A DNA stretch of 64,000 nucleotides from Candidatus Aminicenantales bacterium (GTDB lineage: Bacteria > Acidobacteriota > Aminicenantia > Aminicenantales > UBA4085), in NCBI GenBank assembly GCA_049515535.1, contig JBEKTZ010000001.1:206599-270598 (forward strand), read 5' to 3'. This document shows positions 1 through 64,000 of this stretch, piece by piece. Position numbers and translations under genes: made by a program. Each line of letters starts with the position of its first letter. Within the stretch, counting starts at the first letter, position 1. The notes under the pieces were generated by a model. The model saw only the letters and a list, made by a program, of their open reading frames with translations. It searched no databases and was not told the DNA's origin.

Positions 1-1670
1 TTTAGCCTTAGATAAACTGCACCTGATTTTCCTCGAACAACCTTCGCAGATTGGGCACCTTCATGGACAATTGATGTATCGGCCGTAATTGAGCCCCCGG
101 TTTCATTTACGGTAAAATTCCACGATCCTTTTTCTGACTCAAATGTTTCAGCTACTGCTGGAACGTTTGCTATATTTCCTCCTGAAAATATTGAGGTTGT
201 ATTTCCCCGAACCGATATTTTACTTGTGCTGTTTCCGCTCCACCCTGCCATTAGAGGATCAGAATATGTATTAGTGCCAACAAATCTAACTGTGTCTCCA
301 GGCTGAATATCTAACATCTCCAGGTAGTTAAGTGTTTTAATTGGCCTTGATTGGGAAATGCCAATATTAGTCCAGTCGACACCATTATTGCCATCAACAT
401 AGAAAGTGCTATTAACTGGTATGACTCTCCCTATAGATCCTCTAAATGATTTTCCGCCCGATCCATTACCTGTTCCATACAGACCACTCCAATTAGTAGC
501 ATAATAGGATGGAAGTCCAACAGACCCATTCGAACCGGTTACATTGCTAAATGTATTTCCATAATCTTTTACAACCTGCCATGTTGTGCCGTGATCGTCT
601 GAAGCAAGAATTTTACTGAAATAATTTCCACTTTTACAAGTAAACTCAGTGGTACTATTAGCAAAGAATATTACGACACCATTATCATCAACGTGTGCCC
701 AGTTCCAAACAGCACAAGTAGGCAAAATATAAACATATTCCATAGACTGAGTAGTGCCATTATCATTTATTCTAGCAATAGAACGCGCATTAATGTTTGG
801 ACTATGCATATCTAAGCCAACATATATATAAGATGAATCTGAAGTCATAGCTGTTACTTCTACTCCTTTGCCGTTGGGGTCAGTTGGCAGGATAAAACTA
901 AAATAAATGGCTGAAATATCATCGGCGTTAATCTTATTAGAAGGAAGTTTTAATATTCCATGGTCGTTGTCTCCTATAGCTACGTAAAGTGAGTCACGGT
1001 AGGGATCATAATAAACTTGATGAATATGTCTTTCAGATGGCCAACTCGCAACATTAGTCCAAGTTCCATTGGGCCTTCTCCGCCACAAATAAGCACCTGT
1101 TGATGATGATGTATACTCTCCTGCCCATACGTTTCCGTATTTATCCTCCGTAAAATTCCAAATATACCCATTGCCGCTAGCATCAATAAATTGTTGGACT
1201 GGAGTGAAGTTTAGGCCATCTGTACTCTCGAAAATATATGACTTACTATCATCGGTTTTTACTCCCCCAATATAAACAATTCCACGGCTATCTAAAAACA
1301 TATCTCCTACTGTACGGCTTGGGCTTGGAGTTCCCACATCGTTCCATTTTGTTCCATCAAACATGCAAGTGCCATAAACTTGGTTGATGGCGGTTATCTT
1401 ATCTTTTTGAACCATCATGGAACCAGCCCTATAAGCATGAGAAACTACACCCTTATCAACTTGAATCCATCTCAAAGTGGTGGCATAAACAGAAGAATGA
1501 AAAGATAAGAAGAAAGCTATAGAGCAAAAAAAGGAGAAAAGATATTTTACACCATAGCGAAACCGTTTACTCTTTCTCTTTCTCAATTTTGATCCCAAAG
1601 CTGGAAGCAATGGTGAACTCGCCCTCTGATTAGGTCCATTTTTCAGATTAGAAAAATATTTGTAAATCAT
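1..1670 (-). CDS. Large secreted multidomain carbohydrate-active protein (Asp-box beta-propeller, beta-helix-type entry motif, probable CBM); 3' end runs off the window
   Basis: Absent from ORF track (no stop in window). Manual translation from ATG 1670 (GGAGG SD ~10 nt upstream) is open for 556 codons: basic + hydrophobic signal ending ...HSSVYA, Asp-box-like ESTDGLNF and ASDDHGTTW, FYVDGNNGVDWTNIGISQSRPIKTL, then ETFESEKGSW...VHEGAQSAKV. AT-rich. Confidence 0.8.
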   Translation of the reverse strand, partial: MIYKYFSNLKNGPNQRASSPLLPALGSKLRKRKSKRFRYGVKYLFSFFCSIAFFLSFHSSVYATTLRWIQVDKGVVSHAYRAGSMMVQKDKITAINQVYGTCMFDGTKWNDVGTPSPSRTVGDMFLDSRGIVYIGGVKTDDSKSYIFESTDGLNFTPVQQFIDASGNGYIWNFTEDKYGNVWAGEYTSSSTGAYLWRRRPNGTWTNVASWPSERHIHQVYYDPYRDSLYVAIGDNDHGILKLPSNKINADDISAIYFSFILPTDPNGKGVEVTAMTSDSSYIYVGLDMHSPNINARSIARINDNGTTQSMEYVYILPTCAVWNWAHVDDNGVVIFFANSTTEFTCKSGNYFSKILASDDHGTTWQVVKDYGNTFSNVTGSNGSVGLPSYYATNWSGLYGTGNGSGGKSFRGSIGRVIPVNSTFYVDGNNGVDWTNIGISQSRPIKTLNYLEMLDIQPGDTVRFVGTNTYSDPLMAGWSGNSTSKISVRGNTTSIFSGGNIANVPAVAETFESEKGSWNFTVNETGGSITADTSIVHEGAQSAKVVRGKSGAVYLRL

Positions 1671-1773
1671 TTTTGTTCGCCTCCGGAACCGCCTCTGGAA
1701 GAAGTTCGGGATCCGCTTCGCTTTCCGCAAATTCTTCTGAAGTCACATTGCCCAAGGAGCTGTGTCACCTAAA

Positions 1774-3981
1774 TTATAAGAACCGGATGCTTGTTTTCCA
1801 GACGTCCGGGTCCAGGCGCAAGATGTCCCTTAACGCGTTCAAGTCTTTGATGTCCCGCTTCCAGCGCTGGATGAGCGCCGGATAAAACTTTTCCGCGTCG
1901 ACGGGCCAGACCGTCTTGAGCGTCTTGAACACGAACGCCTTTTCTTCCTCGCTCAACCCCGCCCATTGCAGCAGGAAATTATAAACGACGTTCACGTTCA
2001 AAAACTGGTCGTGCGGCTTGAAATCGAGCGCTTTTCGCATATAAAAACGCGCCTTATCCTGGTAGATCAGCAGCGGAAAATTCGAGAACATATAGACCCG
2101 GCTCATATCGTAATAGGCGAAAGCGTCCGCCGGATTCCTCCGGATCCGCTCAGCCTGGGCCTCGCGCGAGAGATCGAGATAGGCCTCCCGCTTCTGAGGA
2201 TTCCCGGACGTATTTTCAGCCATGGCCATTTCCAGATAGAAACGTCCCTGCTCCTCGTAGAATTGCGGGCTGCCGGACCAGCGAACGGCCTTTTTCAGGA
2301 GAGAGTCCAGCTCCGCGTATCCCGACATCAGGCTCCGCCCGTTTTCGGCGAGCTTCGCCCGCGCCGCTTTAAATTGATTGAGATACAAAAACCCCATGTT
2401 ATGCTTGATGACGAGGATCATCAGGAGGATCGTCCCGGCCGCCATCAACACCGTCATCGCCTTCCGGCCCTGAAAACCGGAAACTCGTTCAGGGCTTTCT
2501 TCATGAACCGGCTCGTTCGAAGAGCGAAGCATTCCCGCCCTTAACCCCAGTGCATAGAGGGCGACAAAAAAAGCGGCGTTGGCCGGCATGCGCAGGCCGA
2601 AATCCGTGAAACTGTGGATCAGCATCCCGGAGATCCCGGCGATGCAGCCCAGCATGACGCCTTTGACGAAATAATCGCGCCGCTTCGTCCACCGCGCCCC
2701 CATCAAGGCCAGCGCGGCCAGTCCCGCCGCGATCAAGGCCCCGCCCCCCGCCACTCCGCTCTCCGCGAGAACCTCGAGATAATCGTTATGCGCGTGCGTC
2801 TTCAGCGTCGGCGTATATTCCCGCTCGGCCATGTTATAACCGTATAAATAACTGCCCGATCCGACGCCAAAAACGGGATACTTTTGAATCACGTCCAGCG
2901 TGTATTTATAAAGAATCGGCCGGCCCTCACTCTCGATGAGATCGGGAGAAAATCTCTCGAGCACCGGGGCCAGGCCGATCCATATCGCGATTCCTGCGAC
3001 AAGGGCGAAAACCGCGCTGATGATCCGGCGAAGCCGGCGGCTTCGATAGGTTCCATTTGCCTCTCTTCTTCCTCCCGAGAGGGAAATGAAAACGATCATG
3101 ATCAGAAGCGAGGCCAGGAATATGAAGATGCCCGATCGTGACCTGGAAAAGACGATTCCGACGCCGAGGATGACCGGTATGATGCCCGCGATGATGGTTT
3201 TTTGAAGTTTCTCCTGGCCGAACCAGACGATCTTTTCTCGGAGAGACAGCCCTCTCATCATCGAAAAGAAATCCGCCCTCGCCAGAAGGTAGCCGATGCT
3301 TAAAGCGAGGATCATCTCCAAAAAGCCGGAAAAATGGTTCCGATTGACGAACGTCCCGAACGCATTTCCGCTGTAATAGATATTCTTCCAACCGAAGATC
3401 CGGAAAGTCCCGCCGAAATATTCCTCGAGGCCGTAGAGAGATTCGAAGACTCCCACGGCCAACATGACAAGAACGAAAACACGGGTTTCCTTCCGCGAGC
3501 GGATATGGGCATAGACTAAATAAGCGAAAATCCCATAGCAGAGATATTTCAATAACTCATAAATGCTCAGCACGGGGGAAAGAGAGAGCGTCCGCCCAAC
3601 CGAATCCCGCGCCGCCAAAATCCCATCCCGGGCCAGGCTTTCGTACAAACCGGCGGTATGGGGAGAGATCGCCTTGAGCAGAGCCGTAGGCAAGGGCACA
3701 AGCTGAATCGCGCCGATAACGAAAAATAAGCCAATCAGAGCTTTGATCAACCATGGGATTTTCTCGGTCGTCGCGGACCCACTACTCTCCCCGGCTTCCG
3801 GATCCGCGGATTTCGCGAAGCGGCCAGCGAGGTGGAGAGCAAACAGCAGAATAACCGCCGCCTCAAAAATAAAAATCGCCCATTCCTCGACCCCGCCGTA
3901 AGGAAGGGGGATGTAAACGAGCAGACAACAAAGACCGATAAAAATTATCCTGTGAATGAGATTGCCCCCTTCTAATCGCAT
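1774..3981 (-). CDS. O-antigen ligase / O-oligosaccharyltransferase family membrane protein with C-terminal TPR-like region
   Basis: Many TM helices; GTFVNRNHF, SRSRSG, PVFGVGSGSY and HAHNDYLEVLAESG (Wzy_C-type) motifs; helical C-terminus (NPADAFAYYDM, ALDFKPHD). Confidence 0.88.
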   Translation of the reverse strand: MRLEGGNLIHRIIFIGLCCLLVYIPLPYGGVEEWAIFIFEAAVILLFALHLAGRFAKSADPEAGESSGSATTEKIPWLIKALIGLFFVIGAIQLVPLPTALLKAISPHTAGLYESLARDGILAARDSVGRTLSLSPVLSIYELLKYLCYGIFAYLVYAHIRSRKETRVFVLVMLAVGVFESLYGLEEYFGGTFRIFGWKNIYYSGNAFGTFVNRNHFSGFLEMILALSIGYLLARADFFSMMRGLSLREKIVWFGQEKLQKTIIAGIIPVILGVGIVFSRSRSGIFIFLASLLIMIVFISLSGGRREANGTYRSRRLRRIISAVFALVAGIAIWIGLAPVLERFSPDLIESEGRPILYKYTLDVIQKYPVFGVGSGSYLYGYNMAEREYTPTLKTHAHNDYLEVLAESGVAGGGALIAAGLAALALMGARWTKRRDYFVKGVMLGCIAGISGMLIHSFTDFGLRMPANAAFFVALYALGLRAGMLRSSNEPVHEESPERVSGFQGRKAMTVLMAAGTILLMILVIKHNMGFLYLNQFKAARAKLAENGRSLMSGYAELDSLLKKAVRWSGSPQFYEEQGRFYLEMAMAENTSGNPQKREAYLDLSREAQAERIRRNPADAFAYYDMSRVYMFSNFPLLIYQDKARFYMRKALDFKPHDQFLNVNVVYNFLLQWAGLSEEEKAFVFKTLKTVWPVDAEKFYPALIQRWKRDIKDLNALRDILRLDPDVWKTSIRFL

Positions 3982-3989
3982 TTTTAACC

Positions 3990-4019
3990 AAAAAAAAAGG
4001 GTCCGCTGACCCCTTTTTT
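3990..4019 (-). terminator. Rho-independent terminator after the 4051-4611 gene
   Basis: Minus strand GGGTC-agcg-GACCC hairpin followed by T9; A-tract on the other side (possibly bidirectional). Confidence 0.7.
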
Positions 4020-4050
4020 AAATGTCCTATTAGGCCGCGTCTATGCGAGC

Positions 4051-4611
4051 CTACCTTCTCGCCGGGCTCGCCGCTCCCGACGGGCTGAGAAGCGAAACAG
4101 TAGCCGCGGTCACCGCGACGGCGGCCACCACGGCGACGGCAATTCCAACCGGCGTAGCGAAGAAGCCGACGGCTGCTGCCGCTCCCGCTACTGCCGCTCC
4201 TGCCCCAACTGCCCCAAGTGCCCCCGCAACTAAAATCCCATTCTTGTCCACTTTAAGCACCAGATTGAGCTTGGCCAGCTCCAGGGCTTTGATTTGAAGC
4301 TCGCGATCGAAGTTGAAGTTTCCTTGTTGCGTGCTGACGCCGAGGACATAGCTTCCCGCGGTGATCTCCTTGATCACGTACATGCCGTTCTTGTCCGACG
4401 GTTCGCTCTGATAAATCGTGTCGGTCAGAACATTCCGGAGCTTGACAATGGCGCCTTCCATCGGTGATTTCTGACTTTCCCAGTAGATGAATCCCGTCAG
4501 GGAGCCGGCGTCCACTTGTCCGAGCGCTTCATAGGGAAAGAACAGGATCGACATCGACGCAAGAACGCCGAGGATGAGAAGCTTTGACCTGAAAAGGTGG
4601 CCTTTTAGCAT
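4051..4611 (-). CDS. Exported protein with carboxypeptidase-regulatory-like beta-sandwich domain and Gly/Ala-rich hydrophobic C-terminal tail
   Basis: Signal peptide (...YEALG); GSLTGFI...PMEGAIVKL...SDKNGMY...ITAGSYVL pattern; long hydrophobic tail ending SPSGAASPARR; GGAGG SD. Confidence 0.8.
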   Translation of the reverse strand: MLKGHLFRSKLLILGVLASMSILFFPYEALGQVDAGSLTGFIYWESQKSPMEGAIVKLRNVLTDTIYQSEPSDKNGMYVIKEITAGSYVLGVSTQQGNFNFDRELQIKALELAKLNLVLKVDKNGILVAGALGAVGAGAAVAGAAAAVGFFATPVGIAVAVVAAVAVTAATVSLLSPSGAASPARR

Positions 4612-4633
4612 GGAAACCTCCCTTACCTACTAT

Positions 4634-4662
4634 ATTAAATTCGCTTCAGCCAAGAAAGTCAA
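4634..4662 (-). promoter_or_regulatory. Putative internal sigma70 promoter for the 4051-4611 gene
   Basis: Minus strand TTGACT-17 bp-TTTAAT in the short intergenic gap. Confidence 0.45.
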
Positions 4663-4675
4663 GCGATAAAATTCC

Positions 4676-5458
4676 TCATTTCCTCCACGGAATCCGGATG
4701 GTCCATGGCTTATGCTCTTTTTCCGGATTCTTCGGATCCCCCCAATTTCCGACGGCCTTGTTTTCGAGGATCGCTTCCGGGATGGCCGTGACCATGGCCT
4801 CCGCCTTTTCCTTTCCCACGATTTTCGCCGCTTCCTTCACGGCCCGGCTTAGCTTCGGCGGCCGGTCGAACGGATCATGAGCGTCCGAAGCGATGATATG
4901 AACCAGGTTATGGGAGAGAAAGACGTCGGCCGCCCGCTTCGCCTCCGGGCCGAACTCCCCCAGGATGCTCTTGGCCGTCACCTGGGCCAGGCAGTTCATC
5001 GTGACGATCTCATATAAAAGCCGCGGCCTGGCCTGAAACTCGGCGTTGCGCTCCGGATGGCTGATGATGGGGATGAAACCTTTGAGCATGATTTCATACA
5101 ATAAATCTTGCGCCCCGGCCCAAACCGCATCCGCCGGAAACTCGAGAAAAAAATAATCGGACTTGTTCACGGTCAGGCGATGCTCGCGGATGTTCTTGAC
5201 GATGTCGGGCTGGATGAAGACTTCGGCGCCCCAGTAAATCTCGCAGGGAAAACCGCCGGCCGCCTCTTTGAACCGCTCCACCCGGTCGGCCAGCCCCGCC
5301 CAGTCGCCGTCGTGCTTGGTCATCCGGAAGACATGCGGCGTGACCCCGATCTTCGTGATGCCGTCTCGCCGGGCGACCTCTGCCATCGCCCGCGCCTCAT
5401 CGAGACTCGTCGCCCCGTCGTCCCAACCCGGAAGCAGATGGACGTGCAGATCGATCAT
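4676..5458 (-). CDS. CpsB/CapC/YwqE-family PHP tyrosine-protein phosphatase
   Basis: MIDLHVHLLPGWDDG, TPH, SHPERN and IASDAH motifs. Confidence 0.93.
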   Translation of the reverse strand: MIDLHVHLLPGWDDGATSLDEARAMAEVARRDGITKIGVTPHVFRMTKHDGDWAGLADRVERFKEAAGGFPCEIYWGAEVFIQPDIVKNIREHRLTVNKSDYFFLEFPADAVWAGAQDLLYEIMLKGFIPIISHPERNAEFQARPRLLYEIVTMNCLAQVTAKSILGEFGPEAKRAADVFLSHNLVHIIASDAHDPFDRPPKLSRAVKEAAKIVGKEKAEAMVTAIPEAILENKAVGNWGDPKNPEKEHKPWTIRIPWRK

Positions 5459-5520
5459 TTCATTTCCTCCCGTTTCTCCCCCGCCGGCGCGCGTCCTTGT
5501 GCCCGTCCTTACGCACGTCC

Positions 5521-6378
5521 TTACCAGAAACTCACCGGCACATACACGACGTCCCCTTCTTTCAGCGGGGGGTCGGGCTTTTTCCCTTTAATGATATCGT
5601 TCAGATTAAAAGTCATCCGGATTTCCTTGCCCGTCTTCTCGTCCTTGCGCTTGATGATGACCGCGGATTTCTTGGCCGAATCCGTCGTCCCGCCCGCCTG
5701 GGCGATGGCCTGGACGAGGGTGATCTTCTTCGACAGTTTCACGTCCAGCGCGCCGGGATTCTTCACCTCGCCCCAGACGTAAATCTGAATGATCTTGTCG
5801 AACGGGACGATGATGTCGTCGTTCGGTTGGAGCGGAATATTGAGATTCGGATTGCCGTTCAGGATGAGATCGTTGAGATCGATCGTCACCTTTTCTTTGA
5901 GCCCCTCTTTCCCTTTCCGCATGACGAACAGCTCGTTTCCCGCGTTCTCGGCAAATCCCCCGGCCTTGGAAATGAGCTCCAGGAGATTCATCTCCCCCGC
6001 GATTTCATACATTCCCGGCGTTCTCACCGCGCCGATCAACGTCAGGCGGTTGCTCTGGTATTCCCGGATAAAGACCGTCACTTGAGGATTTTTAACGTAT
6101 TTCTCCTCGAGCATCGTCGCGATTTTTCGCTCGGCGCCTTCTTTCGTCAGGCCGCCGAGATCGACTCGCCCGAGAAGCGGGAGGGTGATCGACCCGCTCT
6201 CCGAGACGCGAACCGTCAAATTGAGCTCGGGAACCTCGCTGACCTTGATTTCCAAAAGGTCGTGGGGACCGATCTTGTAGTCCTTGATGAAGGCGTCTTT
6301 CTGCTCCTGCGCGTTGCCCAGTCCAACGGCAAGGACGATCAATGCGCCGAAAATCATCCATTTCAAGCATGTGTTCAT
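5521..6378 (-). CDS. wza: Polysaccharide export protein (Poly_export + SLBB domains, Wza family)
   Basis: YKIGPHDLLEIKV, GSITLPLLGRV, GAVRTPGMY, GEVKNPG, LKEGDVVYVP. Start taken at MNTCLKW because the longer ORF runs into a hairpin element. Confidence 0.9.
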   Translation of the reverse strand: MNTCLKWMIFGALIVLAVGLGNAQEQKDAFIKDYKIGPHDLLEIKVSEVPELNLTVRVSESGSITLPLLGRVDLGGLTKEGAERKIATMLEEKYVKNPQVTVFIREYQSNRLTLIGAVRTPGMYEIAGEMNLLELISKAGGFAENAGNELFVMRKGKEGLKEKVTIDLNDLILNGNPNLNIPLQPNDDIIVPFDKIIQIYVWGEVKNPGALDVKLSKKITLVQAIAQAGGTTDSAKKSAVIIKRKDEKTGKEIRMTFNLNDIIKGKKPDPPLKEGDVVYVPVSFW

Positions 6379-6412
6379 GTTCTTTCTCTTTCGTTTAACG
6401 CTCATTTCGAAA

Positions 6413-6523
6413 ATCAACCCATTCGACTCCCCGGGCTGAAGCCCGGGGTATGCTCAGGGTTGATACTGAGCGGCGCTTTTTCCCCGATTTAAAAATCGGG
6501 ATTTGGCGCCGTCGAACGTATCA
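6413..6523. repeat. Highly structured multi-hairpin intergenic element (REP/MITE-like or ncRNA)
   Basis: CCCCGGGC-tgaa-GCCCGGGG (6429-6448); GCTCAG/CTGAGC (6452-6471); CGGCGC/GCGCCG enclosing CCCGATTT/AAATCGGG (6471-6511); TTCGAC/GTCGAA closing pair. Confidence 0.7.
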
Positions 6524-7759
6524 GTAATCATAAGTCAAATTCAGCCCGACAAAGGTCCGCCGGGCTTTGGCGGAATTCGGGTTATATATCCACACATAAG
6601 TCCCGCCTCTGACGCCGATGCCGATATTCTCGCGCAGGCGGAAAAAAACACCCCCGATCTGATAATCCTGGGAAATCTTCGATTCGGCTCCGCCCGGAGC
6701 CGGCACCGCCCCGCCTTTCCATGAATAGAACTGTCTATTGAAAATATAGTCATAATCCAGACGCACTTTTCTATTTATCACGTAAAGAGAAACGCCGGCT
6801 CCATAACGGTTGCCGACGAAAAGCGCATTGTCATACCACGCCGAATAATAAACGTCTCTGCCGTATTGGCCCCGGACCGTCAATGCTCTGAAAATCCGCG
6901 CGCTCAATGTCGAGCTTCCGACGATCCCTTCAAAACCCGTCCGGCCCGGCGCCAGAGGCGCCAATTTCTTATACCCGAGCTTGATATTGCCCCGGATTCT
7001 TCCCCCGGGGCTGAAGTCGATCCCGCCGAATCCCGCCCAGCTCTCGGAATCGCCATAGCTCCAGGCGGAATCGACGAAATGCGTCCGGCCATATTCACCG
7101 CCGACGCTGAACATGACCCGGGGCGTGACTTGGTAATAGCCCGAGACCGTCAAGTAATCTTCCCTCCGGCTCAGCCGGCTTTTAAGGTCTTGAAACTCCG
7201 CCTCCAGGTTTTCGAAAGCGTAATCCGTCGTTCGCGCCGCCATGGAAAACGAAGTTTTTTTGGAAACTTGATACAAGAGCGAGCCGAAAGCGCCTGTTTC
7301 TTTTAAGCGCGGCCAGATGTCGATCTCGAACGGATAGCGAAATTTGTAATTATTGTAGGTGAAGCCTCCGCTGACAAACATCTTATTGAACAGAAACGAG
7401 ACCTCGCCGGAAAGATAGTTGTTCCAGGCCCTCTCCCTTGCCGTGTTGAAGAAATAGACGTAGCGCGGAGATTCCGTCAAAGAAAAAACGATCTTTTTTT
7501 CGATCGGCAAATAAACGCTGACTCCGGGCCCCGCTTGCAGCCAATAGTCCTGGACCGGATGTCCGGTCTGGCCGTAGATGTTCGAATCGAAACCGGCATC
7601 CGTCAGATAAAGAACGGGCTGAATGCGGAAAGGGCCTAGCCGCAAACCCGCCCGCTGCATCGTATATTTTAGATTCCTCGCTTTCCAGGTCTCGCCGGAC
7701 GCGCTCCCAGCCGCGAGCAGAGCGATCCCCAGCCAAACCGCCGCCCGTCTATGCTTCAA
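6521..7759 (-). CDS. Outer-membrane beta-barrel protein associated with polysaccharide export
   Basis: Signal peptide, FDSNIY motif, alternating aromatic beta-strands, C-terminal ...VGLNLTYDY barrel signature; lies between wzc and wza. Confidence 0.85.
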   Translation of the reverse strand: MKHRRAAVWLGIALLAAGSASGETWKARNLKYTMQRAGLRLGPFRIQPVLYLTDAGFDSNIYGQTGHPVQDYWLQAGPGVSVYLPIEKKIVFSLTESPRYVYFFNTARERAWNNYLSGEVSFLFNKMFVSGGFTYNNYKFRYPFEIDIWPRLKETGAFGSLLYQVSKKTSFSMAARTTDYAFENLEAEFQDLKSRLSRREDYLTVSGYYQVTPRVMFSVGGEYGRTHFVDSAWSYGDSESWAGFGGIDFSPGGRIRGNIKLGYKKLAPLAPGRTGFEGIVGSSTLSARIFRALTVRGQYGRDVYYSAWYDNALFVGNRYGAGVSLYVINRKVRLDYDYIFNRQFYSWKGGAVPAPGGAESKISQDYQIGGVFFRLRENIGIGVRGGTYVWIYNPNSAKARRTFVGLNLTYDY

Positions 7760-10053
7760 GCCCGCGCGCCTCCGCCGGCCCCGGATTCCCGGTAGTGATA
7801 GTGATAATGCTTGTAATAATATCCGAGATCCCGCACGTTCAGATGATTGAGCACGACGCCTATCGTCTTGATGTTCATCATATCGAGTTTCTCCTTGGCT
7901 ATTCTGAGGGATTCCCGGGACGTTTTCCCGCTCCAGACGATCAGGATGACGCCGTCCGTATGCGGGGCGACGACCAGGGCATCGGTCACGGCCAGGATCG
8001 GCGGCGTGTCCAGCACGATATAATCGAACCCCATAATCGAATGCTTCAACTGAGACAACAGCGCCGCCATCCTCTCCGACCCCAAGAGCTCCGCCGGATT
8101 GGGCGGGAGCGGGCCCGAATTGATCAAGAATAAGTTCTTGATCATCGTCGGCTTGATCAAGTCTTTGAATTCCGCGCCGATGGTCAGGCAGTTCGTCAGC
8201 CCGTGCAGGTTCTTGATGCCGAAGATACGGTGCTGACGCGGTTTTCTCAAATCGGCGTCCACGATCAGGACCCGCTTATTGTCCTGGGCCAGAGTGACCG
8301 CGAAATTGCAGATGTTGGCGCTTTTCCCCTCCGACGGCAGCGCGCTCGTGATGAGCATCGTTTTGCGGCTCGGCCCGGCCGAAGACAACAGGAATGCCGC
8401 TCGAAGCGACCTATAGCTCTCCGAGAAATTCGACTTGGGGGCGTAATGGGTAATCAGCTCGATATGGGTGATGGGTTTCTTTTTTTCGGCCTTGATTTCG
8501 TTCTCTTTTTCCGTTTTTCTTTCCTCTACACCCGCCTCGGCAATCTCTTCTTTTTTCCTCTTCCTTTCCTTCCTCTCCCCCTGCCCATATCCGTAGCCGT
8601 ACCCGTAGCCTTTTTTGTATCCGGCCTTGCTGAATTCCGGGATGATGCCGAGCGTCGGCAGGTCGGCCGACCGCTCCACGTCTTCGCTCGTTTTGACCGA
8701 ATTGTCCAAGTATTCCATCAGGAAGGCGAGCCCGAGACCGCCGAAGAGCCCCAGAAAAAGCGCCAGGAGCAGATTCCTCTGTTTGTTAGGGCTCGACGGC
8801 GCGACCGGCACCCTGGCCGGATCCACGACGCGGACATTCGACGTCCTCAATCCGCGGAGGCGGGCCGAGACGTCCGTTTCGCTCAGTCTCTTCATCAACG
8901 ATTCCAGCATATTTTTTTTATTATCGATCTCGATTTTCAAGCTGTTATAAGCGATGGCGTTGGAATTGAGCAGAAGCGCTTCCTGCTTCTGATTGTTGAA
9001 GACCCGGGTCAGGGACTGCTCCTTCTTCAGCGCGGCCTGGAAATCCGAATACGTGCCCTTGATAAAACTCTGCGTTTCAGCTTCGAGCGCCGCCCTGGTC
9101 GTTTCCAGCTCGGATTTCAGACGGACCATTTCCGGATAATCGGCCTTGTAGGTTTCCGTTTTCTTCTGATAATCGCGGCTCAGGCCGACATAGGTTTCGC
9201 GCAGTCTCTGGATCAATTGATTGCCCATGGTCTCGGGGATGTAATCCGGCGAAGCGATTTTGACCTCGTTGTAATACGTCTCTTTTTTGATTCTATCGAT
9301 CATCGCCTCGGTCAGAGCGCTGTTCAACGCCCCCAGCTTTTCGATTGTGGTCGTTTCCTTGTCGCTCAGGGCAACGATGTTTTTTTCCGCCCCGTATTTT
9401 TGGAGCTCCTGTTGGGCGCTATCGATCTCTTTTTTTAAAGACTTGATCTGATTGGAGAGAAACTCCGACGCCTGCTCGGTGGCGGCGTATTTCGCTTCGA
9501 TGCTCATGTCGACAAAGGCTTCGAAGAGCGCGTTCACGATGTCGGCCGCCATGTTCGGATCCGGATCGCTGTAGGCGATATCCACGAGCCGGGTCAGACG
9601 GACCGGAGTGACTTTGATCCCGCCCATCAAGGATTCGGCCAGTCCTCGCTTGAAACCCGCTTCTTTGGGATCCACAGGCCGGCCGTTATGATTCGCCGGA
9701 GCGGAATCGAGCTCCCGGGCTTTCTTCTCGGCCAGGCCCAGCTTATCCACCGTCCGCTCGGCCAGGGCATAGCTCTGGAGCAGTTTATACTGGGTTTGAT
9801 AATAATCATCCCTGAACGATTCGATCTGAAACATATCCTGGAACGTCAAAATATTCGGCTCTTTTTCGATGAGCAAGGTTCCTTTCGCCGTATATATCGG
9901 CGTCATCGTAAAAGTCTTGAACGCCGCGCCGGCTAATACGACCAGGACAAAAGCGGCGATCATCCATCGCCTCTTAGTGACGATCCTCCAATATTCATTT
10001 AGGTTGATCTCTTGCGGTTTTAAAGTGCTTTTTCCGTTGTTTATTTCGTTCAT
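7756..10053 (-). CDS. wzc: Polysaccharide co-polymerase / BY tyrosine autokinase
   Basis: Two TM segments, periplasmic coiled coil, Walker A SALPSEGKS, A' IVDADLRKP, B IVLDTPP, C-terminal Tyr cluster. Confidence 0.95.
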   Translation of the reverse strand: MNEINNGKSTLKPQEINLNEYWRIVTKRRWMIAAFVLVVLAGAAFKTFTMTPIYTAKGTLLIEKEPNILTFQDMFQIESFRDDYYQTQYKLLQSYALAERTVDKLGLAEKKARELDSAPANHNGRPVDPKEAGFKRGLAESLMGGIKVTPVRLTRLVDIAYSDPDPNMAADIVNALFEAFVDMSIEAKYAATEQASEFLSNQIKSLKKEIDSAQQELQKYGAEKNIVALSDKETTTIEKLGALNSALTEAMIDRIKKETYYNEVKIASPDYIPETMGNQLIQRLRETYVGLSRDYQKKTETYKADYPEMVRLKSELETTRAALEAETQSFIKGTYSDFQAALKKEQSLTRVFNNQKQEALLLNSNAIAYNSLKIEIDNKKNMLESLMKRLSETDVSARLRGLRTSNVRVVDPARVPVAPSSPNKQRNLLLALFLGLFGGLGLAFLMEYLDNSVKTSEDVERSADLPTLGIIPEFSKAGYKKGYGYGYGYGQGERKERKRKKEEIAEAGVEERKTEKENEIKAEKKKPITHIELITHYAPKSNFSESYRSLRAAFLLSSAGPSRKTMLITSALPSEGKSANICNFAVTLAQDNKRVLIVDADLRKPRQHRIFGIKNLHGLTNCLTIGAEFKDLIKPTMIKNLFLINSGPLPPNPAELLGSERMAALLSQLKHSIMGFDYIVLDTPPILAVTDALVVAPHTDGVILIVWSGKTSRESLRIAKEKLDMMNIKTIGVVLNHLNVRDLGYYYKHYHYHYRESGAGGGARA

Positions 10054-10082
10054 TTCAACTTACCTCTCTCTTGTAATTCGGG

Positions 10083-10174
10083 TACGAAATTCGGGGACAT
10101 GACCCAATTCTCTGGAATTGGGATCGTGTCGTCGAATTTCGTATTCTCTTGTGCGATCGTGTCGTCGAATTTCG
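10083..10174. repeat. REP-like hairpin copy (inverted relative to the other three) plus an extra half copy
   Basis: TACGAAATTCGGGGACA...CCCAATTC-tctg-GAATTGGG...TGTCGTCGAATTTCGTA (10083-10143); GATCGTGTCGTCGAATTTCG repeated at 10155-10174. Confidence 0.85.
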
Positions 10175-10177
10175 CCC

Positions 10178-10858
10178 TCATTTCTCCGCTTTCTCCGCGT
10201 CCCTCAGGAACATCTTCACCGTCTCCTTCGAATACGGATGGACGATCATTCCGTATAATAGCTCCGGAACCACGGTCACGACGTGGGCGCCCGCTGCCAG
10301 CCACTCGATGACGTTCAGGACCTCCCGGGTCGAGCCGGAGATGATCTTCGCCTTGAGGCCTTGGGCGTCAAGGACCTGCCGCGCCTTCCGAATTTCCTCG
10401 ACGCAGTTGTAGCCCATATTATTGACCCGGCCCCCGAAAATGGAAACATACGTCGCGCCGGCGAGCGCGGCCAACAGGCATTGCTGGGCGCTCATCATGG
10501 CCGTGACGTTGACCCGGACATCATTTTTCGTTTCCAGATCATGGACGATTTCGAGGTTCTCCAACTCCCCTTCAGGCCCATGGATCGTGATCTTCACCAC
10601 GATGTTCTTCGCCCAGCCGGCGAATTCGCGGGCCTGCTCGAGCATGGCTTTCGGCTCGTTCGTCGTGACTTCGACGGACAGCGGATGCGGCGTGATGAGC
10701 TTCGCGATCTCGATGGACCGGGTTTTGATGGCTTCACGGCCGCCCGTCACTCCCGCCTTGAGGAGAATCGTCGGATTCGTCGTCACCCCGCGGATGATCC
10801 CCATCCGCGCAAATCTCGCAACATCGTCGATCTTGCCGGTGTCTAAAAAAATACACAT
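10178..10858 (-). CDS. tal: Transaldolase (short TalC/FSA-like family)
   Basis: IFLDT, GVTTNPT, Schiff-base VVKI; LSVEV (Glu) and YVSIFGGR (Phe) match transaldolase rather than fructose-6-P aldolase (Gln/Tyr); GGAGG SD. Confidence 0.9.
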   Translation of the reverse strand: MCIFLDTGKIDDVARFARMGIIRGVTTNPTILLKAGVTGGREAIKTRSIEIAKLITPHPLSVEVTTNEPKAMLEQAREFAGWAKNIVVKITIHGPEGELENLEIVHDLETKNDVRVNVTAMMSAQQCLLAALAGATYVSIFGGRVNNMGYNCVEEIRKARQVLDAQGLKAKIISGSTREVLNVIEWLAAGAHVVTVVPELLYGMIVHPYSKETVKMFLRDAEKAEK

Positions 10859-10871
10859 TTTTCCTCCGTAA

Positions 10872-11039
10872 CAGTAATCAGTAATCTGTCATCAGTGAAC
10901 AGTAATTAGAAATCAGTAACCAGTAATCGGTGAACAGTTCTCAGTTATGAGTAATCAATGAACTGTAATCAGTAAGAAGTAACCTGTAAGAAGTAATCGG
11001 CAATCAGTTATCAGCAAGAAGCAATCAGTATTCAGAAAT
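10872..11039 (+). repeat. Degenerate heptamer tandem array (CAGTAAT)x24
   Basis: 24 units in perfect 7-bp phase (cagtaat cagtaat ctgtcat cagtgaa ... cagtatt cagaaat); the last two overlap the end of the four-helix-bundle gene. Confidence 0.95.
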
Positions 11040-11387
11040 CATTGACATTTTTAGGGAGTTAAGAAGACCAAAAAGCATTTTCCTTATGGTTTCAAGTTCA
11101 GCCAAAAAATCTTCCGACTTCAATAAATTCAGATTAGCTGAAATGAGCAATAGGGTCTCGATTTCACTTAACGATCCGATTCCGATATAAATGAATTGTA
11201 TAAATTCTTTTTTAGTCTGTCTTGCCGCTCCTTCGGCAATATTCGCCGCTATTGAAACCGCTGCTCTACGAATTTGTGATTTTAAGCCGAATTCTTCTGA
11301 CTTAGGAAAATCATTTGTCGCAGTATATATTTGCGTGACAAAACGCATGGCTCTCTTCCATACATCCAAATCTTTATGCGTTTTCAC
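11025..11387 (-). CDS. Four helix bundle protein (23S rRNA intervening-sequence protein / Avd-like family)
   Basis: HKDLDVWK...FPKSEEFGLKSQIRRAAVSIAANIAEG...EFIQFIYIGIGSLSEIETLL signature; AT-richer than neighbours. Confidence 0.93.
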   Translation of the reverse strand: MKTHKDLDVWKRAMRFVTQIYTATNDFPKSEEFGLKSQIRRAAVSIAANIAEGAARQTKKEFIQFIYIGIGSLSEIETLLLISANLNLLKSEDFLAELETIRKMLFGLLNSLKMSMISEY

Positions 11388-11557
11388 TTCTTCCTCTTCA
11401 CTTTTTCTTTTTACTGTTCACTTCTTTCTGTTTACTGTTTTCTTCTTATTATTCACTTTTTACTTCTTACTGATCACCGTTCACTGCTTACTGCTTTCTG
11501 CTTACTTCTTACTGCTTACTGATCACTGTTCACTGCTTACTGTTTCACTGATTACTT
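11383..11557 (-). repeat. Degenerate heptamer tandem array (CAGTAAG on minus strand, ~24 units), inverted relative to 10872-11039
   Basis: Plus strand tttactg ttcactt ctttctg ... cttactg atcactg ttcactg ... attactt; two 1-nt phase slips; includes the upstream gene's stop codon and the SD/GTG of the bundle gene. Confidence 0.93.
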
Positions 11558-12211
11558 TGTGCTTTCCCACTTCGTTTCGTGTATTTTCAGGGCTGGATGG
11601 CTGGTGAGCAGGTGCCAGACCACGGCCTGAAAAGCCTCGGTGTGCGGAGTTATCGTCTCATGATTCACCGGAGGAATGATGACGCAGGCGTCGGCCCCGC
11701 GGGCCGTAAACCCGCCGTCTCTGCCGACAATACCCAGGACGATCGCGTTGCAGACCTTGGCGAATTCCACCGCCCGAACGAGGTTCGAACTGATGTTTTT
11801 CTCCAGATTCCCGCCGCCGACGGAAAGCACGAAAACCCCGTCGTTTTCGCACAGCCGGCTTTTTTTCAGCCATTCGACGAAAATATATTCCCAGCCCTCA
11901 TCGTTGATCCTCGCCGTCAGCTCGGAAATATTATCGACCGGAGTGTAGGCTTCGAACCCGCAGATTTTGCGAAAATCGTTCACAGCGTGCGAGGCGTTCG
12001 CCGCGCTTCCGCCTACGCCAAGGAAAAAAAGGCGGCCGCCCCGCTCGCGGATCTCGACAAGAGCCTGGATCATTCGATTGATGCTGTCCTTGTCGAGCTG
12101 ATCGACGATGTCCTTGACTTCGGACAAATAGCCCTCTGTATAATCCGGCTCGAGTTCCCGGACGATCGCTGGAAATAAAGCCAGGTTGAGGTTGTCAGTC
12201 AGGAAGCCCAT
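11552..12211 (-). CDS. SIS-domain phosphosugar isomerase (GmhA-like)
   Basis: FFLGVGGSAANASHAVNDF, TARINDEGW, SVGGG, SSNLV, GRDGG, PHTEAFQ. Start placed at MGFLTD (SD-like GGAAGGG upstream). Confidence 0.88.
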   Translation of the reverse strand: MGFLTDNLNLALFPAIVRELEPDYTEGYLSEVKDIVDQLDKDSINRMIQALVEIRERGGRLFFLGVGGSAANASHAVNDFRKICGFEAYTPVDNISELTARINDEGWEYIFVEWLKKSRLCENDGVFVLSVGGGNLEKNISSNLVRAVEFAKVCNAIVLGIVGRDGGFTARGADACVIIPPVNHETITPHTEAFQAVVWHLLTSHPALKIHETKWESTK

Positions 12212-13385
12212 ATTTCCCTTCCAGGATGAATTCATGTGCGATCTCCTTGAGATAATTTTTCCCCGCTTCAGTGATCCCAAAACTCACCGGATCATAAAAT
12301 CGTCCGTCCACGAAGCGATGAAGCTCGGCCATGGAGGCGAAGCCGGAGAGCGGGCATTCTTCGACCTCAAACCCCGCTCCTCGCTTTTGAATAGTCAGCA
12401 GGCTCGTCTCGCTGCCGGAGCCGAGCATTATTTCCACAGCCCGCCGGCCGAGCCTATCGGCCCAGACTCTGTCCAAAGGAGTCGACGCTCCCGCGCGATA
12501 AAGATAAGATGGATTCACGGCATTCACATTCCTCGTGTCAAAACGATCGGCCAGGTCTTTTTTAAGCCGGCTTTTCAAAGCCTCGGCGGCGCCGCCGAAC
12601 CTGGGATGGCCGTAATCCGGCCCTTCATCATCTTCAGCGCTGATGAATGATCCATCCGCCCATTTCGCGCCCTCAGCCGCCACGATAATGAGATGTCTCC
12701 TCCGCTCATACGCTGAAATCACGGCATCTAAAAATCTTTCGTAGTCCAACGGGAACTCGGGAATGATGATAAAATCGGGATTCCCCAGCCCCGCTGCCAG
12801 AGCCAGCCAGCCGGCATGCATTCCCATAGCCTCGACAACGATGATTCGTTCATGGGAATAGGCCGTCGTGCGCAGCCCTTCCTTCAGGCTTACGAAAGAC
12901 GCGATTTTTTCAGCGGCGGTCGGAAAACCCAAGTTAAAATAATTGAGGACATTTTCGGGATCGAACCCGGCCGCTTTTTCGTTTCCGCGGACGTCCATCT
13001 TTCCTACATCGTTGTCGATTGTCTTAGCAATCAAAACCTGGCGGAATCCGCCAAGTCGAAAAGCATTGGAGAGGGTATCTTCTCCGCCGACGACGATCAG
13101 CCCTTCGAGTCTGAGCTTTGCGAATACACCGAGCGCTTTTTCCGGGCCGTTTTCCATTCGCCCGAGGCCTGTCCGGGACGACTTCAGAACCGTCCCCCCA
13201 ATTTCAGGATTTAGCGGGAATTCCGTAAGCTCGACGAATTTCTCTTCAAGAACCCCCTGCCATCCCTTGATGAAGCCGATCAATTTCGCGCCCGCCGCCC
13301 TGGCGGTCTCGGCGGCCGACGCGATCAAGGCATTGAGCGGCGGCACATCCCCGCCGCCGGTGAGAATAGCGATTTTCTTTTCCAT
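12195..13385 (-). CDS. Phosphofructokinase family protein, PPi-dependent signature
   Basis: ILTGGGDVPPLN, GGTVLKSSRT, GGEDT, AKTIDND, VEAMG, IIIPE motifs; start at MEKKIA. Confidence 0.88.
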   Translation of the reverse strand: MEKKIAILTGGGDVPPLNALIASAAETARAAGAKLIGFIKGWQGVLEEKFVELTEFPLNPEIGGTVLKSSRTGLGRMENGPEKALGVFAKLRLEGLIVVGGEDTLSNAFRLGGFRQVLIAKTIDNDVGKMDVRGNEKAAGFDPENVLNYFNLGFPTAAEKIASFVSLKEGLRTTAYSHERIIVVEAMGMHAGWLALAAGLGNPDFIIIPEFPLDYERFLDAVISAYERRRHLIIVAAEGAKWADGSFISAEDDEGPDYGHPRFGGAAEALKSRLKKDLADRFDTRNVNAVNPSYLYRAGASTPLDRVWADRLGRRAVEIMLGSGSETSLLTIQKRGAGFEVEECPLSGFASMAELHRFVDGRFYDPVSFGITEAGKNYLKEIAHEFILEGKYGLPD

Positions 13386-13398
13386 TCGACCGCGGTAT

Positions 13399-14469
13399 TC
13401 AGGAGAGAATAGGAATTCCAGTTCGAACTTCGGCCGGCTTGTCGGTCCGGGCCGAGGCATAGACGGCTTCGATCATCACGTTGGCCATCCAGCCGTCGTA
13501 TCCGGAGCCGAGCGGTTCCCGGCCCTCACGGACGGCCGAGGCGAACTCCCGCCATTCATTTTCCCAAGATACATCGGGACCGCTGACTTCGATGACTTCC
13601 TCTTCCGGCGCTCCTCCAAGATATCGTGTCCGGGATACATCGCCATCGGCCGGAAATTCGGCCGTCGTTTTCCTTCGGCCGATAATGAGTTTTTCCATGC
13701 CATAGCTCCCGCCCAAACCGACGACGAGGGCGTATCCTTTTTCTCCGAAGATTTCGAATAAGAATTTATTTTTCCATTGGGCCCAGCTCGTATGCATCTG
13801 GGCCACCTGCCCTTTTGCGGTCTTGAACATAGCGAAGGCATTGTCCTCGACTTCCACGGGCCACGAATACGTCCGCGTATATCCGAAGACGTTCACGAAT
13901 TCCCCCATGAACCATCGGAACAGATCGACGACGTGGACGCCCTGATCGAGCAGCTCGCCGCCGCCGCAGATCTCCCGGTTCGCCCGCCACTCCTTTTCAT
14001 AGCCCGGCCGGCCGCCATGGCCGTAAATGCATCGAATGAGATACAATTCTCCCAGCTCCCCCTCCTCGACCAAGCCTTTTGCCTTCCAAACCGCGGGATG
14101 GTGGCGATGATTGAACCCGGTCTTAAGGATACGACCGGCGCGTCGAGCCGCCCGCCACATCGCCTCCGCTTCCCCGGCATTTCGTCCCAGAGGTTTCTCG
14201 CACAAGACATGTTTTCCGCTCTCGAGCGCGGCGATCGAGATATCTTTCAAGAATATATTCGGGGTGGCGACAATGACCGCTTCGATCCGAGGATCATCTA
14301 CGACGGATCTCCAATCAGAGGCCGGTTTTCCTCCGCACAAGCCGGCTAAAACTTGCGCTTTCTCGATTTCGATGTCACAGATAAGGATGATCTCGTCTTT
14401 TTTTTCGGCGGAGATCACCTCCGCCCTTTTTCTTCCGATCAACCCAGCGCCGATAATTCCAGTCCTCAT
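13399..14469 (-). CDS. Gfo/Idh/MocA family oxidoreductase
   Basis: GIIGAGLIG, HVLCEKP, GFNHR, GGGELLDQGVHVVD. Confidence 0.93.
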   Translation of the reverse strand: MRTGIIGAGLIGRKRAEVISAEKKDEIILICDIEIEKAQVLAGLCGGKPASDWRSVVDDPRIEAVIVATPNIFLKDISIAALESGKHVLCEKPLGRNAGEAEAMWRAARRAGRILKTGFNHRHHPAVWKAKGLVEEGELGELYLIRCIYGHGGRPGYEKEWRANREICGGGELLDQGVHVVDLFRWFMGEFVNVFGYTRTYSWPVEVEDNAFAMFKTAKGQVAQMHTSWAQWKNKFLFEIFGEKGYALVVGLGGSYGMEKLIIGRRKTTAEFPADGDVSRTRYLGGAPEEEVIEVSGPDVSWENEWREFASAVREGREPLGSGYDGWMANVMIEAVYASARTDKPAEVRTGIPILS

Positions 14470-14500
14470 AACCAGTTGTTGTGCACTCAGCTGTATAGGA

Positions 14501-15355
14501 TCACGTCTTTTTAAAGAACGATTTATTATCGATCCTTCTGATCGTGCAAAAATCTTTGTCAGACCGAAGGGTGCTCAGAAATTCCGGTGAGTCCCAGGGG
14601 TCCCAAGGGGCGGATATGAACTTGCCCGTGATCCCGTCGGAATCAGCGGACAAAAGAAAAGCGGTCAGATCAGCCGCTTTTTCGGGGGGAACCCCACCGC
14701 TTTCCATTTGTTTTTTTGTTCCCTCATAAAAAGAGGCGCCCGCGGCTTCGCTTCCTACGGCCAGCGTCTGTTGATGTAATCTCGTAATGACAAATCCCGG
14801 CGCTATGCAGTTGACATCAATGTTCTCCGCCGCCAGTTCAATCGCGATATTTTCCGTATATCTGACAATGGCTATTTTGCTTGTCGCATACGCGGAATAG
14901 TTAGGAAAAGGGCTCGCAGCGCCTCCCCCGGAATAGCTGACGATTTTTTTGCGCGAGTGTGATTTCATTATCGGGGCAAAGATGCTGCACATGTAAACAG
15001 CGCCCATAAAATTAATGTTCATGGCCTCTTTGAATTCTTGAAGGCTGACGGCGGTCGTTCTACCGATCGGTCCGTAAACGCCGGCACAATTGACAAGACC
15101 GCTGATATCACCCACTTCGTTTACGCACCAGGAAGCGAATGCCTTTACCTTATTGAGATCACTGACATCCAATGAATAGGAGCGAACAGCGGCGCCCGGA
15201 CTTCCCTTTAACTCGGCGACGGATCTCAGAAGATCTTTTTGATTCCTGGCCGCAATGACGACCTGAGCGCCCTCGGCCACGCATTTTTTCGCCACGGCAA
15301 AACCGATCCCCAGGCTTCCTCCCGTAATGACGATGTTTTTTCCCTGGAGCTTCAT
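14501..15355 (-). CDS. Classical SDR oxidoreductase
   Basis: ITGGSLGIG, VNCAG, YATSK, IAPG. Confidence 0.92.
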   Translation of the reverse strand: MKLQGKNIVITGGSLGIGFAVAKKCVAEGAQVVIAARNQKDLLRSVAELKGSPGAAVRSYSLDVSDLNKVKAFASWCVNEVGDISGLVNCAGVYGPIGRTTAVSLQEFKEAMNINFMGAVYMCSIFAPIMKSHSRKKIVSYSGGGAASPFPNYSAYATSKIAIVRYTENIAIELAAENIDVNCIAPGFVITRLHQQTLAVGSEAAGASFYEGTKKQMESGGVPPEKAADLTAFLLSADSDGITGKFISAPWDPWDSPEFLSTLRSDKDFCTIRRIDNKSFFKKT

Positions 15356-15357
15356 CT

Positions 15358-16647
15358 TTATCCTCTCCCCAATGAAATATAGCGAAATCCGATCTTTTTC
15401 ATTTGATCCTCGTCAAGACAGTTCTTTGTATCAAAGAATATCGGCCTTCTCATCTCCTTCTTTATCGAACTCCAGTCGAACTGCTTGAATTCTTCCCATT
15501 CCGTCAATAAAACAAGCAAATCCGAATCCTTCGCGGTTTCAGGGATATTTTTACCTACGTGAAAAGCCGGCGCGGCGCTTAATTCCTCATAGTCGGCTTT
15601 GGGATCATAAGCGCTCACCATCGCCTTTTCCTGAACGAGCCTGCCGGCAATCTCCATGGGAAGGCTCCGTCTCAGCGTGCTTGTTCCCGGTTTATACGTC
15701 AAGCCGAGGATACCGATTCTTGCGCCTTCAATTTCTCCCAACGCGGTCTTGATCTTACTTACGATCCCATTTATCCTTCCCCTATTCAGATCTATTACAT
15801 AACCAAATAAATTACTGCCCACAGGATGAGCGTGGTCTTGCCGGCTAAGTACCATAAGATCTCTTCCAAGAGTGCCACCCGAAAATCCGATCCCCGGCGT
15901 TAAATATGCTTTTTCTCCAATCCGGGGATCCGATTTCATCCCCTTGATGACATCATCGATCCTCGCACCATGGGATTCGCAAATATCCGAGAGGCCATTA
16001 GCGAAGACTATGCTTGTCGCCAGGAACGAGTTAATTCCATGCTTGACCAACTCCGCGCTCTCCAAGTTCATCGAAATGATATTATCGGCAATTTCTTGAA
16101 AGAGCTGTCTACATTTTTTCTCCGCTTTAACACTATTGGCGCCAAGAATTATCCTTCCGGGCGTCATGTAGCATTCCAAAGCAGCGCCCAGCCTTAGGTT
16201 TTCGGGAGAATAGGCAAGGTCAAGGGTCTTGTTTATTTTGGTAAGTTCCTCCCTTAAATGCGTACAGAATCCGATCGGAGATTGAGAACTAATAATAAGA
16301 ATAGAGCCATTCTTAAGAATATTCCTTACTCTTATAACCGAATTCTCAAGGATGGAAATATCGCTCGCATCATCATCTCCGACAGGGGTATCATAGGCCA
16401 GAAATACATAATCGCAGTTCCTTAAGGTCTCGAGTTCGGTGGAAAATGATAGTTTATTTGAAGAGATACCCCTTTTTATCTCCGTCTCGAGCATTGGCTC
16501 ATAAATTGGAGGAATTCCCTGCTGCAGTCGGCTGATCCTGGAAGGATCGAAATCGACTCCATAGACGCGGTGGCCCAGTTTTGACCATGATGCGGCAATG
16601 ACGCAGCCTAAATGCCAAAGTCCTATGACCCCAATATTCTTCTTCAT
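15358..16647 (-). CDS. UDP-glucose/GDP-mannose dehydrogenase family protein lacking the catalytic Cys
   Basis: GVIGLWHLG, YSPENLRLG, SAELVKH, LGLTYKPGT; catalytic loop GFSGGTLGRD instead of G-x-G-G-x-C-x-P-K-D. Confidence 0.88.
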   Translation of the reverse strand: MKKNIGVIGLWHLGCVIAASWSKLGHRVYGVDFDPSRISRLQQGIPPIYEPMLETEIKRGISSNKLSFSTELETLRNCDYVFLAYDTPVGDDDASDISILENSVIRVRNILKNGSILIISSQSPIGFCTHLREELTKINKTLDLAYSPENLRLGAALECYMTPGRIILGANSVKAEKKCRQLFQEIADNIISMNLESAELVKHGINSFLATSIVFANGLSDICESHGARIDDVIKGMKSDPRIGEKAYLTPGIGFSGGTLGRDLMVLSRQDHAHPVGSNLFGYVIDLNRGRINGIVSKIKTALGEIEGARIGILGLTYKPGTSTLRRSLPMEIAGRLVQEKAMVSAYDPKADYEELSAAPAFHVGKNIPETAKDSDLLVLLTEWEEFKQFDWSSIKKEMRRPIFFDTKNCLDEDQMKKIGFRYISLGRG

Positions 16648-16675
16648 GAGATCTCCGTATTTACATGTTAAGCTT

Positions 16676-17677
16676 TTATCTGACCCCGTTCATTAAATTG
16701 ATCATAACTTTCGACCCTTCATAAAAAAAGCGAAAGTGCATTTCCTTCAACCCGGCCTTCTTCATCGCTTCCTTCAGCTTCTGATGATCTTTTTCGGTGT
16801 AAAACAGGAAAAATCCCCCGCCTCCGGCACCCGAGATTTTCCCCCCCAGAGCGCCGTTCGCCTTGGCCAAGGCATAGATCTCCTCCAGCCAGGGATTGGT
16901 CATGTTCATCGACAGTTTTTTTTTGCGCTTCCAGTGCTCGTCAAACAGAAGTCCTATGTCGGTGATGTTCCCGCTTTCCGCGGCTTCGAGGACCTTATAG
17001 CCGAGTTCCTTGATTCCATGCATGTTTTCGACAACGGCGCTTTTCGCCTCCCGGGCGCCCCGGCTTTGTTCCGCCAGGATCGCATCCGCGCTTCGCGACA
17101 ACCCGGTATAGAACATCAGAAGTTTCCGGTTCAAGGCATCCGCGGTTTCCTCCGTTAAACGGGCCGCCCTCGTTTTTACCGTTCCGTCTTTTTCGATCTT
17201 CAGGACCCTCAGTCCGCCGAAAGCCGCCATATACTGGTCCTGTTTCCCGATCGGCTTTTTCAGTCTATCGATCTCGATGCAACAGGCTTCCTCAGCCAGC
17301 TCTTTAAGCGACACTTGATTTCTCTTCAGGCTGTGGAGGCCCGTGAGAAGTCCCACGGCATAACAACTCGAAGAACCGAGCCCCGTTCCGGAAGGAACAT
17401 CCGCCATCGAGACGATTTCGAGCGAATCTTCGATCTCCATCATCCGCATCGCTTCCTTGGCGATGTCATGCCGAAGCTCTTCCCGGTGTTTGACCGTCTC
17501 CGACTGCGAATATTTGACCCTCACCAGGCTGTCTACGATCGGGACATTGATGTTGATGAACATGAACTTGTCGATGGCCGCGGCGAAGATGAACCCGCCG
17601 TATTTTGAATAATAGGCGGGCAGGTCCGTACCCCCGCCGCCGAGCGTGATTCGAAATGGCGTTCTCGTGATGATCAT
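16676..17677 (-). CDS. hddA: GHMP sugar-phosphate kinase (HddA / LmbP-like)
   Basis: TPFRITLGGGGTD, PSGTGLGSSS, IGKQDQY, GGKISGAGGGGF. Confidence 0.88.
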   Translation of the reverse strand: MIITRTPFRITLGGGGTDLPAYYSKYGGFIFAAAIDKFMFININVPIVDSLVRVKYSQSETVKHREELRHDIAKEAMRMMEIEDSLEIVSMADVPSGTGLGSSSCYAVGLLTGLHSLKRNQVSLKELAEEACCIEIDRLKKPIGKQDQYMAAFGGLRVLKIEKDGTVKTRAARLTEETADALNRKLLMFYTGLSRSADAILAEQSRGAREAKSAVVENMHGIKELGYKVLEAAESGNITDIGLLFDEHWKRKKKLSMNMTNPWLEEIYALAKANGALGGKISGAGGGGFFLFYTEKDHQKLKEAMKKAGLKEMHFRFFYEGSKVMINLMNGVR

Positions 17678-17701
17678 ATAACCCCCCCCAAGAAAAAAGC
17701 T

Positions 17702-18403
17702 TCAGGTTCCCAATCGTTGACTTAATTCATCCAAAAGGTCCAGATGATCGATGGCCCAGACCGGCTCTCTCGATCTATATGCGAAAAGCTTCTTTCCGCG
17801 TTTGATCGCCTCGGGAAAAATGTCGTGTCCGAAATCCGAATATCCGATTGGAATCGCATCGAAAATATCTTCGGAAAGCCGATAAATTCCGGCATTCACC
17901 CAATGGCTCTGGACTTCATTCGGCGCCGGCTTTTCGAGAAATCGAACGATTCGATCACCGGAGCCGATATCGACGACGCCGCTTCCGGCAACATCCTCCT
18001 TTTCAAAGACGGCAACCGCACCCACTCCGCTGGCTTTTTCCGACCAAGAGATAAAATCGGCGAAATCGAATTCCGAGTAATTGTCGGCGTAAACGACAAG
18101 GAAAGGCGCGCCGCGAAGCTCGGCTTCGAGCTTTTTCACCGCTCCTGCGGTACCCAATATCTCAGGTTCAAACGAATACCGGATCCGCACTCCCCACTTT
18201 TTCCCGTCTCCGAAATGGGATGTGATTCGTTCCGGAAGATGATGGAGATTGATGAATATCTCCCGGATTCCCGCTCCTGCCAGATGCTCGACATGATGCT
18301 CCAGAGCGGGCTTTCCCAAGATCGGGATCATGACCTTGGGCATCTCATCGGTAAGCGGACGGAGCCTCGTCCCCTTGCCCGCTGCAAGCAGGACCGCTAT
18401 CAT
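17702..18403 (-). CDS. Sugar-1-phosphate nucleotidyltransferase (HddC / LmbO-like)
   Basis: LLAAGKGTRLRPLT...PKVM, EILGTAGA, FLEKP, VNAGIY. Confidence 0.9.
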   Translation of the reverse strand: MIAVLLAAGKGTRLRPLTDEMPKVMIPILGKPALEHHVEHLAGAGIREIFINLHHLPERITSHFGDGKKWGVRIRYSFEPEILGTAGAVKKLEAELRGAPFLVVYADNYSEFDFADFISWSEKASGVGAVAVFEKEDVAGSGVVDIGSGDRIVRFLEKPAPNEVQSHWVNAGIYRLSEDIFDAIPIGYSDFGHDIFPEAIKRGKKLFAYRSREPVWAIDHLDLLDELSQRLGT

Positions 18404-18450
18404 TCCTCCGCCCCTTTGATAAAGTGAAAATTATTATTATTACTCACTGC

Positions 18451-19959
18451 TTACCTCCTTGAATCACTGTTTTGAGCGAAAAGCTGTTGAGTTGGAGTAA
18501 GTACGATAAGCTGACTTGTATTAACTTTTTTATTAATATAATCAAGAAATGAAATAAAATCTGCTTTACTAATATGTTTTGGTTGACCAATACTGTCTGA
18601 ATGGAACAAAATCTCTAGTCCTTTGTGATTTTTTATACACGAATCAACAATTGTTTCTATATCAGTTAATGACATCTGATCACAAGTTTTATGATTGGCT
18701 CCATATCGATAGTTACTAGTGATAGGTAGGTTTCTGATAGGATCCCAAATGTATCCTTCGAAGGCATGGTAATATATTCTTAATAGTGCGCTCTCTGACG
18801 TCCTCAAGAAACTCGTGCTATTCATAAGATGATAATAGTTCCCCGTCCATGATCCGGGTTGTACAAATGAATCAACATTAAGTCCTATAAGCCTCATCTC
18901 TTCTACCGCAAGCGCTGTTTCATTTTCAAATGTTTTATAAAACATTGGGTCGCTCGAATGGGTGTAACTATGCGACATTATTTCCATACCGTTTGCCTGC
19001 ATTGTCTTTATATTTGCTAAGGCATCACCACCGTAGCTAATGCTATTACGGACGATTGCAAAACCTCCAATCAAACAACGAGCATGCAATAAAGGGTATA
19101 CAAATGAATAATCTTTTGCGCTGTTATCATCAAAGCGCAGACTTAATACACATTTTCCGGAGGGAGCTGTTGCATTGGTGAAACTCCCTGTCGACTTTGT
19201 AGATATATAGACTGTACCATATGGTCTTGACGTAAACACGCTAAATTTGGTCGCTGAGTTTTCTATGCTGTACAATCCCACATATCGCCCAACAAGAATA
19301 GCTGCGTCACTTATCGTCTGGTCCGTACCAACTTGATTTCCATGAGTAAACATTTGGTATGTTGTGCCATTCTTGCGTATCTCAACCAAATCTCCATCCG
19401 GTGCCGACTCTAAAATATTAATAAGATTAGTTTCCACTCCAGAGACAAATTTACTTAATCGCAGATGTGTTCCATCATAGTACGCGATAACATAATTCTG
19501 CGGATTATTAGGATCATCAAGATTCACAATAATACCGGGACCCGTACCTATTTGATTGTTGAAAGCTTTTACAGGTGACGGGACATAGGTCATCGCCGAA
19601 TTAACTACAATATCGCCAGAGGAGTAATCTCGCAACAATAATCTTTTAGTAAATAATCCTTCTGCCCCTGGATTTGTCACGCGCTCTGTAAGGCTTGGGG
19701 TATAGACAAGACTATTCCCCCTAATTGCCCATGACGAACCAATCCAACCATTGCCTACTGGACCATCAGCGCGAGAAAAATTATCAATAAATTTCGTGAT
19801 CGCATAGGCAGAAGTATTCGTAATCGAGAAGAAATAAATATAAATAATAAGTGATAAAAGAATTTTTATGAGTGAGTCTAGAATAGCCTTTTCATCAGCG
19901 ACCGGATGCTGTTTTCCCTCATGAGCCGAGCCATCCGGTTCTTTCCGCAACGACGTCAA
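18451..19959 (-). CDS. Exported protein with beta-rich N-terminal domain and C-terminal polysaccharide deacetylase (NodB-like) domain
   Basis: Hydrophobic segment ending AYA; LSLRFDD, EIMSHSYTH and EILFHS CE4-like motifs; AT-rich insert. Confidence 0.75.
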   Translation of the reverse strand: MTSLRKEPDGSAHEGKQHPVADEKAILDSLIKILLSLIIYIYFFSITNTSAYAITKFIDNFSRADGPVGNGWIGSSWAIRGNSLVYTPSLTERVTNPGAEGLFTKRLLLRDYSSGDIVVNSAMTYVPSPVKAFNNQIGTGPGIIVNLDDPNNPQNYVIAYYDGTHLRLSKFVSGVETNLINILESAPDGDLVEIRKNGTTYQMFTHGNQVGTDQTISDAAILVGRYVGLYSIENSATKFSVFTSRPYGTVYISTKSTGSFTNATAPSGKCVLSLRFDDNSAKDYSFVYPLLHARCLIGGFAIVRNSISYGGDALANIKTMQANGMEIMSHSYTHSSDPMFYKTFENETALAVEEMRLIGLNVDSFVQPGSWTGNYYHLMNSTSFLRTSESALLRIYYHAFEGYIWDPIRNLPITSNYRYGANHKTCDQMSLTDIETIVDSCIKNHKGLEILFHSDSIGQPKHISKADFISFLDYINKKVNTSQLIVLTPTQQLFAQNSDSRR

Positions 19960-20891
19960 ATCCTTCCCTCCGCCATTTCGGATTTGATGTAATCGACGGC
20001 GTGGAGCAGACCGGTTTCGAGGTCCGTCTTCGGCTTCCAGCCGAGAGCCGAAGCCTTTGTGATGTCAGCGAGCGTCATTTGAGCTTCGCCTGGCAGATCA
20101 GGCTTGAATTCCGGCTCCAAGCGAACGCCGAGAAGCCGCGAGACAAGTTCATATATCTCCAAGACGGAATGATTTTCCCCCGAACCAAGATTGAAGGTTT
20201 CATCGTCGGTCCGAGAATCGCGAAGGCAGAGAAGATGAAAATCGTTGATATCATCAATGTAAACGAAATCCCGTCGCTTTTCGCCCTTCCCGTAGATGAT
20301 CGGACGTTCGCCCTTTAACAGCTTGATTATAAAGGCGCTCATGACCGGCGGGATCGTCCGGCGATAATCCTGGATGGGCCCATAAACGCAAAAATAGCGA
20401 AGAGCCGTGAATGTCATCCCGAAAAACCGACGATATGCCTCGGCGAAATGCATCGCGGCCGATTTGCTGATAGCATAAAAACTCTCCGGCCTGACTTCAC
20501 TTTCCGGCGTTGGGAAAATCGAACTTCCTTCATAGAGCGCTGAGGATTCCGCGTATATGATCTTCCGGACTCCGGCCAGCCGCGCCGCTTCAAAGACATT
20601 GATAGTTCCAGTAACGTTGATATCAGACGTCTCTATCGGATCGGCCTGGCAATCGCTGATACAGTTCTTGGCGGCGAGATGGAATACGGCATCGACTCCC
20701 TCAAAAAGACCATAGATACCGCGGTCCCGGATATCTCTTTCATGGAATTCGACCCCATCCGGGACGTTTTCCTGCAACCCATAGGCGAGATTATCGATTC
20801 CAGCGACTTGATATCCTTCCTTGAGCAAACGCACGGCGAGATTCGATCCGATAAATCCCGCCACGCCGGTAACAAATATCTTTTCTTTCAA
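19956..20891 (-). CDS. NAD-dependent nucleotide-sugar epimerase/dehydratase
   Basis: VTGVAGFIGS, FHLAA, YAISK, LRYFCVYGP, RDFVYIDD. Confidence 0.92.
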   Translation of the reverse strand: MKEKIFVTGVAGFIGSNLAVRLLKEGYQVAGIDNLAYGLQENVPDGVEFHERDIRDRGIYGLFEGVDAVFHLAAKNCISDCQADPIETSDINVTGTINVFEAARLAGVRKIIYAESSALYEGSSIFPTPESEVRPESFYAISKSAAMHFAEAYRRFFGMTFTALRYFCVYGPIQDYRRTIPPVMSAFIIKLLKGERPIIYGKGEKRRDFVYIDDINDFHLLCLRDSRTDDETFNLGSGENHSVLEIYELVSRLLGVRLEPEFKPDLPGEAQMTLADITKASALGWKPKTDLETGLLHAVDYIKSEMAEGRI

Positions 20892-20904
20892 GGCGATATC
20901 TTCC

Positions 20905-21480
20905 CTAACCTTTCAACAGCTTGACCGCTCCGTCCCCTTCCCTATACTCCCTGCCGCACGAACATGAAGCTTTCCCTTTTTCGCCGAAGGAGAGCTTCAA
21001 ACCACAGACGCACACCCATCCCTTCCGGCGGGCGGGATTTCCAACCATCAAGGCATGAGGCGGAACGTCCTTGGTTACGACCGATCCCGCGCCGATAGTG
21101 CAGTACTCGCCCAAGGTGATACCCGTGATGATGGTCGTGTTGGCCCCGATCGTCGCACCTTTGCGAATCAGAGTCCTGGCCAACCCTTTGGGAAAACCCG
21201 ACCGCGGCCACAGCTCGTTCGTCAGGGCGACATTCGGTCCGAGAAACGCGCTGTCCTCGATCGTCACGCCGTCCCAGACGGCGACTCCGTTTTTGATGAC
21301 CACGTTGTCCCCGATGACGACGTCATTTTCGATAAAGCAATGATCGCCGATATTGACCCTGCTTCCGATCTTCGCCCCCTTGAGAATATGAGCGAACGCC
21401 CAGATCCTCGTTCCCGACCCCACGCTCGGGCTTTCGCAAATAGCCTGAGGATGGATGAAGACGCCTTCCATCTCAGCCAT
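20905..21480 (-). CDS. Hexapeptide-repeat sugar N-acetyltransferase (WbpD/WlbB/FdtC-like)
   Basis: IHPQA...GTRIWAFAHI, hexapeptide repeats, GATIGAN, GAGSVVTKDV, C-terminal CVCG...CSCG. Confidence 0.88.
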   Translation of the reverse strand: MAEMEGVFIHPQAICESPSVGSGTRIWAFAHILKGAKIGSRVNIGDHCFIENDVVIGDNVVIKNGVAVWDGVTIEDSAFLGPNVALTNELWPRSGFPKGLARTLIRKGATIGANTTIITGITLGEYCTIGAGSVVTKDVPPHALMVGNPARRKGWVCVCGLKLSFGEKGKASCSCGREYREGDGAVKLLKG

Positions 21481-22585
21481 GGAAATACCTCCTGATGTTC
21501 GCCGAGACATATTCGACCTGCTCGTCCTTCATCTCCGGACACATGGGAAGAGACAGAATCTCGTTCGCCTGCTTTTCCGCGACCGGGAAGTCGCCTTTCT
21601 TATACCCGAGGTGGGCATAGGCCTTTTGAAGGTGCATCGGAATCGGGTAATGAAGACCGGTGACGATATTTCTCTCCTGGAGGAATCCCCTGAGTTTGTC
21701 TCTCTTTTCCGCGGGAACTCGGATGACGAAAAGGTGATAAATATGATAAACCTCGGCGGATTCGACGGGACAGATGACTTCCTTAAGATCCGCGAGCAGA
21801 GACCGATACATGCCGGCGATTTCTCGCCTCCTGGCGTTCCATCCGTCTAAATATTTCAATTTCACCAGGAGAACCGCAGCCTGTATCTCCTCCATACGGT
21901 AATTGTGGCCGATGATTTCATGAACATAGCGTTCGACGGAGCCATGCCCGCGCATCCGGAGCATCTTCTGATACAGTTCCTCGTCGTTCGTGGAAATCCC
22001 CCCAGCCTCTCCATAAGCCCCGAGGTTCTTTCCCGGGAAGAAGCTGAATGCCGCTGCCGTTCCGAAGTTGCCTACCGCTTTTCCCCGAAATCTCGCCAAT
22101 TGGGCCTGACAAGCATCCTCGAAAACCATCAGCCCATTGCGGCTCGCAATGACTTTGATGGCTTCCATATTCACGGGCTGACCGTAGAGATGGACCGGCA
22201 AAACAACTCGCGTTCGGGGAGTGATTTTTTCTTCGACTTGCCCGATGTCGATATTGAATGAAACTGGATCGTTATCCACGAAGACGGGCGTCGCGCCGCA
22301 GAGCGACACCCCCTCCGCGGTAGCGATAAACGTATTCACAGGGACGATGACCTCGTCGCCAGGGCCTATTCCCCCAGCCCAGAGCATGAGATGGACGGCA
22401 TCCGTGCCTGAACTCGTCGCGACGAATCGCTTCGCTCCGAGCGCCGCTGCGAATTCCTTCTCGAACAATCCGACGTATTTGCCGCAAATAAAGGCGCTGC
22501 GCTCGAAAATATCGGCAAAGACTTCCTCTATCTCGGGTTTCAGCCGAAGATATTGGGATTTCAGATCGAGGAAAGGAACGTTCAT
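21473..22585 (-). CDS. DegT/DnrJ/EryC1/StrS PLP aminotransferase (WbpE/FdtB-like)
   Basis: VPFLDL, SSGTDA, PVHLYGQ, EDACQA, FSFFPGKNLGAYGEAG. Confidence 0.93.
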   Translation of the reverse strand: MNVPFLDLKSQYLRLKPEIEEVFADIFERSAFICGKYVGLFEKEFAAALGAKRFVATSSGTDAVHLMLWAGGIGPGDEVIVPVNTFIATAEGVSLCGATPVFVDNDPVSFNIDIGQVEEKITPRTRVVLPVHLYGQPVNMEAIKVIASRNGLMVFEDACQAQLARFRGKAVGNFGTAAAFSFFPGKNLGAYGEAGGISTNDEELYQKMLRMRGHGSVERYVHEIIGHNYRMEEIQAAVLLVKLKYLDGWNARRREIAGMYRSLLADLKEVICPVESAEVYHIYHLFVIRVPAEKRDKLRGFLQERNIVTGLHYPIPMHLQKAYAHLGYKKGDFPVAEKQANEILSLPMCPEMKDEQVEYVSANIRRYFHG

Positions 22586-22586
22586 T

Positions 22587-23579
22587 TTATCGGCATTCTC
22601 TAATCTCATCGTAAAGGCGCATGACATCAAGCATATATTTTCCGTCGGTCATCGGCCTTTTCCCGTTCTTAATACAGTCGAGAAAATGTTCCACGACAAG
22701 AGCCAGCGGTTCCCGCTGTCCGTGCACGACGAACTCTTCGTGCTTGTCCTCGATTCTAAACATCGAGATCTTCTTTTCCGGCTTTAGATCATCGTAGACA
22801 AGCTGGACATCGGAGCTCGCGATGAGCAGTTCCCGCCTCCGCTCCGGCAGCACCCAGCTCAGACCGATATGGATGGGGAAGCGGTCGGTCTCCAGCCGCA
22901 GGAAAGCCGTGTCGCACATCGTTCCGGCGTATTCGGGTGCCGTGAACTTCGCCAGTGTATTGGCTTTGTGCACGGCCGTAGGGCGTATTCGCATCCCCGG
23001 GAACAAATGAGTGATCACCGCGAGATCATGGAAAACGAGGTCGCGGACAACATCCACGCCGTTCGCCAGCATGGTGCCCCGCAGCCGGCCGACATGGTGG
23101 AACCGTAAGTCGTTGCCGTAGCGCAGGGACTGGACGAAACGGATGTCGGGGACCGCGCCGGCGTCCAATAGTTCGCGGATTTTTTGAACAGGATCGCTGT
23201 AAACGAACGTGGAGTCCAGCATGAAAACGGCCCGCCGCGTTTCGGCCTCGCGGACGAGGATCTCGAGCTCGTCGAGCGTGGACGTCGGAGGCTTCGTCAC
23301 GAGCACATGCTTGCCGGCCGCGAGCGCGGCTTGTGCCAAGCCGAAATGAGTCGGGGGAGGAGTCGCGACGACGACAGCCTCGATATCCTCATCGTCAAAA
23401 ATCCGGCGCGGATCTTCCACGGTTCCGATACCCAAGGTTTTTTCAGCCTCGCTCCGGCGTGGCGTAAGAGGATCGACCCCGATCACCAATCCTGGGCCAA
23501 GGCCCTGTTGAGCTGTTAGGGCCCTCGCTAATTTTAAACCCCACCAACCTAGGCCCAAGACGCCGATTTTCTTTCGCAT
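22587..23579 (-). CDS. Gfo/Idh/MocA oxidoreductase (WbpB/WlbA-like)
   Basis: GVLGLGWWG, ATPPPTH, HVLVTKP, DLVFHD; adjacent to aminotransferase and acetyltransferase. Confidence 0.85.
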   Translation of the reverse strand: MRKKIGVLGLGWWGLKLARALTAQQGLGPGLVIGVDPLTPRRSEAEKTLGIGTVEDPRRIFDDEDIEAVVVATPPPTHFGLAQAALAAGKHVLVTKPPTSTLDELEILVREAETRRAVFMLDSTFVYSDPVQKIRELLDAGAVPDIRFVQSLRYGNDLRFHHVGRLRGTMLANGVDVVRDLVFHDLAVITHLFPGMRIRPTAVHKANTLAKFTAPEYAGTMCDTAFLRLETDRFPIHIGLSWVLPERRRELLIASSDVQLVYDDLKPEKKISMFRIEDKHEEFVVHGQREPLALVVEHFLDCIKNGKRPMTDGKYMLDVMRLYDEIRECR

Positions 23580-23589
23580 CGCCGATCCT

Positions 23590-25056
23590 CTATTTAATCC
23601 TGCTGCCCTTCCCGGTCAAGACCACGGAAATCGTTCTCAGAAGAATTTCCAGGTCGAAGAAAAACGACCGGTTCTGAATATAATAGAGGTCCATCATGAT
23701 CATATCGTCATAGGACACTTCGCTTCTGGCCCGAACCTGCCAAAGACCCGTAACCCCCGATTTGACCTGAAACCGTCTCTTTTGCCACGGTTCGTAGAAT
23801 TTGAGCTCCGCGGGCGAGCAAAAACGCGGCCCCACCAGGCTCATCTGACCGCGGAATACATTAATTAATTGGGGAAGCTCATCCAGCGAATATTTCCGCA
23901 GAAAGCTGCCGACTTTTGTTACGCGGGTCTCATTCTTGACGAAATACTCGTCCTTCTTCCGGCCCTGGATAAAATCTTTCATGAATTCGAGATGCTGCCG
24001 GCGTCCCGTTTCATAAAGCCGCTCTTCCTTTTCATCAGCGCAATCTCCGTGGATCATGGTCCTGAACTTATAGGCTTTGAAGATTTTTTCATTTCTTCCG
24101 ACGACATCGCTTCGGTAGAACACGCGCCCCTTAGAATCGCGCTTTATGGCCCAGGCAAGGATCCCGAAAACGGGCGCAAGCAGGATGAGAAGGACGGCCG
24201 ATACGCTCAGGTCGAAAACACGCTTAACGGCCGCTCGGACGACACCGTTCTCTCGGGCTTCCAGCCGGTAGGTGGTTAACCCTCCATACTGCTCCGCCTC
24301 TAACTTCTCGTTGACCATCGAGAAAAGAGTCGAGATGACGTGAACGGAAAGGCCGGTGTTCCGACAAACGTCGATGATCTCCAGCAATCTCGTCTTCTCT
24401 ATATTGCTAATGGCGATTACGACCGCCGCGAGATGATAGCGGGCGGCGATTTCGCTGATATCCCTGCTGGTCCCAAGGACTTCCATTCCTTCAATCATTT
24501 TTTCTTTGAGAGACGGATCATCGTCAAGGAATCCCATAATCTTGAAATAGCTGAGAGAATTGCTTGACCAATGTTTCAACACAGCCCGGCCGTGTTCCCC
24601 GGCGCCTATGATAGCTACACGCTTTAGGATGAATCTTCGGGCGACCATGAACCGGAAAACACGGGGCACCAGGTTCACCCGGAAAAGGGCCAGCGCGAGA
24701 AAACTGATTAAAAACCCGAGGCCGATCGTCAAGCGGCTGTCGGCGATATACTCCGTCTTCATGAAGAAAACGAGAACTATGAACGTTCCAAAGACCCGAA
24801 GGTAACATTTGAAGAGCTTCTGAAGCTGATGGATGGGATTGGCTACAGCTTGATATTTATAAAGGCCTTCCAATTGGAATACCGAAATGAAAATGACCGC
24901 AAGAAGGAGAAGAGAAGGGGCAAAATATCCCGGAAAAGGCCGAATACCGACATACAGACCCGATCTGAAAACGAACCAGAATGCCAGTCCGAATCCGGCG
25001 CTGATTATGAAGACATCGACGCTGGCCAGTAGGAGTTTATGTTTGGAGATGCGCAT
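23590..25056 (-). CDS. Priming polyprenyl-phosphate sugar phosphotransferase (WbaP/WcaJ family)
   Basis: N-terminal TMs, IIGAG Rossmann domain, KRVFD, YKFRTM, LRKYSLDELPQL, MSLVGPR, GVTGLWQV. Confidence 0.93.
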   Translation of the reverse strand: MRISKHKLLLASVDVFIISAGFGLAFWFVFRSGLYVGIRPFPGYFAPSLLLLAVIFISVFQLEGLYKYQAVANPIHQLQKLFKCYLRVFGTFIVLVFFMKTEYIADSRLTIGLGFLISFLALALFRVNLVPRVFRFMVARRFILKRVAIIGAGEHGRAVLKHWSSNSLSYFKIMGFLDDDPSLKEKMIEGMEVLGTSRDISEIAARYHLAAVVIAISNIEKTRLLEIIDVCRNTGLSVHVISTLFSMVNEKLEAEQYGGLTTYRLEARENGVVRAAVKRVFDLSVSAVLLILLAPVFGILAWAIKRDSKGRVFYRSDVVGRNEKIFKAYKFRTMIHGDCADEKEERLYETGRRQHLEFMKDFIQGRKKDEYFVKNETRVTKVGSFLRKYSLDELPQLINVFRGQMSLVGPRFCSPAELKFYEPWQKRRFQVKSGVTGLWQVRARSEVSYDDMIMMDLYYIQNRSFFFDLEILLRTISVVLTGKGSRIK

Positions 25057-25197
25057 TAACGGGACAATTGCACTTCATTGCAAAATAGAATTACATATTT
25101 CATCAACCAATTCGCTCTTACCGAGGGTAGAACAAAAGCATTTCTTTACGAACTTAATGCCCTTGCGTTTGCTATCGTTTATCATATGACATTCTTA

Positions 25198-26370
25198 TCA
25201 ATGACTGGCCAATATGCGAGAATAAAACTGCTCTACCTGCGCGGTTAGTAAACGCCAATCCAACCTTGTCTCAGCCAGTTTACGAGCATTTCTACCCATT
25301 TCCTCAATCAAGCCATGTTGAGCCATTGTTTCAACAGTTTTTATTGCAAAATCATAAGGCGTATCTTCGGCCAGGACACCACATCGTCCTTCTTCTATCA
25401 TCGAAGAAAAATCTCCGACACGGGTAGCCACCAAAGGTTTTCCTCCAGCTAAATAATCACCTATCTTAGCAGGCCAGCGTCCGCGACTGGCCAGATTGTC
25501 TTTGAGAGGCAACAACATCACGTCACACGCTGCCACGTAGTCATGTAAGTCGTTGAAGGAAACTGCGCCAACTGGGATCACACGTTGTTGAATATCGCGA
25601 TCAATGTCGAGGATTTTGGGACTTTTACGTCCTAGTAAAATCAATCGTATATTGGGGTCCATCTTGCATATCAACGTGAAGGATTGGGTGAGTAATTCTT
25701 GATCATCCTTCAACATAGCACCAACGTAGCCGATTAGTTTATCGTCCAATCCAAATCCTAGCCGCTGACGTGCATTGTTTTGATTGCGGGGCTGAATTCG
25801 TTCCACATCTGCACCGGATGATGTCTGGAGGATTGTTTCTGGATCTACTCCTAAAGCAATGGCTCGCTGTTTAAGGGCGGATGTAAGCACAATCGAACCA
25901 TCTGCGAACCGTCTAAAAAATTCTTCGAAGAAAGTTTCGATGGGCGCAAACGCATGCTCTAGTATGCTGGTAGCGCGCCCTTGGCTTGTTCCTCCCCGTC
26001 CCCACCAATCGCCCCAATCCATGATTAGTTTTGCGTTCCTTAGGTACTTACTAGCCAAAGCCGGTAGAATCGCGACAGGTCGAGAATCGACTGAGTGGAC
26101 AATATCAAATTTCTTTTGTAACACATAAGCGATTCGGTTGAGAACATCCCAAGGATCCCAACCACTTCTGAGCTTTCCCGTAAACAAGTCGGGGGCTCCA
26201 ATAAAAGCAACTCCATCTTGCTCACTCACAGCAAACCCTCCGCGCCTTGCATCTGATATTTCTACTATTGTTACGTCGTGTCCCCTGCGAGCAAGGCAAC
26301 GTCCCCAGTAATAAGACCTTGCCAGGCGGCTCCGCCAAGCGACTGCGTGGTTCAGCATCAGAATACGCAT
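25198..26370 (-). CDS. Glycosyltransferase family 4
   Basis: GT-B fold; YVGA, ACDVMLLP, KIGDYLAGGKPLVATRVG. Confidence 0.88.
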   Translation of the reverse strand: MRILMLNHAVAWRSRLARSYYWGRCLARRGHDVTIVEISDARRGGFAVSEQDGVAFIGAPDLFTGKLRSGWDPWDVLNRIAYVLQKKFDIVHSVDSRPVAILPALASKYLRNAKLIMDWGDWWGRGGTSQGRATSILEHAFAPIETFFEEFFRRFADGSIVLTSALKQRAIALGVDPETILQTSSGADVERIQPRNQNNARQRLGFGLDDKLIGYVGAMLKDDQELLTQSFTLICKMDPNIRLILLGRKSPKILDIDRDIQQRVIPVGAVSFNDLHDYVAACDVMLLPLKDNLASRGRWPAKIGDYLAGGKPLVATRVGDFSSMIEEGRCGVLAEDTPYDFAIKTVETMAQHGLIEEMGRNARKLAETRLDWRLLTAQVEQFYSRILASH

Positions 26371-26450
26371 TTTTGTTCTTACTGGAAGACTCGTCGATAA
26401 TTCCTTCTCTGTTAGTTCCTACTGAATATTCTTTATTTGTGCAGTCTCTA

Positions 26451-27785
26451 TCATTGTTTTGTAAAGTACCGCCCCAAGGGAACATACTTTATCTGGGTAT
26501 CTAATTGCATGGGATCAATGATGCGCCAACAATCTATGACGGTGAATGGTTTGCCCGGCTTGTATGCTTCAATTGCTTGTTTGTAGTCTTTCAGCCGAGT
26601 AGCAACAACATATATCCGAGATTGCTCTAGGCATTCTTCTGCTGAACCTGCATACTCGATAGCGTCACCAAACACCGTTCGCGTATTGGCCATCGCCAAG
26701 GGGTCAAAGACTACCACACTCAGTCCTTTCTCCAATAGAACTTTTATTAATTTAATCGAAGGCGACTCCGTGATCACCGGGGTATTGAGCGTAAATGCCA
26801 ACCCAAGAATACCGATTCTCTCGTCATTGAATTCATCTGCTTCTCTTAACACAATTTCGGACAGGTGATTATCCTGATAACTATTGACGCGGGCGGTCGC
26901 CTGGACAAGATCAGCCGGGCTTCCATATTTCTCGGCGAGAGAGATAAAAGCTTTTGTGTCGCGCGGAAAACATGTGCCACCGAAACCTAACCCACCCCGA
27001 AAGTAATGGGGGGATATACGCTTATCCGCCCCAATGGCTTGCGTAATTGCATCTACATCTGCGCCCGGTATTCGTTCGCATAGATTTGCCACGGAATTAG
27101 CAAAGCTGATCTTAAGCGTAACGAAAGCATTTACACAAACTTTGGCGATTTCGGCGTTGACCACAGACATATGCGAAATTTGTGGCTTATTCTCGCACAT
27201 CTTGCGGTGAAGGGCTTCTAAGCGCTGCCCAGCCTCTGCTGAAGTCTCGCCGATTACAACTAAATCTGGATTCAGGAAGTCTCTTACAACGTTCCCCAAC
27301 GCAACGAAATCCGGGTCATAGCACACTTCAAAGTCAACGTGTAATCTACGACCTGAATATTTCTCCAGCAGGGGAATGAAACATTCGTCCGTCGAGCCGG
27401 GCATTACCGTACTGCTGATGACAAACAAATGGCATTGCTTTTGGCTATTCTTATAAGCCGTTGCGAGCGACTGTAATGCTGATTCGATATATTGATTGGA
27501 AAAGGTGCCATCTGATTTGCTGGGCGTGGCTACCAGCACAAAGGTTATGTCACTTTGCTCAATGGCTTCTCGATGGTTGAGCGTCGCTCGCAAATTCCTA
27601 CCCCCATTCCTGGCAACCAAAACATCCAACCCCGACTCGATAATCGGGGTGATGCCATGATTGACGTCATCAACCACATGTTCGTCAACATCAACACCTA
27701 TAGTTTCAAATCCCTTATCGGCAAAGCAAGCTGCGAGACACAGACCGAGTTTGCCTAAACCTACTACAGAAAGACGTTCTGCCAA
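26451..27785 (-). CDS. UDP-glucose/GDP-mannose dehydrogenase family protein (catalytic Cys present)
   Basis: VVGLGKLG, VATPS, SSTVMPG, AEIAK, GFGGTCFPRD. Confidence 0.92.
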   Translation of the reverse strand: MAERLSVVGLGKLGLCLAACFADKGFETIGVDVDEHVVDDVNHGITPIIESGLDVLVARNGGRNLRATLNHREAIEQSDITFVLVATPSKSDGTFSNQYIESALQSLATAYKNSQKQCHLFVISSTVMPGSTDECFIPLLEKYSGRRLHVDFEVCYDPDFVALGNVVRDFLNPDLVVIGETSAEAGQRLEALHRKMCENKPQISHMSVVNAEIAKVCVNAFVTLKISFANSVANLCERIPGADVDAITQAIGADKRISPHYFRGGLGFGGTCFPRDTKAFISLAEKYGSPADLVQATARVNSYQDNHLSEIVLREADEFNDERIGILGLAFTLNTPVITESPSIKLIKVLLEKGLSVVVFDPLAMANTRTVFGDAIEYAGSAEECLEQSRIYVVATRLKDYKQAIEAYKPGKPFTVIDCWRIIDPMQLDTQIKYVPLGRYFTKQ

Positions 27786-28024
27786 GTTCTGTCCTCCAAA
27801 GTTGAATAGGTTAAAAGAGAAGTTGAACGGGAAAAGATACTGGAACTTATAGTTGGAGTTTTTCTTTTTGTATTGTTCTCACTTCTATCTTAGGGGAGAA
27901 CTGATCCAAGTATTTAGCACCTTACATACGGATTCGAGATTAGGCCCTGGAAATTCTTCTAATTTGAGCTCGCCGTTGCGATAGGATTGGATGATTTGTT
28001 TCACTGATCCCTGTCCAGAATCAG

Positions 28025-29149
28025 CTAATTGTCGTTTACAGACTTGGGGGAGGCCAATTGCTGGTACATTTGAATAAGGTGCTTCAAATTCAGCTCTCCT
28101 TCGTGGTCCAAGTTGCCTCGCCGATTTTGAGGCGGACGAGAGGCAGTTAACACCGTTTCAAGTTGCACTTGCAAATCATCACTATCGCCAGGCCTGAACA
28201 GGACAACGCCGGGAGGACGATACCCGACATCACTAGCAATTACAGGCAAGCCTTCTAGAAGGGCTTCTCGCACTGACATGGAGTCACCCTCGGAGTGCGG
28301 CGTTCGGACAAACACATCTGCGCGACGCAGCAAGGCCATGACGCTGGGCACGTTATGCAAAACTAGGACATGTTCCGTCAAATACCGGTTCTCAAGGAAT
28401 GCGTGGAATCTCTTGGTAAACTCAGTATCCCCACCTTCTTTGAAGATTAACAACAAACCAAGTCTTGGATATAACCGCCGGAGTCCGGCAGCAGCTTGAA
28501 CCAGTTCCATCGCACCATAATGGGGATACCATGCAGTAACCGATACAATGATAGGGCGATGTGAATCACAAAAAACAAGAGCGCTGTCTGGCAGGATGTC
28601 GGCAAGCGCGTCTTCGCCAGATCTCTGTGGTAATGCGTTGGAGATTACGAGGATGCGCTCACTAGTAACGCCAAGCTGTCGGAGAGCATGTTCATTCTCG
28701 ATATGGCATGCTACCACTTTGCTGGGTAAAGATAAAATAATTTGAAGGAGCTTTTGCTTTAGCCACGTGCTCGAACTGACCACTTCGGGTAGCTCTCCAC
28801 CAACTATAGACAGAGCACTGGCTTTGCGGGACAGACGGGCCGCCAACAGGGGTAACGCATTAGCCATCAAATTGAATTGGCTGCCCGTTATACAATGAAC
28901 TATGTTAACGCCTGCCCTGCTGACACGTACCGATGCCAGTAGGAAAGACACAAGTCGCTTAACACCCCGCCACGGCCCATCACGGGCAGAAGATAGGGCA
29001 ATTGGCCGGCATTGATGACCCTGAGACATAATGCTGGCTTTCAGCCTACTGCAGTATGACGCCATACCACCATAAGGTGGTGGAAAAGGGCCTACCAAAG
29101 CAATCCGCAATACGCTCCCCAAAGCCATCTGCCTATGAAGTCGTTTCAA
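28025..29149 (-). CDS. Glycosyltransferase family 4
   Basis: GPFPPPYGGMA, EGDSMSVREALLEGLPVIASDVG. Confidence 0.88.
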   Translation of the reverse strand: MKRLHRQMALGSVLRIALVGPFPPPYGGMASYCSRLKASIMSQGHQCRPIALSSARDGPWRGVKRLVSFLLASVRVSRAGVNIVHCITGSQFNLMANALPLLAARLSRKASALSIVGGELPEVVSSSTWLKQKLLQIILSLPSKVVACHIENEHALRQLGVTSERILVISNALPQRSGEDALADILPDSALVFCDSHRPIIVSVTAWYPHYGAMELVQAAAGLRRLYPRLGLLLIFKEGGDTEFTKRFHAFLENRYLTEHVLVLHNVPSVMALLRRADVFVRTPHSEGDSMSVREALLEGLPVIASDVGYRPPGVVLFRPGDSDDLQVQLETVLTASRPPQNRRGNLDHEGELNLKHLIQMYQQLASPKSVNDN

Positions 29150-30080
29150 AAAACTGGTGTCGCCACAAGTCCATCAAATCTCTCAAGCTCTCCTGCAATG
29201 AGACAGCTTGCGACCATCTAGTAACATCTCGCAACTTAGTCACATCACCATATTGGATCGGCACATCCCAAGCCGTGCGCCGTTGGGCTTCCTCCAGCAC
29301 CTCCACCTTCATCGGCGTCAGTTCGAACAATGCCTCCAGCACACCCCGAATAGGGGAAGCTTTTCCGGAACAGACGTTATATACCTCCCCTGGTTCGCCG
29401 TGCTTCGCGACCAACCAATAAGCCCGCACTGCGTCACGTACGTCCACAAAGTCGCGCGCCGATTCCAGATTGCCCACTTTCAACACCGGCGGGCGTAACC
29501 CTCGCTCGATCTCGGCGATCTGGCGAGCGAAGGCAGAACATACCAACGCATCCGGCTCGCCCGGACCGGTCAGGTTAAAGGTTCGGGTGCGCACGACGGC
29601 CAGGTTGTGACGGTAAACATACTGCGCAGCCAGCAGGCTTTGGGCTACCTTGCTGACTCCGTAAGGACTGAGCGGGCGCAACGGATGATCCTCCCTGATC
29701 GGCAGTTCATCCGGACGAACCAGTCCATATTCGGCCGACGAACCGGCGACCAGTACGCGCGCTTCCGGCCGGGCCGCCACTAGCGCGTCCAAAACGTTCT
29801 GCGTGCCGAGCACGTTGACCGCCAGCAAGTCAGTCAGTGATTTGCTCTTGGTCAACGCGGCCAGGTGAAAAACGTAATCCGGCTGAACCTGACCGACAAC
29901 TTCGGCCACCTGCGCGGCATGGATGATGTCGCATGCGTGCCAGGTAATACGCAAATCGCTGGGCGGCGGGACACCCGGTCGATCCAGCCCGTGAACGATA
30001 AGCCCTTGTTCCTGTAAATGACGGGCTAGGTGATGCCCCACAAACCCGGCCGCACCGGTGACCAACACCCGTTCGGTCAT
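29133..30080 (-). CDS. GDP-4-keto-6-deoxyhexose reductase (Rmd)-like extended SDR
   Basis: VTGAAGFVG, GSSAEYG, PYGVSK, RTFNLTGPG, SAFARQIA, VGNLESARDF. Confidence 0.8.
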   Translation of the reverse strand: MTERVLVTGAAGFVGHHLARHLQEQGLIVHGLDRPGVPPPSDLRITWHACDIIHAAQVAEVVGQVQPDYVFHLAALTKSKSLTDLLAVNVLGTQNVLDALVAARPEARVLVAGSSAEYGLVRPDELPIREDHPLRPLSPYGVSKVAQSLLAAQYVYRHNLAVVRTRTFNLTGPGEPDALVCSAFARQIAEIERGLRPPVLKVGNLESARDFVDVRDAVRAYWLVAKHGEPGEVYNVCSGKASPIRGVLEALFELTPMKVEVLEEAQRRTAWDVPIQYGDVTKLRDVTRWSQAVSLQESLRDLMDLWRHQFFETTS

Positions 30081-30835
30081 GACTCTACTCCCGGCAAAAA
30101 GAGGGTCCGTTCTCGCTGGAATAGATCGACCGCCTGAACGTAATCCTCTTGCCGTCCAATATCCAGCCAGTAGCCATCGAACTGATAGCCTATAACCGGC
30201 AATCCCTCCGCAATCAGTGCCTTGACCAGTTCGGGCAGATCAAACTTTTGGCCAGTCGGGATATAGCGCAACACCTCGGGCTCCATTACATACATCCCCA
30301 TGCTGACCTGATAATGGAGGGTCGGCTTTTCCACATATCCGGTGACGCGGTTAACGTTGTCCGTTTCAATTACTCCCAGATCAAGATGGACCTCTTTGTC
30401 GAACAAACCCACTGTTGCCACAGCGCCCTGCTCACGGTGAAAGCGCACCATCGCGTCATAGTCCAACGTCGTCAACAGATCACCATTCATAACCAGGAAC
30501 GTGTGGTCCAGGCCGGAGACCAACGTCAGCGGCCCGGCCGTGCCCAGCGGCGTCTCCTCGCGCGAGTAGCAAATACGCACCCCCCACTTGCTGCCGTCCC
30601 CAAAGTAGGCCTCTAGCAGGCTGGCCAGGTAGCCCACTGCCAGGGTGATGTCTCGGATGCCAGCGCGCCGCAACTGGCGTACCACAACCTCCAGAATCGG
30701 CATATCGTCAATAGGCATGAGCGGTTTAGGCAGGATCGTCGTGTAGGGAGCCAGCCGCCGTCCCGTTCCGCCAGCCAGGATTACTGCTCTCACATTATCC
30801 ACACTTGACGACGCGTTGATTTGTCTGGATGTCAT
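30077..30835 (-). CDS. Sugar-phosphate nucleotidyltransferase
   Basis: AVILAGGTGRRLAPYT...PKPL, PLGTAGPL, NGDLL, WLDIG; start trimmed to the ATG overlapping the upstream stop. Confidence 0.9.
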   Translation of the reverse strand: MTSRQINASSSVDNVRAVILAGGTGRRLAPYTTILPKPLMPIDDMPILEVVVRQLRRAGIRDITLAVGYLASLLEAYFGDGSKWGVRICYSREETPLGTAGPLTLVSGLDHTFLVMNGDLLTTLDYDAMVRFHREQGAVATVGLFDKEVHLDLGVIETDNVNRVTGYVEKPTLHYQVSMGMYVMEPEVLRYIPTGQKFDLPELVKALIAEGLPVIGYQFDGYWLDIGRQEDYVQAVDLFQRERTLFLPGVES

Positions 30836-31794
30836 TATTTCTGTACAGCAGACAGGGGGGGCTTGCGCAGAATGTAGACAATCCGATGAGATAGGAATTC
30901 TTCCAAAAACGGTAGTCTCATCAATATCCGGCTGACAAGGGGGACGACCCGCAGAACGGGTGCCCGTTTGACAATCTGTCCAGCGCCGAGCAGCGGTAGC
31001 CTGCGGTCCAGCACAACCTGCCACTCCATCTCGTGAACAAGACACCGGAATTCGTTGACCTCCATCCCGTTGATAGTATTACAACGCTCCCAGGGCTGGA
31101 GACAACGGCTGCTGCGCGCGTACCATCTCGCTTCTTCACCCCGTTGATCCAGGACGCCATTATACGCTTCTATTAAGTCCTCTCCGGAGAAGAACCAGTG
31201 TAAACAAGGAGTCAATGTCACCATACTCAAGTGGTGTTCAGTCGGGTGAAAATAACCCGGGAAGACTAAAAGCAACATCCCTCCTGGTCGCAAAATTCGA
31301 CAACACTCACCCATCACCTTACGCACACTCCGGACGTGCTCGAAAACATCAAAACTCAAGACGACGTCAAAACAGTTGTCGTTGAATGGCAGGGCCTCAC
31401 CAATAGAAGCGGCAAAATGCGCATTAACCTTTTTACTGACAGCAAATCTTTGGGCCGCTTGAACGTATATATCGCGCACATCTACCCCGTACATCCTCTC
31501 AATGCCGTATCGCTCCATCCAGGCAATCGCTGCACCTCCGGCAAAACAGCCCAGATCCAACACAGTACTGCCCTTCAAGAAAGGGGTCAGATCAAGCCCA
31601 AAGTAGCTCTCAAACGGATTGCGCCGCTCTAATTCGTAGCGGGACGATGAGAGCCTGTGCATGATCTCTTGACGTTGGGCCGGAGTACCGTGGGAGAACA
31701 AAGTGTGATCGAACACCTCGTGTCCGAGGGACGTCTTCTGGTCTGGAAATCTCTCGCGCAACTGCATCAACCTCCTGATGATGGCTTGTTTCAC
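30835..31794 (-). CDS. Class I SAM-dependent methyltransferase
   Basis: VLDLGCFAG, LPFNDNCFDVV, FEHV, LRPGG; GTG start at 31794 with GGAGG SD. Confidence 0.88.
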   Translation of the reverse strand: MKQAIIRRLMQLRERFPDQKTSLGHEVFDHTLFSHGTPAQRQEIMHRLSSSRYELERRNPFESYFGLDLTPFLKGSTVLDLGCFAGGAAIAWMERYGIERMYGVDVRDIYVQAAQRFAVSKKVNAHFAASIGEALPFNDNCFDVVLSFDVFEHVRSVRKVMGECCRILRPGGMLLLVFPGYFHPTEHHLSMVTLTPCLHWFFSGEDLIEAYNGVLDQRGEEARWYARSSRCLQPWERCNTINGMEVNEFRCLVHEMEWQVVLDRRLPLLGAGQIVKRAPVLRVVPLVSRILMRLPFLEEFLSHRIVYILRKPPLSAVQK

Positions 31795-31807
31795 ACGGAC
31801 CTCCAGC

Positions 31808-32803
31808 CTATATTTCGTAATGGCCGACTTGGTAAAGTTCCGGATTGTCTTTGATCCATTCCACCGTTTTACCAAGCCCTTCATCTAGTAATACGCGCGG
31901 TTGCCACCCCAGCAGTTCACGGGCCAAGCGATTGTCCGAGATCAGTCGGTCGACTTCGCTGCCTGTCGGCCGCTGTCGGATCTCATCCTGACACACTCGT
32001 AGCTCCTTGCCTAGAATCGCTCCAATTTTGTCAACCAGATCACCAACACTGACCTCGGTTGAAGTTCCCAAGTTGATGGTTCGACCTATAGCCGCATCAT
32101 ATTCTGCTGCCTTGATGAATCCCTCGACCGTATCTGTGACGTAGGTGAAGTCACGCCGGGGTGTCAAATTGCCCAGAGAAATCTCGTCGCCAGCAAGAGC
32201 CTGAGTAATGATAGTCGGTATGACAGCCCGGGCCGACTGGCGGGGGCCGTATGTGTTGAAGGGACGCAGGATCACCACAGGAAGACTGTAACTGCCGAAG
32301 AAACTCTCTGCAATCTTGTCTGCGCCGATTTTGCTGGCTGAATAAGGCGACTGTCCCTGTAAAGGATGGTTTTCATCAATCGGCGCATAACACGCCGTAC
32401 CGTAGACTTCACTGGATGACGTATGAATGATGCGCCCCACGTCGGACTCACGAGCAGCCATCAAGACATTCAGCGTACCAGTCACGTTCGTGTCAATCGT
32501 CTCCCTGGGATGAACGTAGGAGTATGGAATACCTATGAGCGCGCCTAAGTGAAAAACCACGGCCGTGCCCCGCATAGCCTGCACAATGGCATCGTAGTCG
32601 CGCAAATCGCCGCGGATGATTTCGATGGAAGCGCGGATGTTTTGATCCAGCGTATCCAGGAAGCCGGCCTGCGGGCGAGACGTGTAACGGACGAAGGCGC
32701 GCACTCGAGAGCCCAAAGCGGCCAGCCGCTCCACTAAGTGACTGCCGATAAAGCCGCCGGCGCCGGTGACAAACACGATCTCATTCGACCACGTTTTTCT
32801 CAT
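31808..32803 (-). CDS. NDP-sugar 4,6-dehydratase (LegB-like)
   Basis: VTGAGGFIGSHL, LGALIGIPYSY, TSSSEVYG, QSPYSASKIGAD, RPFNTYGPRQS. Confidence 0.85.
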   Translation of the reverse strand: MRKTWSNEIVFVTGAGGFIGSHLVERLAALGSRVRAFVRYTSRPQAGFLDTLDQNIRASIEIIRGDLRDYDAIVQAMRGTAVVFHLGALIGIPYSYVHPRETIDTNVTGTLNVLMAARESDVGRIIHTSSSEVYGTACYAPIDENHPLQGQSPYSASKIGADKIAESFFGSYSLPVVILRPFNTYGPRQSARAVIPTIITQALAGDEISLGNLTPRRDFTYVTDTVEGFIKAAEYDAAIGRTINLGTSTEVSVGDLVDKIGAILGKELRVCQDEIRQRPTGSEVDRLISDNRLARELLGWQPRVLLDEGLGKTVEWIKDNPELYQVGHYEI

Positions 32804-33834
32804 CACGTGTTCCCTGATCCCGCGGCGCCACCTTTTTGTGCAACGACCCTGAGTCCACGCCCTACAGGCCACGTCAGTGGGCTGAGCGCCTGAACTATCG
32901 CGTTCACAGCTCGAACGGCAGAATTGCCGCCTGCACCACCTGCATGGGCATAAATCCGGTATCTGAAGCCGACCTCGCGCAGTTGGTGGTCCAGTTCACA
33001 CGGATAGATGAGACGTTCGATATACTGTGCTATCATCGGATGTACCGGACAAGCCTGGCCGTACCGATAATACGACTTCGGCAGGGTATGACTTTCCTGG
33101 TAAACACGGGCAGCTTCCAGCACTTGGGCTTTCGTGTACCCGAATGTGCCGGCAATCAGGGCTATGACTTCGTCCGCTGTGAAATCCGGAAATTCCTCCT
33201 GTACGATATTTGCCCGCAACTCACGATATGGCATTTCGACCTTGTGGTGATAAATGGGGCCCGAAGGCCCATTCTCGAAACGATCCCAGACTCGGTGTGT
33301 GCTCCAAACACGCCAGGGGTTGGCGCCGTTATTGCCATCTGATATAAACAGTATCCCGCCCGGCTTCAATACCCTCCACGCTTCCTGAAGAAAACCAGGG
33401 ATGTCATAATAGTGTGAAAGTGCCTCATTCGACAGCACAAAATCGAAACTGTTGCCCGGATAACCTGTCTTAACCACATCCCCCCACTTAGGATAGATGC
33501 CCTTTACAGACGGCAGGAAGGTCAAGAACTTGGCGAAGGTATTCACCATGGGCTGGAAGATCTCAATGCCATGAACCTCCTGCGCCCCCATCAAGGATAT
33601 GAGCAGAGAGGGGATTCCAAAGCCACATCCTGCGTCCAGAATGATCTTGCCTGCGGGTTCAATGCGGGCAAGATTGAAGTTATCGTCGAATGCTCGGACG
33701 ATTTTCAGGAGTTTTTCCTTGCGAACAAGACTCCCATGATAATCCCAGAACCAGGGAATATAATCTTGCTTGTGACTGGGGTCAAGGATAACAGACAAGG
33801 CTCTTGCGAAAGCTTCGACCACTACCGGCCGCAT
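32803..33834 (-). CDS. Class I SAM-dependent methyltransferase
   Basis: ILDAGCGFG, SFDFV, RVLKPGG. Confidence 0.88.
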   Translation of the reverse strand: MRPVVVEAFARALSVILDPSHKQDYIPWFWDYHGSLVRKEKLLKIVRAFDDNFNLARIEPAGKIILDAGCGFGIPSLLISLMGAQEVHGIEIFQPMVNTFAKFLTFLPSVKGIYPKWGDVVKTGYPGNSFDFVLSNEALSHYYDIPGFLQEAWRVLKPGGILFISDGNNGANPWRVWSTHRVWDRFENGPSGPIYHHKVEMPYRELRANIVQEEFPDFTADEVIALIAGTFGYTKAQVLEAARVYQESHTLPKSYYRYGQACPVHPMIAQYIERLIYPCELDHQLREVGFRYRIYAHAGGAGGNSAVRAVNAIVQALSPLTWPVGRGLRVVAQKGGAAGSGNT

Positions 33835-33858
33835 TACTCCACCTCTATAGCTCTCACA

Positions 33859-34821
33859 TCAAACTCTTGACTTCAGAGAGAAAAACCACTCTACCGTTCG
33901 CTTCAATCCTTCTTCCAGTGACATTTTCGGTCTGTAACCTAGTGCCGTAAGCCGACTAATATCCACCGACCACTTGTCCGGGTCACCTCGGCGAACCGAA
34001 CCACTGTAGTTAAACTTGAGTTGCACAGCCATGACACGGCACAGCGTCTCGGCCAGCTCATGGATGAAACACGCCCGACCAGACGCTACATTATACACTT
34101 CGCCTCGCAATACCCCACACTCCGCTACTAGCATCATTGCGCGAACTGTATCTTCTACATAATTGAAATCACGCATCTGTGTTCCATCGCCATGAATAAA
34201 CAATTCATATGGGTTTTGCACGATTTTCTGAATCAAATCGTACACTACCTGTTTGTATTGTCGGGGACCATATACCGAGAAGAAACGCAGCAATGCGGCC
34301 CGCAGGCCATAAAGCTGACTGTACACAGCAATGTACCGCTCCGCTGCCAACTTGGCCACACCGTAAGGGGAGATAGGTACTGTGGGATCGTCCTCATGAA
34401 TCGGCATGCGCACCGGGTCGCCATAGACGGCTGCAGACGAGGCATAGAGCAACACGCCCGGCCATTTTAACGAACGCAGGACCTCCAGTAAGCGAAAGGT
34501 GCCCGCTAGATTTATTTCGTAGTCCCAGGCCGGTCGTTCCACCGAAGGGGGGACGTAGGCATTGGCTGCCAAGTGGAAGATGACGTCATACTGCTGTCCG
34601 GAGAGCACTTTTTCCCAAGCCACTTGACGGATGTCCTGCTCATGCACCTGCACCGCACCGTCTACGCTCAGTAGGTTCTCGCGACGGCCCGTGCTCAGGT
34701 TGTCTACGACCATAACCGCCGCGCCGGCGGTTGCCAATTGCTCTACCAGATGCGAGCCGATGAAGCCAGCCCCTCCGGTGACCAACACCTTCTTATTTAT
34801 CCACGGACTTTGTATAGGCAA
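33859..34821 (-). CDS. NAD-dependent nucleotide-sugar epimerase (UDP-glucose 4-epimerase-like)
   Basis: VTGGAGFIGSHL, SSAAVYG, PYGVAK, RDFNYV. Confidence 0.92.
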   Translation of the reverse strand: MPIQSPWINKKVLVTGGAGFIGSHLVEQLATAGAAVMVVDNLSTGRRENLLSVDGAVQVHEQDIRQVAWEKVLSGQQYDVIFHLAANAYVPPSVERPAWDYEINLAGTFRLLEVLRSLKWPGVLLYASSAAVYGDPVRMPIHEDDPTVPISPYGVAKLAAERYIAVYSQLYGLRAALLRFFSVYGPRQYKQVVYDLIQKIVQNPYELFIHGDGTQMRDFNYVEDTVRAMMLVAECGVLRGEVYNVASGRACFIHELAETLCRVMAVQLKFNYSGSVRRGDPDKWSVDISRLTALGYRPKMSLEEGLKRTVEWFFSLKSRV

Positions 34822-34823
34822 TG

Positions 34824-35990
34824 TTACATCTCCTTCTTTTCAAGCAAATCTCGGTAGGCCTGGACCGTTTGCTCCGCTACCTTGTCAGCCGCAAATCGTT
34901 GCCTCGCGATCTCCCTACCTGCCTGGCCCATGCGACCTTGCTTGGATTCATCCCTCAGCAACTCTATCATCCGGTCAGCCACGCCCTTCGTATCTCCTAC
35001 ATCCAACAGGTAGCCTGTCACCCCGTCTTCTATCATCCAGGGAATGCCACCTACCCGCGTAGCAACTACTGGCTTGCCAGCGGCCATCGCTTGGGCAATG
35101 GCCATAGGAGCTGTCTCCTCAATAGAGGCCATCACCACCATTGAGGCAATAGAATATGCATCTAACAATGAAGTTTGTTCCACCCGATCCGAAATTATAA
35201 TGCTATCCCATAGATTACGTGCAGTGATTTCGTCCTTCACACGTTCGAAGTATCGAGGATCGGTCACGCCGCCGATCAAGCGTAAATGGGCTTTAGGAAT
35301 ATGCTCAGAAACCATGCCAAATACCTCGATCAGCCCAAGGACATTTTTACGCTCCGATATAGTACCGACCCAGAGAACAGTCGGGTTCTCAACCTCATTA
35401 GTACCTTCAATTCTGAAGAATTCGTCGGCGATGGGATTAAAGATTGGGTAGATACTCTTGCCCTCTAACCATAGTGCCAGCAAGGTTGGAATATAGTCTC
35501 CCGCGTTAGAAACGATACCTTGAGCCTTTTGGATGCTCTGTCTGGCAATCCGGGGGCCAATCCACCGGCGATAAATGCCTGCAACACCCCTGAAATGGGT
35601 GGCCCTGCGCATCCAAGGCACAAGCGACTCTACTCCATGTATGGCAAGCAGATGGCGATGGTCAGGGGATACGGCTAGGGCATACTCGGTAAAGCCCTGA
35701 GTGTGAATAATATCAGGTTGAATCTCCCGGTACACTTTTTTTACTCGCCAGGCGTCCACCGTCGCTGCTCGGAGACTATATAGTCTGTGTCCTGTTTTCA
35801 GCCAATGAAAGGTAACCGACCCGCGTCGTTCTGTACAGCTTCGTGAAATAAGGCTGTTACATGAAACAACATGGAGTTCTATGTCATCCCGCTTGCCCAG
35901 GGCTTGGGTGAGATAAAGCGCTACGGCCTCCACACCACCGCGAGGTCGGGATTCGTCGTAGGGATAGATAGTGCCCAACACAACTTTCAT
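34824..35990 (-). CDS. Glycosyltransferase family 4
   Basis: GGVEA, EETAPMAIAQAMAAGKPVVATRVGG. Confidence 0.9.
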   Translation of the reverse strand: MKVVLGTIYPYDESRPRGGVEAVALYLTQALGKRDDIELHVVSCNSLISRSCTERRGSVTFHWLKTGHRLYSLRAATVDAWRVKKVYREIQPDIIHTQGFTEYALAVSPDHRHLLAIHGVESLVPWMRRATHFRGVAGIYRRWIGPRIARQSIQKAQGIVSNAGDYIPTLLALWLEGKSIYPIFNPIADEFFRIEGTNEVENPTVLWVGTISERKNVLGLIEVFGMVSEHIPKAHLRLIGGVTDPRYFERVKDEITARNLWDSIIISDRVEQTSLLDAYSIASMVVMASIEETAPMAIAQAMAAGKPVVATRVGGIPWMIEDGVTGYLLDVGDTKGVADRMIELLRDESKQGRMGQAGREIARQRFAADKVAEQTVQAYRDLLEKKEM

Positions 35991-37159
35991 CTATTGATCG
36001 CTCTCCTGTATACTTCAATAGTCTTTTTAGCGATTATCGCGGGAGCGAACCTACTTGTGGCAACCTCGCGAGCATTCTGTCCCATCCGATAGCAAAGATC
36101 CGGCGATTGCATCAGTTCAACAAGGCGTATCCTCAACGCCTCTTCATCTCCGGACTTGACCAGGAAGCCGGTATAACCATCTTGAATCATTTCCGGGATT
36201 CCTCCAACATTTGAAGCAACCACCGGTTTGCCTATAGCCATGGCTTGAGCAATTACCATCGGCGAGGTCTCTTCACGAGAGAACAATACCAACACACTGC
36301 ATGCCCTCATTCGATCCAGCAGCATAGTGTTGTCAACATGCCCAAGAAACTCAATAGAGTCGCCGAGTTTCAATCTCCCCACCAATTCTTGTAGCTGTGA
36401 TGCGTAAAGCGGATCAAGGGTCGGTCCGATGAGCGTTAGTTGCGCATTATCCAGCATGGACCGGGCCGCTTCAAATGCCCGAATGATTCCTTCAATGTTT
36501 TTTCTGGGCAAAATAGATCCGACAAATAGGATCTTCCGATACCCATTATTATTATTCCAGTTTCTCTCAAAGAACTCGGAAGAAACCGGGTTAGGAATGT
36601 ATACTCGTTGACCTCGTATAAGGTTTCCAACGGCTTTCATGTCATAAGCACTTGTAGAGATCACCATCTGCGCGCACGCTAGCACACGCTTGGCCATAGT
36701 CTCGATTAACCGAATTCGATATCGGTCAATCAGGCCACCACGGGATTGTAGGCGGGCTTCATTGTGTGTCAGGCCATGCACTGTCACTACCGACGGGCGG
36801 CCCATGCGAGTTGCTATGTCCCCTTGTATCCCTATTCCCTGACCGTGTACGATATGTACATTAAGCTCTCGAGCAATACGACGTGCATATAATACATCCA
36901 GGATAGCGCGGGTCGGCAATTCTAAGCGGTTCTGCCCCCTTGCATAAATCACTTTGAGTTTACTGCTAAGACCGCGCCGCTCGACTTTAATCGGGCCTCG
37001 AGCGAAACACAAGACAATCACCTCAGCAACTTCCCGTTCCGCGGCCAGGGAAGGTGCGAGAGTGCTGATTACCGCTTCCACACCTCCAACGATCTTCCCA
37101 CTTTGGCGCGGATATGGGCCAATCAGCAAGATTTTCAGTCCAGACTGTGCATTCACCAA
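35987..37159 (-). CDS. Glycosyltransferase family 4 (similar to neighbouring 34824-35990)
   Basis: GGVEA, EETSPMVIAQAMAIGKPVVASNVGG. Confidence 0.9.
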   Translation of the reverse strand: MVNAQSGLKILLIGPYPRQSGKIVGGVEAVISTLAPSLAAEREVAEVIVLCFARGPIKVERRGLSSKLKVIYARGQNRLELPTRAILDVLYARRIARELNVHIVHGQGIGIQGDIATRMGRPSVVTVHGLTHNEARLQSRGGLIDRYRIRLIETMAKRVLACAQMVISTSAYDMKAVGNLIRGQRVYIPNPVSSEFFERNWNNNNGYRKILFVGSILPRKNIEGIIRAFEAARSMLDNAQLTLIGPTLDPLYASQLQELVGRLKLGDSIEFLGHVDNTMLLDRMRACSVLVLFSREETSPMVIAQAMAIGKPVVASNVGGIPEMIQDGYTGFLVKSGDEEALRIRLVELMQSPDLCYRMGQNAREVATSRFAPAIIAKKTIEVYRRAINR

Positions 37160-37195
37160 TTACACCTCGGGCCAAAGCGATGGCATTCAAGGGAT

Positions 37196-37706
37196 CTACG
37201 GAACATATGGCGTAAAAGTTGGCCTAGACACGTCACCGTCTGACCGTGGCCACGCGGTAATACGTGCAATCATACCCAAGATAAACCAGAAAAGGGCCAC
37301 CGCCGTTCCGAAGAAACGAAGATCCATAAACATTCCGTTGATCATCATCGCGATGACACTAAGCCAGAGAACGATAACAAGATCTCTTTTTCGACTTGAT
37401 ATCCCACCAGAAGTTGAAGATCGCAGCCATTTCCCCGTCCGCAATACGATCTCCGCGATTGGAGCAAGGTAGAGGACCAAACCAATCAAGCCGGTGTGCA
37501 GAGCTAACGACAAATAGAAGTTATGGGATACCGTCGTTGTTCCGGAAATAAGTAATGCTTCCGATGACGAAGAGAACCCCAAATAATGATGGGAACATCT
37601 GACCCGTTGCGAGCGAAGAACAAACATATACACCCCCCAACAAGGCCAGCAGAACCGGAGCCTGGACCGGCCAGTTAATGCTCCTCCAAGCCGCCTGTTC
37701 TCTCAT
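37196..37706 (-). pseudogene. Internally deleted O-antigen polymerase/ligase remnant
   Basis: C-terminal SHNFYLSLALHTGLIGL plus two TMs in one frame; a short hydrophobic N-terminus (37706-37521) in another; far too short for the family. Confidence 0.7.
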
Positions 37707-37859
37707 CTGTCAACTGATCTTTGGAATATGGTGCGGCAAGGTAACGTTAATGAAGACATTTTGTAATCTAAGGCCAGTCAGAAAGAGAGTACGGGAATTA
37801 TAGTTGATCACGCCACCAATAGTACTAAGACCGACATGATCAGACTTCGGCAATAAACC

Positions 37860-38747
37860 TTATCGGTTTCTGCGTCGGGAGATCAACGCCAATCCTGGTT
37901 CAGCCAGGGCGGAACCAAGATCAAAGCCAAGTGCGGCGCGATATAGCCTTATCGAATGAAGAAGATTACCACTCTTGAGTCTATGCATAGACTGCCGGGA
38001 CAGATATCGTGCCATGTAACGATTAGCATCCCGTTTCTCATCGGGGGAAACGATATCCCAATAGCGCCGAGAAACGCTATGCTTCTCCAGAAAACTGAGC
38101 TCAGCCCCGGTTGCCGACTTGGAATGAGCGTGATATCGAAATCGCGCCAAGGGTTCGTTGACATAGACAGCGCTAGTCTGTCTGAAAAGCCGACAGAAGA
38201 GATCGTAATCCATCGCATAGTTCAACGACTCGTCAATACCACCGACCTCTTTACAAAGGCGTAAAGGAAAGAAGGTGCCCGGCTGCTGATAGACGCAATC
38301 TCCAGTCCAATACTTTATCAGGTTCTCAAAAGTCAAACCTTTAGAGACCCAGATCGTTTCCTTCCTCGAATCATCATAAAACCAGATCACATCTCCCGCG
38401 ATCACACGGCCTTTGTTTTGCTGCCAGGCTCGTGCAACCGTTTGCAAAGATCCTGGAATGAAAAGATCATCAGAGTTGATCCAGGCCAAGATGTCACCCG
38501 TTGCTCTACTAAATCCCTTGTTCAAAGCATGCGACTGTCCTCGATCCTTTTCCGAAACCCAGTAAGCCAACCGTCCTGCATACCTTTTAATAATATCCAC
38601 ACTATTATCGGTGCTCCCCCCATCGATAACAATGTACTCCAGATTTTGGTAGCCCTGATCCAACACGCTGCCAATCGTTTCTTCCAGAAACTGTCCCTGA
38701 TTATATGAAGGAGTAACAATTGATATCCTGGGCCATTCTGACATCAC
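37860..38747 (-). CDS. Glycosyltransferase family 2 (WcaE-like)
   Basis: ISIVTPSYNQ, IDGGSTD, GQSHALNKG, INSDD, AMDYDL. Confidence 0.93.
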   Translation of the reverse strand: MMSEWPRISIVTPSYNQGQFLEETIGSVLDQGYQNLEYIVIDGGSTDNSVDIIKRYAGRLAYWVSEKDRGQSHALNKGFSRATGDILAWINSDDLFIPGSLQTVARAWQQNKGRVIAGDVIWFYDDSRKETIWVSKGLTFENLIKYWTGDCVYQQPGTFFPLRLCKEVGGIDESLNYAMDYDLFCRLFRQTSAVYVNEPLARFRYHAHSKSATGAELSFLEKHSVSRRYWDIVSPDEKRDANRYMARYLSRQSMHRLKSGNLLHSIRLYRAALGFDLGSALAEPGLALISRRRNR

Positions 38748-38776
38748 GAACCTCTTTCAGACCCTGTTGGCGATAA

Positions 38777-39019
38777 GAAAGGCGTTCCCGTAAGGTCCGG
38801 AGAATCTGCGGCAATCCCGGTTGTCGCTGCAGAACGAATCCGGCCAGGAAACATCCGGCGATATTTCTGACCTGGAAAGAAAATCAAAAAATACAAACTC
38901 TCTATATCCCGATGACCTATCTGAAAGAGGCGGAACTTTGTAGCAAGAATTACAAACGGCTGAAGGAACAGATCAGGAAGATCTCGGATTTTCATAAGAA
39001 ATTGCTTCTATCGAAATAA
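38777..39019 (+). pseudogene. 5'-truncated IS-associated Cys/His small protein (DUF6788-like) remnant
   Basis: Manual translation, no start codon (TAA at 38774): ...RRICGNPGCRCRTNPARKHPAIFLTWKENQKIQTLYIP...KISDFHKKLLLSK*. Confidence 0.6.
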
Positions 39020-39115
39020 CACTCTCTCCGCACCGGCCGATGCCACAACTTATTGAGTAATTATTAATATAGTGATAATGAAGTCAAGTAAAGTTATCGT
39101 GTTTTTCAGAAGACT

Positions 39116-40114
39116 CTACATTATAATTCGGTTATCCAAAACATAAAAATAACGGCGGGCCAGTATCCCCCGACCGATGTGTAACACGCGTCCGGCGGTA
39201 GATTTTGCCTTCCGTAATAATCCGGTTTTCTTTTTCTTATATCGCAAACTCTGCAACGACCTTTCCGGCGCTATTTCGCGAAGCGCCTTAATATAGGGGA
39301 AGTAAAGACCATTTAACATCTGAAGCGACGGGCGGATTTGATAACACCATAATCCGGGGTCATACATTCCTCTCATCACCTGACGAAAACCTTGAAAATG
39401 GAAAAAAATCAACGGATCCTCATCAACCCAACATTTTCCGTTCCTGAAATCAATCCGATAATTGGCCAGATTCCACCGCGCGAGATTGGCCCCTTTATGC
39501 TCCAGCACAACCACGTTATGAAATCGGATTGGCCAGTCATCCAGGTACTTCTGATCAGCAAAGCGGTCTTCCTCTTCCCGATCATAACACCACGCGATAC
39601 ATTGCTCCCGCCACCAATTGAGGCAGGCAAGCGCATGTTCATTCCGCCTGAAGGAAAGCCAGCCCACGTTATAAATGCCGTATTTCTCTCTATATTGCCG
39701 CAGGCGTGGTGGGAAACGATGACCAATAATGGCAATAGAACCAGTTCCCAGTTCTGCAAACAGCGGCCCCGGATCGGAAAAGAAAAAGAGATCCGCATCC
39801 AGGTAGGTGATGAGATCAACCTCCGGCCAATGATTGAGGACATAGAGGGGTAGAGACGGTGTGCACGTGAAATAGTACTCCACTTGGGAACGGTTCTGTT
39901 TGGCGCTTCGCAGCGATTCGTCATTCCGCTCGAAATCTTTTAGCGCAATCAGCTCAACTTCGGGCAGTTTTAACTGCGTCAGTACCTCATGAGTTGCTTC
40001 GTCCATACACAGCACCCAAAGCCTGAATTCAGAGCAGTGCTTCCTGAGCGAGCGATACAATGCCAGCCCACGAGGCAGATAGTTCCGGTCGAAATACGTG
40101 CAGAAATAGTTCAT
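39116..40114 (-). CDS. Putative GT-A glycosyltransferase
   Basis: FCTYFDRNYLPRGLALY, YLDADLFF (DxD), YNVGW, FADQKYLD. Confidence 0.75.
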   Translation of the reverse strand: MNYFCTYFDRNYLPRGLALYRSLRKHCSEFRLWVLCMDEATHEVLTQLKLPEVELIALKDFERNDESLRSAKQNRSQVEYYFTCTPSLPLYVLNHWPEVDLITYLDADLFFFSDPGPLFAELGTGSIAIIGHRFPPRLRQYREKYGIYNVGWLSFRRNEHALACLNWWREQCIAWCYDREEEDRFADQKYLDDWPIRFHNVVVLEHKGANLARWNLANYRIDFRNGKCWVDEDPLIFFHFQGFRQVMRGMYDPGLWCYQIRPSLQMLNGLYFPYIKALREIAPERSLQSLRYKKKKTGLLRKAKSTAGRVLHIGRGILARRYFYVLDNRIIM

Positions 40115-41259
40115 TAGGCTTCTGCCCCACTCCCATCTCTCTTGAAACGGACAACACTCTCGCCAACGTGCCGGACCTGGTCATCGCTTAGTTGCGGAAA
40201 CATGGGCAGACTGAGAACCTGCCGGGCAATCTCCTCCGTCCGTGCCAGGGAAGCCACCAGTGGCAGGCGATCGCGGTAGGCCGGCTGCAAGTGCACAGGC
40301 GCCGGATAATGAATGAGCGTGCCCACTCCCATGGTCCGCAGGTAGTTCTTCAACGTATCCCGCTGGGGCAGGCGCACAACATATTGGTGGTAGACGTGAG
40401 TTGCGCCTGGACGGATTTTTGGCAGGGACAATCCTGTATTTGCCAACACAGCGTTGTACGCCTGAGCCAAGTTTCGACGTTGTGCATTCTCCTCATCCAA
40501 GTGCCGCAACTTCACACGCAGGATGGCCGCCTGAAGTTCATCCAATCGTGAATTGCCGCCGGGGATATCGCTGATGTATCGTTCCCGCCACCCATACTGC
40601 TGTAGGAGTCGTACCCGTTCGGCCAGTACAGAGTTATCGGTCACAACCATGCCGCCATCGCCCAGAGCCCCCAAGTTCTTTGTCGGGTAGAAGCTGAAGG
40701 CAGCGATGTCGCCCCAGCCCCCCGTCTTGCGTTTTTCCAGGGTTGCCCCGTGAGACTGTGCGCAATCTTCAATCACGTATAAATCGTGGCGTTTCGCGAG
40801 CTTCATTATCGAAGACATGTCGGCTGGATGGCCATAGAGATGAACTGGAATAACGGCTTTTGGTTTGCCATCCGGCAGATGGGATAGTGCAGTCTCCAGA
40901 CTGTTTGTATCCATTGTATAGGAAACCGGATCGATGTCTACCAGCACGGGTGTTGCGCCGGCTAACTCAATCGCGGCTACAGTCGCTACGGCTGTATGGG
41001 AGACGGTGAACACCAAATCGCCCGGCCCTACATCGCAAGCCCGTAACGACAATTCCAGGGCATCGGTACCATTTGCCACACCGACAGCGTGATGTACCCC
41101 GATGTAGGCGGCAAACTCCTGCTCAAATGATTCCACCTCGCGCCCCAAAATGTACCAACCGCTATTCAGCACTCTCTGAATTGCAGAATCTATTTCAGCC
41201 TGGTGGGCCAGATAGCCTGCCTTAGGGTCGGTCTGTGGCACTTCAATATGTCGGTCCAT
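40114..41259 (-). CDS. DegT/EryC1 PLP aminotransferase
   Basis: ANGTDA, PVHLYG, EDCAQSHG, FSFYPTKNLGALGDGG, NSRLDELQAA. Confidence 0.93.
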   Translation of the reverse strand: MDRHIEVPQTDPKAGYLAHQAEIDSAIQRVLNSGWYILGREVESFEQEFAAYIGVHHAVGVANGTDALELSLRACDVGPGDLVFTVSHTAVATVAAIELAGATPVLVDIDPVSYTMDTNSLETALSHLPDGKPKAVIPVHLYGHPADMSSIMKLAKRHDLYVIEDCAQSHGATLEKRKTGGWGDIAAFSFYPTKNLGALGDGGMVVTDNSVLAERVRLLQQYGWRERYISDIPGGNSRLDELQAAILRVKLRHLDEENAQRRNLAQAYNAVLANTGLSLPKIRPGATHVYHQYVVRLPQRDTLKNYLRTMGVGTLIHYPAPVHLQPAYRDRLPLVASLARTEEIARQVLSLPMFPQLSDDQVRHVGESVVRFKRDGSGAEA

Positions 41260-41261
41260 GC

Positions 41262-42242
41262 TCACAGGTAGTTCACCAAATGGCAACGATAATAGTCCAG
41301 TGAGCGGGTCAGCCCTTCTTCTAAGTTCACCTGGGGCGCCCAGCCCAATTCTGAACGAATGTGGCTGTCATCCGCGTAATAGTCTCCGATGTCGATCCGT
41401 TTGCGATCATCCGGAAACTCCCGCATCTGAAACTCACCGCCGCCGTTGACCTTTACCAGTAGATTGGCCAATGCCCGCAAGGTGATCACCTCACAGCCAC
41501 CCAGGTTGTAGGCTCGTCCATAGGCTTCCTCTCTGGTTGCTGCCAGCAGTAAGGCGTCCACCGCATCGTCCACGTATGTGAAATCCCGCAACTGCTCACC
41601 GCCCCAAACGTCAAAGGATTTGCCTTCCACCAGCAACTTGATCCAGATGCCGAGAAAGGTCTGGCGGGCATCTTTGACCCGCATGCGCGGGCCATAGGTA
41701 TTGGTCAGGCGCAGGGCACAGGCCCGAATCCCGTAGACATTGTTGTAGAGGATATGATACCACTCCCCTGCCATTTTATTGATGCCGTTCACGTCGGTGG
41801 GGCGCAGCAGGTGTTTCTCATCCACAGGCAGGTATTCGGGCTTGCCATAAATCTGGCGGGTGCTGGCAAAGACGACCTTGATCTCCGGGTTGTACTGCCG
41901 ACAGGCTTCCAGAATGGAGAGCTGCGCGCGGCAGTTGATCTCCAGGTCGGCCTCCGGGTCTTGCATAGAATCCATGTGGCTGGTCTGCCCGGCTAGGTTG
42001 AAGAGATAGTCCTGCCCCTGCACCAGGTAGCGCATGCTGTGGGCGTCGCGCACATCGGAGATGTTGACCCGCACCCGGTCCTCGATGCCGGCGATGTTGA
42101 ACAGATTGCCGCCATATTCCGGGATCAGGCTGTCCACCAAGGTCACGTGTGCCTCCAGGTCCACTAGACGGCGCGCCAGGTTGGAGCCGATGAAACCCAG
42201 GCCGCCGGTAATGATGACCTGCTTGTCTTTAAAATTATACAT
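41262..42242 (-). CDS. NAD-dependent epimerase/dehydratase family protein
   Basis: ITGGLGFIGSNL, LAGQTSH, STRQIYG, NGINK, RDFTYVDD. Confidence 0.9.
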   Translation of the reverse strand: MYNFKDKQVIITGGLGFIGSNLARRLVDLEAHVTLVDSLIPEYGGNLFNIAGIEDRVRVNISDVRDAHSMRYLVQGQDYLFNLAGQTSHMDSMQDPEADLEINCRAQLSILEACRQYNPEIKVVFASTRQIYGKPEYLPVDEKHLLRPTDVNGINKMAGEWYHILYNNVYGIRACALRLTNTYGPRMRVKDARQTFLGIWIKLLVEGKSFDVWGGEQLRDFTYVDDAVDALLLAATREEAYGRAYNLGGCEVITLRALANLLVKVNGGGEFQMREFPDDRKRIDIGDYYADDSHIRSELGWAPQVNLEEGLTRSLDYYRCHLVNYL

Positions 42243-43227
42243 GGATCTTCCCTCTGCACCAATGTAGAAATTGTATAAACCGGTGTGGAAGAAACCGCCT
42301 CGCTATCGATCGGAAATTCCTATTTTTTTGAATAATCAGTTTCAGCGGTAAATCACGCAGTAGAGATGAAACGCTATCCTGAGCAAATTGCTGCTTGTAT
42401 GCATGGGCAATGTCCAGCGCATAGCCCCACTGCCGTTCAACCATGGCAAAGACCCATAACAGCGCATAATCCCGCACCTCGGCATTTCGCTCTGCGAGCG
42501 ATTCAAGTGTGCGCAGATAACGAGCTTCACACCATCCAGGACTCGGGTGGATTGACTGATAAATATGAGAGTCTTTCAACTTGGGATATTGATTTGTCAT
42601 AGCTTGTAGAGTCGTGCGCTTCATGCGTACCGTGCCTTTCACATCCAGAAAAGAAAGCCAAAACCCTTGGCGTATCAACTCGCGATGGGCATCCACAAAA
42701 AGATCTTCTCCCCGATAGGCATCAATGAGTCCGGGCTCAATATCAATTGCCAACACCCGCTCGCGCAGATTGTCCTTTAAACTCTGGAATAGCCGTAGAT
42801 CAGTGCCCTGTGAATCGGTCTTGAACCAATCCACGCCCTGTAGCCTCAGACGATCAATAACTGCGTTCAGCGGGGAAGCGGGCACAAGAACTTCTCTTTC
42901 CACCACAAACAAATCGGAAAAAAGGTATTTGGCAAGCGCCGCTGTATCCGGCGGCAACGTGCTGGAACAGTAGGGTGATTGGGTGAGATAGAAGTGGACC
43001 TGATTCTGATCGGATGCGCTTGTCACGGCCTCGTTGATAATGATTGAGCGGGCATATTGTCCCTCGGCAACGTCGTGCAGTTCCCGTCGGTCAGGATCAA
43101 AGCCAACGTAAATAGAGTGACGTGCGATGGGTTCCCAGACCTTTGGAGGCGCACCCGATGCACCGATATCCACCAAGACCGGCTGTATGCTGAATGTCGT
43201 CAGTACCTTATCAATTTCTCGGTTCAA
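42235..43227 (-). CDS. FkbM-like methyltransferase
   Basis: LVDIGASG, VGFDPD, DWFKTDSQGTDL; TTG start at 43227 after GAGGG, overlapping the upstream stop. Confidence 0.72.
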   Translation of the reverse strand: MNREIDKVLTTFSIQPVLVDIGASGAPPKVWEPIARHSIYVGFDPDRRELHDVAEGQYARSIIINEAVTSASDQNQVHFYLTQSPYCSSTLPPDTAALAKYLFSDLFVVEREVLVPASPLNAVIDRLRLQGVDWFKTDSQGTDLRLFQSLKDNLRERVLAIDIEPGLIDAYRGEDLFVDAHRELIRQGFWLSFLDVKGTVRMKRTTLQAMTNQYPKLKDSHIYQSIHPSPGWCEARYLRTLESLAERNAEVRDYALLWVFAMVERQWGYALDIAHAYKQQFAQDSVSSLLRDLPLKLIIQKNRNFRSIARRFLPHRFIQFLHWCRGKIHV

Positions 43228-44087
43228 GTTTTCCCTCTGGATGTACCCCGAAACAGATACCCGCGATACGTATTTTGTTCCGGTGCACCGTGAATAAACG
43301 GTTGATGTCCATATACGAACTCGCGCACCAAATCCAGTCCGGCGAGTTCTGCCGTGTGTAGAAACTCTGTCTCGTTTAGACACCAGGCCAGATACTCTGT
43401 GTTGTAACCATATTGATACGGACGCTGTACAAACACGAAGGAAGATGCTTGCTGCACAGTGGGCAGGTTAGCGATATACATATATTCTGATGCTGCGCAG
43501 GCCAGACGTTGCAACAAAGACTGCCAATCTTCCGTGTAGTGCATGGAGGCGTTCGCCAGCACGAAATCATAAACTCGGTCGAAGCAACGTTCATCAGTGT
43601 AAAAGTGCTGTTGCGGGAACAACTGCGCGCCGTACTCACACAGCACAGGCACATCCTTGCAATGATATTCGATCGCCACTCCCGGCAGAAGCGCCTGGGC
43701 CAGCAAATAGTAGTGTCCGATTCCTCCACCCCAATCCAGCATAGAAAGGCGGTCTTTCTTGTGGGCGGCCAGCGCCAGGGCATAGGCCATCATCGTGTTG
43801 TGGCTGCGGATTTCCTCGTTGGTAGTCAGGGCCGATTCATGCGCCATCCCCAGCGGCAGCCGACCCTGGACCATCGTCACGAACTGTGGCCATTTCTTCT
43901 TGTACGTCTCGAGCACATCCTGGACATTCCAGCCCTTGACTTCGGGATGCTTCTCAGCATAGGCCCAGCCTTTGGGGATATACTCCCATTCAACACGGGA
44001 CTGGCGTCCGCTTTGCAGCCGCTTTGCCAGATGGATAAACACCGGCGGCGTTATCAGCCTGAACATGTCTTTCAGCCTCATTCTCAT
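43224..44087 (-). CDS. Putative sugar methyltransferase (LIC12133-like)
   Basis: MLDWGGGIGHYY, SMHY, YLAWCLN pattern. Confidence 0.75.
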   Translation of the reverse strand: MRMRLKDMFRLITPPVFIHLAKRLQSGRQSRVEWEYIPKGWAYAEKHPEVKGWNVQDVLETYKKKWPQFVTMVQGRLPLGMAHESALTTNEEIRSHNTMMAYALALAAHKKDRLSMLDWGGGIGHYYLLAQALLPGVAIEYHCKDVPVLCEYGAQLFPQQHFYTDERCFDRVYDFVLANASMHYTEDWQSLLQRLACAASEYMYIANLPTVQQASSFVFVQRPYQYGYNTEYLAWCLNETEFLHTAELAGLDLVREFVYGHQPFIHGAPEQNTYRGYLFRGTSRGKT

Positions 44088-44094
44088 ACGCCTC

Positions 44095-45006
44095 TCACCT
44101 CATGAAAACAGCGCGTAAGGCTCGCGAAGCCAGTTTACGGGTGAAGCGATACAGACGACCGGGAACAGTCGGACGCGCGCCACAGACCTTCCGATGCAGT
44201 CGGCTACACGCTGGATGTTCCATTGGTTCGGGCCATTGCGCTGGAATAGGTGGACAGGGCTTTAATGGCAGCGCCTCCCATATACCGGCTTCCTTGGCGT
44301 TTGTTCCCTGAGAATCCCAGCCAATGTGCTCCACCATACTCCACGGTGGACGCAGACATAGCCCTTTTTTGAGAATATGTAGGTATAGCAATCGAACTGC
44401 CCAGATGTTCTGATGAAGTTCCGCTTTAGCCATATTAACCAGATCTGCACCGTACCTATAAATGTCGATACCTTGGTCTTTGCATTGTTCCATTAACGTC
44501 TTAGCGTCTATTTCCATTCCATGCCACGCTCTGGCCCAAGTACCCCAAACCCCACATTCGGCGCGACCATCAAAGTACGGCAGGACACTCACATCCCCCG
44601 GAGTAACAAGTGGATGTGTCCAGCCGGTTACGCTCATAACGCGGTCATCATCCTGGTATTGATCTAATGCGGCACAAAGATACTCATATGTTTCCGGCAC
44701 GCAGATCAGATCATCCTCAAAGATAATTGTAGCTTCATGTTTGTCCAACACTTCTGTGACGCCGGTAAGGATGGAGCGCCCCAGCCCCAGATTGGTTTCT
44801 CGCTCGCAGAGGATCACTTCGCACCAGTTGATGTCCCTTAGCATGTCACGCACCTGGGCCACGGCAAGCGTTTTGTCCGGAGTGCGAGGCCCGTCGCTGA
44901 AGGCGTAGATCAACGGCACCTGATTCTCCCTCAGGCAATCTAACGTTTGGCGTAGGTGGTCGGGTCGGGCGTAGGCGAAGAGGATGATCGGCACATGCTT
45001 GCTCAT
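44095..45006 (-). CDS. Glycosyltransferase family 2-like
   Basis: PIILFAYARPDH, FSDGP, NLGLGRSI, IFEDD, WGTWARAW. Confidence 0.85.
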   Translation of the reverse strand: MSKHVPIILFAYARPDHLRQTLDCLRENQVPLIYAFSDGPRTPDKTLAVAQVRDMLRDINWCEVILCERETNLGLGRSILTGVTEVLDKHEATIIFEDDLICVPETYEYLCAALDQYQDDDRVMSVTGWTHPLVTPGDVSVLPYFDGRAECGVWGTWARAWHGMEIDAKTLMEQCKDQGIDIYRYGADLVNMAKAELHQNIWAVRLLYLHILKKGLCLRPPWSMVEHIGWDSQGTNAKEAGIWEALPLKPCPPIPAQWPEPMEHPACSRLHRKVCGARPTVPGRLYRFTRKLASRALRAVFMR

Positions 45007-45119
45007 GTAATCCCCCTATGTTCCAATTTGGTGGTTAAACGTCTTTTGAGTGCACGGCCATATCGGCGAACCAAACTAATTTCTATATCTTCTAAAGTCA
45101 CTTATAACAATACGTCCAT

Positions 45120-46247
45120 CTAAATGTTCATTATTTCTTTGAGTTTATTGGCTTCAATTTCTGAGGTGAAATTTTCTATAACCCGGGTTCGGCCAGCTAA
45201 ACCCATTTTCTTTCTCAGTTCAACATTTCTCGCAAGCAGGCACATATTCGCCGCCTGCGCCTCAACATTCCCTGGTTCAATGAGGATACCTGTTTCTCCA
45301 TCAACGACCGTTTCAGGAACTGCACCGCTCTTCGTTCCCAAAACAGGCAGGCCCGCGGCCATTGCTTCAATGATCGTCACTCCAAAACTCTCCGCCTGAT
45401 TAGTGATCTCACCGGTAATGTTGTGCTGTGTATAAATATCAGCATCAAAAAACAATTCTTGAGCTTCCTGCGCTGTGACCGCACCAGGCATAAAAATGTC
45501 TTCCTTATAGGGTGACCGTAATCTCATTAGTTCACACATGGGTCTCAGGGGTCCATCCCCGGCAATCGTCAGGCGTGCCTTTAATCCGTTTGCCCGCGCC
45601 ATTTCAAAGGCACGGATTGTTCTATCCGGTGACTTGGAATCTATCAGACGTCCCAGTTGGAGGATATGTATTTCTTTCTTTTCGATATGATTCTTTGTCT
45701 GTTGAGGAATCGGAACGCCGAGATATTTAACCACAATGCGCTCGTCAGGCAATCCCGCGCTGATAAGTAGTTTTTTTGTGAAGTGAGAATTTGCAATACA
45801 TGTGGCGTGTTTTGATATGCTAATTAATTTATCCTTATAATCGGTGCGATGATATAATTTGTCCGGATTATCATCCGGGCAAAGATTGAACGTTGCATCG
45901 TAGCCGTGGAAATGAACAAAGAGAGGTTTGTCTGTCTGGTTCCAGACATCAAAGAAGTTGACTGCCGTGGTTCCGTAATGGCATAAAATGCGACTCACTT
46001 CTTTTCTTCGTATTTCCCTCATGAGGGTTTTTTGCTGTGTGTAAAACCCGGCCCTCCATAACATACGGTTTAACAATTTATCCGTACCGCTGAGTGATAC
46101 AGCTCTAATCTGGTTGCGCCAATATCGATTTCCTTGCGTATTGTTTGCGACTATGCAAGCAATATTATCAGAATTGGCTTCAATCGAATATTGGATCCAT
46201 ACTTCCGACTTGGCCTGCCAATTAGGTGTCAATAATAGTATGGACAT
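45120..46247 (-). CDS. Glycosyltransferase family 4 (WcaL-like)
   Basis: VHFHGYD, GDGPL, ESFGVTIIEAMAAGLPV. Confidence 0.9.
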   Translation of the reverse strand: MSILLLTPNWQAKSEVWIQYSIEANSDNIACIVANNTQGNRYWRNQIRAVSLSGTDKLLNRMLWRAGFYTQQKTLMREIRRKEVSRILCHYGTTAVNFFDVWNQTDKPLFVHFHGYDATFNLCPDDNPDKLYHRTDYKDKLISISKHATCIANSHFTKKLLISAGLPDERIVVKYLGVPIPQQTKNHIEKKEIHILQLGRLIDSKSPDRTIRAFEMARANGLKARLTIAGDGPLRPMCELMRLRSPYKEDIFMPGAVTAQEAQELFFDADIYTQHNITGEITNQAESFGVTIIEAMAAGLPVLGTKSGAVPETVVDGETGILIEPGNVEAQAANMCLLARNVELRKKMGLAGRTRVIENFTSEIEANKLKEIMNI

Positions 46248-46250
46248 CTG

Positions 46251-47029
46251 CTATCTTTCTGATTTGCGACAAATCATCCACGTCGCTAAGGGCACGCCTC
46301 TGTGATAACCCTTTGCAGATACATCTTCTCCTATTTCATACTTAAAATATTTGCCCATATCGCCATGCGAACCCGTAGCTATTACTTCTAAGCCTGCCTT
46401 TTTCGCCATCAATAAATAAGCATCTCTTCCAAACCGCCAATAATCAGGCCACGTATCCCCCGTATGTCCATAAATATATGCGTATGGAGTTAAAAAGAAT
46501 ACCACCCCTTCCCTTCGGAGAATACGATACATATTTTTCACCATTGATATGGGATCTTCGCAATGCTCTATAATATTTAAACAAAGGACTGTGTCATAAC
46601 TGTTCTCTGGTACCGGTAGATCAATTGCACAGAAATCTCCGATGATGTCCGCTTGTGTATAATGACCCGCTTTTTCCACAATCGGGCCTTGCAGGTCGCT
46701 TACAAGAACCTTTTCAACTGTTGAGAGTTTATATATCCATTTATGGAAATATTCCGGCGTTGACATATCCAAAACAAGACCACGGATAAAATTTCGATTT
46801 GTGTAGAGCCACTGCTCTTCCGGAAGCTCATCAAAATGCCTTCCTTTTCATACGGTCCGAATAACTTCGATTTTCTGAATTCTGTCCATCTAATTCTTGA
46901 CCTAATGATGCGCTTCCGGCATTTAACAATGATCAAACGGGACCATCTTCCCACTGCACTTAGAAAGTATAGAATATGTCGAGGCCTAATCTTATGCCAT
47001 TTATTCCAAGGAATATTGTTGAATTTCAT
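46251..47029 (-). pseudogene. SAM methyltransferase split by a single-base frameshift
   Basis: ORFs 46700-47029 and 46251-46772 overlap in different frames; one extra A in the A4 run (plus-strand T 46845-46848) gives ...GPYEKGRHFDELPEEQWLYTNRNFIRGLVLDMSTP...SYDTVLCLNIIEH... Confidence 0.7.
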
Positions 47030-47079
47030 AGTCGTATTTTTTTCATATTTGAACTTACGCTAACAGGTGGCCCTCTTGT

Positions 47080-48396
47080 CTAAGCTGCCATAGGCCAAAG
47101 CTCGCCAGCCTCGATGGAAATGAAAACAAATCCAATTGTTGCAATCGTCGGATAATGTGTATAGTTTGTCGATGTAAGCGAAAAAAGAAACATCGCAAAT
47201 ATAAAAAGCATGCTGATAATTGTTATTTCGAACGATTTTTCAGTGCGCCTATTCATGAGTCTTATAGATCCCCACAATGCATATACATATACGAGCAAGA
47301 ATAGACCGACACCAATTAAACCGCTTCGAATAATTAATTGGTATAAATCGCTATCCCAACTACCCATAACCCACGTATATGGGTTAGCTGCATAAGCACC
47401 AGCGCCTAACAATATACTATTTTGCTTCGCTGCCATGAGGGCATTTTCCAATAGGTCTAACCGCCCCACGTACGACGAATCAGCAGCCCCTAATAATAAC
47501 GGCTCCAGCCTTTTCAGTATATAATCGTATTGCCGGACAAAGACATCTTGTAAGATAATTAATGATGCCGCGATGGCTATGAAACCAATTGCTAGCCGAA
47601 TAAACTTTTTTCTATTAGCTGAGCCTTCTCCCCTGCTAAGGAATCTTCCAAGTATAATGACTGCAGTTGATGTTAAAATAAGATTACGTCCGAAGTTAAA
47701 GATGCCCGCCGTCAGCATAGTTCCCGTAATTACTATTTCTTTAAATGAATACTTAATTTTTCCTATCGTAATTGCCAACGCTAGGAAGAATAATATCGGA
47801 GGAAAAGTATAACTTCGAAAAACACCAGTTATGGAATCGTACGCGTCCCCTCTATTAATTTCATAAATTGCGCCAGGATAAATAGCGTTGATAATATAGA
47901 GAATGCAGATTATCAGCACGATATTGCGCAAATCTGTCAGGAAAGTCATAACCTCTTCGATAGAATAACGACGATATGTATCCATCATGACGAGGAAACC
48001 TACAGGGAGTAGGTACATGCGCGGGAAAGCGAGAATTGGTTTTCCTATGATTTTTTCAAGACTTGGCACGGAAATAATTATTAAAAATAAATAGTAAATC
48101 AAAATCCCTATCGCCCATTTATAACCCGCATTTTGAGTAATCGATTTAGAAACAGGCCTGGTAAATATTACATATATCCAAGCGATAATTTGCAGTGCTA
48201 GTAGGAAATCATGAATACCCAACGAGAGACCGAATATTTCAAACCGCATTTCATAATTAAATAAATAAATATTTCCGCCTAATGATAAAAGTAATGGCAG
48301 GGATACAAGATAAATTGAACTTTTCCTTGATTTAAGAATTAAAACAAGAAGAATAAATAGAGGGACGACGATTTTTAATATTGGGATAAAAGTCAT
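47080..48396 (-). CDS. Wzy-like polymerase / O-antigen ligase family polytopic membrane protein
   Basis: About 11-12 TMs, SYVGRL...ILLGAGA...DSDLYQLIIRSGLIG loop; AT-rich as is typical of wzy genes. Confidence 0.78.
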   Translation of the reverse strand: MTFIPILKIVVPLFILLVLILKSRKSSIYLVSLPLLLSLGGNIYLFNYEMRFEIFGLSLGIHDFLLALQIIAWIYVIFTRPVSKSITQNAGYKWAIGILIYYLFLIIISVPSLEKIIGKPILAFPRMYLLPVGFLVMMDTYRRYSIEEVMTFLTDLRNIVLIICILYIINAIYPGAIYEINRGDAYDSITGVFRSYTFPPILFFLALAITIGKIKYSFKEIVITGTMLTAGIFNFGRNLILTSTAVIILGRFLSRGEGSANRKKFIRLAIGFIAIAASLIILQDVFVRQYDYILKRLEPLLLGAADSSYVGRLDLLENALMAAKQNSILLGAGAYAANPYTWVMGSWDSDLYQLIIRSGLIGVGLFLLVYVYALWGSIRLMNRRTEKSFEITIISMLFIFAMFLFSLTSTNYTHYPTIATIGFVFISIEAGELWPMAA

Positions 48397-48559
48397 TTTA
48401 TGAAGTTGTGCTTTTTTCGCAGGCTCGTTTGCGGATCTAATTCCCTTATTTTTCTAACGAAATCTTCTTTTGTGTTATAATTTTTATATGTGGTGCTCGT
48501 TTGGAGGATGAACCTTGGGGATCTCTCAGCCATTCTCGGTTCTTTATTGGGGGCCTATT

Positions 48560-49753
48560 TCAGCCGTTTACCTTCAGCCAGAAAGAGCCACCCGCAGCCC
48601 AACGGTTCGGACGCTTTCCGTGTTCGATTGTACCATCCGAGTTGAACCGCTTGTCGAAATAGACATTCTTATAATCGGGAAAGGTCGCAAATAAAAGTTC
48701 GGGATGGAAAGCAACGAGATACATGGCCGGGAAGATGACCTTGAAGCGAGAAGAGTTGGCCAGGAGCGCCGCGAGGAGGTACTGCTCTGTCCAATACCGA
48801 CGGTGCTCCGTGAACCAGAATTTCGGATAGTCGAACGGCAGCCAGATGTCGTGAATATGGACAATAACGCCGGGTCGCAAACGCGGCAGTATCTTGCAAT
48901 ATTCCGTTACTACGTCGCCACCGCATCGCACAACGTGCGTGGAATCAATGAACAAGATGTCGTTTGGGCCAAGCGCATCGAACATGGCTAGAGGCAAGTT
49001 TTCTATTTTCTCAGGCAGGATCGACACGTCGCTCAAGCTTTCAAGCCAAGGCGGTCCGAAGGGCTCAATGCCGAGGTGTTCGGCGCGCATGCCCTCCGAT
49101 GCGTTCTGCAACAACGCTTTGCGCGCGAAAAGCGTCGAGTTACCACAACCAATTTCCATGAATAGTTTGGGCTTAAAGTGTCTGATGACGGCATAAAGCG
49201 CGGCACAGTCAATGTAGTTGAAGCTGCTGTTCTCAAAATACGGCTCAGATAGCGATTGTTTGGTGGCCGGTATGCGCGACAGCTCCGTTTGATAGGCTCC
49301 CAGTTCCGCCACGAAGGTTTTCAGAGTGGCGTCATCAAAGGTCAGTGATGCCACTGAATTGGGCCTATCGAGCTGCGCTTCATCCAGTTGGTGAGGGTCA
49401 AACAGGGGTTGATAGAAGTGGAACAACACGGGGGAAACGCCGAGCGAATCGGACACCTTCCAAGCCAGAGGCAACCGGCCGCTGCTGAATCTCGCCTGAA
49501 AGCGCATTATGCGGGCAGCAAGGTGGTACAGCGGCAAGCTGATGGTTTGGCCGGAGCGGGTGAGCATGAGTGCCTCCAGTGATCTGGTGACGTTACACAG
49601 ATTACGAACGCGATGCACAGCTCGTTTGACTGATACAGGGATGAATGCGCGCCAGGATTTTTTGCCGACGAACGATCCGGAAGTTGTTGGTGGCTGATTG
49701 CCTTGACTCATAGGCAGTTCTTTCCCTCCTGGCACGCGGGTTTTTATTTCCAC
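48560..49753 (-). CDS. Class I SAM methyltransferase (Methyltransf_24-like)
   Basis: MEIGCGNST, DILFIDSTHV, GGDV, VHIHDI, WTEQY; true start may be MSQGNQ (49711). Confidence 0.85.
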   Translation of the reverse strand: MEIKTRVPGGKELPMSQGNQPPTTSGSFVGKKSWRAFIPVSVKRAVHRVRNLCNVTRSLEALMLTRSGQTISLPLYHLAARIMRFQARFSSGRLPLAWKVSDSLGVSPVLFHFYQPLFDPHQLDEAQLDRPNSVASLTFDDATLKTFVAELGAYQTELSRIPATKQSLSEPYFENSSFNYIDCAALYAVIRHFKPKLFMEIGCGNSTLFARKALLQNASEGMRAEHLGIEPFGPPWLESLSDVSILPEKIENLPLAMFDALGPNDILFIDSTHVVRCGGDVVTEYCKILPRLRPGVIVHIHDIWLPFDYPKFWFTEHRRYWTEQYLLAALLANSSRFKVIFPAMYLVAFHPELLFATFPDYKNVYFDKRFNSDGTIEHGKRPNRWAAGGSFWLKVNG

Positions 49754-50766
49754 CTCATTTTCATCCCTGTTTCCGGATCCAGTCCTCTCAGCTTTCGCAC
49801 CGAATGCAGAAGTCCGAGTTTGTTGAGAATGATACGGAATGATTTACGCAATAGACGATCTGGTGTATTCAGATAATATTGAATAAGCCAGTTGCGATAT
49901 TTTCGCTGATATTCAAAATAATCCGCGCTCGCGAATACGTTTAGGCTGTTCGGATAACCTGGTATGTACCTCTCAAGTGGAATCCATTGGTTGTTAAGCA
50001 AAACATGATCAAGTCGATATTTTTGTGCCATCCTAATACGACTATAATAATCACGGCCCATTATTTTATCATATACCCCATATCGCAACAGTATCATGAC
50101 ATGTTCTACCATAAGACGACTAAGATTGCTGCTGGCACTACCGCTGTTCGGATATTGTGTATAATACGACAATAACCCCGGCGTTTTTTTAAATAAGCAA
50201 TTGAAAACCGCTCTTACCTGGAATTCGAAATCAGTACAAACTTGGAACTGTTCATCAAATCCGCCAATTTTCTTAATCAACGATGAGCGAAATAAATGGG
50301 TTGGGCTGACTCTGCTTTCATGAATAAAATCGTTTCTTTGAAAATCTGGCTTCCTTACATACTCTCCCTTTGTACTTCCGTATTCATCAACAAGAATGTA
50401 ATCGCCATACGTATAATCTACATTTCTGTTTTTCTCCAAGGTATCAATCTGTTTCAAATAAGAATCATTTACCCGCACATCATCGACATCCAGAAAAGAG
50501 CAGTATGGCGTATTGACTAAAACAAGGCCACGATTAAGGGACGCACCTATTGTTTCGCGATGCGGCACTTCGATAATTCGAATTAGATCAGGGTATTGCT
50601 CATAGTAAGAAAAAGCGATTTTTCTCTCCACTGTATTTGGCGCATTCATCACCAAGATAAATTGAAAAGCATCCCTTCCAGTAAGGGCTAGAATCCCGTC
50701 AAAATAATTCTTTAGGTATTTTGCGGACCGATATGTAGTAGTAATTACAGTAAGTATTTTATTCAT
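49744..50766 (-). CDS. Glycosyltransferase family 2
   Basis: TVITTTY, SLNRG, FLDVDD, IGGFDE...TDFEF. Confidence 0.88.
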   Translation of the reverse strand: MNKILTVITTTYRSAKYLKNYFDGILALTGRDAFQFILVMNAPNTVERKIAFSYYEQYPDLIRIIEVPHRETIGASLNRGLVLVNTPYCSFLDVDDVRVNDSYLKQIDTLEKNRNVDYTYGDYILVDEYGSTKGEYVRKPDFQRNDFIHESRVSPTHLFRSSLIKKIGGFDEQFQVCTDFEFQVRAVFNCLFKKTPGLLSYYTQYPNSGSASSNLSRLMVEHVMILLRYGVYDKIMGRDYYSRIRMAQKYRLDHVLLNNQWIPLERYIPGYPNSLNVFASADYFEYQRKYRNWLIQYYLNTPDRLLRKSFRIILNKLGLLHSVRKLRGLDPETGMKMRWK

Positions 50767-51698
50767 AGGATAGCTTGATAATATTCAATGGTCTCACGTA
50801 TCCCATTCTCAATAGATGTGAAATTATAATCAGGAAATCGCTGGCGAAACAGTCTGTCGTCCATCACTTTTTTCTGAGAACCATCTTGATAACGTCTGTT
50901 ATAAACAATCTCTCCTTTATAGTTCGTTGCTTTAGAAATCAATTGTATTAATTCATTTACAGAGTACCCTCGATTTTGCGCTATATTGACCAGATCTTGC
51001 GATACTGATTGATCACAAATTATTCGTCGAATAATTTGGGCAAAATCCTTGATATATAACCATTCCCGTATCGGCTTACCAGTACCCCAAATTTCCACTT
51101 CGGGTTGGTTGTATTTAACTGCTTTAACAAATTTAATAATCAACGCATTCAATGCATGTGTTTTATTAGGATTTGTACTATCATATGGACCATACATATT
51201 TGGAACTACAATATTAATCGAACGCACACCATATTGATCTTTGTAGCATTTTGAAAGGACCCACATCATGCGCCGAGTGCTCCCGTACGAGAGGACGGAT
51301 GGATGGATAGGCCCATCCCAGAAGCCTCTTTCCTCATAGCTGTCCATGGCGCCGGGATAGCCGCAGTTGGCGATAGGATTAATGACGACGACCTCGCGCA
51401 TCTGCTGGGCGATCTTATAGGCATTCAGGATCAACCGCATGTTGACGTCGACTACATCGGCGGCGAAGTCCGTCACGTAGTTCACGCTGCCCACGAGCGC
51501 GGCGCAGTTGGCGATGTAGTCGGGCCGGAACGCGTCCAGCTTGACCCATGCGGAGGAGATATCTAGAAGGTCGCAACCGGTCGTTCGGCTGAAGACACCG
51601 ACTATCATCCCCACCTTTTCAAGGCACTCGCGGAGGTTACGTCCGGCAAAGCCCGTGCCGCCGAGGATGGCTATGCGAAAACACCTATCTTTTGTCAT
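50763..51698 (-). CDS. GDP-fucose-synthase-like epimerase/reductase (divergent)
   Basis: LGGTGFAG, CAALVG, PNMYGP, WGTGKPIREWLY; YGSTR in place of YxxxK. Confidence 0.82.
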   Translation of the reverse strand: MTKDRCFRIAILGGTGFAGRNLRECLEKVGMIVGVFSRTTGCDLLDISSAWVKLDAFRPDYIANCAALVGSVNYVTDFAADVVDVNMRLILNAYKIAQQMREVVVINPIANCGYPGAMDSYEERGFWDGPIHPSVLSYGSTRRMMWVLSKCYKDQYGVRSINIVVPNMYGPYDSTNPNKTHALNALIIKFVKAVKYNQPEVEIWGTGKPIREWLYIKDFAQIIRRIICDQSVSQDLVNIAQNRGYSVNELIQLISKATNYKGEIVYNRRYQDGSQKKVMDDRLFRQRFPDYNFTSIENGIRETIEYYQAIL

Positions 51699-52329
51699 TG
51701 CTCGGCTCCTCCAGGGGGACTATTCGATATGACTTCCCTCCAATGGTCGCTGCGGCATAATATAGTGGTAATACAGTGAGTGCTCTGACCAGCTTTTGCT
51801 GTTCGGCAGTGAGGACGACGAAACCATCAATTGGCTTCTTGGAAAAATATCTGCCTTTGCCTTGCGGTTCTGAAGGCACCTTACCAAGTAGCAACCTCGG
51901 GATCTGCTTCTTGAAAAGGCACACGAGAGCATTATGGGCTTTTTGGACTAAGTCTCCGGCGGTATCCGATGGCAAAATTGGAAACCTAACAACTTCGATA
52001 ATCTCTCCAGTATCGAACTCTTTGTCCATGTAGTGAACCGTTGCTCCAAACGTCATGGCGTCATTCAGGATCGCATTGAATGCAAGATTCCTCCCTTGGA
52101 ACTCTGGCAGAGGTCCTGGATGGAAGTTTACCCATTTGTAGGGTATGTCAAACTCGCAAGCTGGTATCCTGTGCGTATAAAGGAAGGAGATTCCAAGATC
52201 GTATGCTGGAAAAGCTATATGTTTGGAATCGCTTGTATCTGCAAGAATAACTTCACAATGTTGGCCTGTTAGCCAATCGAGTAACAACTCTCCATTCCGC
52301 GTCGAAGACAAATAAATTACTCTTGTCAT
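51685..52329 (-). CDS. Sugar N-formyltransferase (formyl-THF dependent)
   Basis: VNFHPGPLP, GATVHYM...DTGEII; directly downstream of a DegT aminotransferase. Confidence 0.85.
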   Translation of the reverse strand: MTRVIYLSSTRNGELLLDWLTGQHCEVILADTSDSKHIAFPAYDLGISFLYTHRIPACEFDIPYKWVNFHPGPLPEFQGRNLAFNAILNDAMTFGATVHYMDKEFDTGEIIEVVRFPILPSDTAGDLVQKAHNALVCLFKKQIPRLLLGKVPSEPQGKGRYFSKKPIDGFVVLTAEQQKLVRALTVLPLYYAAATIGGKSYRIVPLEEPSNDKR

Positions 52330-52334
52330 AGAGT

Positions 52335-53435
52335 CTACCACCCTCTCTTGATTGCCGCTCCTACGCGGAGAATGTCTTCACCTGACAATGCTTCATGAAC
52401 GGGAATAGACACTTGGCGATCATTGAAATGTGTCTGTCCCGGCATTTCCTGTCGTGGCCCGCCAAAGACAGTATTCTTATCAATTCTCATATGCACGACG
52501 GATGAGGGCACCCCCGCCGAAGCAAGCTTTCTGATAAAAGCCTCCCTCCGCTCGACGAGTATTGTGAAAAGCCAATATGCATGCGTTCTGTCAGGATCGG
52601 CCCTCAGGAGCGTGAGACCCGCCACATTGCCAAGCTCCTCGCGGTAAACTCGGGCATTCTCCTGGCGCCTCCGCAGCCGATCTTTGAAATCCGCCAAGTT
52701 TGCCAGGCCAAGCGATGCCGCCAGATCATTCATATGGTACTTGTATCCCAAATCGGTCAAGTCGTATTCCCGCTCCCCAAGGATAGAGGGCCTGCTATTT
52801 GCCCTGTCGATGCCAAACCAGCGGCGAATCACTGCCTGGCGAGCGTCCTCTTGGTTAGCACAACAAAGGGCCCCCCCGTCCCCCGTTGTCAGGTTTTTGA
52901 TGGCCTGGAAAGAGAAGGCTGCAAAACGAGAAATGGAACCAATTGGTCGGCCTTTATAAGTGGCCCCCAGAGCATGGGCCGCATCCTCGATAACAGTCAA
53001 ACCGTGTTCATTCGCGATGGTTTTTATCTCATCAAGGTCGCAGGGGTATCCGCCCCAGTGAACGGGAATAATGGCTTTCGTGCGAACCGTTATCTTCTCT
53101 TTGATAGACTCAGGGGAAATGTTCCCTGTTGAGGGGTCGATATCCGCAAAAACGGGCGTGGCCCTCTGCATAAGAATCACGAGCCCGCTCGCTACGAATG
53201 TCTGGGCAGGAAGAATGACCTCGTCTCCGGGTCCGACACCTGCCAGAACCAGGGCCAAATGCAATGCAGAAGTCCCGCTGTTCACAGCGACGGGATTTGC
53301 CAACCCTAGCTGGCTCGCGAGGGCCTCCTCGAACTGCTTGACGCGCTTGCCTTCACTGATAAACGTGGAATCAAGGGTTTCTTTGATTAAATCATAAGCT
53401 AGCGGTGAAATGTGGGTATGGAAGAAATTCATCAT
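52335..53435 (-). CDS. DegT-family aminotransferase (perosamine synthase-like)
   Basis: NSGTSALHLAL, VHWGG, EDAAHALG, FSFQAIKNLTTGDGG. Confidence 0.9.
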   Translation of the reverse strand: MMNFFHTHISPLAYDLIKETLDSTFISEGKRVKQFEEALASQLGLANPVAVNSGTSALHLALVLAGVGPGDEVILPAQTFVASGLVILMQRATPVFADIDPSTGNISPESIKEKITVRTKAIIPVHWGGYPCDLDEIKTIANEHGLTVIEDAAHALGATYKGRPIGSISRFAAFSFQAIKNLTTGDGGALCCANQEDARQAVIRRWFGIDRANSRPSILGEREYDLTDLGYKYHMNDLAASLGLANLADFKDRLRRRQENARVYREELGNVAGLTLLRADPDRTHAYWLFTILVERREAFIRKLASAGVPSSVVHMRIDKNTVFGGPRQEMPGQTHFNDRQVSIPVHEALSGEDILRVGAAIKRGW

Positions 53436-53446
53436 CCTAAGTTTCT

Positions 53447-54742
53447 TCAGGAGTGAATACCGCCCCTGTTTCCAATCAGCCGTGTCTCCCAGGAGCACAT
53501 GGGTCGCATGACCCCAGGCATGGGCCGTCCCCATCCTGCCCTGACACTTCCGGATTCGCCTTTATCCACAACCTGGAACGCAACTGCGTCATACCGCAAG
53601 AAGTGGATCTGGTAAACAGGCGCGCGTGTGCTCACCTCGGCGACTACGCGGATTTGACTCTCCGCAAAGAGATTACCGGGGACAACGCAACGGGAAACGT
53701 AGCGACCTTGCGGACGGGGATTCGTCCACTCTAAATCATCTGTATCGCCGCTGACGAATAAGAAGGTTCCTTGTTCATCAAAAAAGGCAAACACGGAAAT
53801 TAGGAACGCATTAGGCTTAAGGCAATCATATTCCATTTCTATGAGTACCGGAAAGCGGATGTCCACGCTCTCCGTTACTTGTTCATTTTGAATGATCCTT
53901 ACTGCCCGCAGCCTGGCCACATCGTCGCCTGGAGCCTCTTTTGAATCCGTCCAGATTGTTTCCGCCATCGTTTCGTCGCCACTCCGCAGATATTGAGCTG
54001 TGATATCGAGCGTCGGTCCCATTGCTTTGATTACCCCTGCATCCAGAAGGAGAGCATTCTTGCAGAGGCGGTTGATCGTCCCCATGTTATGACTCACAAA
54101 CACCACCGTCCTGCCGCCCTGCGCCACCTCCCCCATCTTTCCGATACACTTTTTTTGAAAAGCCGCATCGCCGACAGCCAAGACTTCATCCACAACCAGA
54201 ATCTCCGGATCGAGATGGGCAGCCACGGCAAAGGCCAGGCGTACATACATACCGCTGGAGTAGCGCTTCACCGGGGTGTCGATAAACTTTTCCACCTCGG
54301 AAAAGGCAACGATCTCATCGAATTTTTTCTTTATCTCGGCCTTTTTCATGCCGAGGATGGAGCCATTGAGAAAAATGTTCTCTCGCCCGGTTAATTCCTG
54401 GTTGAACCCCGTGCCCACTTCCAGCAGTGAGGCGACGCGTCCGCGCAGAGTCACATTGCCCTCGGTCGGCTCCGTTATTCGTGATATTATTTTCAGCAAG
54501 GTGCTTTTCCCGGCGCCGTTGCGGCCGATGATGCCGACGACTTCGCCCTGGTCAACATCAAAAGACACATCTTTCAGCGCCCAAATTGTTGTGTCTTCTT
54601 TGTTCCTCTTAACGTCTCTTCGGAATAGACGTTTCGTTTTATAATCGAAGATATCGCGAAAGGTGCGAGCGCCCCGGCCATGTATGGTCTTGCCGATGAT
54701 GTATTTTTTACTGAGATTTCTAACGCTGATGATTGGCTTCAT
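53447..54742 (-). CDS. wzt: Polysaccharide ABC exporter ATPase with C-terminal carbohydrate-binding extension
   Basis: GRNGAGKST, YSSGMYVRLAF, VDEVLAVGD, VSH; ~170-aa C-terminal domain. Confidence 0.95.
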   Translation of the reverse strand: MKPIISVRNLSKKYIIGKTIHGRGARTFRDIFDYKTKRLFRRDVKRNKEDTTIWALKDVSFDVDQGEVVGIIGRNGAGKSTLLKIISRITEPTEGNVTLRGRVASLLEVGTGFNQELTGRENIFLNGSILGMKKAEIKKKFDEIVAFSEVEKFIDTPVKRYSSGMYVRLAFAVAAHLDPEILVVDEVLAVGDAAFQKKCIGKMGEVAQGGRTVVFVSHNMGTINRLCKNALLLDAGVIKAMGPTLDITAQYLRSGDETMAETIWTDSKEAPGDDVARLRAVRIIQNEQVTESVDIRFPVLIEMEYDCLKPNAFLISVFAFFDEQGTFLFVSGDTDDLEWTNPRPQGRYVSRCVVPGNLFAESQIRVVAEVSTRAPVYQIHFLRYDAVAFQVVDKGESGSVRAGWGRPMPGVMRPMCSWETRLIGNRGGIHS

Positions 54743-54748
54743 GTTCGA

Positions 54749-55573
54749 TCAAATCACATCCGCAAATTCTTTTTCCATCCGTCGGAAATTCATCATCCCC
54801 GTGATGAATATCACGATGCTCAGAATGATGGACATCCAAACCAGGTGCGGTGGAATATGGGCGGTTCCAAGAAGGGTGTACCTGAAACCCTCGATCACGC
54901 CTGTCATGGGATTAAGCCAGTAAAAGAACTCCAATTTGGCAGGAATCTTGGCGCTGGAATAGCCGACCGGTGTTATCCAGAATACTAACTGCGTCACAAA
55001 AGGAAGGGCCTGGGCGATATCTCTATATTTCACGCCGATCGCGGCAAACCATAACCCGACGCCCAGGGCTGCGACAATGCCCCAGAGCAATACGAGCGGG
55101 AATAAAAATATTTGCGCTTTTGGCATATAGTGATAGTGAATCATGAACCCGATAAAAATGAGAAAGGCGATGCCGAAATCCACCAGACCACGCAACACCG
55201 CGGCCGCCGGCATAATCAATCTGGGGAAATAGACTTTCGTTATAAGATTGGCATTGGAAATCATGCTCTGACTTGAAGCTGTCAGACCTTCGGAAAAAAA
55301 ATTCCAGGCCAAAACCCCGGTAAAAGTAAAAAGTTGATACGGAACGCCTTCGGATGAAAAGCCCGCCAGCCGATTGAAGATGAAAGTAAAAACGACCATC
55401 GAGACGACCGGCCGCACGATCGCCCACCCTGCACCCAGGACGGTCTGCTTGTAGCGAACCTTCACGTCCCGCCAAATCAGAAAATAAAACAGCTCCCGGT
55501 ATTCCCATAATTCCTTCAGGCGAAGAGCGGATAATCTCTTGGGCGGCTTAATGACAAGCTCATAATCCGTCAT
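54749..55573 (-). CDS. wzm: Polysaccharide ABC exporter permease
   Basis: RDVKVRYKQTVLG, LITKVYFPR, YRDI, TPVGY, NPMTGVIEGFR. Confidence 0.95.
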   Translation of the reverse strand: MTDYELVIKPPKRLSALRLKELWEYRELFYFLIWRDVKVRYKQTVLGAGWAIVRPVVSMVVFTFIFNRLAGFSSEGVPYQLFTFTGVLAWNFFSEGLTASSQSMISNANLITKVYFPRLIMPAAAVLRGLVDFGIAFLIFIGFMIHYHYMPKAQIFLFPLVLLWGIVAALGVGLWFAAIGVKYRDIAQALPFVTQLVFWITPVGYSSAKIPAKLEFFYWLNPMTGVIEGFRYTLLGTAHIPPHLVWMSIILSIVIFITGMMNFRRMEKEFADVI

Positions 55574-55589
55574 ATCGATTCCTTATTTG

Positions 55590-56528
<939 letters not shown>

Positions 56529-56623
56529 TTATGGGACTTTATAATATTTTTGTTCAATTACGCTTATGCCAGGCTAATTCTTTATCGCTGATTATTTTCG
56601 GGCAATATTTATATTGGCGAGGG

Positions 56624-56678
56624 AAATTCGGTGACACGTACCTAATTCAAGAGAATTAGAGAACATGTCACCGAATTT
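56624..56678. repeat. REP-like ~55-bp hairpin
   Basis: AAATTCGGTGACA-cgtac-CTAATTC-aaga-GAATTAG-agaaca-TGTCACCGAATTT; abuts the stop codon of the regulator. Confidence 0.88.
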
Positions 56679-57331
56679 TACAGTTTCGAGATGCCTTCTT
56701 TGATCGTGTAACGGATGAGGTCGGCTTGCTTATGGATATTAAGCTTATGCATTAGGTTCCGCCGGTGGACCTGGACGGTGTTCAAGTAAAGATTAAGCTT
56801 TTGGGCGATTTCCTTGTTCGTGCAGCCTTCGCCGATGAGTTGAACGATTTCCCGCTCCCTTTTCGTCAGGCCGTTCCCCTCGTTTTTATCTTTGCCAGCG
56901 CCGATTTTGCCCAGAAAACCGTCCACGATATAATTGGAGATGCCGGGGCTTAAAAAGAACCGGCCCTTGTAAACCTCTTGAATGGCTTGGATCACCTCGT
57001 CGGTGGCGCTTTCCTTGAGGATGTAGCCCTTGACCCCGCAGCGGAGGGCCCGCTGGACGAAAATCCGGGAGTCGTGGATGCTGAGGATGATGATCTTGGC
57101 TTTGGGGTCCTTCTTAAGGAGCCGTTCGGCCGTCTCGATGCCGTTGAGATGGGGCATTTCGACATCCAGGAGATAGACGTCGGCCGGGCTTTTTTCGGCG
57201 ATCTTCAGGACTTCCATGCCGTTGATGGCTTCGTCGACGATCGCGATGTCTTCCTTGCTCTTCTCGATGACCGCCCTGAGGCCGGCCCTGACGACGGGGT
57301 GATCATCCGCCAAGACGACCCTGATGCTCAT
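56678..57331 (-). CDS. NarL/LuxR-family response regulator (copy 1)
   Basis: LADDHP, LLDVEMP, GYILK receiver domain; LTKREREIV...NKEIA HTH. Confidence 0.95.
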   Translation of the reverse strand: MSIRVVLADDHPVVRAGLRAVIEKSKEDIAIVDEAINGMEVLKIAEKSPADVYLLDVEMPHLNGIETAERLLKKDPKAKIIILSIHDSRIFVQRALRCGVKGYILKESATDEVIQAIQEVYKGRFFLSPGISNYIVDGFLGKIGAGKDKNEGNGLTKREREIVQLIGEGCTNKEIAQKLNLYLNTVQVHRRNLMHKLNIHKQADLIRYTIKEGISKL

Positions 57332-57333
57332 GA

Positions 57334-57345
57334 CAGGCTACCGCC
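57334..57345 (-). promoter_or_regulatory. ops-like sequence
   Basis: GGCGGTAGCCTG matches the GGCGGTAGnnTG consensus; 2 nt upstream of the ATG, so it may simply be the RBS. Confidence 0.3.
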
Positions 57346-57590
57346 GTTGGCTTCCTGACCGATAAAATAGCTCTTCGGCATAGCAAAATCGCAATAAGTC
57401 AAGAAGGGCATTTGGATAAAAGGGAAATAGACTAAAAAGCCGCCAAGGATAAGAAAACTTGGCCTGTGGCTATGGCCAATTGAAACTCCCCTTCTGCCGA
57501 TAATCTCATGCCCGCTTCCTTATTCTTTTTTTATCCCACTTGGCAATGGGATTAAAAAAAGGAACTCCGACTATAGAAATTCCCGGGCGG

Positions 57591-57640
57591 GCTGTAAATA
57601 CCAGAAAGTGAGTAGATTTGGGGTTATTTCATGGTATTTA
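57591..57640. promoter_or_regulatory. Conserved upstream motif shared by both response-regulator copies
   Basis: GCTGTAAATACCAGAAAGTGAGTAG (cf. 62925-62949), with TAAATACCA...TGGTATTTA inverted pair. Confidence 0.55.
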
Positions 57641-57678
57641 GTAATCAGAGGTAAGAAGGGGGGGAATTCAGAGAAAGA

Positions 57679-57735
57679 GAAATTCGGCGACACGTACCTA
57701 ATTCAAGAGAATTAGCGAACATGTCCCCGAATTTC
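57679..57735. repeat. REP-like ~55-bp hairpin
   Basis: GAAATTCGGCGACACGTACCTAATTCAAGAGAATTAGCGAACATGTCCCCGAATTTC. Confidence 0.88.
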
Positions 57736-58096
57736 AGGTGAACTGATCGGCCTTCTCGCGCCTTGCCAGCGCGATATAGGCGGCATCGTAGGCCGTCAAA
57801 CCCATTTGAGCCGCAATCCTCAGAATCTCGGGCCCATCCGCCTCCATGCCGATGACCTCGAGCCCCAGGGCCTGGAATCCCCGATAAGCCTGCAGGGCCG
57901 TCGCGATCTCCAAACGGTTTCTCCGGGAAGCGATCAACAAGCCGTTGAGGACCTCGAACCCCAGGAGCGAAGGGACGACTATCCTAATCTCTCCCCGGAC
58001 ATAAGATTCCAGCAAGGCCAGGGCCTTGTCGCCGCGCTCCTCGTCCGGAAGGAACCAGCGCAGGACGACGGAAGCGTCGGCAACCACCGTCTTCAC
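57734..58096 (-). CDS. vapC: VapC/PIN toxin, apparently C-terminally truncated
   Basis: VVADASV, FEVLN, LTAYDAAYIALA; ends ...ADQFT* at the hairpin repeat, without the usual T-x-D-x-x-L motif. Confidence 0.8.
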   Translation of the reverse strand: MKTVVADASVVLRWFLPDEERGDKALALLESYVRGEIRIVVPSLLGFEVLNGLLIASRRNRLEIATALQAYRGFQALGLEVIGMEADGPEILRIAAQMGLTAYDAAYIALARREKADQFT

Positions 58097-58377
58097 GGCC
58101 GTCTCCGCAATTGGTCGCGGGCTTCCTCGATCACCGAGTCCGCGTCGACGGCAGCCAGGCGGTAAGCGGCCCGGGCCTCCATGATCTGCCGGAGCCCGTC
58201 GGCCTTCCTCGATCCCTGGTAGGCCGCAAAGGGCACGAGGACGGCGACCGGTTTTCCGCGCCGGGTCAGGATGATGTCGCGATTGGCCGATTCGGCCGCG
58301 CGCAGGATCCGGCTGAGGTTTTTCTTCCCTTCGGCGATACTGACGGAAAGTTCGGAACCGGAGTCGTTCATGATCAC
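58093..58377 (-). CDS. Phd/YefM-family antitoxin
   Basis: VSIAEGKKNLSRILR...IILTRRGKPVAVLVP; 4-nt overlap with the PIN gene. Confidence 0.88.
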   Translation of the reverse strand: MIMNDSGSELSVSIAEGKKNLSRILRAAESANRDIILTRRGKPVAVLVPFAAYQGSRKADGLRQIMEARAAYRLAAVDADSVIEEARDQLRRRP

Positions 58378-58401
58378 ACCATAAGACTATTTTATATAAC
58401 C

Positions 58402-58429
58402 ATTATAGAAGGTCATGCAAACAAGTCAA
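58402..58429 (-). promoter_or_regulatory. sigma70 promoter of the Phd-PIN operon
   Basis: TTGACT-16 bp-TATAAT on the minus strand. Confidence 0.65.
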
Positions 58430-58445
58430 GAAAAAAATTTGGCAC

Positions 58446-58474
58446 TTGACAATTGTACGATTCAATCGTAAATT
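58446..58474 (+). promoter_or_regulatory. sigma70 promoter with palindromic operator; probably leaderless transcript
   Basis: TTGACA-17 bp-TAAATT; TACGATT-c-AATCGTA (58456-58470) in the spacer; ATG 6 nt after the -10, no SD. Confidence 0.65.
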
Positions 58475-58480
58475 AGCCAC

Positions 58481-59725
58481 ATGATACCTCGCCTACTCTC
58501 TGCCTATGCAATTCGCGATGCCGGTTACTATCCGCTCGTCATCGTCACGGGGCCCCGTCAATCGGGAAAAACAACTCTTGCGAAGGCCGCCTTCCCGAAT
58601 CATGAGTATCTCTCGTTCGAAGACACGGAAACACGATCGTTCGCCAGGGACGATCCCAAGGGCTTTCTGACCAGGCATTCCGGTCCTGTGATTTTCGACG
58701 AGGCCCAGCGCGTCCCCGACCTTTTCTCCGCGCTGCAGACGGCCGTGGACAAGGACGCATCCCCGGGCCGGTTTGTTCTGACGGGATCTCAAAATATTCT
58801 TCTGTTAAAGGATGTCTCCCAATCGCTCGCGGGGCGCAGCGGGATCCTTCATCTCCTCCCATTTTCGCGAGCCGAACTCGACCGGCGGCCGCAATCTGAA
58901 CCCGGGGACCCTCTCCGCTTGTTCACGAACCGAATATCCGGACCGGACTTGCCCGACTTGTGGGAGGCGATCCGGACGGGCTTCTATCCGCGCATCCATG
59001 ACCGCGGCATCCCTCCCGAAGTCTGGCTGGCCGATTACGTCCTAACCTACATCGAGCGTGACGTCCGGAGCTTGGTGAACATCGGCGACCTCGATGCCTT
59101 CGAGCGCTTTCTGGGGCTTGTCGCCGGACGCGTCGGACAGATTCTCAATTATTCCTCGCTCGCGTCCGACGCCGGAGTTTCGGTCGACACCGCCCGCCGC
59201 TGGATTTCGGTGTTGAAGACGAGCTTTATTGTTTTTTCACTCGCTCCCCATCATCGGAATTTCAACAAACGCCTCATCAAGAGCTCGAAGCTCTACTTTT
59301 ACGACACGGGCCTGGCCTGCTATTTGCTCGGCCTTCGTTCTCGCGTCCAACTGGAAACGCATCCTCTCCGCGGGGCTCTCTTCGAGAATTTCGTCATCGC
59401 GGAGGTTGCCAAGGCCTATTTCCACCATCGGCGACAGCCGCCTCTTTTTTTCTGGAGGGATAGGATCGGCCACGAAGTCGATCTGCTGATCGAGGAGGGC
59501 GGGGCCCTCTATCCCATGGAAATGAAATCGGGGGCGACGGTCGGCGGCGACATGCTGGACGCGTTGCTGTGGTGGCGCCGCCTGTCGGGGAGATCCGAGG
59601 GGAAGGGAAAGGGAGGGGAAGAGAAAGGGCGAGAGAGCACCGGAGTACGGCCCATTTTGGTTTACGGCGGCGACGACGCTTACGAGCGCCGCGGAGTCGC
59701 CGTCCGCCCCTGGTTTTCGATCTAA
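58481..59725 (+). CDS. AAA_14 ATPase with DUF4143 / PD-(D/E)xK-like C-terminus
   Basis: GPRQSGKTT, IFDEAQ, LTGS, SLAGR, TYIERDV, KLYFYDTG, FENFV, EVDLL...PMEMKS. Confidence 0.9.
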   Translation: MIPRLLSAYAIRDAGYYPLVIVTGPRQSGKTTLAKAAFPNHEYLSFEDTETRSFARDDPKGFLTRHSGPVIFDEAQRVPDLFSALQTAVDKDASPGRFVLTGSQNILLLKDVSQSLAGRSGILHLLPFSRAELDRRPQSEPGDPLRLFTNRISGPDLPDLWEAIRTGFYPRIHDRGIPPEVWLADYVLTYIERDVRSLVNIGDLDAFERFLGLVAGRVGQILNYSSLASDAGVSVDTARRWISVLKTSFIVFSLAPHHRNFNKRLIKSSKLYFYDTGLACYLLGLRSRVQLETHPLRGALFENFVIAEVAKAYFHHRRQPPLFFWRDRIGHEVDLLIEEGGALYPMEMKSGATVGGDMLDALLWWRRLSGRSEGKGKGGEEKGRESTGVRPILVYGGDDAYERRGVAVRPWFSI

Positions 59726-59791
59726 TAAATACAGAGATCTAATAAATACGGGGATACATTCACTCGATTCACGATTCACGATTCACGATCA
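59719..59791. repeat. Short direct repeats between convergent ATPase genes
   Basis: GATCTAATAAATAC twice (59719, 59736); (CGATTCA)x3.7 at 59765-59791 overlapping the stop of 59776-61218. Confidence 0.75.
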
Positions 59792-61218
59792 GCGCGGTTT
59801 GTTTTCTCCGCCAAAGCCCCGATAACATGGTCCGCGTTTACCAGGCAGCAATCAGGCGGCAGCGATACTCCCCTGGCATGCCGGGGAACGAACGCCGCGT
59901 AAAGAACCCGCTCATGGGGCAAGCCGGCGATTCCCGGCCATTTTTTTTTCTTCAAACCCGAAAAAATTTCCAGTACTTCGGGCCCCGTCAGAATCCGTTC
60001 CGACCATTTCACCTCACCAAGCAACAGACATTTGCCGTCCAGAGAAACCGAAATGACATCCCATGCAGGATCATTCCCCCGCCAATAGCGCGCGGCCGGC
60101 AGCCAGGGCCCCAGCTTGGCGACGCCGCCGGCCAATAAACGGGGAACACTGGAGCGACAAATCTCTTCCCAGGCAGAAGCAAACAACCAGGTTCGTTTCC
60201 GCTCCCAGATGTTTTTACGTATTTTCAGCGTCGCGTCCGCCAGCGAGGATCGATAAGAAGCCACCATGCCGAACCAACTTCTGACAAACGGGTCTTCCAG
60301 TTTGTATAATGCCCGCTTACTGGATTTTTCAGACTCGCCAAAGGGGATTTCGCGCCGGATCATGCCCATGTCAAGCAATCTGCTCAGCGGACGTGACAGC
60401 GATGTGACCGGTCGTCCCAAGCGTCCGGCCATTTCGGAAGGCCGGTGCGCTCCCATGGCGATGCAATCCAACATGGAGCGAAGCGCTGGAGCCGGCGGGA
60501 ATTCTTCCAGCAACAAAGTATCCAGCTCGTTGTGCAATGGCCCCAGGGGATTTAAAAGCAAATTGTCCACGGCGGCGAACAGGTCGGCGCCGAATGGCTG
60601 GGCCAACTCCCAATAACGCGGCATTCCGCCCCAGACGGCTTGAGCCATGATCGCCTGATAATTCTCCTTGAGGCCGAATACTTGGGGCAAATACCCGGCC
60701 GCAATCGGCTTCACCCGGATGGCGACAGCGGCGCGGCCGAACAATGGCGCCGTTTGGTCCAGCACAATGCCATGCATCATGCGCTGGCTGGACCCGGCCA
60801 GGGCCACGCACAGTCCGGCAGCCTTGGCTTCGTGATCGATCCAGCGCTGCAGAACACTGGCAATCTCCGGCGCGGCCACGGCCAGATAGGGCAATTCATC
60901 GATGATGACAGGACCAGGCCAGCCGCTTTGCTGCGCTTCACGCGCCAACCGCGTGAACAGGCTTCGCCAGTCTGGGTAGTCCACTTCATCGAACCCGGAA
61001 AATTTTTCCGCGATGCGATCCGCCATGTACTTGCGCTGAATGGCGGGGGCGGATTCGTCACCGACAAGATATAGTCCGTTTTCTTTTTTCGACCATTCCA
61101 GCAATAACCGCGTTTTTCCCACCCGCCGGCGCCCCCACACAACAGCCAATCCACCGGATTTCGCCCCTGACAAGCGCAATAGCTGCTGCAGCTCGGTTTG
61201 ACGATCAATAAATTTCAT
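59776..61218 (-). CDS. Archaeal-type ATPase with wHTH and DUF234-like restriction-fold C-terminus
   Basis: FIDRQTEL, WGRRRVGKT, IIDELPYL, LAGSS, GGMPRY, YKLEDPF, WDVI...GEVKW. Confidence 0.88.
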   Translation of the reverse strand: MKFIDRQTELQQLLRLSGAKSGGLAVVWGRRRVGKTRLLLEWSKKENGLYLVGDESAPAIQRKYMADRIAEKFSGFDEVDYPDWRSLFTRLAREAQQSGWPGPVIIDELPYLAVAAPEIASVLQRWIDHEAKAAGLCVALAGSSQRMMHGIVLDQTAPLFGRAAVAIRVKPIAAGYLPQVFGLKENYQAIMAQAVWGGMPRYWELAQPFGADLFAAVDNLLLNPLGPLHNELDTLLLEEFPPAPALRSMLDCIAMGAHRPSEMAGRLGRPVTSLSRPLSRLLDMGMIRREIPFGESEKSSKRALYKLEDPFVRSWFGMVASYRSSLADATLKIRKNIWERKRTWLFASAWEEICRSSVPRLLAGGVAKLGPWLPAARYWRGNDPAWDVISVSLDGKCLLLGEVKWSERILTGPEVLEIFSGLKKKKWPGIAGLPHERVLYAAFVPRHARGVSLPPDCCLVNADHVIGALAEKTNRADRES

Positions 61219-61226
61219 GATGATTG

Positions 61227-61255
61227 ATTATACAGTAAAACATAATGTTTTGAAA
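61227..61255 (-). promoter_or_regulatory. Promoter with palindromic operator; near-leaderless transcript
   Basis: Minus strand TTTCAA-17 bp-TATAAT; AAAACAT-a-ATGTTTT (61237-61251) in the spacer; ATG 8 nt after the -10. Confidence 0.55.
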
Positions 61256-61277
61256 CATAGTTCGCGAGTTCGTGGGG

Positions 61278-61334
61278 AAAATTCGGCGACACGTACCTAA
61301 TTCCAGAGAATTAGCGAACATGTCCCCGAATTTT
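61278..61334. repeat. REP-like ~55-bp hairpin
   Basis: AAAATTCGGCGACACGTACCTAATTCCAGAGAATTAGCGAACATGTCCCCGAATTTT. Confidence 0.88.
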
Positions 61335-61387
61335 AGGGGGGAAGATGGCCGCTTTAATCTTAATTTCTAGATATATTTCTCTATTTC

Positions 61388-61416
61388 TTGACATTAAGGC
61401 CATTTGGCGCTATATT
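61388..61416 (+). promoter_or_regulatory. sigma70 promoter of the second TA operon
   Basis: TTGACA-17 bp-TATATT, then GGGAG SD. Confidence 0.65.
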
Positions 61417-61433
61417 GAGATGAGGGAGATGTC

Positions 61434-61673
61434 ATGAAAAAAAAGATCGGGACCGTGATGGAAGATCGGCTTCTCTACGGGGCGAAAAAGGCGGCCTTGG
61501 AGGAAGACGCGCCCCTTAGCCAGATCTTCGGGGAGGCCGTCGAGGCCTATCTTGAACGTCGGACGCGCGTCAAAGACCGCCGAGACATCGTCGGGGCGAC
61601 GCGCGGCCTGTTCAAGCTCGCTCCGGGAGAGATGCGGGAGGTCATGAATGAGCCCGGCCTTTGGGACTCTTAA
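61434..61673 (+). CDS. Putative ribbon-helix-helix antitoxin
   Basis: 79 aa; KKKIGTVMED...AKKAA...LSQIFGEAVEAYL; overlaps the downstream PIN gene. Confidence 0.72.
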   Translation: MKKKIGTVMEDRLLYGAKKAALEEDAPLSQIFGEAVEAYLERRTRVKDRRDIVGATRGLFKLAPGEMREVMNEPGLWDS

Positions 61674-62229
61674 GGAGATCGAGGCCGGCGCGGCCGTGTT
61701 CATCGACGCCAATATTTTTCTCTATCATTACGCCGGCATATCGGAAGATTGCACGGAATTTTTAGGCCGGTGCGCGTCCGGCGAACTGAAGGGAACGACC
61801 GCCGCCCATCTTGTCGCCGAAGTCCTTCATCGGGCGATGATCATGGAAGCGATGGCAAAAAACCTCGCTCCGAAATCGAACGCCAAGGGACGAGCCTTCG
61901 CGGCGGAAGTTGACCCCCGGGCAAAGCCCGGGGCCCCGTCCGCCGTCGTGGCGAAGCTCAAGGCGGATCCCGGGATCGTCCGTCGGCTCTCCGATCACGC
62001 CGCTGCGGGGGCCGCGATCATGGACATGGGAGTCGACGTCATTCCGCTGACGGCGGAGATCCTCCGGGCGAGCGGCTGGGTTCGCTCCCAGAGCGGCCTT
62101 CTCGTGAACGATTCGCTGACGGTGGCGACGATGCGCGCCTGCGGGACCACGGCGCTGGCAACGAATGACGAAGATTTCGCCCGGATCGACGGAATCCGGC
62201 TTTATCGTCCCACGGGCGGCGGCAAATAA
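61648..62229 (+). CDS. vapC: VapC/PIN toxin
   Basis: VFIDANIF, AEVLHR, GLLVNDS, LATNDEDF: all four acidic positions present. Confidence 0.87.
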   Translation: MSPAFGTLKEIEAGAAVFIDANIFLYHYAGISEDCTEFLGRCASGELKGTTAAHLVAEVLHRAMIMEAMAKNLAPKSNAKGRAFAAEVDPRAKPGAPSAVVAKLKADPGIVRRLSDHAAAGAAIMDMGVDVIPLTAEILRASGWVRSQSGLLVNDSLTVATMRACGTTALATNDEDFARIDGIRLYRPTGGGK

Positions 62230-62237
62230 GATATTCG

Positions 62238-62891
62238 CTACAGCTTGGAGATGCCTTCCTTGATCGTATACCGGATGAGGTCGGCCTGCTTATGGATATT
62301 AAGCTTCTGCATCAGGTTCCGGCGGTGGACATGGACGGTGTTCAGGTAGAGATTGAGTTTTTGGGCGATTTCCTTGTTCGTGCAGCCTTCGCCGATGAGT
62401 TGAACGATTTCCCGCTCCCTTTTTGTCAGGCCGTTCCCCGCGCTCTTATCCTTGCGGGCGCCGACTTTACCCAAGAAGCCGTCCACAATATAGCTTGAGA
62501 TACCGGGACTTAAAAAGAACCGGCCCCTGAAAACCTCCTGAATGGCCTGGATCACCTCTTCGGTTGCGTTTTCCTTCAGGATATAGCCTTTGACCCCGCA
62601 GCGGAGAGCCCGATGGACGAAAATCCGGGAGTCGTGGATGCTGAGGATGATGATCTTGGTTTTCGGGTCCTTGCTGAGGAGCCGTTCAGCCGTCTCGATG
62701 CCGTTGAGATGGGGCATTTCGACGTCCAGGAGATAGACGTCGACCGGGCTTTTCTCGGCGATCTTGAGGACATCTTTGCCGTTGATCGCCTCGTCGACGA
62801 TCACGATGTCTTCCTTGCTTTTCTCGATGACCGCCCTGAGGCCGGCCCTGACGATGGGGTGATCATCCGCTAATACGACCCTGATGCTCAT
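62238..62891 (-). CDS. NarL/LuxR-family response regulator (copy 2)
   Basis: Same 217-aa length as copy 1, with 19 substitutions by manual comparison. Confidence 0.95.
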   Translation of the reverse strand: MSIRVVLADDHPIVRAGLRAVIEKSKEDIVIVDEAINGKDVLKIAEKSPVDVYLLDVEMPHLNGIETAERLLSKDPKTKIIILSIHDSRIFVHRALRCGVKGYILKENATEEVIQAIQEVFRGRFFLSPGISSYIVDGFLGKVGARKDKSAGNGLTKREREIVQLIGEGCTNKEIAQKLNLYLNTVHVHRRNLMQKLNIHKQADLIRYTIKEGISKL

Positions 62892-62924
62892 ATGGAAATT
62901 TAATATTTAAAACAAAGCATTAAT

Positions 62925-62964
62925 GCTGTAAATACCAAGAAGTGAGTAGTTCCCGATGTATTTA
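62925..62964. promoter_or_regulatory. Second copy of the motif upstream of the response regulators
   Basis: GCTGTAAATACCAAGAAGTGAGTAG, with TAAATAC...GTATTTA inverted pair. Confidence 0.55.
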
Positions 62965-62967
62965 AAA

Positions 62968-64000
62968 TTACTTATCCGGGCTGGTGACGCCGCTCTCGAC
63001 CGGGATGGCGACGGAGACGGTCGTTCCTTTTCCCGGCGAGCTATGGATGGCGAACCTGCCGCCGACACAATCGGCCATCTCGTTCATGCTCCGGATGCCC
63101 AGGCCTATTTTCTTTGCTTTCAGCTTTTTATCCGGATGAAAACCTCGGCCGTCGTCAGTTATCTTCAGCCTGATAAAGCCGCCCCCAAAGGCCAGGCTCA
63201 ATGTGACTTTCTTCGCCTCCGCATGATGAATGATATTGTTCAGGGCTTCCTGAGCGATCCGGTAGATGATGGTGGACGCGTGATTTTGGATTTCATGCCC
63301 GTTCAGGCCGAACCGGAAAACGATGTTGAGGCCTGTTTTTTCAGCCGTTTCGGAATAATAATTTTTCAGGACCTCGGGAAGACTCAGCCTGTCGAGATCG
63401 GGCGGCCGCAAGTCCACGGCGCATTTTTTCAGCGCTGCGATATGCTGACTGACCAGAGACAGGCTTTCGTCGAGCCCCTGAAGCGCTGGGCTCGTCTGGC
63501 CGGCTTGAATCTCCTTCTGGACGGTATTGAGACGGCATTTCAGCAGCCCGGCCAGGGCTCCGGCCTCATTATGAAGGACGGAAGATAGGTTTTTGCGTTC
63601 TTCCTCGCGGACGCAGATCAGCCGGCGAGAAAAAGATTTCAGCTCTTTCTGGGAGGATCTGAGCTTCGCTCTTTGCTTCCGCAAATTCTCGGTGCTGATT
63701 TTGCGGGCCGTCACATCGCCGGCCATGGCCAAAATCAGGGTTTGTCCGTCGATCGTAATCGGAAAAACGCTAGACTCCAGGGTTCTCCGGCTTCCGTCCC
63801 GCAACTTCAGGTCGAATTCGTGATGACCGACGGATTTTCCGGAGCCGGCGCGGGCAAAACGATGGCGGACCTTGCGGACTTGTTCTCGGGTAAGGATCTC
63901 CAATTCAAAAGTGTTTCTGCCGATAATTTCCTCCCGGGTATAGCCGGTGAGCTCCACGGCAGCCTTATTGGCCTCGATGATTGTCCCCCGCATATCAAAA
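62968..64000 (-). CDS. PAS-domain sensor histidine kinase (NarX/UhpB HisKA_3 type), 5' part outside the window
   Basis: PAS (ANKAAVELTGYTREEIIG), REEERKNLSSVLHNE, LRPPDLD, QEALNN, TDDGRGF, GLGI, SSPGKGT; frame open to the window edge. Confidence 0.92.
   Translation of the reverse strand, partial: FDMRGTIIEANKAAVELTGYTREEIIGRNTFELEILTREQVRKVRHRFARAGSGKSVGHHEFDLKLRDGSRRTLESSVFPITIDGQTLILAMAGDVTARKISTENLRKQRAKLRSSQKELKSFSRRLICVREEERKNLSSVLHNEAGALAGLLKCRLNTVQKEIQAGQTSPALQGLDESLSLVSQHIAALKKCAVDLRPPDLDRLSLPEVLKNYYSETAEKTGLNIVFRFGLNGHEIQNHASTIIYRIAQEALNNIIHHAEAKKVTLSLAFGGGFIRLKITDDGRGFHPDKKLKAKKIGLGIRSMNEMADCVGGRFAIHSSPGKGTTVSVAIPVESGVTSPDK

What the first reader, a model, noticed from the sequence alone, without database searches (positions are those of the whole stretch)
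10872..11557. Four-helix-bundle gene bracketed by two inverted, equal-length arrays of phased 7-bp repeats: a candidate mRNA intervening element
Seen: 24 phased CAGTAAT-type units on one side and ~24 reverse-complement units on the other, each ~170 bp. The cassette fills the whole gap from the isomerase stop codon to just before the transaldolase SD, and the repeats supply the bundle gene's SD, start and stop. Units are degenerate but phase is kept, pointing to selection on periodicity rather than recent slippage. On the mRNA, (CAGUAAG)n could pair with (AUUACUG)n in many registers into a long imperfect duplex looping out the ORF. Established: this protein family is encoded in RNase III-excised 23S rRNA intervening sequences and is related to the RNA-binding DGR protein Avd. 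Inference: a self-contained mobile or regulatory unit whose protein binds the periodic RNA, or whose stem is processed, controlling downstream export genes.
Basis: partly seen in the sequence, partly recalled or inferred. Interest (0 to 1): 0.85.

Follow-up and report, generated by a model that had tools for sequence, protein, structure and literature searches.

The report
Repeat-armed four-helix-bundle gene cassette in operon
A small foreign gene of the ribosomal-RNA intervening-sequence protein family sits between two operon genes, enclosed by two unusually long mirror-image runs of a 7-base repeat; this layout is usual for the gene family across bacteria, and its purpose is unknown.

Summary
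A 120-aa PF05635/TIGR02436 gene (11025-11387, minus) lies between two inverted arrays of about 24-25 degenerate heptamers (10868-11041 and 11386-11556). They fold into a long imperfect stem (-204 kcal/mol, z -7.5).

The 684-bp block has 36% GC against 57% for the genome. It fills the gap between the SIS stop codon and the transaldolase Shine-Dalgarno site. In 5 of 7 syntenic relatives that gap is only 12-19 nt.

This scan has already reported the same class on other DNA (8 notes). I confirmed it independently: 7-nt periodicity dominates both flanks of most homologues across many phyla, and each cassette has its own unit.

New here:
- The arms are about 5 times the family median.
- There is no sense-strand G·U bias, and unit order is not mirrored between the arms, so DNA-level upkeep fits better than selection on RNA wobble pairs.
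- Arms switch unit together in orthologous nuoC|nuoD cassettes.
- The 5' arm is nearly always purine-rich.
- The gene almost always follows operon direction and is under purifying selection.
- No linked transposase, integrase or reverse transcriptase was found.

RNase III processing, protein binding to the repeats, and control of downstream export genes remain untested.

The parts
11388..11556 (-). Upstream (5') arm: about 24 phased heptamers with consensus CAGTAAG, 78% purine on the coding strand. Its outermost unit holds the SIS stop codon; its innermost degenerate units hold the cassette gene's SD-like GAGGAAG and GTG start.
   Evidence: TRF rows; phase and consensus; base composition.
11025..11387 (-). 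[quoted passage not shown]
   Evidence: PF05635 E 1.9e-36, 124.9 bits against a cut-off of 33.8. TIGR02436 122.3 bits, NF008911 141.2 bits against a cut-off of 137. PDB 2gsc_A E 4.1e-23. The motif is as described in PMC3936711 (passage).
10868..11041 (-). Downstream (3') arm: 25 phased heptamers, the reverse complement of CAGTAAT, pyrimidine-rich on the coding strand. It overlaps the last 17 nt of the ORF, including its TGA stop.
   Evidence: TRF row; inverted-repeat pair I1.
10868..11551 (-). The whole inserted cassette (684 bp, GC 0.36), lying between the SIS stop codon and the transaldolase SD.
   Evidence: Junction comparison with 7 syntenic relatives; GC; fold.
11552..12280 (-). Upstream host gene: SIS-domain sugar isomerase. 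Its stop codon TAA (11552-11554) abuts the arm.
   Evidence: PF13580 SIS_2, 27.2 bits against a cut-off of 27. Orthologues at 58-75% identity in 7 relatives.
10178..10858 (-). Downstream host gene: transaldolase / fructose-6-phosphate aldolase family. Its SD GGAGG at 10863-10867 directly follows the arm.
   Evidence: PF00923 E 2.9e-37; junctions.

Best explanation
This is a foreign, promoter-less gene cassette of the intervening-sequence (IVS) type. It consists of a PF05635 four-helix-bundle gene enclosed by two inverted microsatellite arms. It was inserted, by a route still unknown, exactly between the stop codon of a SIS isomerase gene and the ribosome-binding site of a transaldolase gene, in a conserved PFK-SIS-TAL-Wzz operon.

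Shown:
- The insert and its limits, and the empty sites in relatives.
- The arm anatomy and the predicted arm-to-arm stem.
- The family-wide recurrence of the design, with cassette-specific units.
- The co-orientation with host operons.
- Purifying selection on the protein, measured on alphaproteobacterial orthologues, not on this copy.

Inferred:
- The cassette is transcribed by read-through from the operon promoter.
- On the transcript the arms close into a long imperfect stem that sets the cassette apart. By analogy with ORF-bearing 23S rRNA IVSs, this stem is a substrate for RNase III, so the flanking cistrons stay usable.
- The arms are kept complementary mainly by DNA-level processes: replication slippage within each arm, and template switching or conversion between the two arms of a quasi-palindrome. 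RNA selection that tolerates wobble pairs is the less likely cause.
- In this genome the arms expanded to about 24 units each and have since decayed by substitution.

What the protein does is not known. It is kept by selection, so it must serve the cassette or the host.
For: Anatomy and fold.

Insert:
- The SIS-TAL gap is 12-19 nt in 5 of 7 syntenic relatives, against 693 nt here.
- GC is 0.359 against 0.568 for the genome.
- PF05635 was found in 5 of 61 related genomes (G000 included), at other sites, with other units, and at 50% identity or less.

Family rule:
- The best autocorrelation lag is 7 in 55 of 79 upstream and 51 of 79 downstream flanks, and 8 in 9 of 79 each. In control windows of the same loci, lag 7 is best in 28 of 284.
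- TRF finds period-7/8 arrays on both sides in 42 of 80 loci.
- The period is the same on both sides in 41 of 42.
- The unit matches between the arms within 1 mismatch in 20 of 28 loci, against 6.4% of mismatched locus pairs.

Cassette-specific, not host-specific: five genomes with 2-16 copies show a different unit, and period 7 or 8, at each copy. Period clusters on the protein tree, with 5 changes against 7-11 in 1000 label shuffles.

Read-through: where both neighbours share a strand (47 loci), the gene lies on that strand in 44 and opposite in 3. No promoter-like site beyond shuffles was found. Neighbours are operon partners, such as nuoC|nuoD in 12 loci, V-ATPase B|D, glyQ|glyS, pntA|pntB and pgk|tpiA. 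None of the 139 neighbour ORFs is a transposase, integrase or reverse transcriptase.

DNA-level upkeep:
- Transition mismatches between arms split 121 (G·U on the sense RNA) to 111 (G·U on the antisense), p 0.55.
- In orthologous nuoC|nuoD cassettes both arms carry CGAATAG, CGAATGG, TGAGTAG or GCAGTAG together.
- Quasi-palindrome template switching is an established mutational route (PMC7202029, abstract seen in the listing).

RNase III analogy: the Coxiella 23S IVS carries an S23p ORF, 2-3 tandem heptamers and a 28-bp terminal stem cut by RNase III in vitro (PMC4990558, passages).

Functional protein: dN/dS is 0.05-0.27, median 0.155, in 14 orthologue pairs.
Against: - There is no RNA evidence. 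No RNA run holds this DNA, so transcription, stem formation and cutting are all inferred.
- The wobble test gives no sign of selection on the sense RNA. The stem may matter as DNA, or not at all.
- In this copy the arms are only about 70% complementary in any register, and unit order is not mirrored: observed 0.699 against a shuffle mean of 0.705, with 1174 of 2000 shuffles at least as high. The long arms here may therefore be decaying rather than maintained.
- A few homologues have direct rather than inverted arrays (L010/L099, L005). About a quarter show no clear array.
- The insertion mechanism is unknown. No target-site duplication is visible.
- Kin are not independent. Twelve of the 80 loci are one old nuoC|nuoD insertion.
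Confidence: 0.6

Rival explanations
1. Protein-binding array. The ring-forming four-helix-bundle protein binds the tandem heptamers, as RNA or DNA, one unit per subunit. It thereby regulates its own translation or helps the cassette persist or move.
For: - The period is 7 (less often 8) in most loci whatever the unit sequence, and it tracks the protein tree.
- The usual arm is 30-31.5 nt, about 4-5 units. The closest solved relative, 2gsc, is deposited with five chains.
- The protein is under purifying selection.
- Within the window's units, positions 2, 3 and 6 are the best kept in both arms.
- The relative Avd works with nucleic acid in diversity-generating retroelements (family link; the function is recalled).
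Against: - Upstream arrays fall into 42 rotation classes of consensus unit across 54 loci. Close orthologues with 56-71% identical proteins carry different units. Sequence-specific recognition would therefore need constant re-tuning.
- No binding data exist.
- The period could simply be inherited with the arms.
- Arrays of 20-25 units fit no fixed stoichiometry.
Confidence: 0.2
2. DNA-level mobile element. The arms are terminal inverted repeats or hairpin ends of a small fold-back element, moved by its own protein or by a host or foreign enzyme in trans. RNA structure is incidental.
For: - Relatives have empty sites, the GC is foreign, and the family is patchy with different sites in relatives.
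- Up to 16 copies occur at unrelated sites in one genome.
- There is no sense-strand wobble bias.
- In run X3, one contig joins 10896 to 11515 (skips 618; shorter side only 21 letters). Another contig shows the TAL start and SD followed by about 24 nt of the same heptamers as a small palindrome, then the SIS end. This looks like a near-empty allele in a population about 98% identical in the flanks.
- One ORF-less array of the same unit type lies elsewhere in this genome.
Against: - None of the 139 neighbour ORFs is a transposase, integrase or reverse transcriptase, and there is no target-site duplication.
- This genome holds only one gene-bearing copy.
- The nuoC|nuoD cassette has stayed at one site across several alphaproteobacterial families.
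- The X3 evidence rests on single short contigs of a metagenome, at a likeness threshold of 88.
- The strong orientation bias (44 to 3) is not expected from a symmetrical DNA element unless expression matters.
Confidence: 0.3
3. Regulatory stem. The long hairpin acts as an attenuator, terminator or stability element that sets the expression of the downstream transaldolase and polysaccharide-export genes. The ORF is a passenger.
For: - The stem ends 3 nt before the transaldolase SD and begins at the SIS stop codon.
- In cyanobacteria, ORF-less heptamer (STRR) hairpins between hupS and hupL have been proposed to affect transcript stability or translational coupling (PMC2670836, passage).
Against: - No T-run follows the stem within 2 nt, and the terminator scan lists nothing at the arms.
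- Five of 7 relatives run the same operon with a 12-19-nt spacer.
- Sister cassettes sit between genes for subunits of one complex, where a block to read-through would be harmful.
- The ORF is under purifying selection.
Confidence: 0.1
4. Neutral microsatellites. The arrays are slippage products with no role, and they are complementary only because both grew from a short ancestral inverted repeat.
For: - Unit order is not mirrored between the arms.
- The arrays here are degenerate, with 65-76% matches.
- Arm length varies from 14 to 177 nt among loci.
- There is no wobble bias.
Against: - The design recurs in most homologues of many phyla.
- Both arms changed unit together at least three times in one orthologous site.
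- The 5' arm is purine-rich in 47 of 52 loci, and in 36 of 42 distinct unit classes. Neutral growth does not predict this.
Confidence: 0.1

Closest known systems
ORF-bearing intervening sequences of 23S rRNA (Coxiella burnetii helix 45 IVS with S23p ORF; Leptospira and others as cited there)
   Same: The protein family in the loop is the same (PF05635). Terminal inverted repeats close a stem. Tandem heptamers lie just upstream of the ORF and their number varies between strains. There is no mobility gene (PMC4990558, passages).
   Different: - The host transcript here is an mRNA operon, not rRNA.
- The arms are about 170 nt of degenerate repeat, against a 28-bp near-perfect stem.
- RNase III cutting is shown there and only inferred here.
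- That paper reports the ORF as decaying and probably not expressed. The family members compared here are under purifying selection.
Cyanobacterial STRR sequences (short tandemly repeated repetitive heptamers)
   Same: They are 7-bp tandem repeats that can form hairpins. They lie between genes of one operon (hupS-hupL) and inside a structured RNA gene (RNase P RNA), and their function is unknown (PMC2670836 passage; title of Vioque 1997 in the reference list of PMC7593598). A Nostoc genome examined here has PF05635 cassettes with such units.
   Different: STRRs are described without an enclosed gene and for heterocyst-forming cyanobacteria. The passages read make no link to PF05635. Here the arrays bracket a gene in a non-cyanobacterial genome.
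Avd, the accessory protein of diversity-generating retroelements
   Same: It is a homologous four-helix-bundle fold. Weak matches are seen to PF22296 (24.5 bits) and NF033474 (29.5 bits).
   Different: Both matches are below the curated cut-offs (40 and 80 bits). No reverse transcriptase was found beside this gene or beside 80 homologues. There is no template/variable repeat pair.
REP/BIME, REPIN and MITE-type intergenic hairpin repeats
   Same: They are small intergenic palindromic inserts inside operons with no transposase of their own. Earlier notes record ORF-less hairpin repeats in this genome.
   Different: Those families share a conserved sequence across copies and carry no gene. Here each cassette has its own unit, the arms are microsatellites, and a conserved protein gene lies in the loop.

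Membership tests
PF05635 / TIGR02436 (23S rRNA intervening-sequence protein, four helix bundle protein) | Match to the family profile above the curated cut-off | tested here: met
   PF05635 124.9 bits against 33.8. TIGR02436 122.3 against 24, and NF008911 141.2 against 137.
PF05635 / TIGR02436 | Four-helix bundle that assembles into a ring (pentamer in the solved relatives) | not tested
   Only sequence likeness to 2gsc_A (E 4.1e-23; the entry holds 5 chains) and 2rld_A. No structure or assembly was predicted here.
ORF-bearing 23S rRNA intervening sequence | Lies inside a 23S rRNA helix | tested here: not met
   It lies between a SIS gene and a transaldolase gene. Rfam finds no rRNA in 10000-12500.
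ORF-bearing 23S rRNA intervening sequence | Terminal inverted repeats that close a stem around the ORF | tested here: met
   Arms of 134 nt, 71% complementary. The minimum-energy fold pairs the arms, z -7.5.
ORF-bearing 23S rRNA intervening sequence | Excised from the precursor by RNase III | not testable with these tools
   No RNA run holds the stretch. Shown for Coxiella in vitro (PMC4990558).
STRR (cyanobacterial heptamer repeats) | Tandem 7-bp units able to form a hairpin between operon genes | tested here: met
   The definition is from the passage in PMC2670836.
STRR (cyanobacterial heptamer repeats) | Found in heterocyst-forming cyanobacteria, in many copies per genome | tested here: not met
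   Earlier notes call the genome Aminicenantes-like (I did not check this). It holds arrays of this unit type at only two sites.
DGR Avd | Match above the cut-off of the Avd models, with an adjacent reverse transcriptase | tested here: not met
   NF033474 29.5 bits against 80, and PF22296 24.5 against 40. The four neighbouring genes scanned are PFK, SIS, TAL and Wzz-kinase.
Transposon or MITE with terminal inverted repeats | Target-site duplication, and a transposase in cis or a shared conserved end sequence | tested here: not met
   No duplication at the junctions. The cassette has a single ORF. Units differ between cassettes. No transposase among 139 neighbour ORFs.
Intrinsic terminator | G+C-rich stem followed at once by a T-run | tested here: not met
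   The scan lists no site at the arms. The nearest run of 7 T on the coding strand lies about 20 nt past the stem, inside the transaldolase gene.

The most novel reading that the evidence does not exclude
PF05635 ring proteins and short-period hairpin arrays form one widespread, self-maintaining system. The protein acts on the hairpin made by its own arms, as DNA or RNA. It may promote arm-to-arm templated copying, or protect the hairpin from deletion. A relation to how Avd assists templated synthesis next to a DNA hairpin in diversity-generating retroelements is recalled, not tested.

This would explain several things at once:
- why both arms switch unit together;
- why the 5' arm is purine-rich on both strands;
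- why the period is inherited with the protein;
- where ORF-less heptamer hairpins such as cyanobacterial STRRs and rRNA intervening sequences come from.
Probability: 0.15. Interest if true: 0.9.

Novelty: new variant of a known kind. Interest (0 to 1): 0.72.

Why it matters
Three long-standing loose ends appear to be faces of one cassette design:
- the origin of rRNA intervening sequences;
- the heptamer repeats (STRR) of bacterial genomes.

The cassette sits inside essential operons in many phyla, and I could not find it described as such in the papers searched. This copy has the longest class of arms, clean empty sites in relatives, and a possible near-empty allele in a sister population. 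It is therefore a good specimen for three questions: whether the stem is processed, whether the protein touches the repeat, and how two separated microsatellites stay complementary.

If the arms are kept alike by template switching, the family is also a natural record of quasi-palindrome correction.

Tried and rejected
- **RNA evidence.** No RNA holder was listed for window 10400-12000, so expression and processing could not be examined.
- **Read cover.** The cassette interior has low or no cover in runs X2-X4. That alone is not evidence of absence. Only the single joining contig and the loose end in X3 are used, and only as weak support.
- **Metagenome scan.** A scan with a 21-nt stretch at the SIS 3' end gave one hit (L096). 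It is an unrelated SIS gene of another organism and yields no further alleles.
- **Rfam.** Nothing matches on the arms.
- **PADLOC.** No defence family matches the protein.
- **Promoter and terminator scan.** No more sites than in shuffles, and none at the arms.
- **'Frame-independent stop pad' idea.** Stops occur in all three frames in 20 of 39 upstream arrays, against 14.2 expected from letter-permuted units, and 8 of 39 have none. This is too weak to carry weight.
- **Sense-RNA wobble test.** Negative: 121 against 111. The duplex energy difference between sense and antisense is only marginal (44 loci against 32, p 0.04), and that measure includes non-arm sequence.
- **Mirrored unit order in the window's arms.** Not found.
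- **Viral contigs.** Three relatives were found. One, on a 6-kb contig, has heptamer arms; the other two are partial matches. This is no case for a phage vehicle.
- **Relatives' copies of the gene.** Those in the same order of bacteria are 50% identical or less, with other units. They do not show a source.
- **Literature.** Searches found no paper that links PF05635 genes in general to flanking short-period arrays. The only printed heptamers found are those of the Coxiella IVS. STRR hairpins are described without the gene. Subscription journals are not covered.
Full report
**What is there**

Window 10868-11556 holds three parts on the minus strand.
- A 120-aa ORF lies at 11025-11387. It matches PF05635 (23S rRNA intervening-sequence protein) at E 1.9e-36 and 124.9 bits against a cut-off of 33.8. 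It matches TIGR02436 'four helix bundle protein' at 122.3 bits, and the solved protein XCC0516 (2gsc) at E 4.1e-23. Matches to the Avd models are below their cut-offs.
- On either side lies a tandem array. The first, 10868-11041, has period 7, 25.0 copies and 65% matches. The second, 11386-11556, appears as overlapping rows of period 7, 14 and 21.
- Cut in phase, both arrays keep one register apart from one 8-nt unit. The consensus is CAGTAAG upstream and, for the reverse complement of the downstream arm, CAGTAAT.
- The arrays are inverted: 134 nt at 71% complementarity.
- The sense RNA of 10860-11560 folds at -204.4 kcal/mol against -152.6 +/- 6.9 for shuffles (z -7.5). The arrays pair and the ORF sits in the loop.

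That includes the ORF's GTG start and TGA stop lying inside the array coordinates.

**It is an insert**

- The neighbours on the same strand are a phosphofructokinase, a SIS isomerase, a transaldolase-family gene and a Wzz/tyrosine-kinase gene.
- The transaldolase was found at E <= 1e-40 in 8 of 61 genomes searched, G000 included. In all 7 relatives the SIS gene lies upstream of it.
- In 5 of the 7 the SIS stop and the transaldolase start are 12-19 nt apart, with only a ribosome-binding site between them. Two relatives have other inserts, of 528 and 142 nt.
- Here the gap is 693 nt. The block begins at the SIS stop codon, which is part of the outermost unit. It ends 3 nt before GGAGG.
- No target-site duplication is visible.
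- The block has GC 0.359. The flanking genes have 0.546-0.584 and the genome 0.568.
- The genome has a single PF05635 gene.
- The family was found in 5 of 61 related genomes, G000 included. Those copies sit at other places, are 50% identical or less, and have other repeat units.

**The design is a rule of the family**

This scan has reported the same class before on other DNA: 8 notes, with 7- or 9-base arms. I tested it afresh.
- Of 523 confirmed homologue loci in one-genome-per-species contigs, the best 80 were kept.
- In 79 of 81 places (80 loci plus the window) both flanks had at least 60 nt. The best autocorrelation lag was 7 in 55 of 79 upstream and 51 of 79 downstream flanks, and 8 in 9 of 79 each. 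In control windows 700-900 nt away in the same loci, lag 7 was best in 28 of 284.
- TRF finds a period-7 or -8 array within 150 nt upstream in 54 of 80 loci, downstream in 55 of 80, and on both sides in 42 of 80.
- Where both sides have a clear array, the period agrees in 41 of 42.
- Flank-to-flank duplex energy beats shuffles at z < -2 in 51 of 79. The median is -62.6 kcal/mol, against -44.4 for flanks paired across loci.
- Among the 28 of 81 places with an exactly repeated unit on both sides, the upstream unit equals the reverse complement of the downstream unit in 11, and is within one mismatch in 20. For mismatched locus pairs the figures are 1.3% and 6.4%.
- Upstream consensus units fall into 42 rotation classes.
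- Exceptions exist. About a quarter of loci show no clear array, and a few have direct rather than inverted arrays (L010/L099, L005).

**The unit belongs to the cassette, not the host**

- Five genomes with 2, 4, 5, 10 and 16 copies show a different unit at each copy, and both periods 7 and 8 within one genome.
- On a protein tree of 106 sequences, period 7 against 8 needs 5 changes. Label shuffles need 7-11, and 0 of 1000 reach 5.
- Kin share labels, so this shows inheritance of the period with the gene lineage. It does not show that the protein sets the period.

**How this copy differs**

- The usual arm is 30-31.5 nt (interquartile range 26-38). Only L010, L035, L060 and partly L008 reach 100 nt.
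- The window's arms of 171-174 nt are about five times the median, and they are degenerate.
- Unit order is not mirrored between the arms. Best-register identity is 0.699 against 0.705 +/- 0.019 when unit order is shuffled, and 1174 of 2000 shuffles are at least as high. All registers give 0.59-0.70.
The two arrays have expanded and decayed independently.
- Keeping the phase needs no selection if decay is by substitution.

**Where such cassettes sit and which way they face**

- Pfam on the nearest ORF on each side (139 ORFs from the 80 loci) shows operon partners. Examples are nuoC|nuoD (12 loci with at least one of the pair), V-ATPase B|D, methylmalonyl-CoA mutase subunits, glyQ|glyS, pntA|pntB, pgk|tpiA, hisD|hisC, ABC transporter subunits and many nucleotide-sugar or polysaccharide genes.
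- None of the 139 is a transposase, integrase or reverse transcriptase.
- Where the two neighbours share a strand (47 loci), the cassette gene is on that strand in 44 and opposite in 3.
- The stem itself is symmetrical, so this bias says the gene needs the host's transcription. No promoter-like site beyond chance lies in the arm here.
- The protein is kept by selection. dN/dS is 0.05-0.27, median 0.155, in 14 pairs of alphaproteobacterial orthologues with 0.05 < dS < 2.

**How the arms stay complementary**

- The nuoC|nuoD cassettes of Alphaproteobacteria are one old insertion. The nuoC end runs into the first unit, and nuoD starts shortly after the other arm.
- Across these lineages the main unit is CGAATAG, CGAATGG, TGAGTAG or GCAGTAG, and in each lineage both arms carry the same one. 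That is at least three two-sided switches.
- If RNA pairing were the selected trait, transition mismatches between arms should favour G·U on the sense RNA. They do not: 121 against 111 (p 0.55), with 369 transversion mismatches, over the 76 of 79 loci that have at least 14 matched arm positions.
- Together this fits DNA-level upkeep best. That means slippage within arms, plus template switching or conversion between the arms of a quasi-palindrome, a known mutational route (PMC7202029, abstract in the listing).
- It does not exclude a role for the RNA stem.

**An unexplained regularity**

- On the coding strand the upstream array is purine-rich in 47 of 52 loci (median 0.70). The downstream array is pyrimidine-rich in 48 of 60.
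- By distinct unit class the figure is 36 of 42. In the window the upstream arm is 78% purine.
- Because the arms are inverted, this is a handedness of the palindrome itself: the 5' arm is purine-rich on both strands.
- Separating G and C into different arms would prevent folding within an arm. It does not explain the direction.

**Population data**

- No RNA run holds this DNA.
- Contigs of four DNA runs were laid on the stretch. X1 holds the whole stretch and may be its source.
- In X3, flanking genes are covered at depth 20-45 with few differences. Cassette pieces have depth of 3 or less and about 92% identity.
- One X3 contig joins 10896 to 11515, skipping 618 nt. Its shorter side is 21 letters, below the 30 that the tool advises.
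- Another X3 contig fits from 11545 onward. It carries just before that point the transaldolase start codon, the SD, and about 17 further letters of the same heptamer type. With the SIS end these form a small palindrome.
- If real, this is a near-empty allele. It could be a deletion across the hairpin or a footprint. The evidence is single short contigs, so I count it as weak.
- The genome also has one ORF-less array of the same unit type at G000:C1:437894-438005. It lies between two same-strand genes and folds modestly (-34.6 kcal/mol, z -4.4).

**Comparison with what is known**

- The closest known thing is the ORF-bearing 23S rRNA intervening sequence. The Coxiella element has an S23p ORF of this family, 2-3 tandem heptamers before the ORF whose number varies among strains, and a 28-bp terminal stem. 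RNase III excises it in vitro (PMC4990558, passages read).
- PF05635 ORFs also occur in rRNA insertions of CPR bacteria (PMC11270868, passages) and inside cas operons, for example between cmr3 and cmr2 (PMC3936711, passage).
- Cyanobacterial STRR heptamers form hairpins between hupS and hupL and occur in the RNase P RNA gene. Their function is unknown (PMC2670836 passage; reference title).
- None of the passages or listings seen links the gene family in general to flanking short-period arrays.
- The cassette fails the defining feature 'inside rRNA', so I file it as a variant of the IVS kind, not a member.

**Verdict**

This is a real and extreme specimen of a widespread cassette design that seems undescribed in print.
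- Best reading (0.6): a promoter-less IVS-type gene cassette riding an operon transcript. Its stem is probably cut by RNase III, and its arms are kept alike by DNA-level copying.
- Rivals: the protein binds the repeat (0.2); a DNA-level mobile element (0.3, not exclusive with the best reading); a regulatory stem (0.1); neutral repeats (0.1).
Its claims about selection on periodicity and control of export genes are not supported.

Noticed in passing
G000:C1:437894-438005 (outside the window): An ORF-less array of about 16 heptamers of the same CAGTAA type, changing to CAGTTTA midway so that it can fold on itself (-34.6 kcal/mol, z -4.4). It lies between two same-strand genes. Apart from the cassette, it is the only array of this unit type in the genome.
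   Followed up: partly
L075:860-1500: Upstream of a Terriglobales PF05635 gene lie seven tandem copies of a ~97-bp block. Each block holds a heptamer array, the leader, and the first six codons of the gene followed by a stop. The 5' arm and gene start have been duplicated repeatedly.
   Followed up: partly
L044, L045, L050, L053, L056, L064, L065, L066, L070, L072, L078, L080: One cassette insertion between nuoC and nuoD is shared by several alphaproteobacterial families. The repeat unit differs by lineage, and both arms always change together.
   Followed up: partly
L010 / L099 (Winogradskyella), L005: Long arrays on both sides of the gene run in the same orientation rather than inverted (duplex energy near zero). 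These are exceptions to the hairpin design.
   Followed up: no
L004, L006, L007, L008, L029, L003, L010, L031, L043: Many of the closest homologues sit inside nucleotide-sugar or polysaccharide biosynthesis operons (Epimerase_2, Polysacc_synt_C, GDP_Man_Dehyd neighbours). The window's copy likewise sits next to a Wzz-type gene.
   Followed up: no
window 10079-10147: A hairpin-like stretch between the transaldolase stop and the Wzz-kinase start draws weak microRNA-precursor matches in Rfam (E 0.1). It may belong to the hairpin repeat families that earlier notes record for this genome.
   Followed up: no
window 59765-59789: A short solo heptamer array (CGATTCA, 3.6 copies, 100% matches) in an apparent intergenic stretch.
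   Followed up: no
L088:972-1501 and L089:2116-2259: Two relatives carry other inserts (528 and 142 nt) at the same SIS-transaldolase junction. This spacer has been hit more than once.
   Followed up: no
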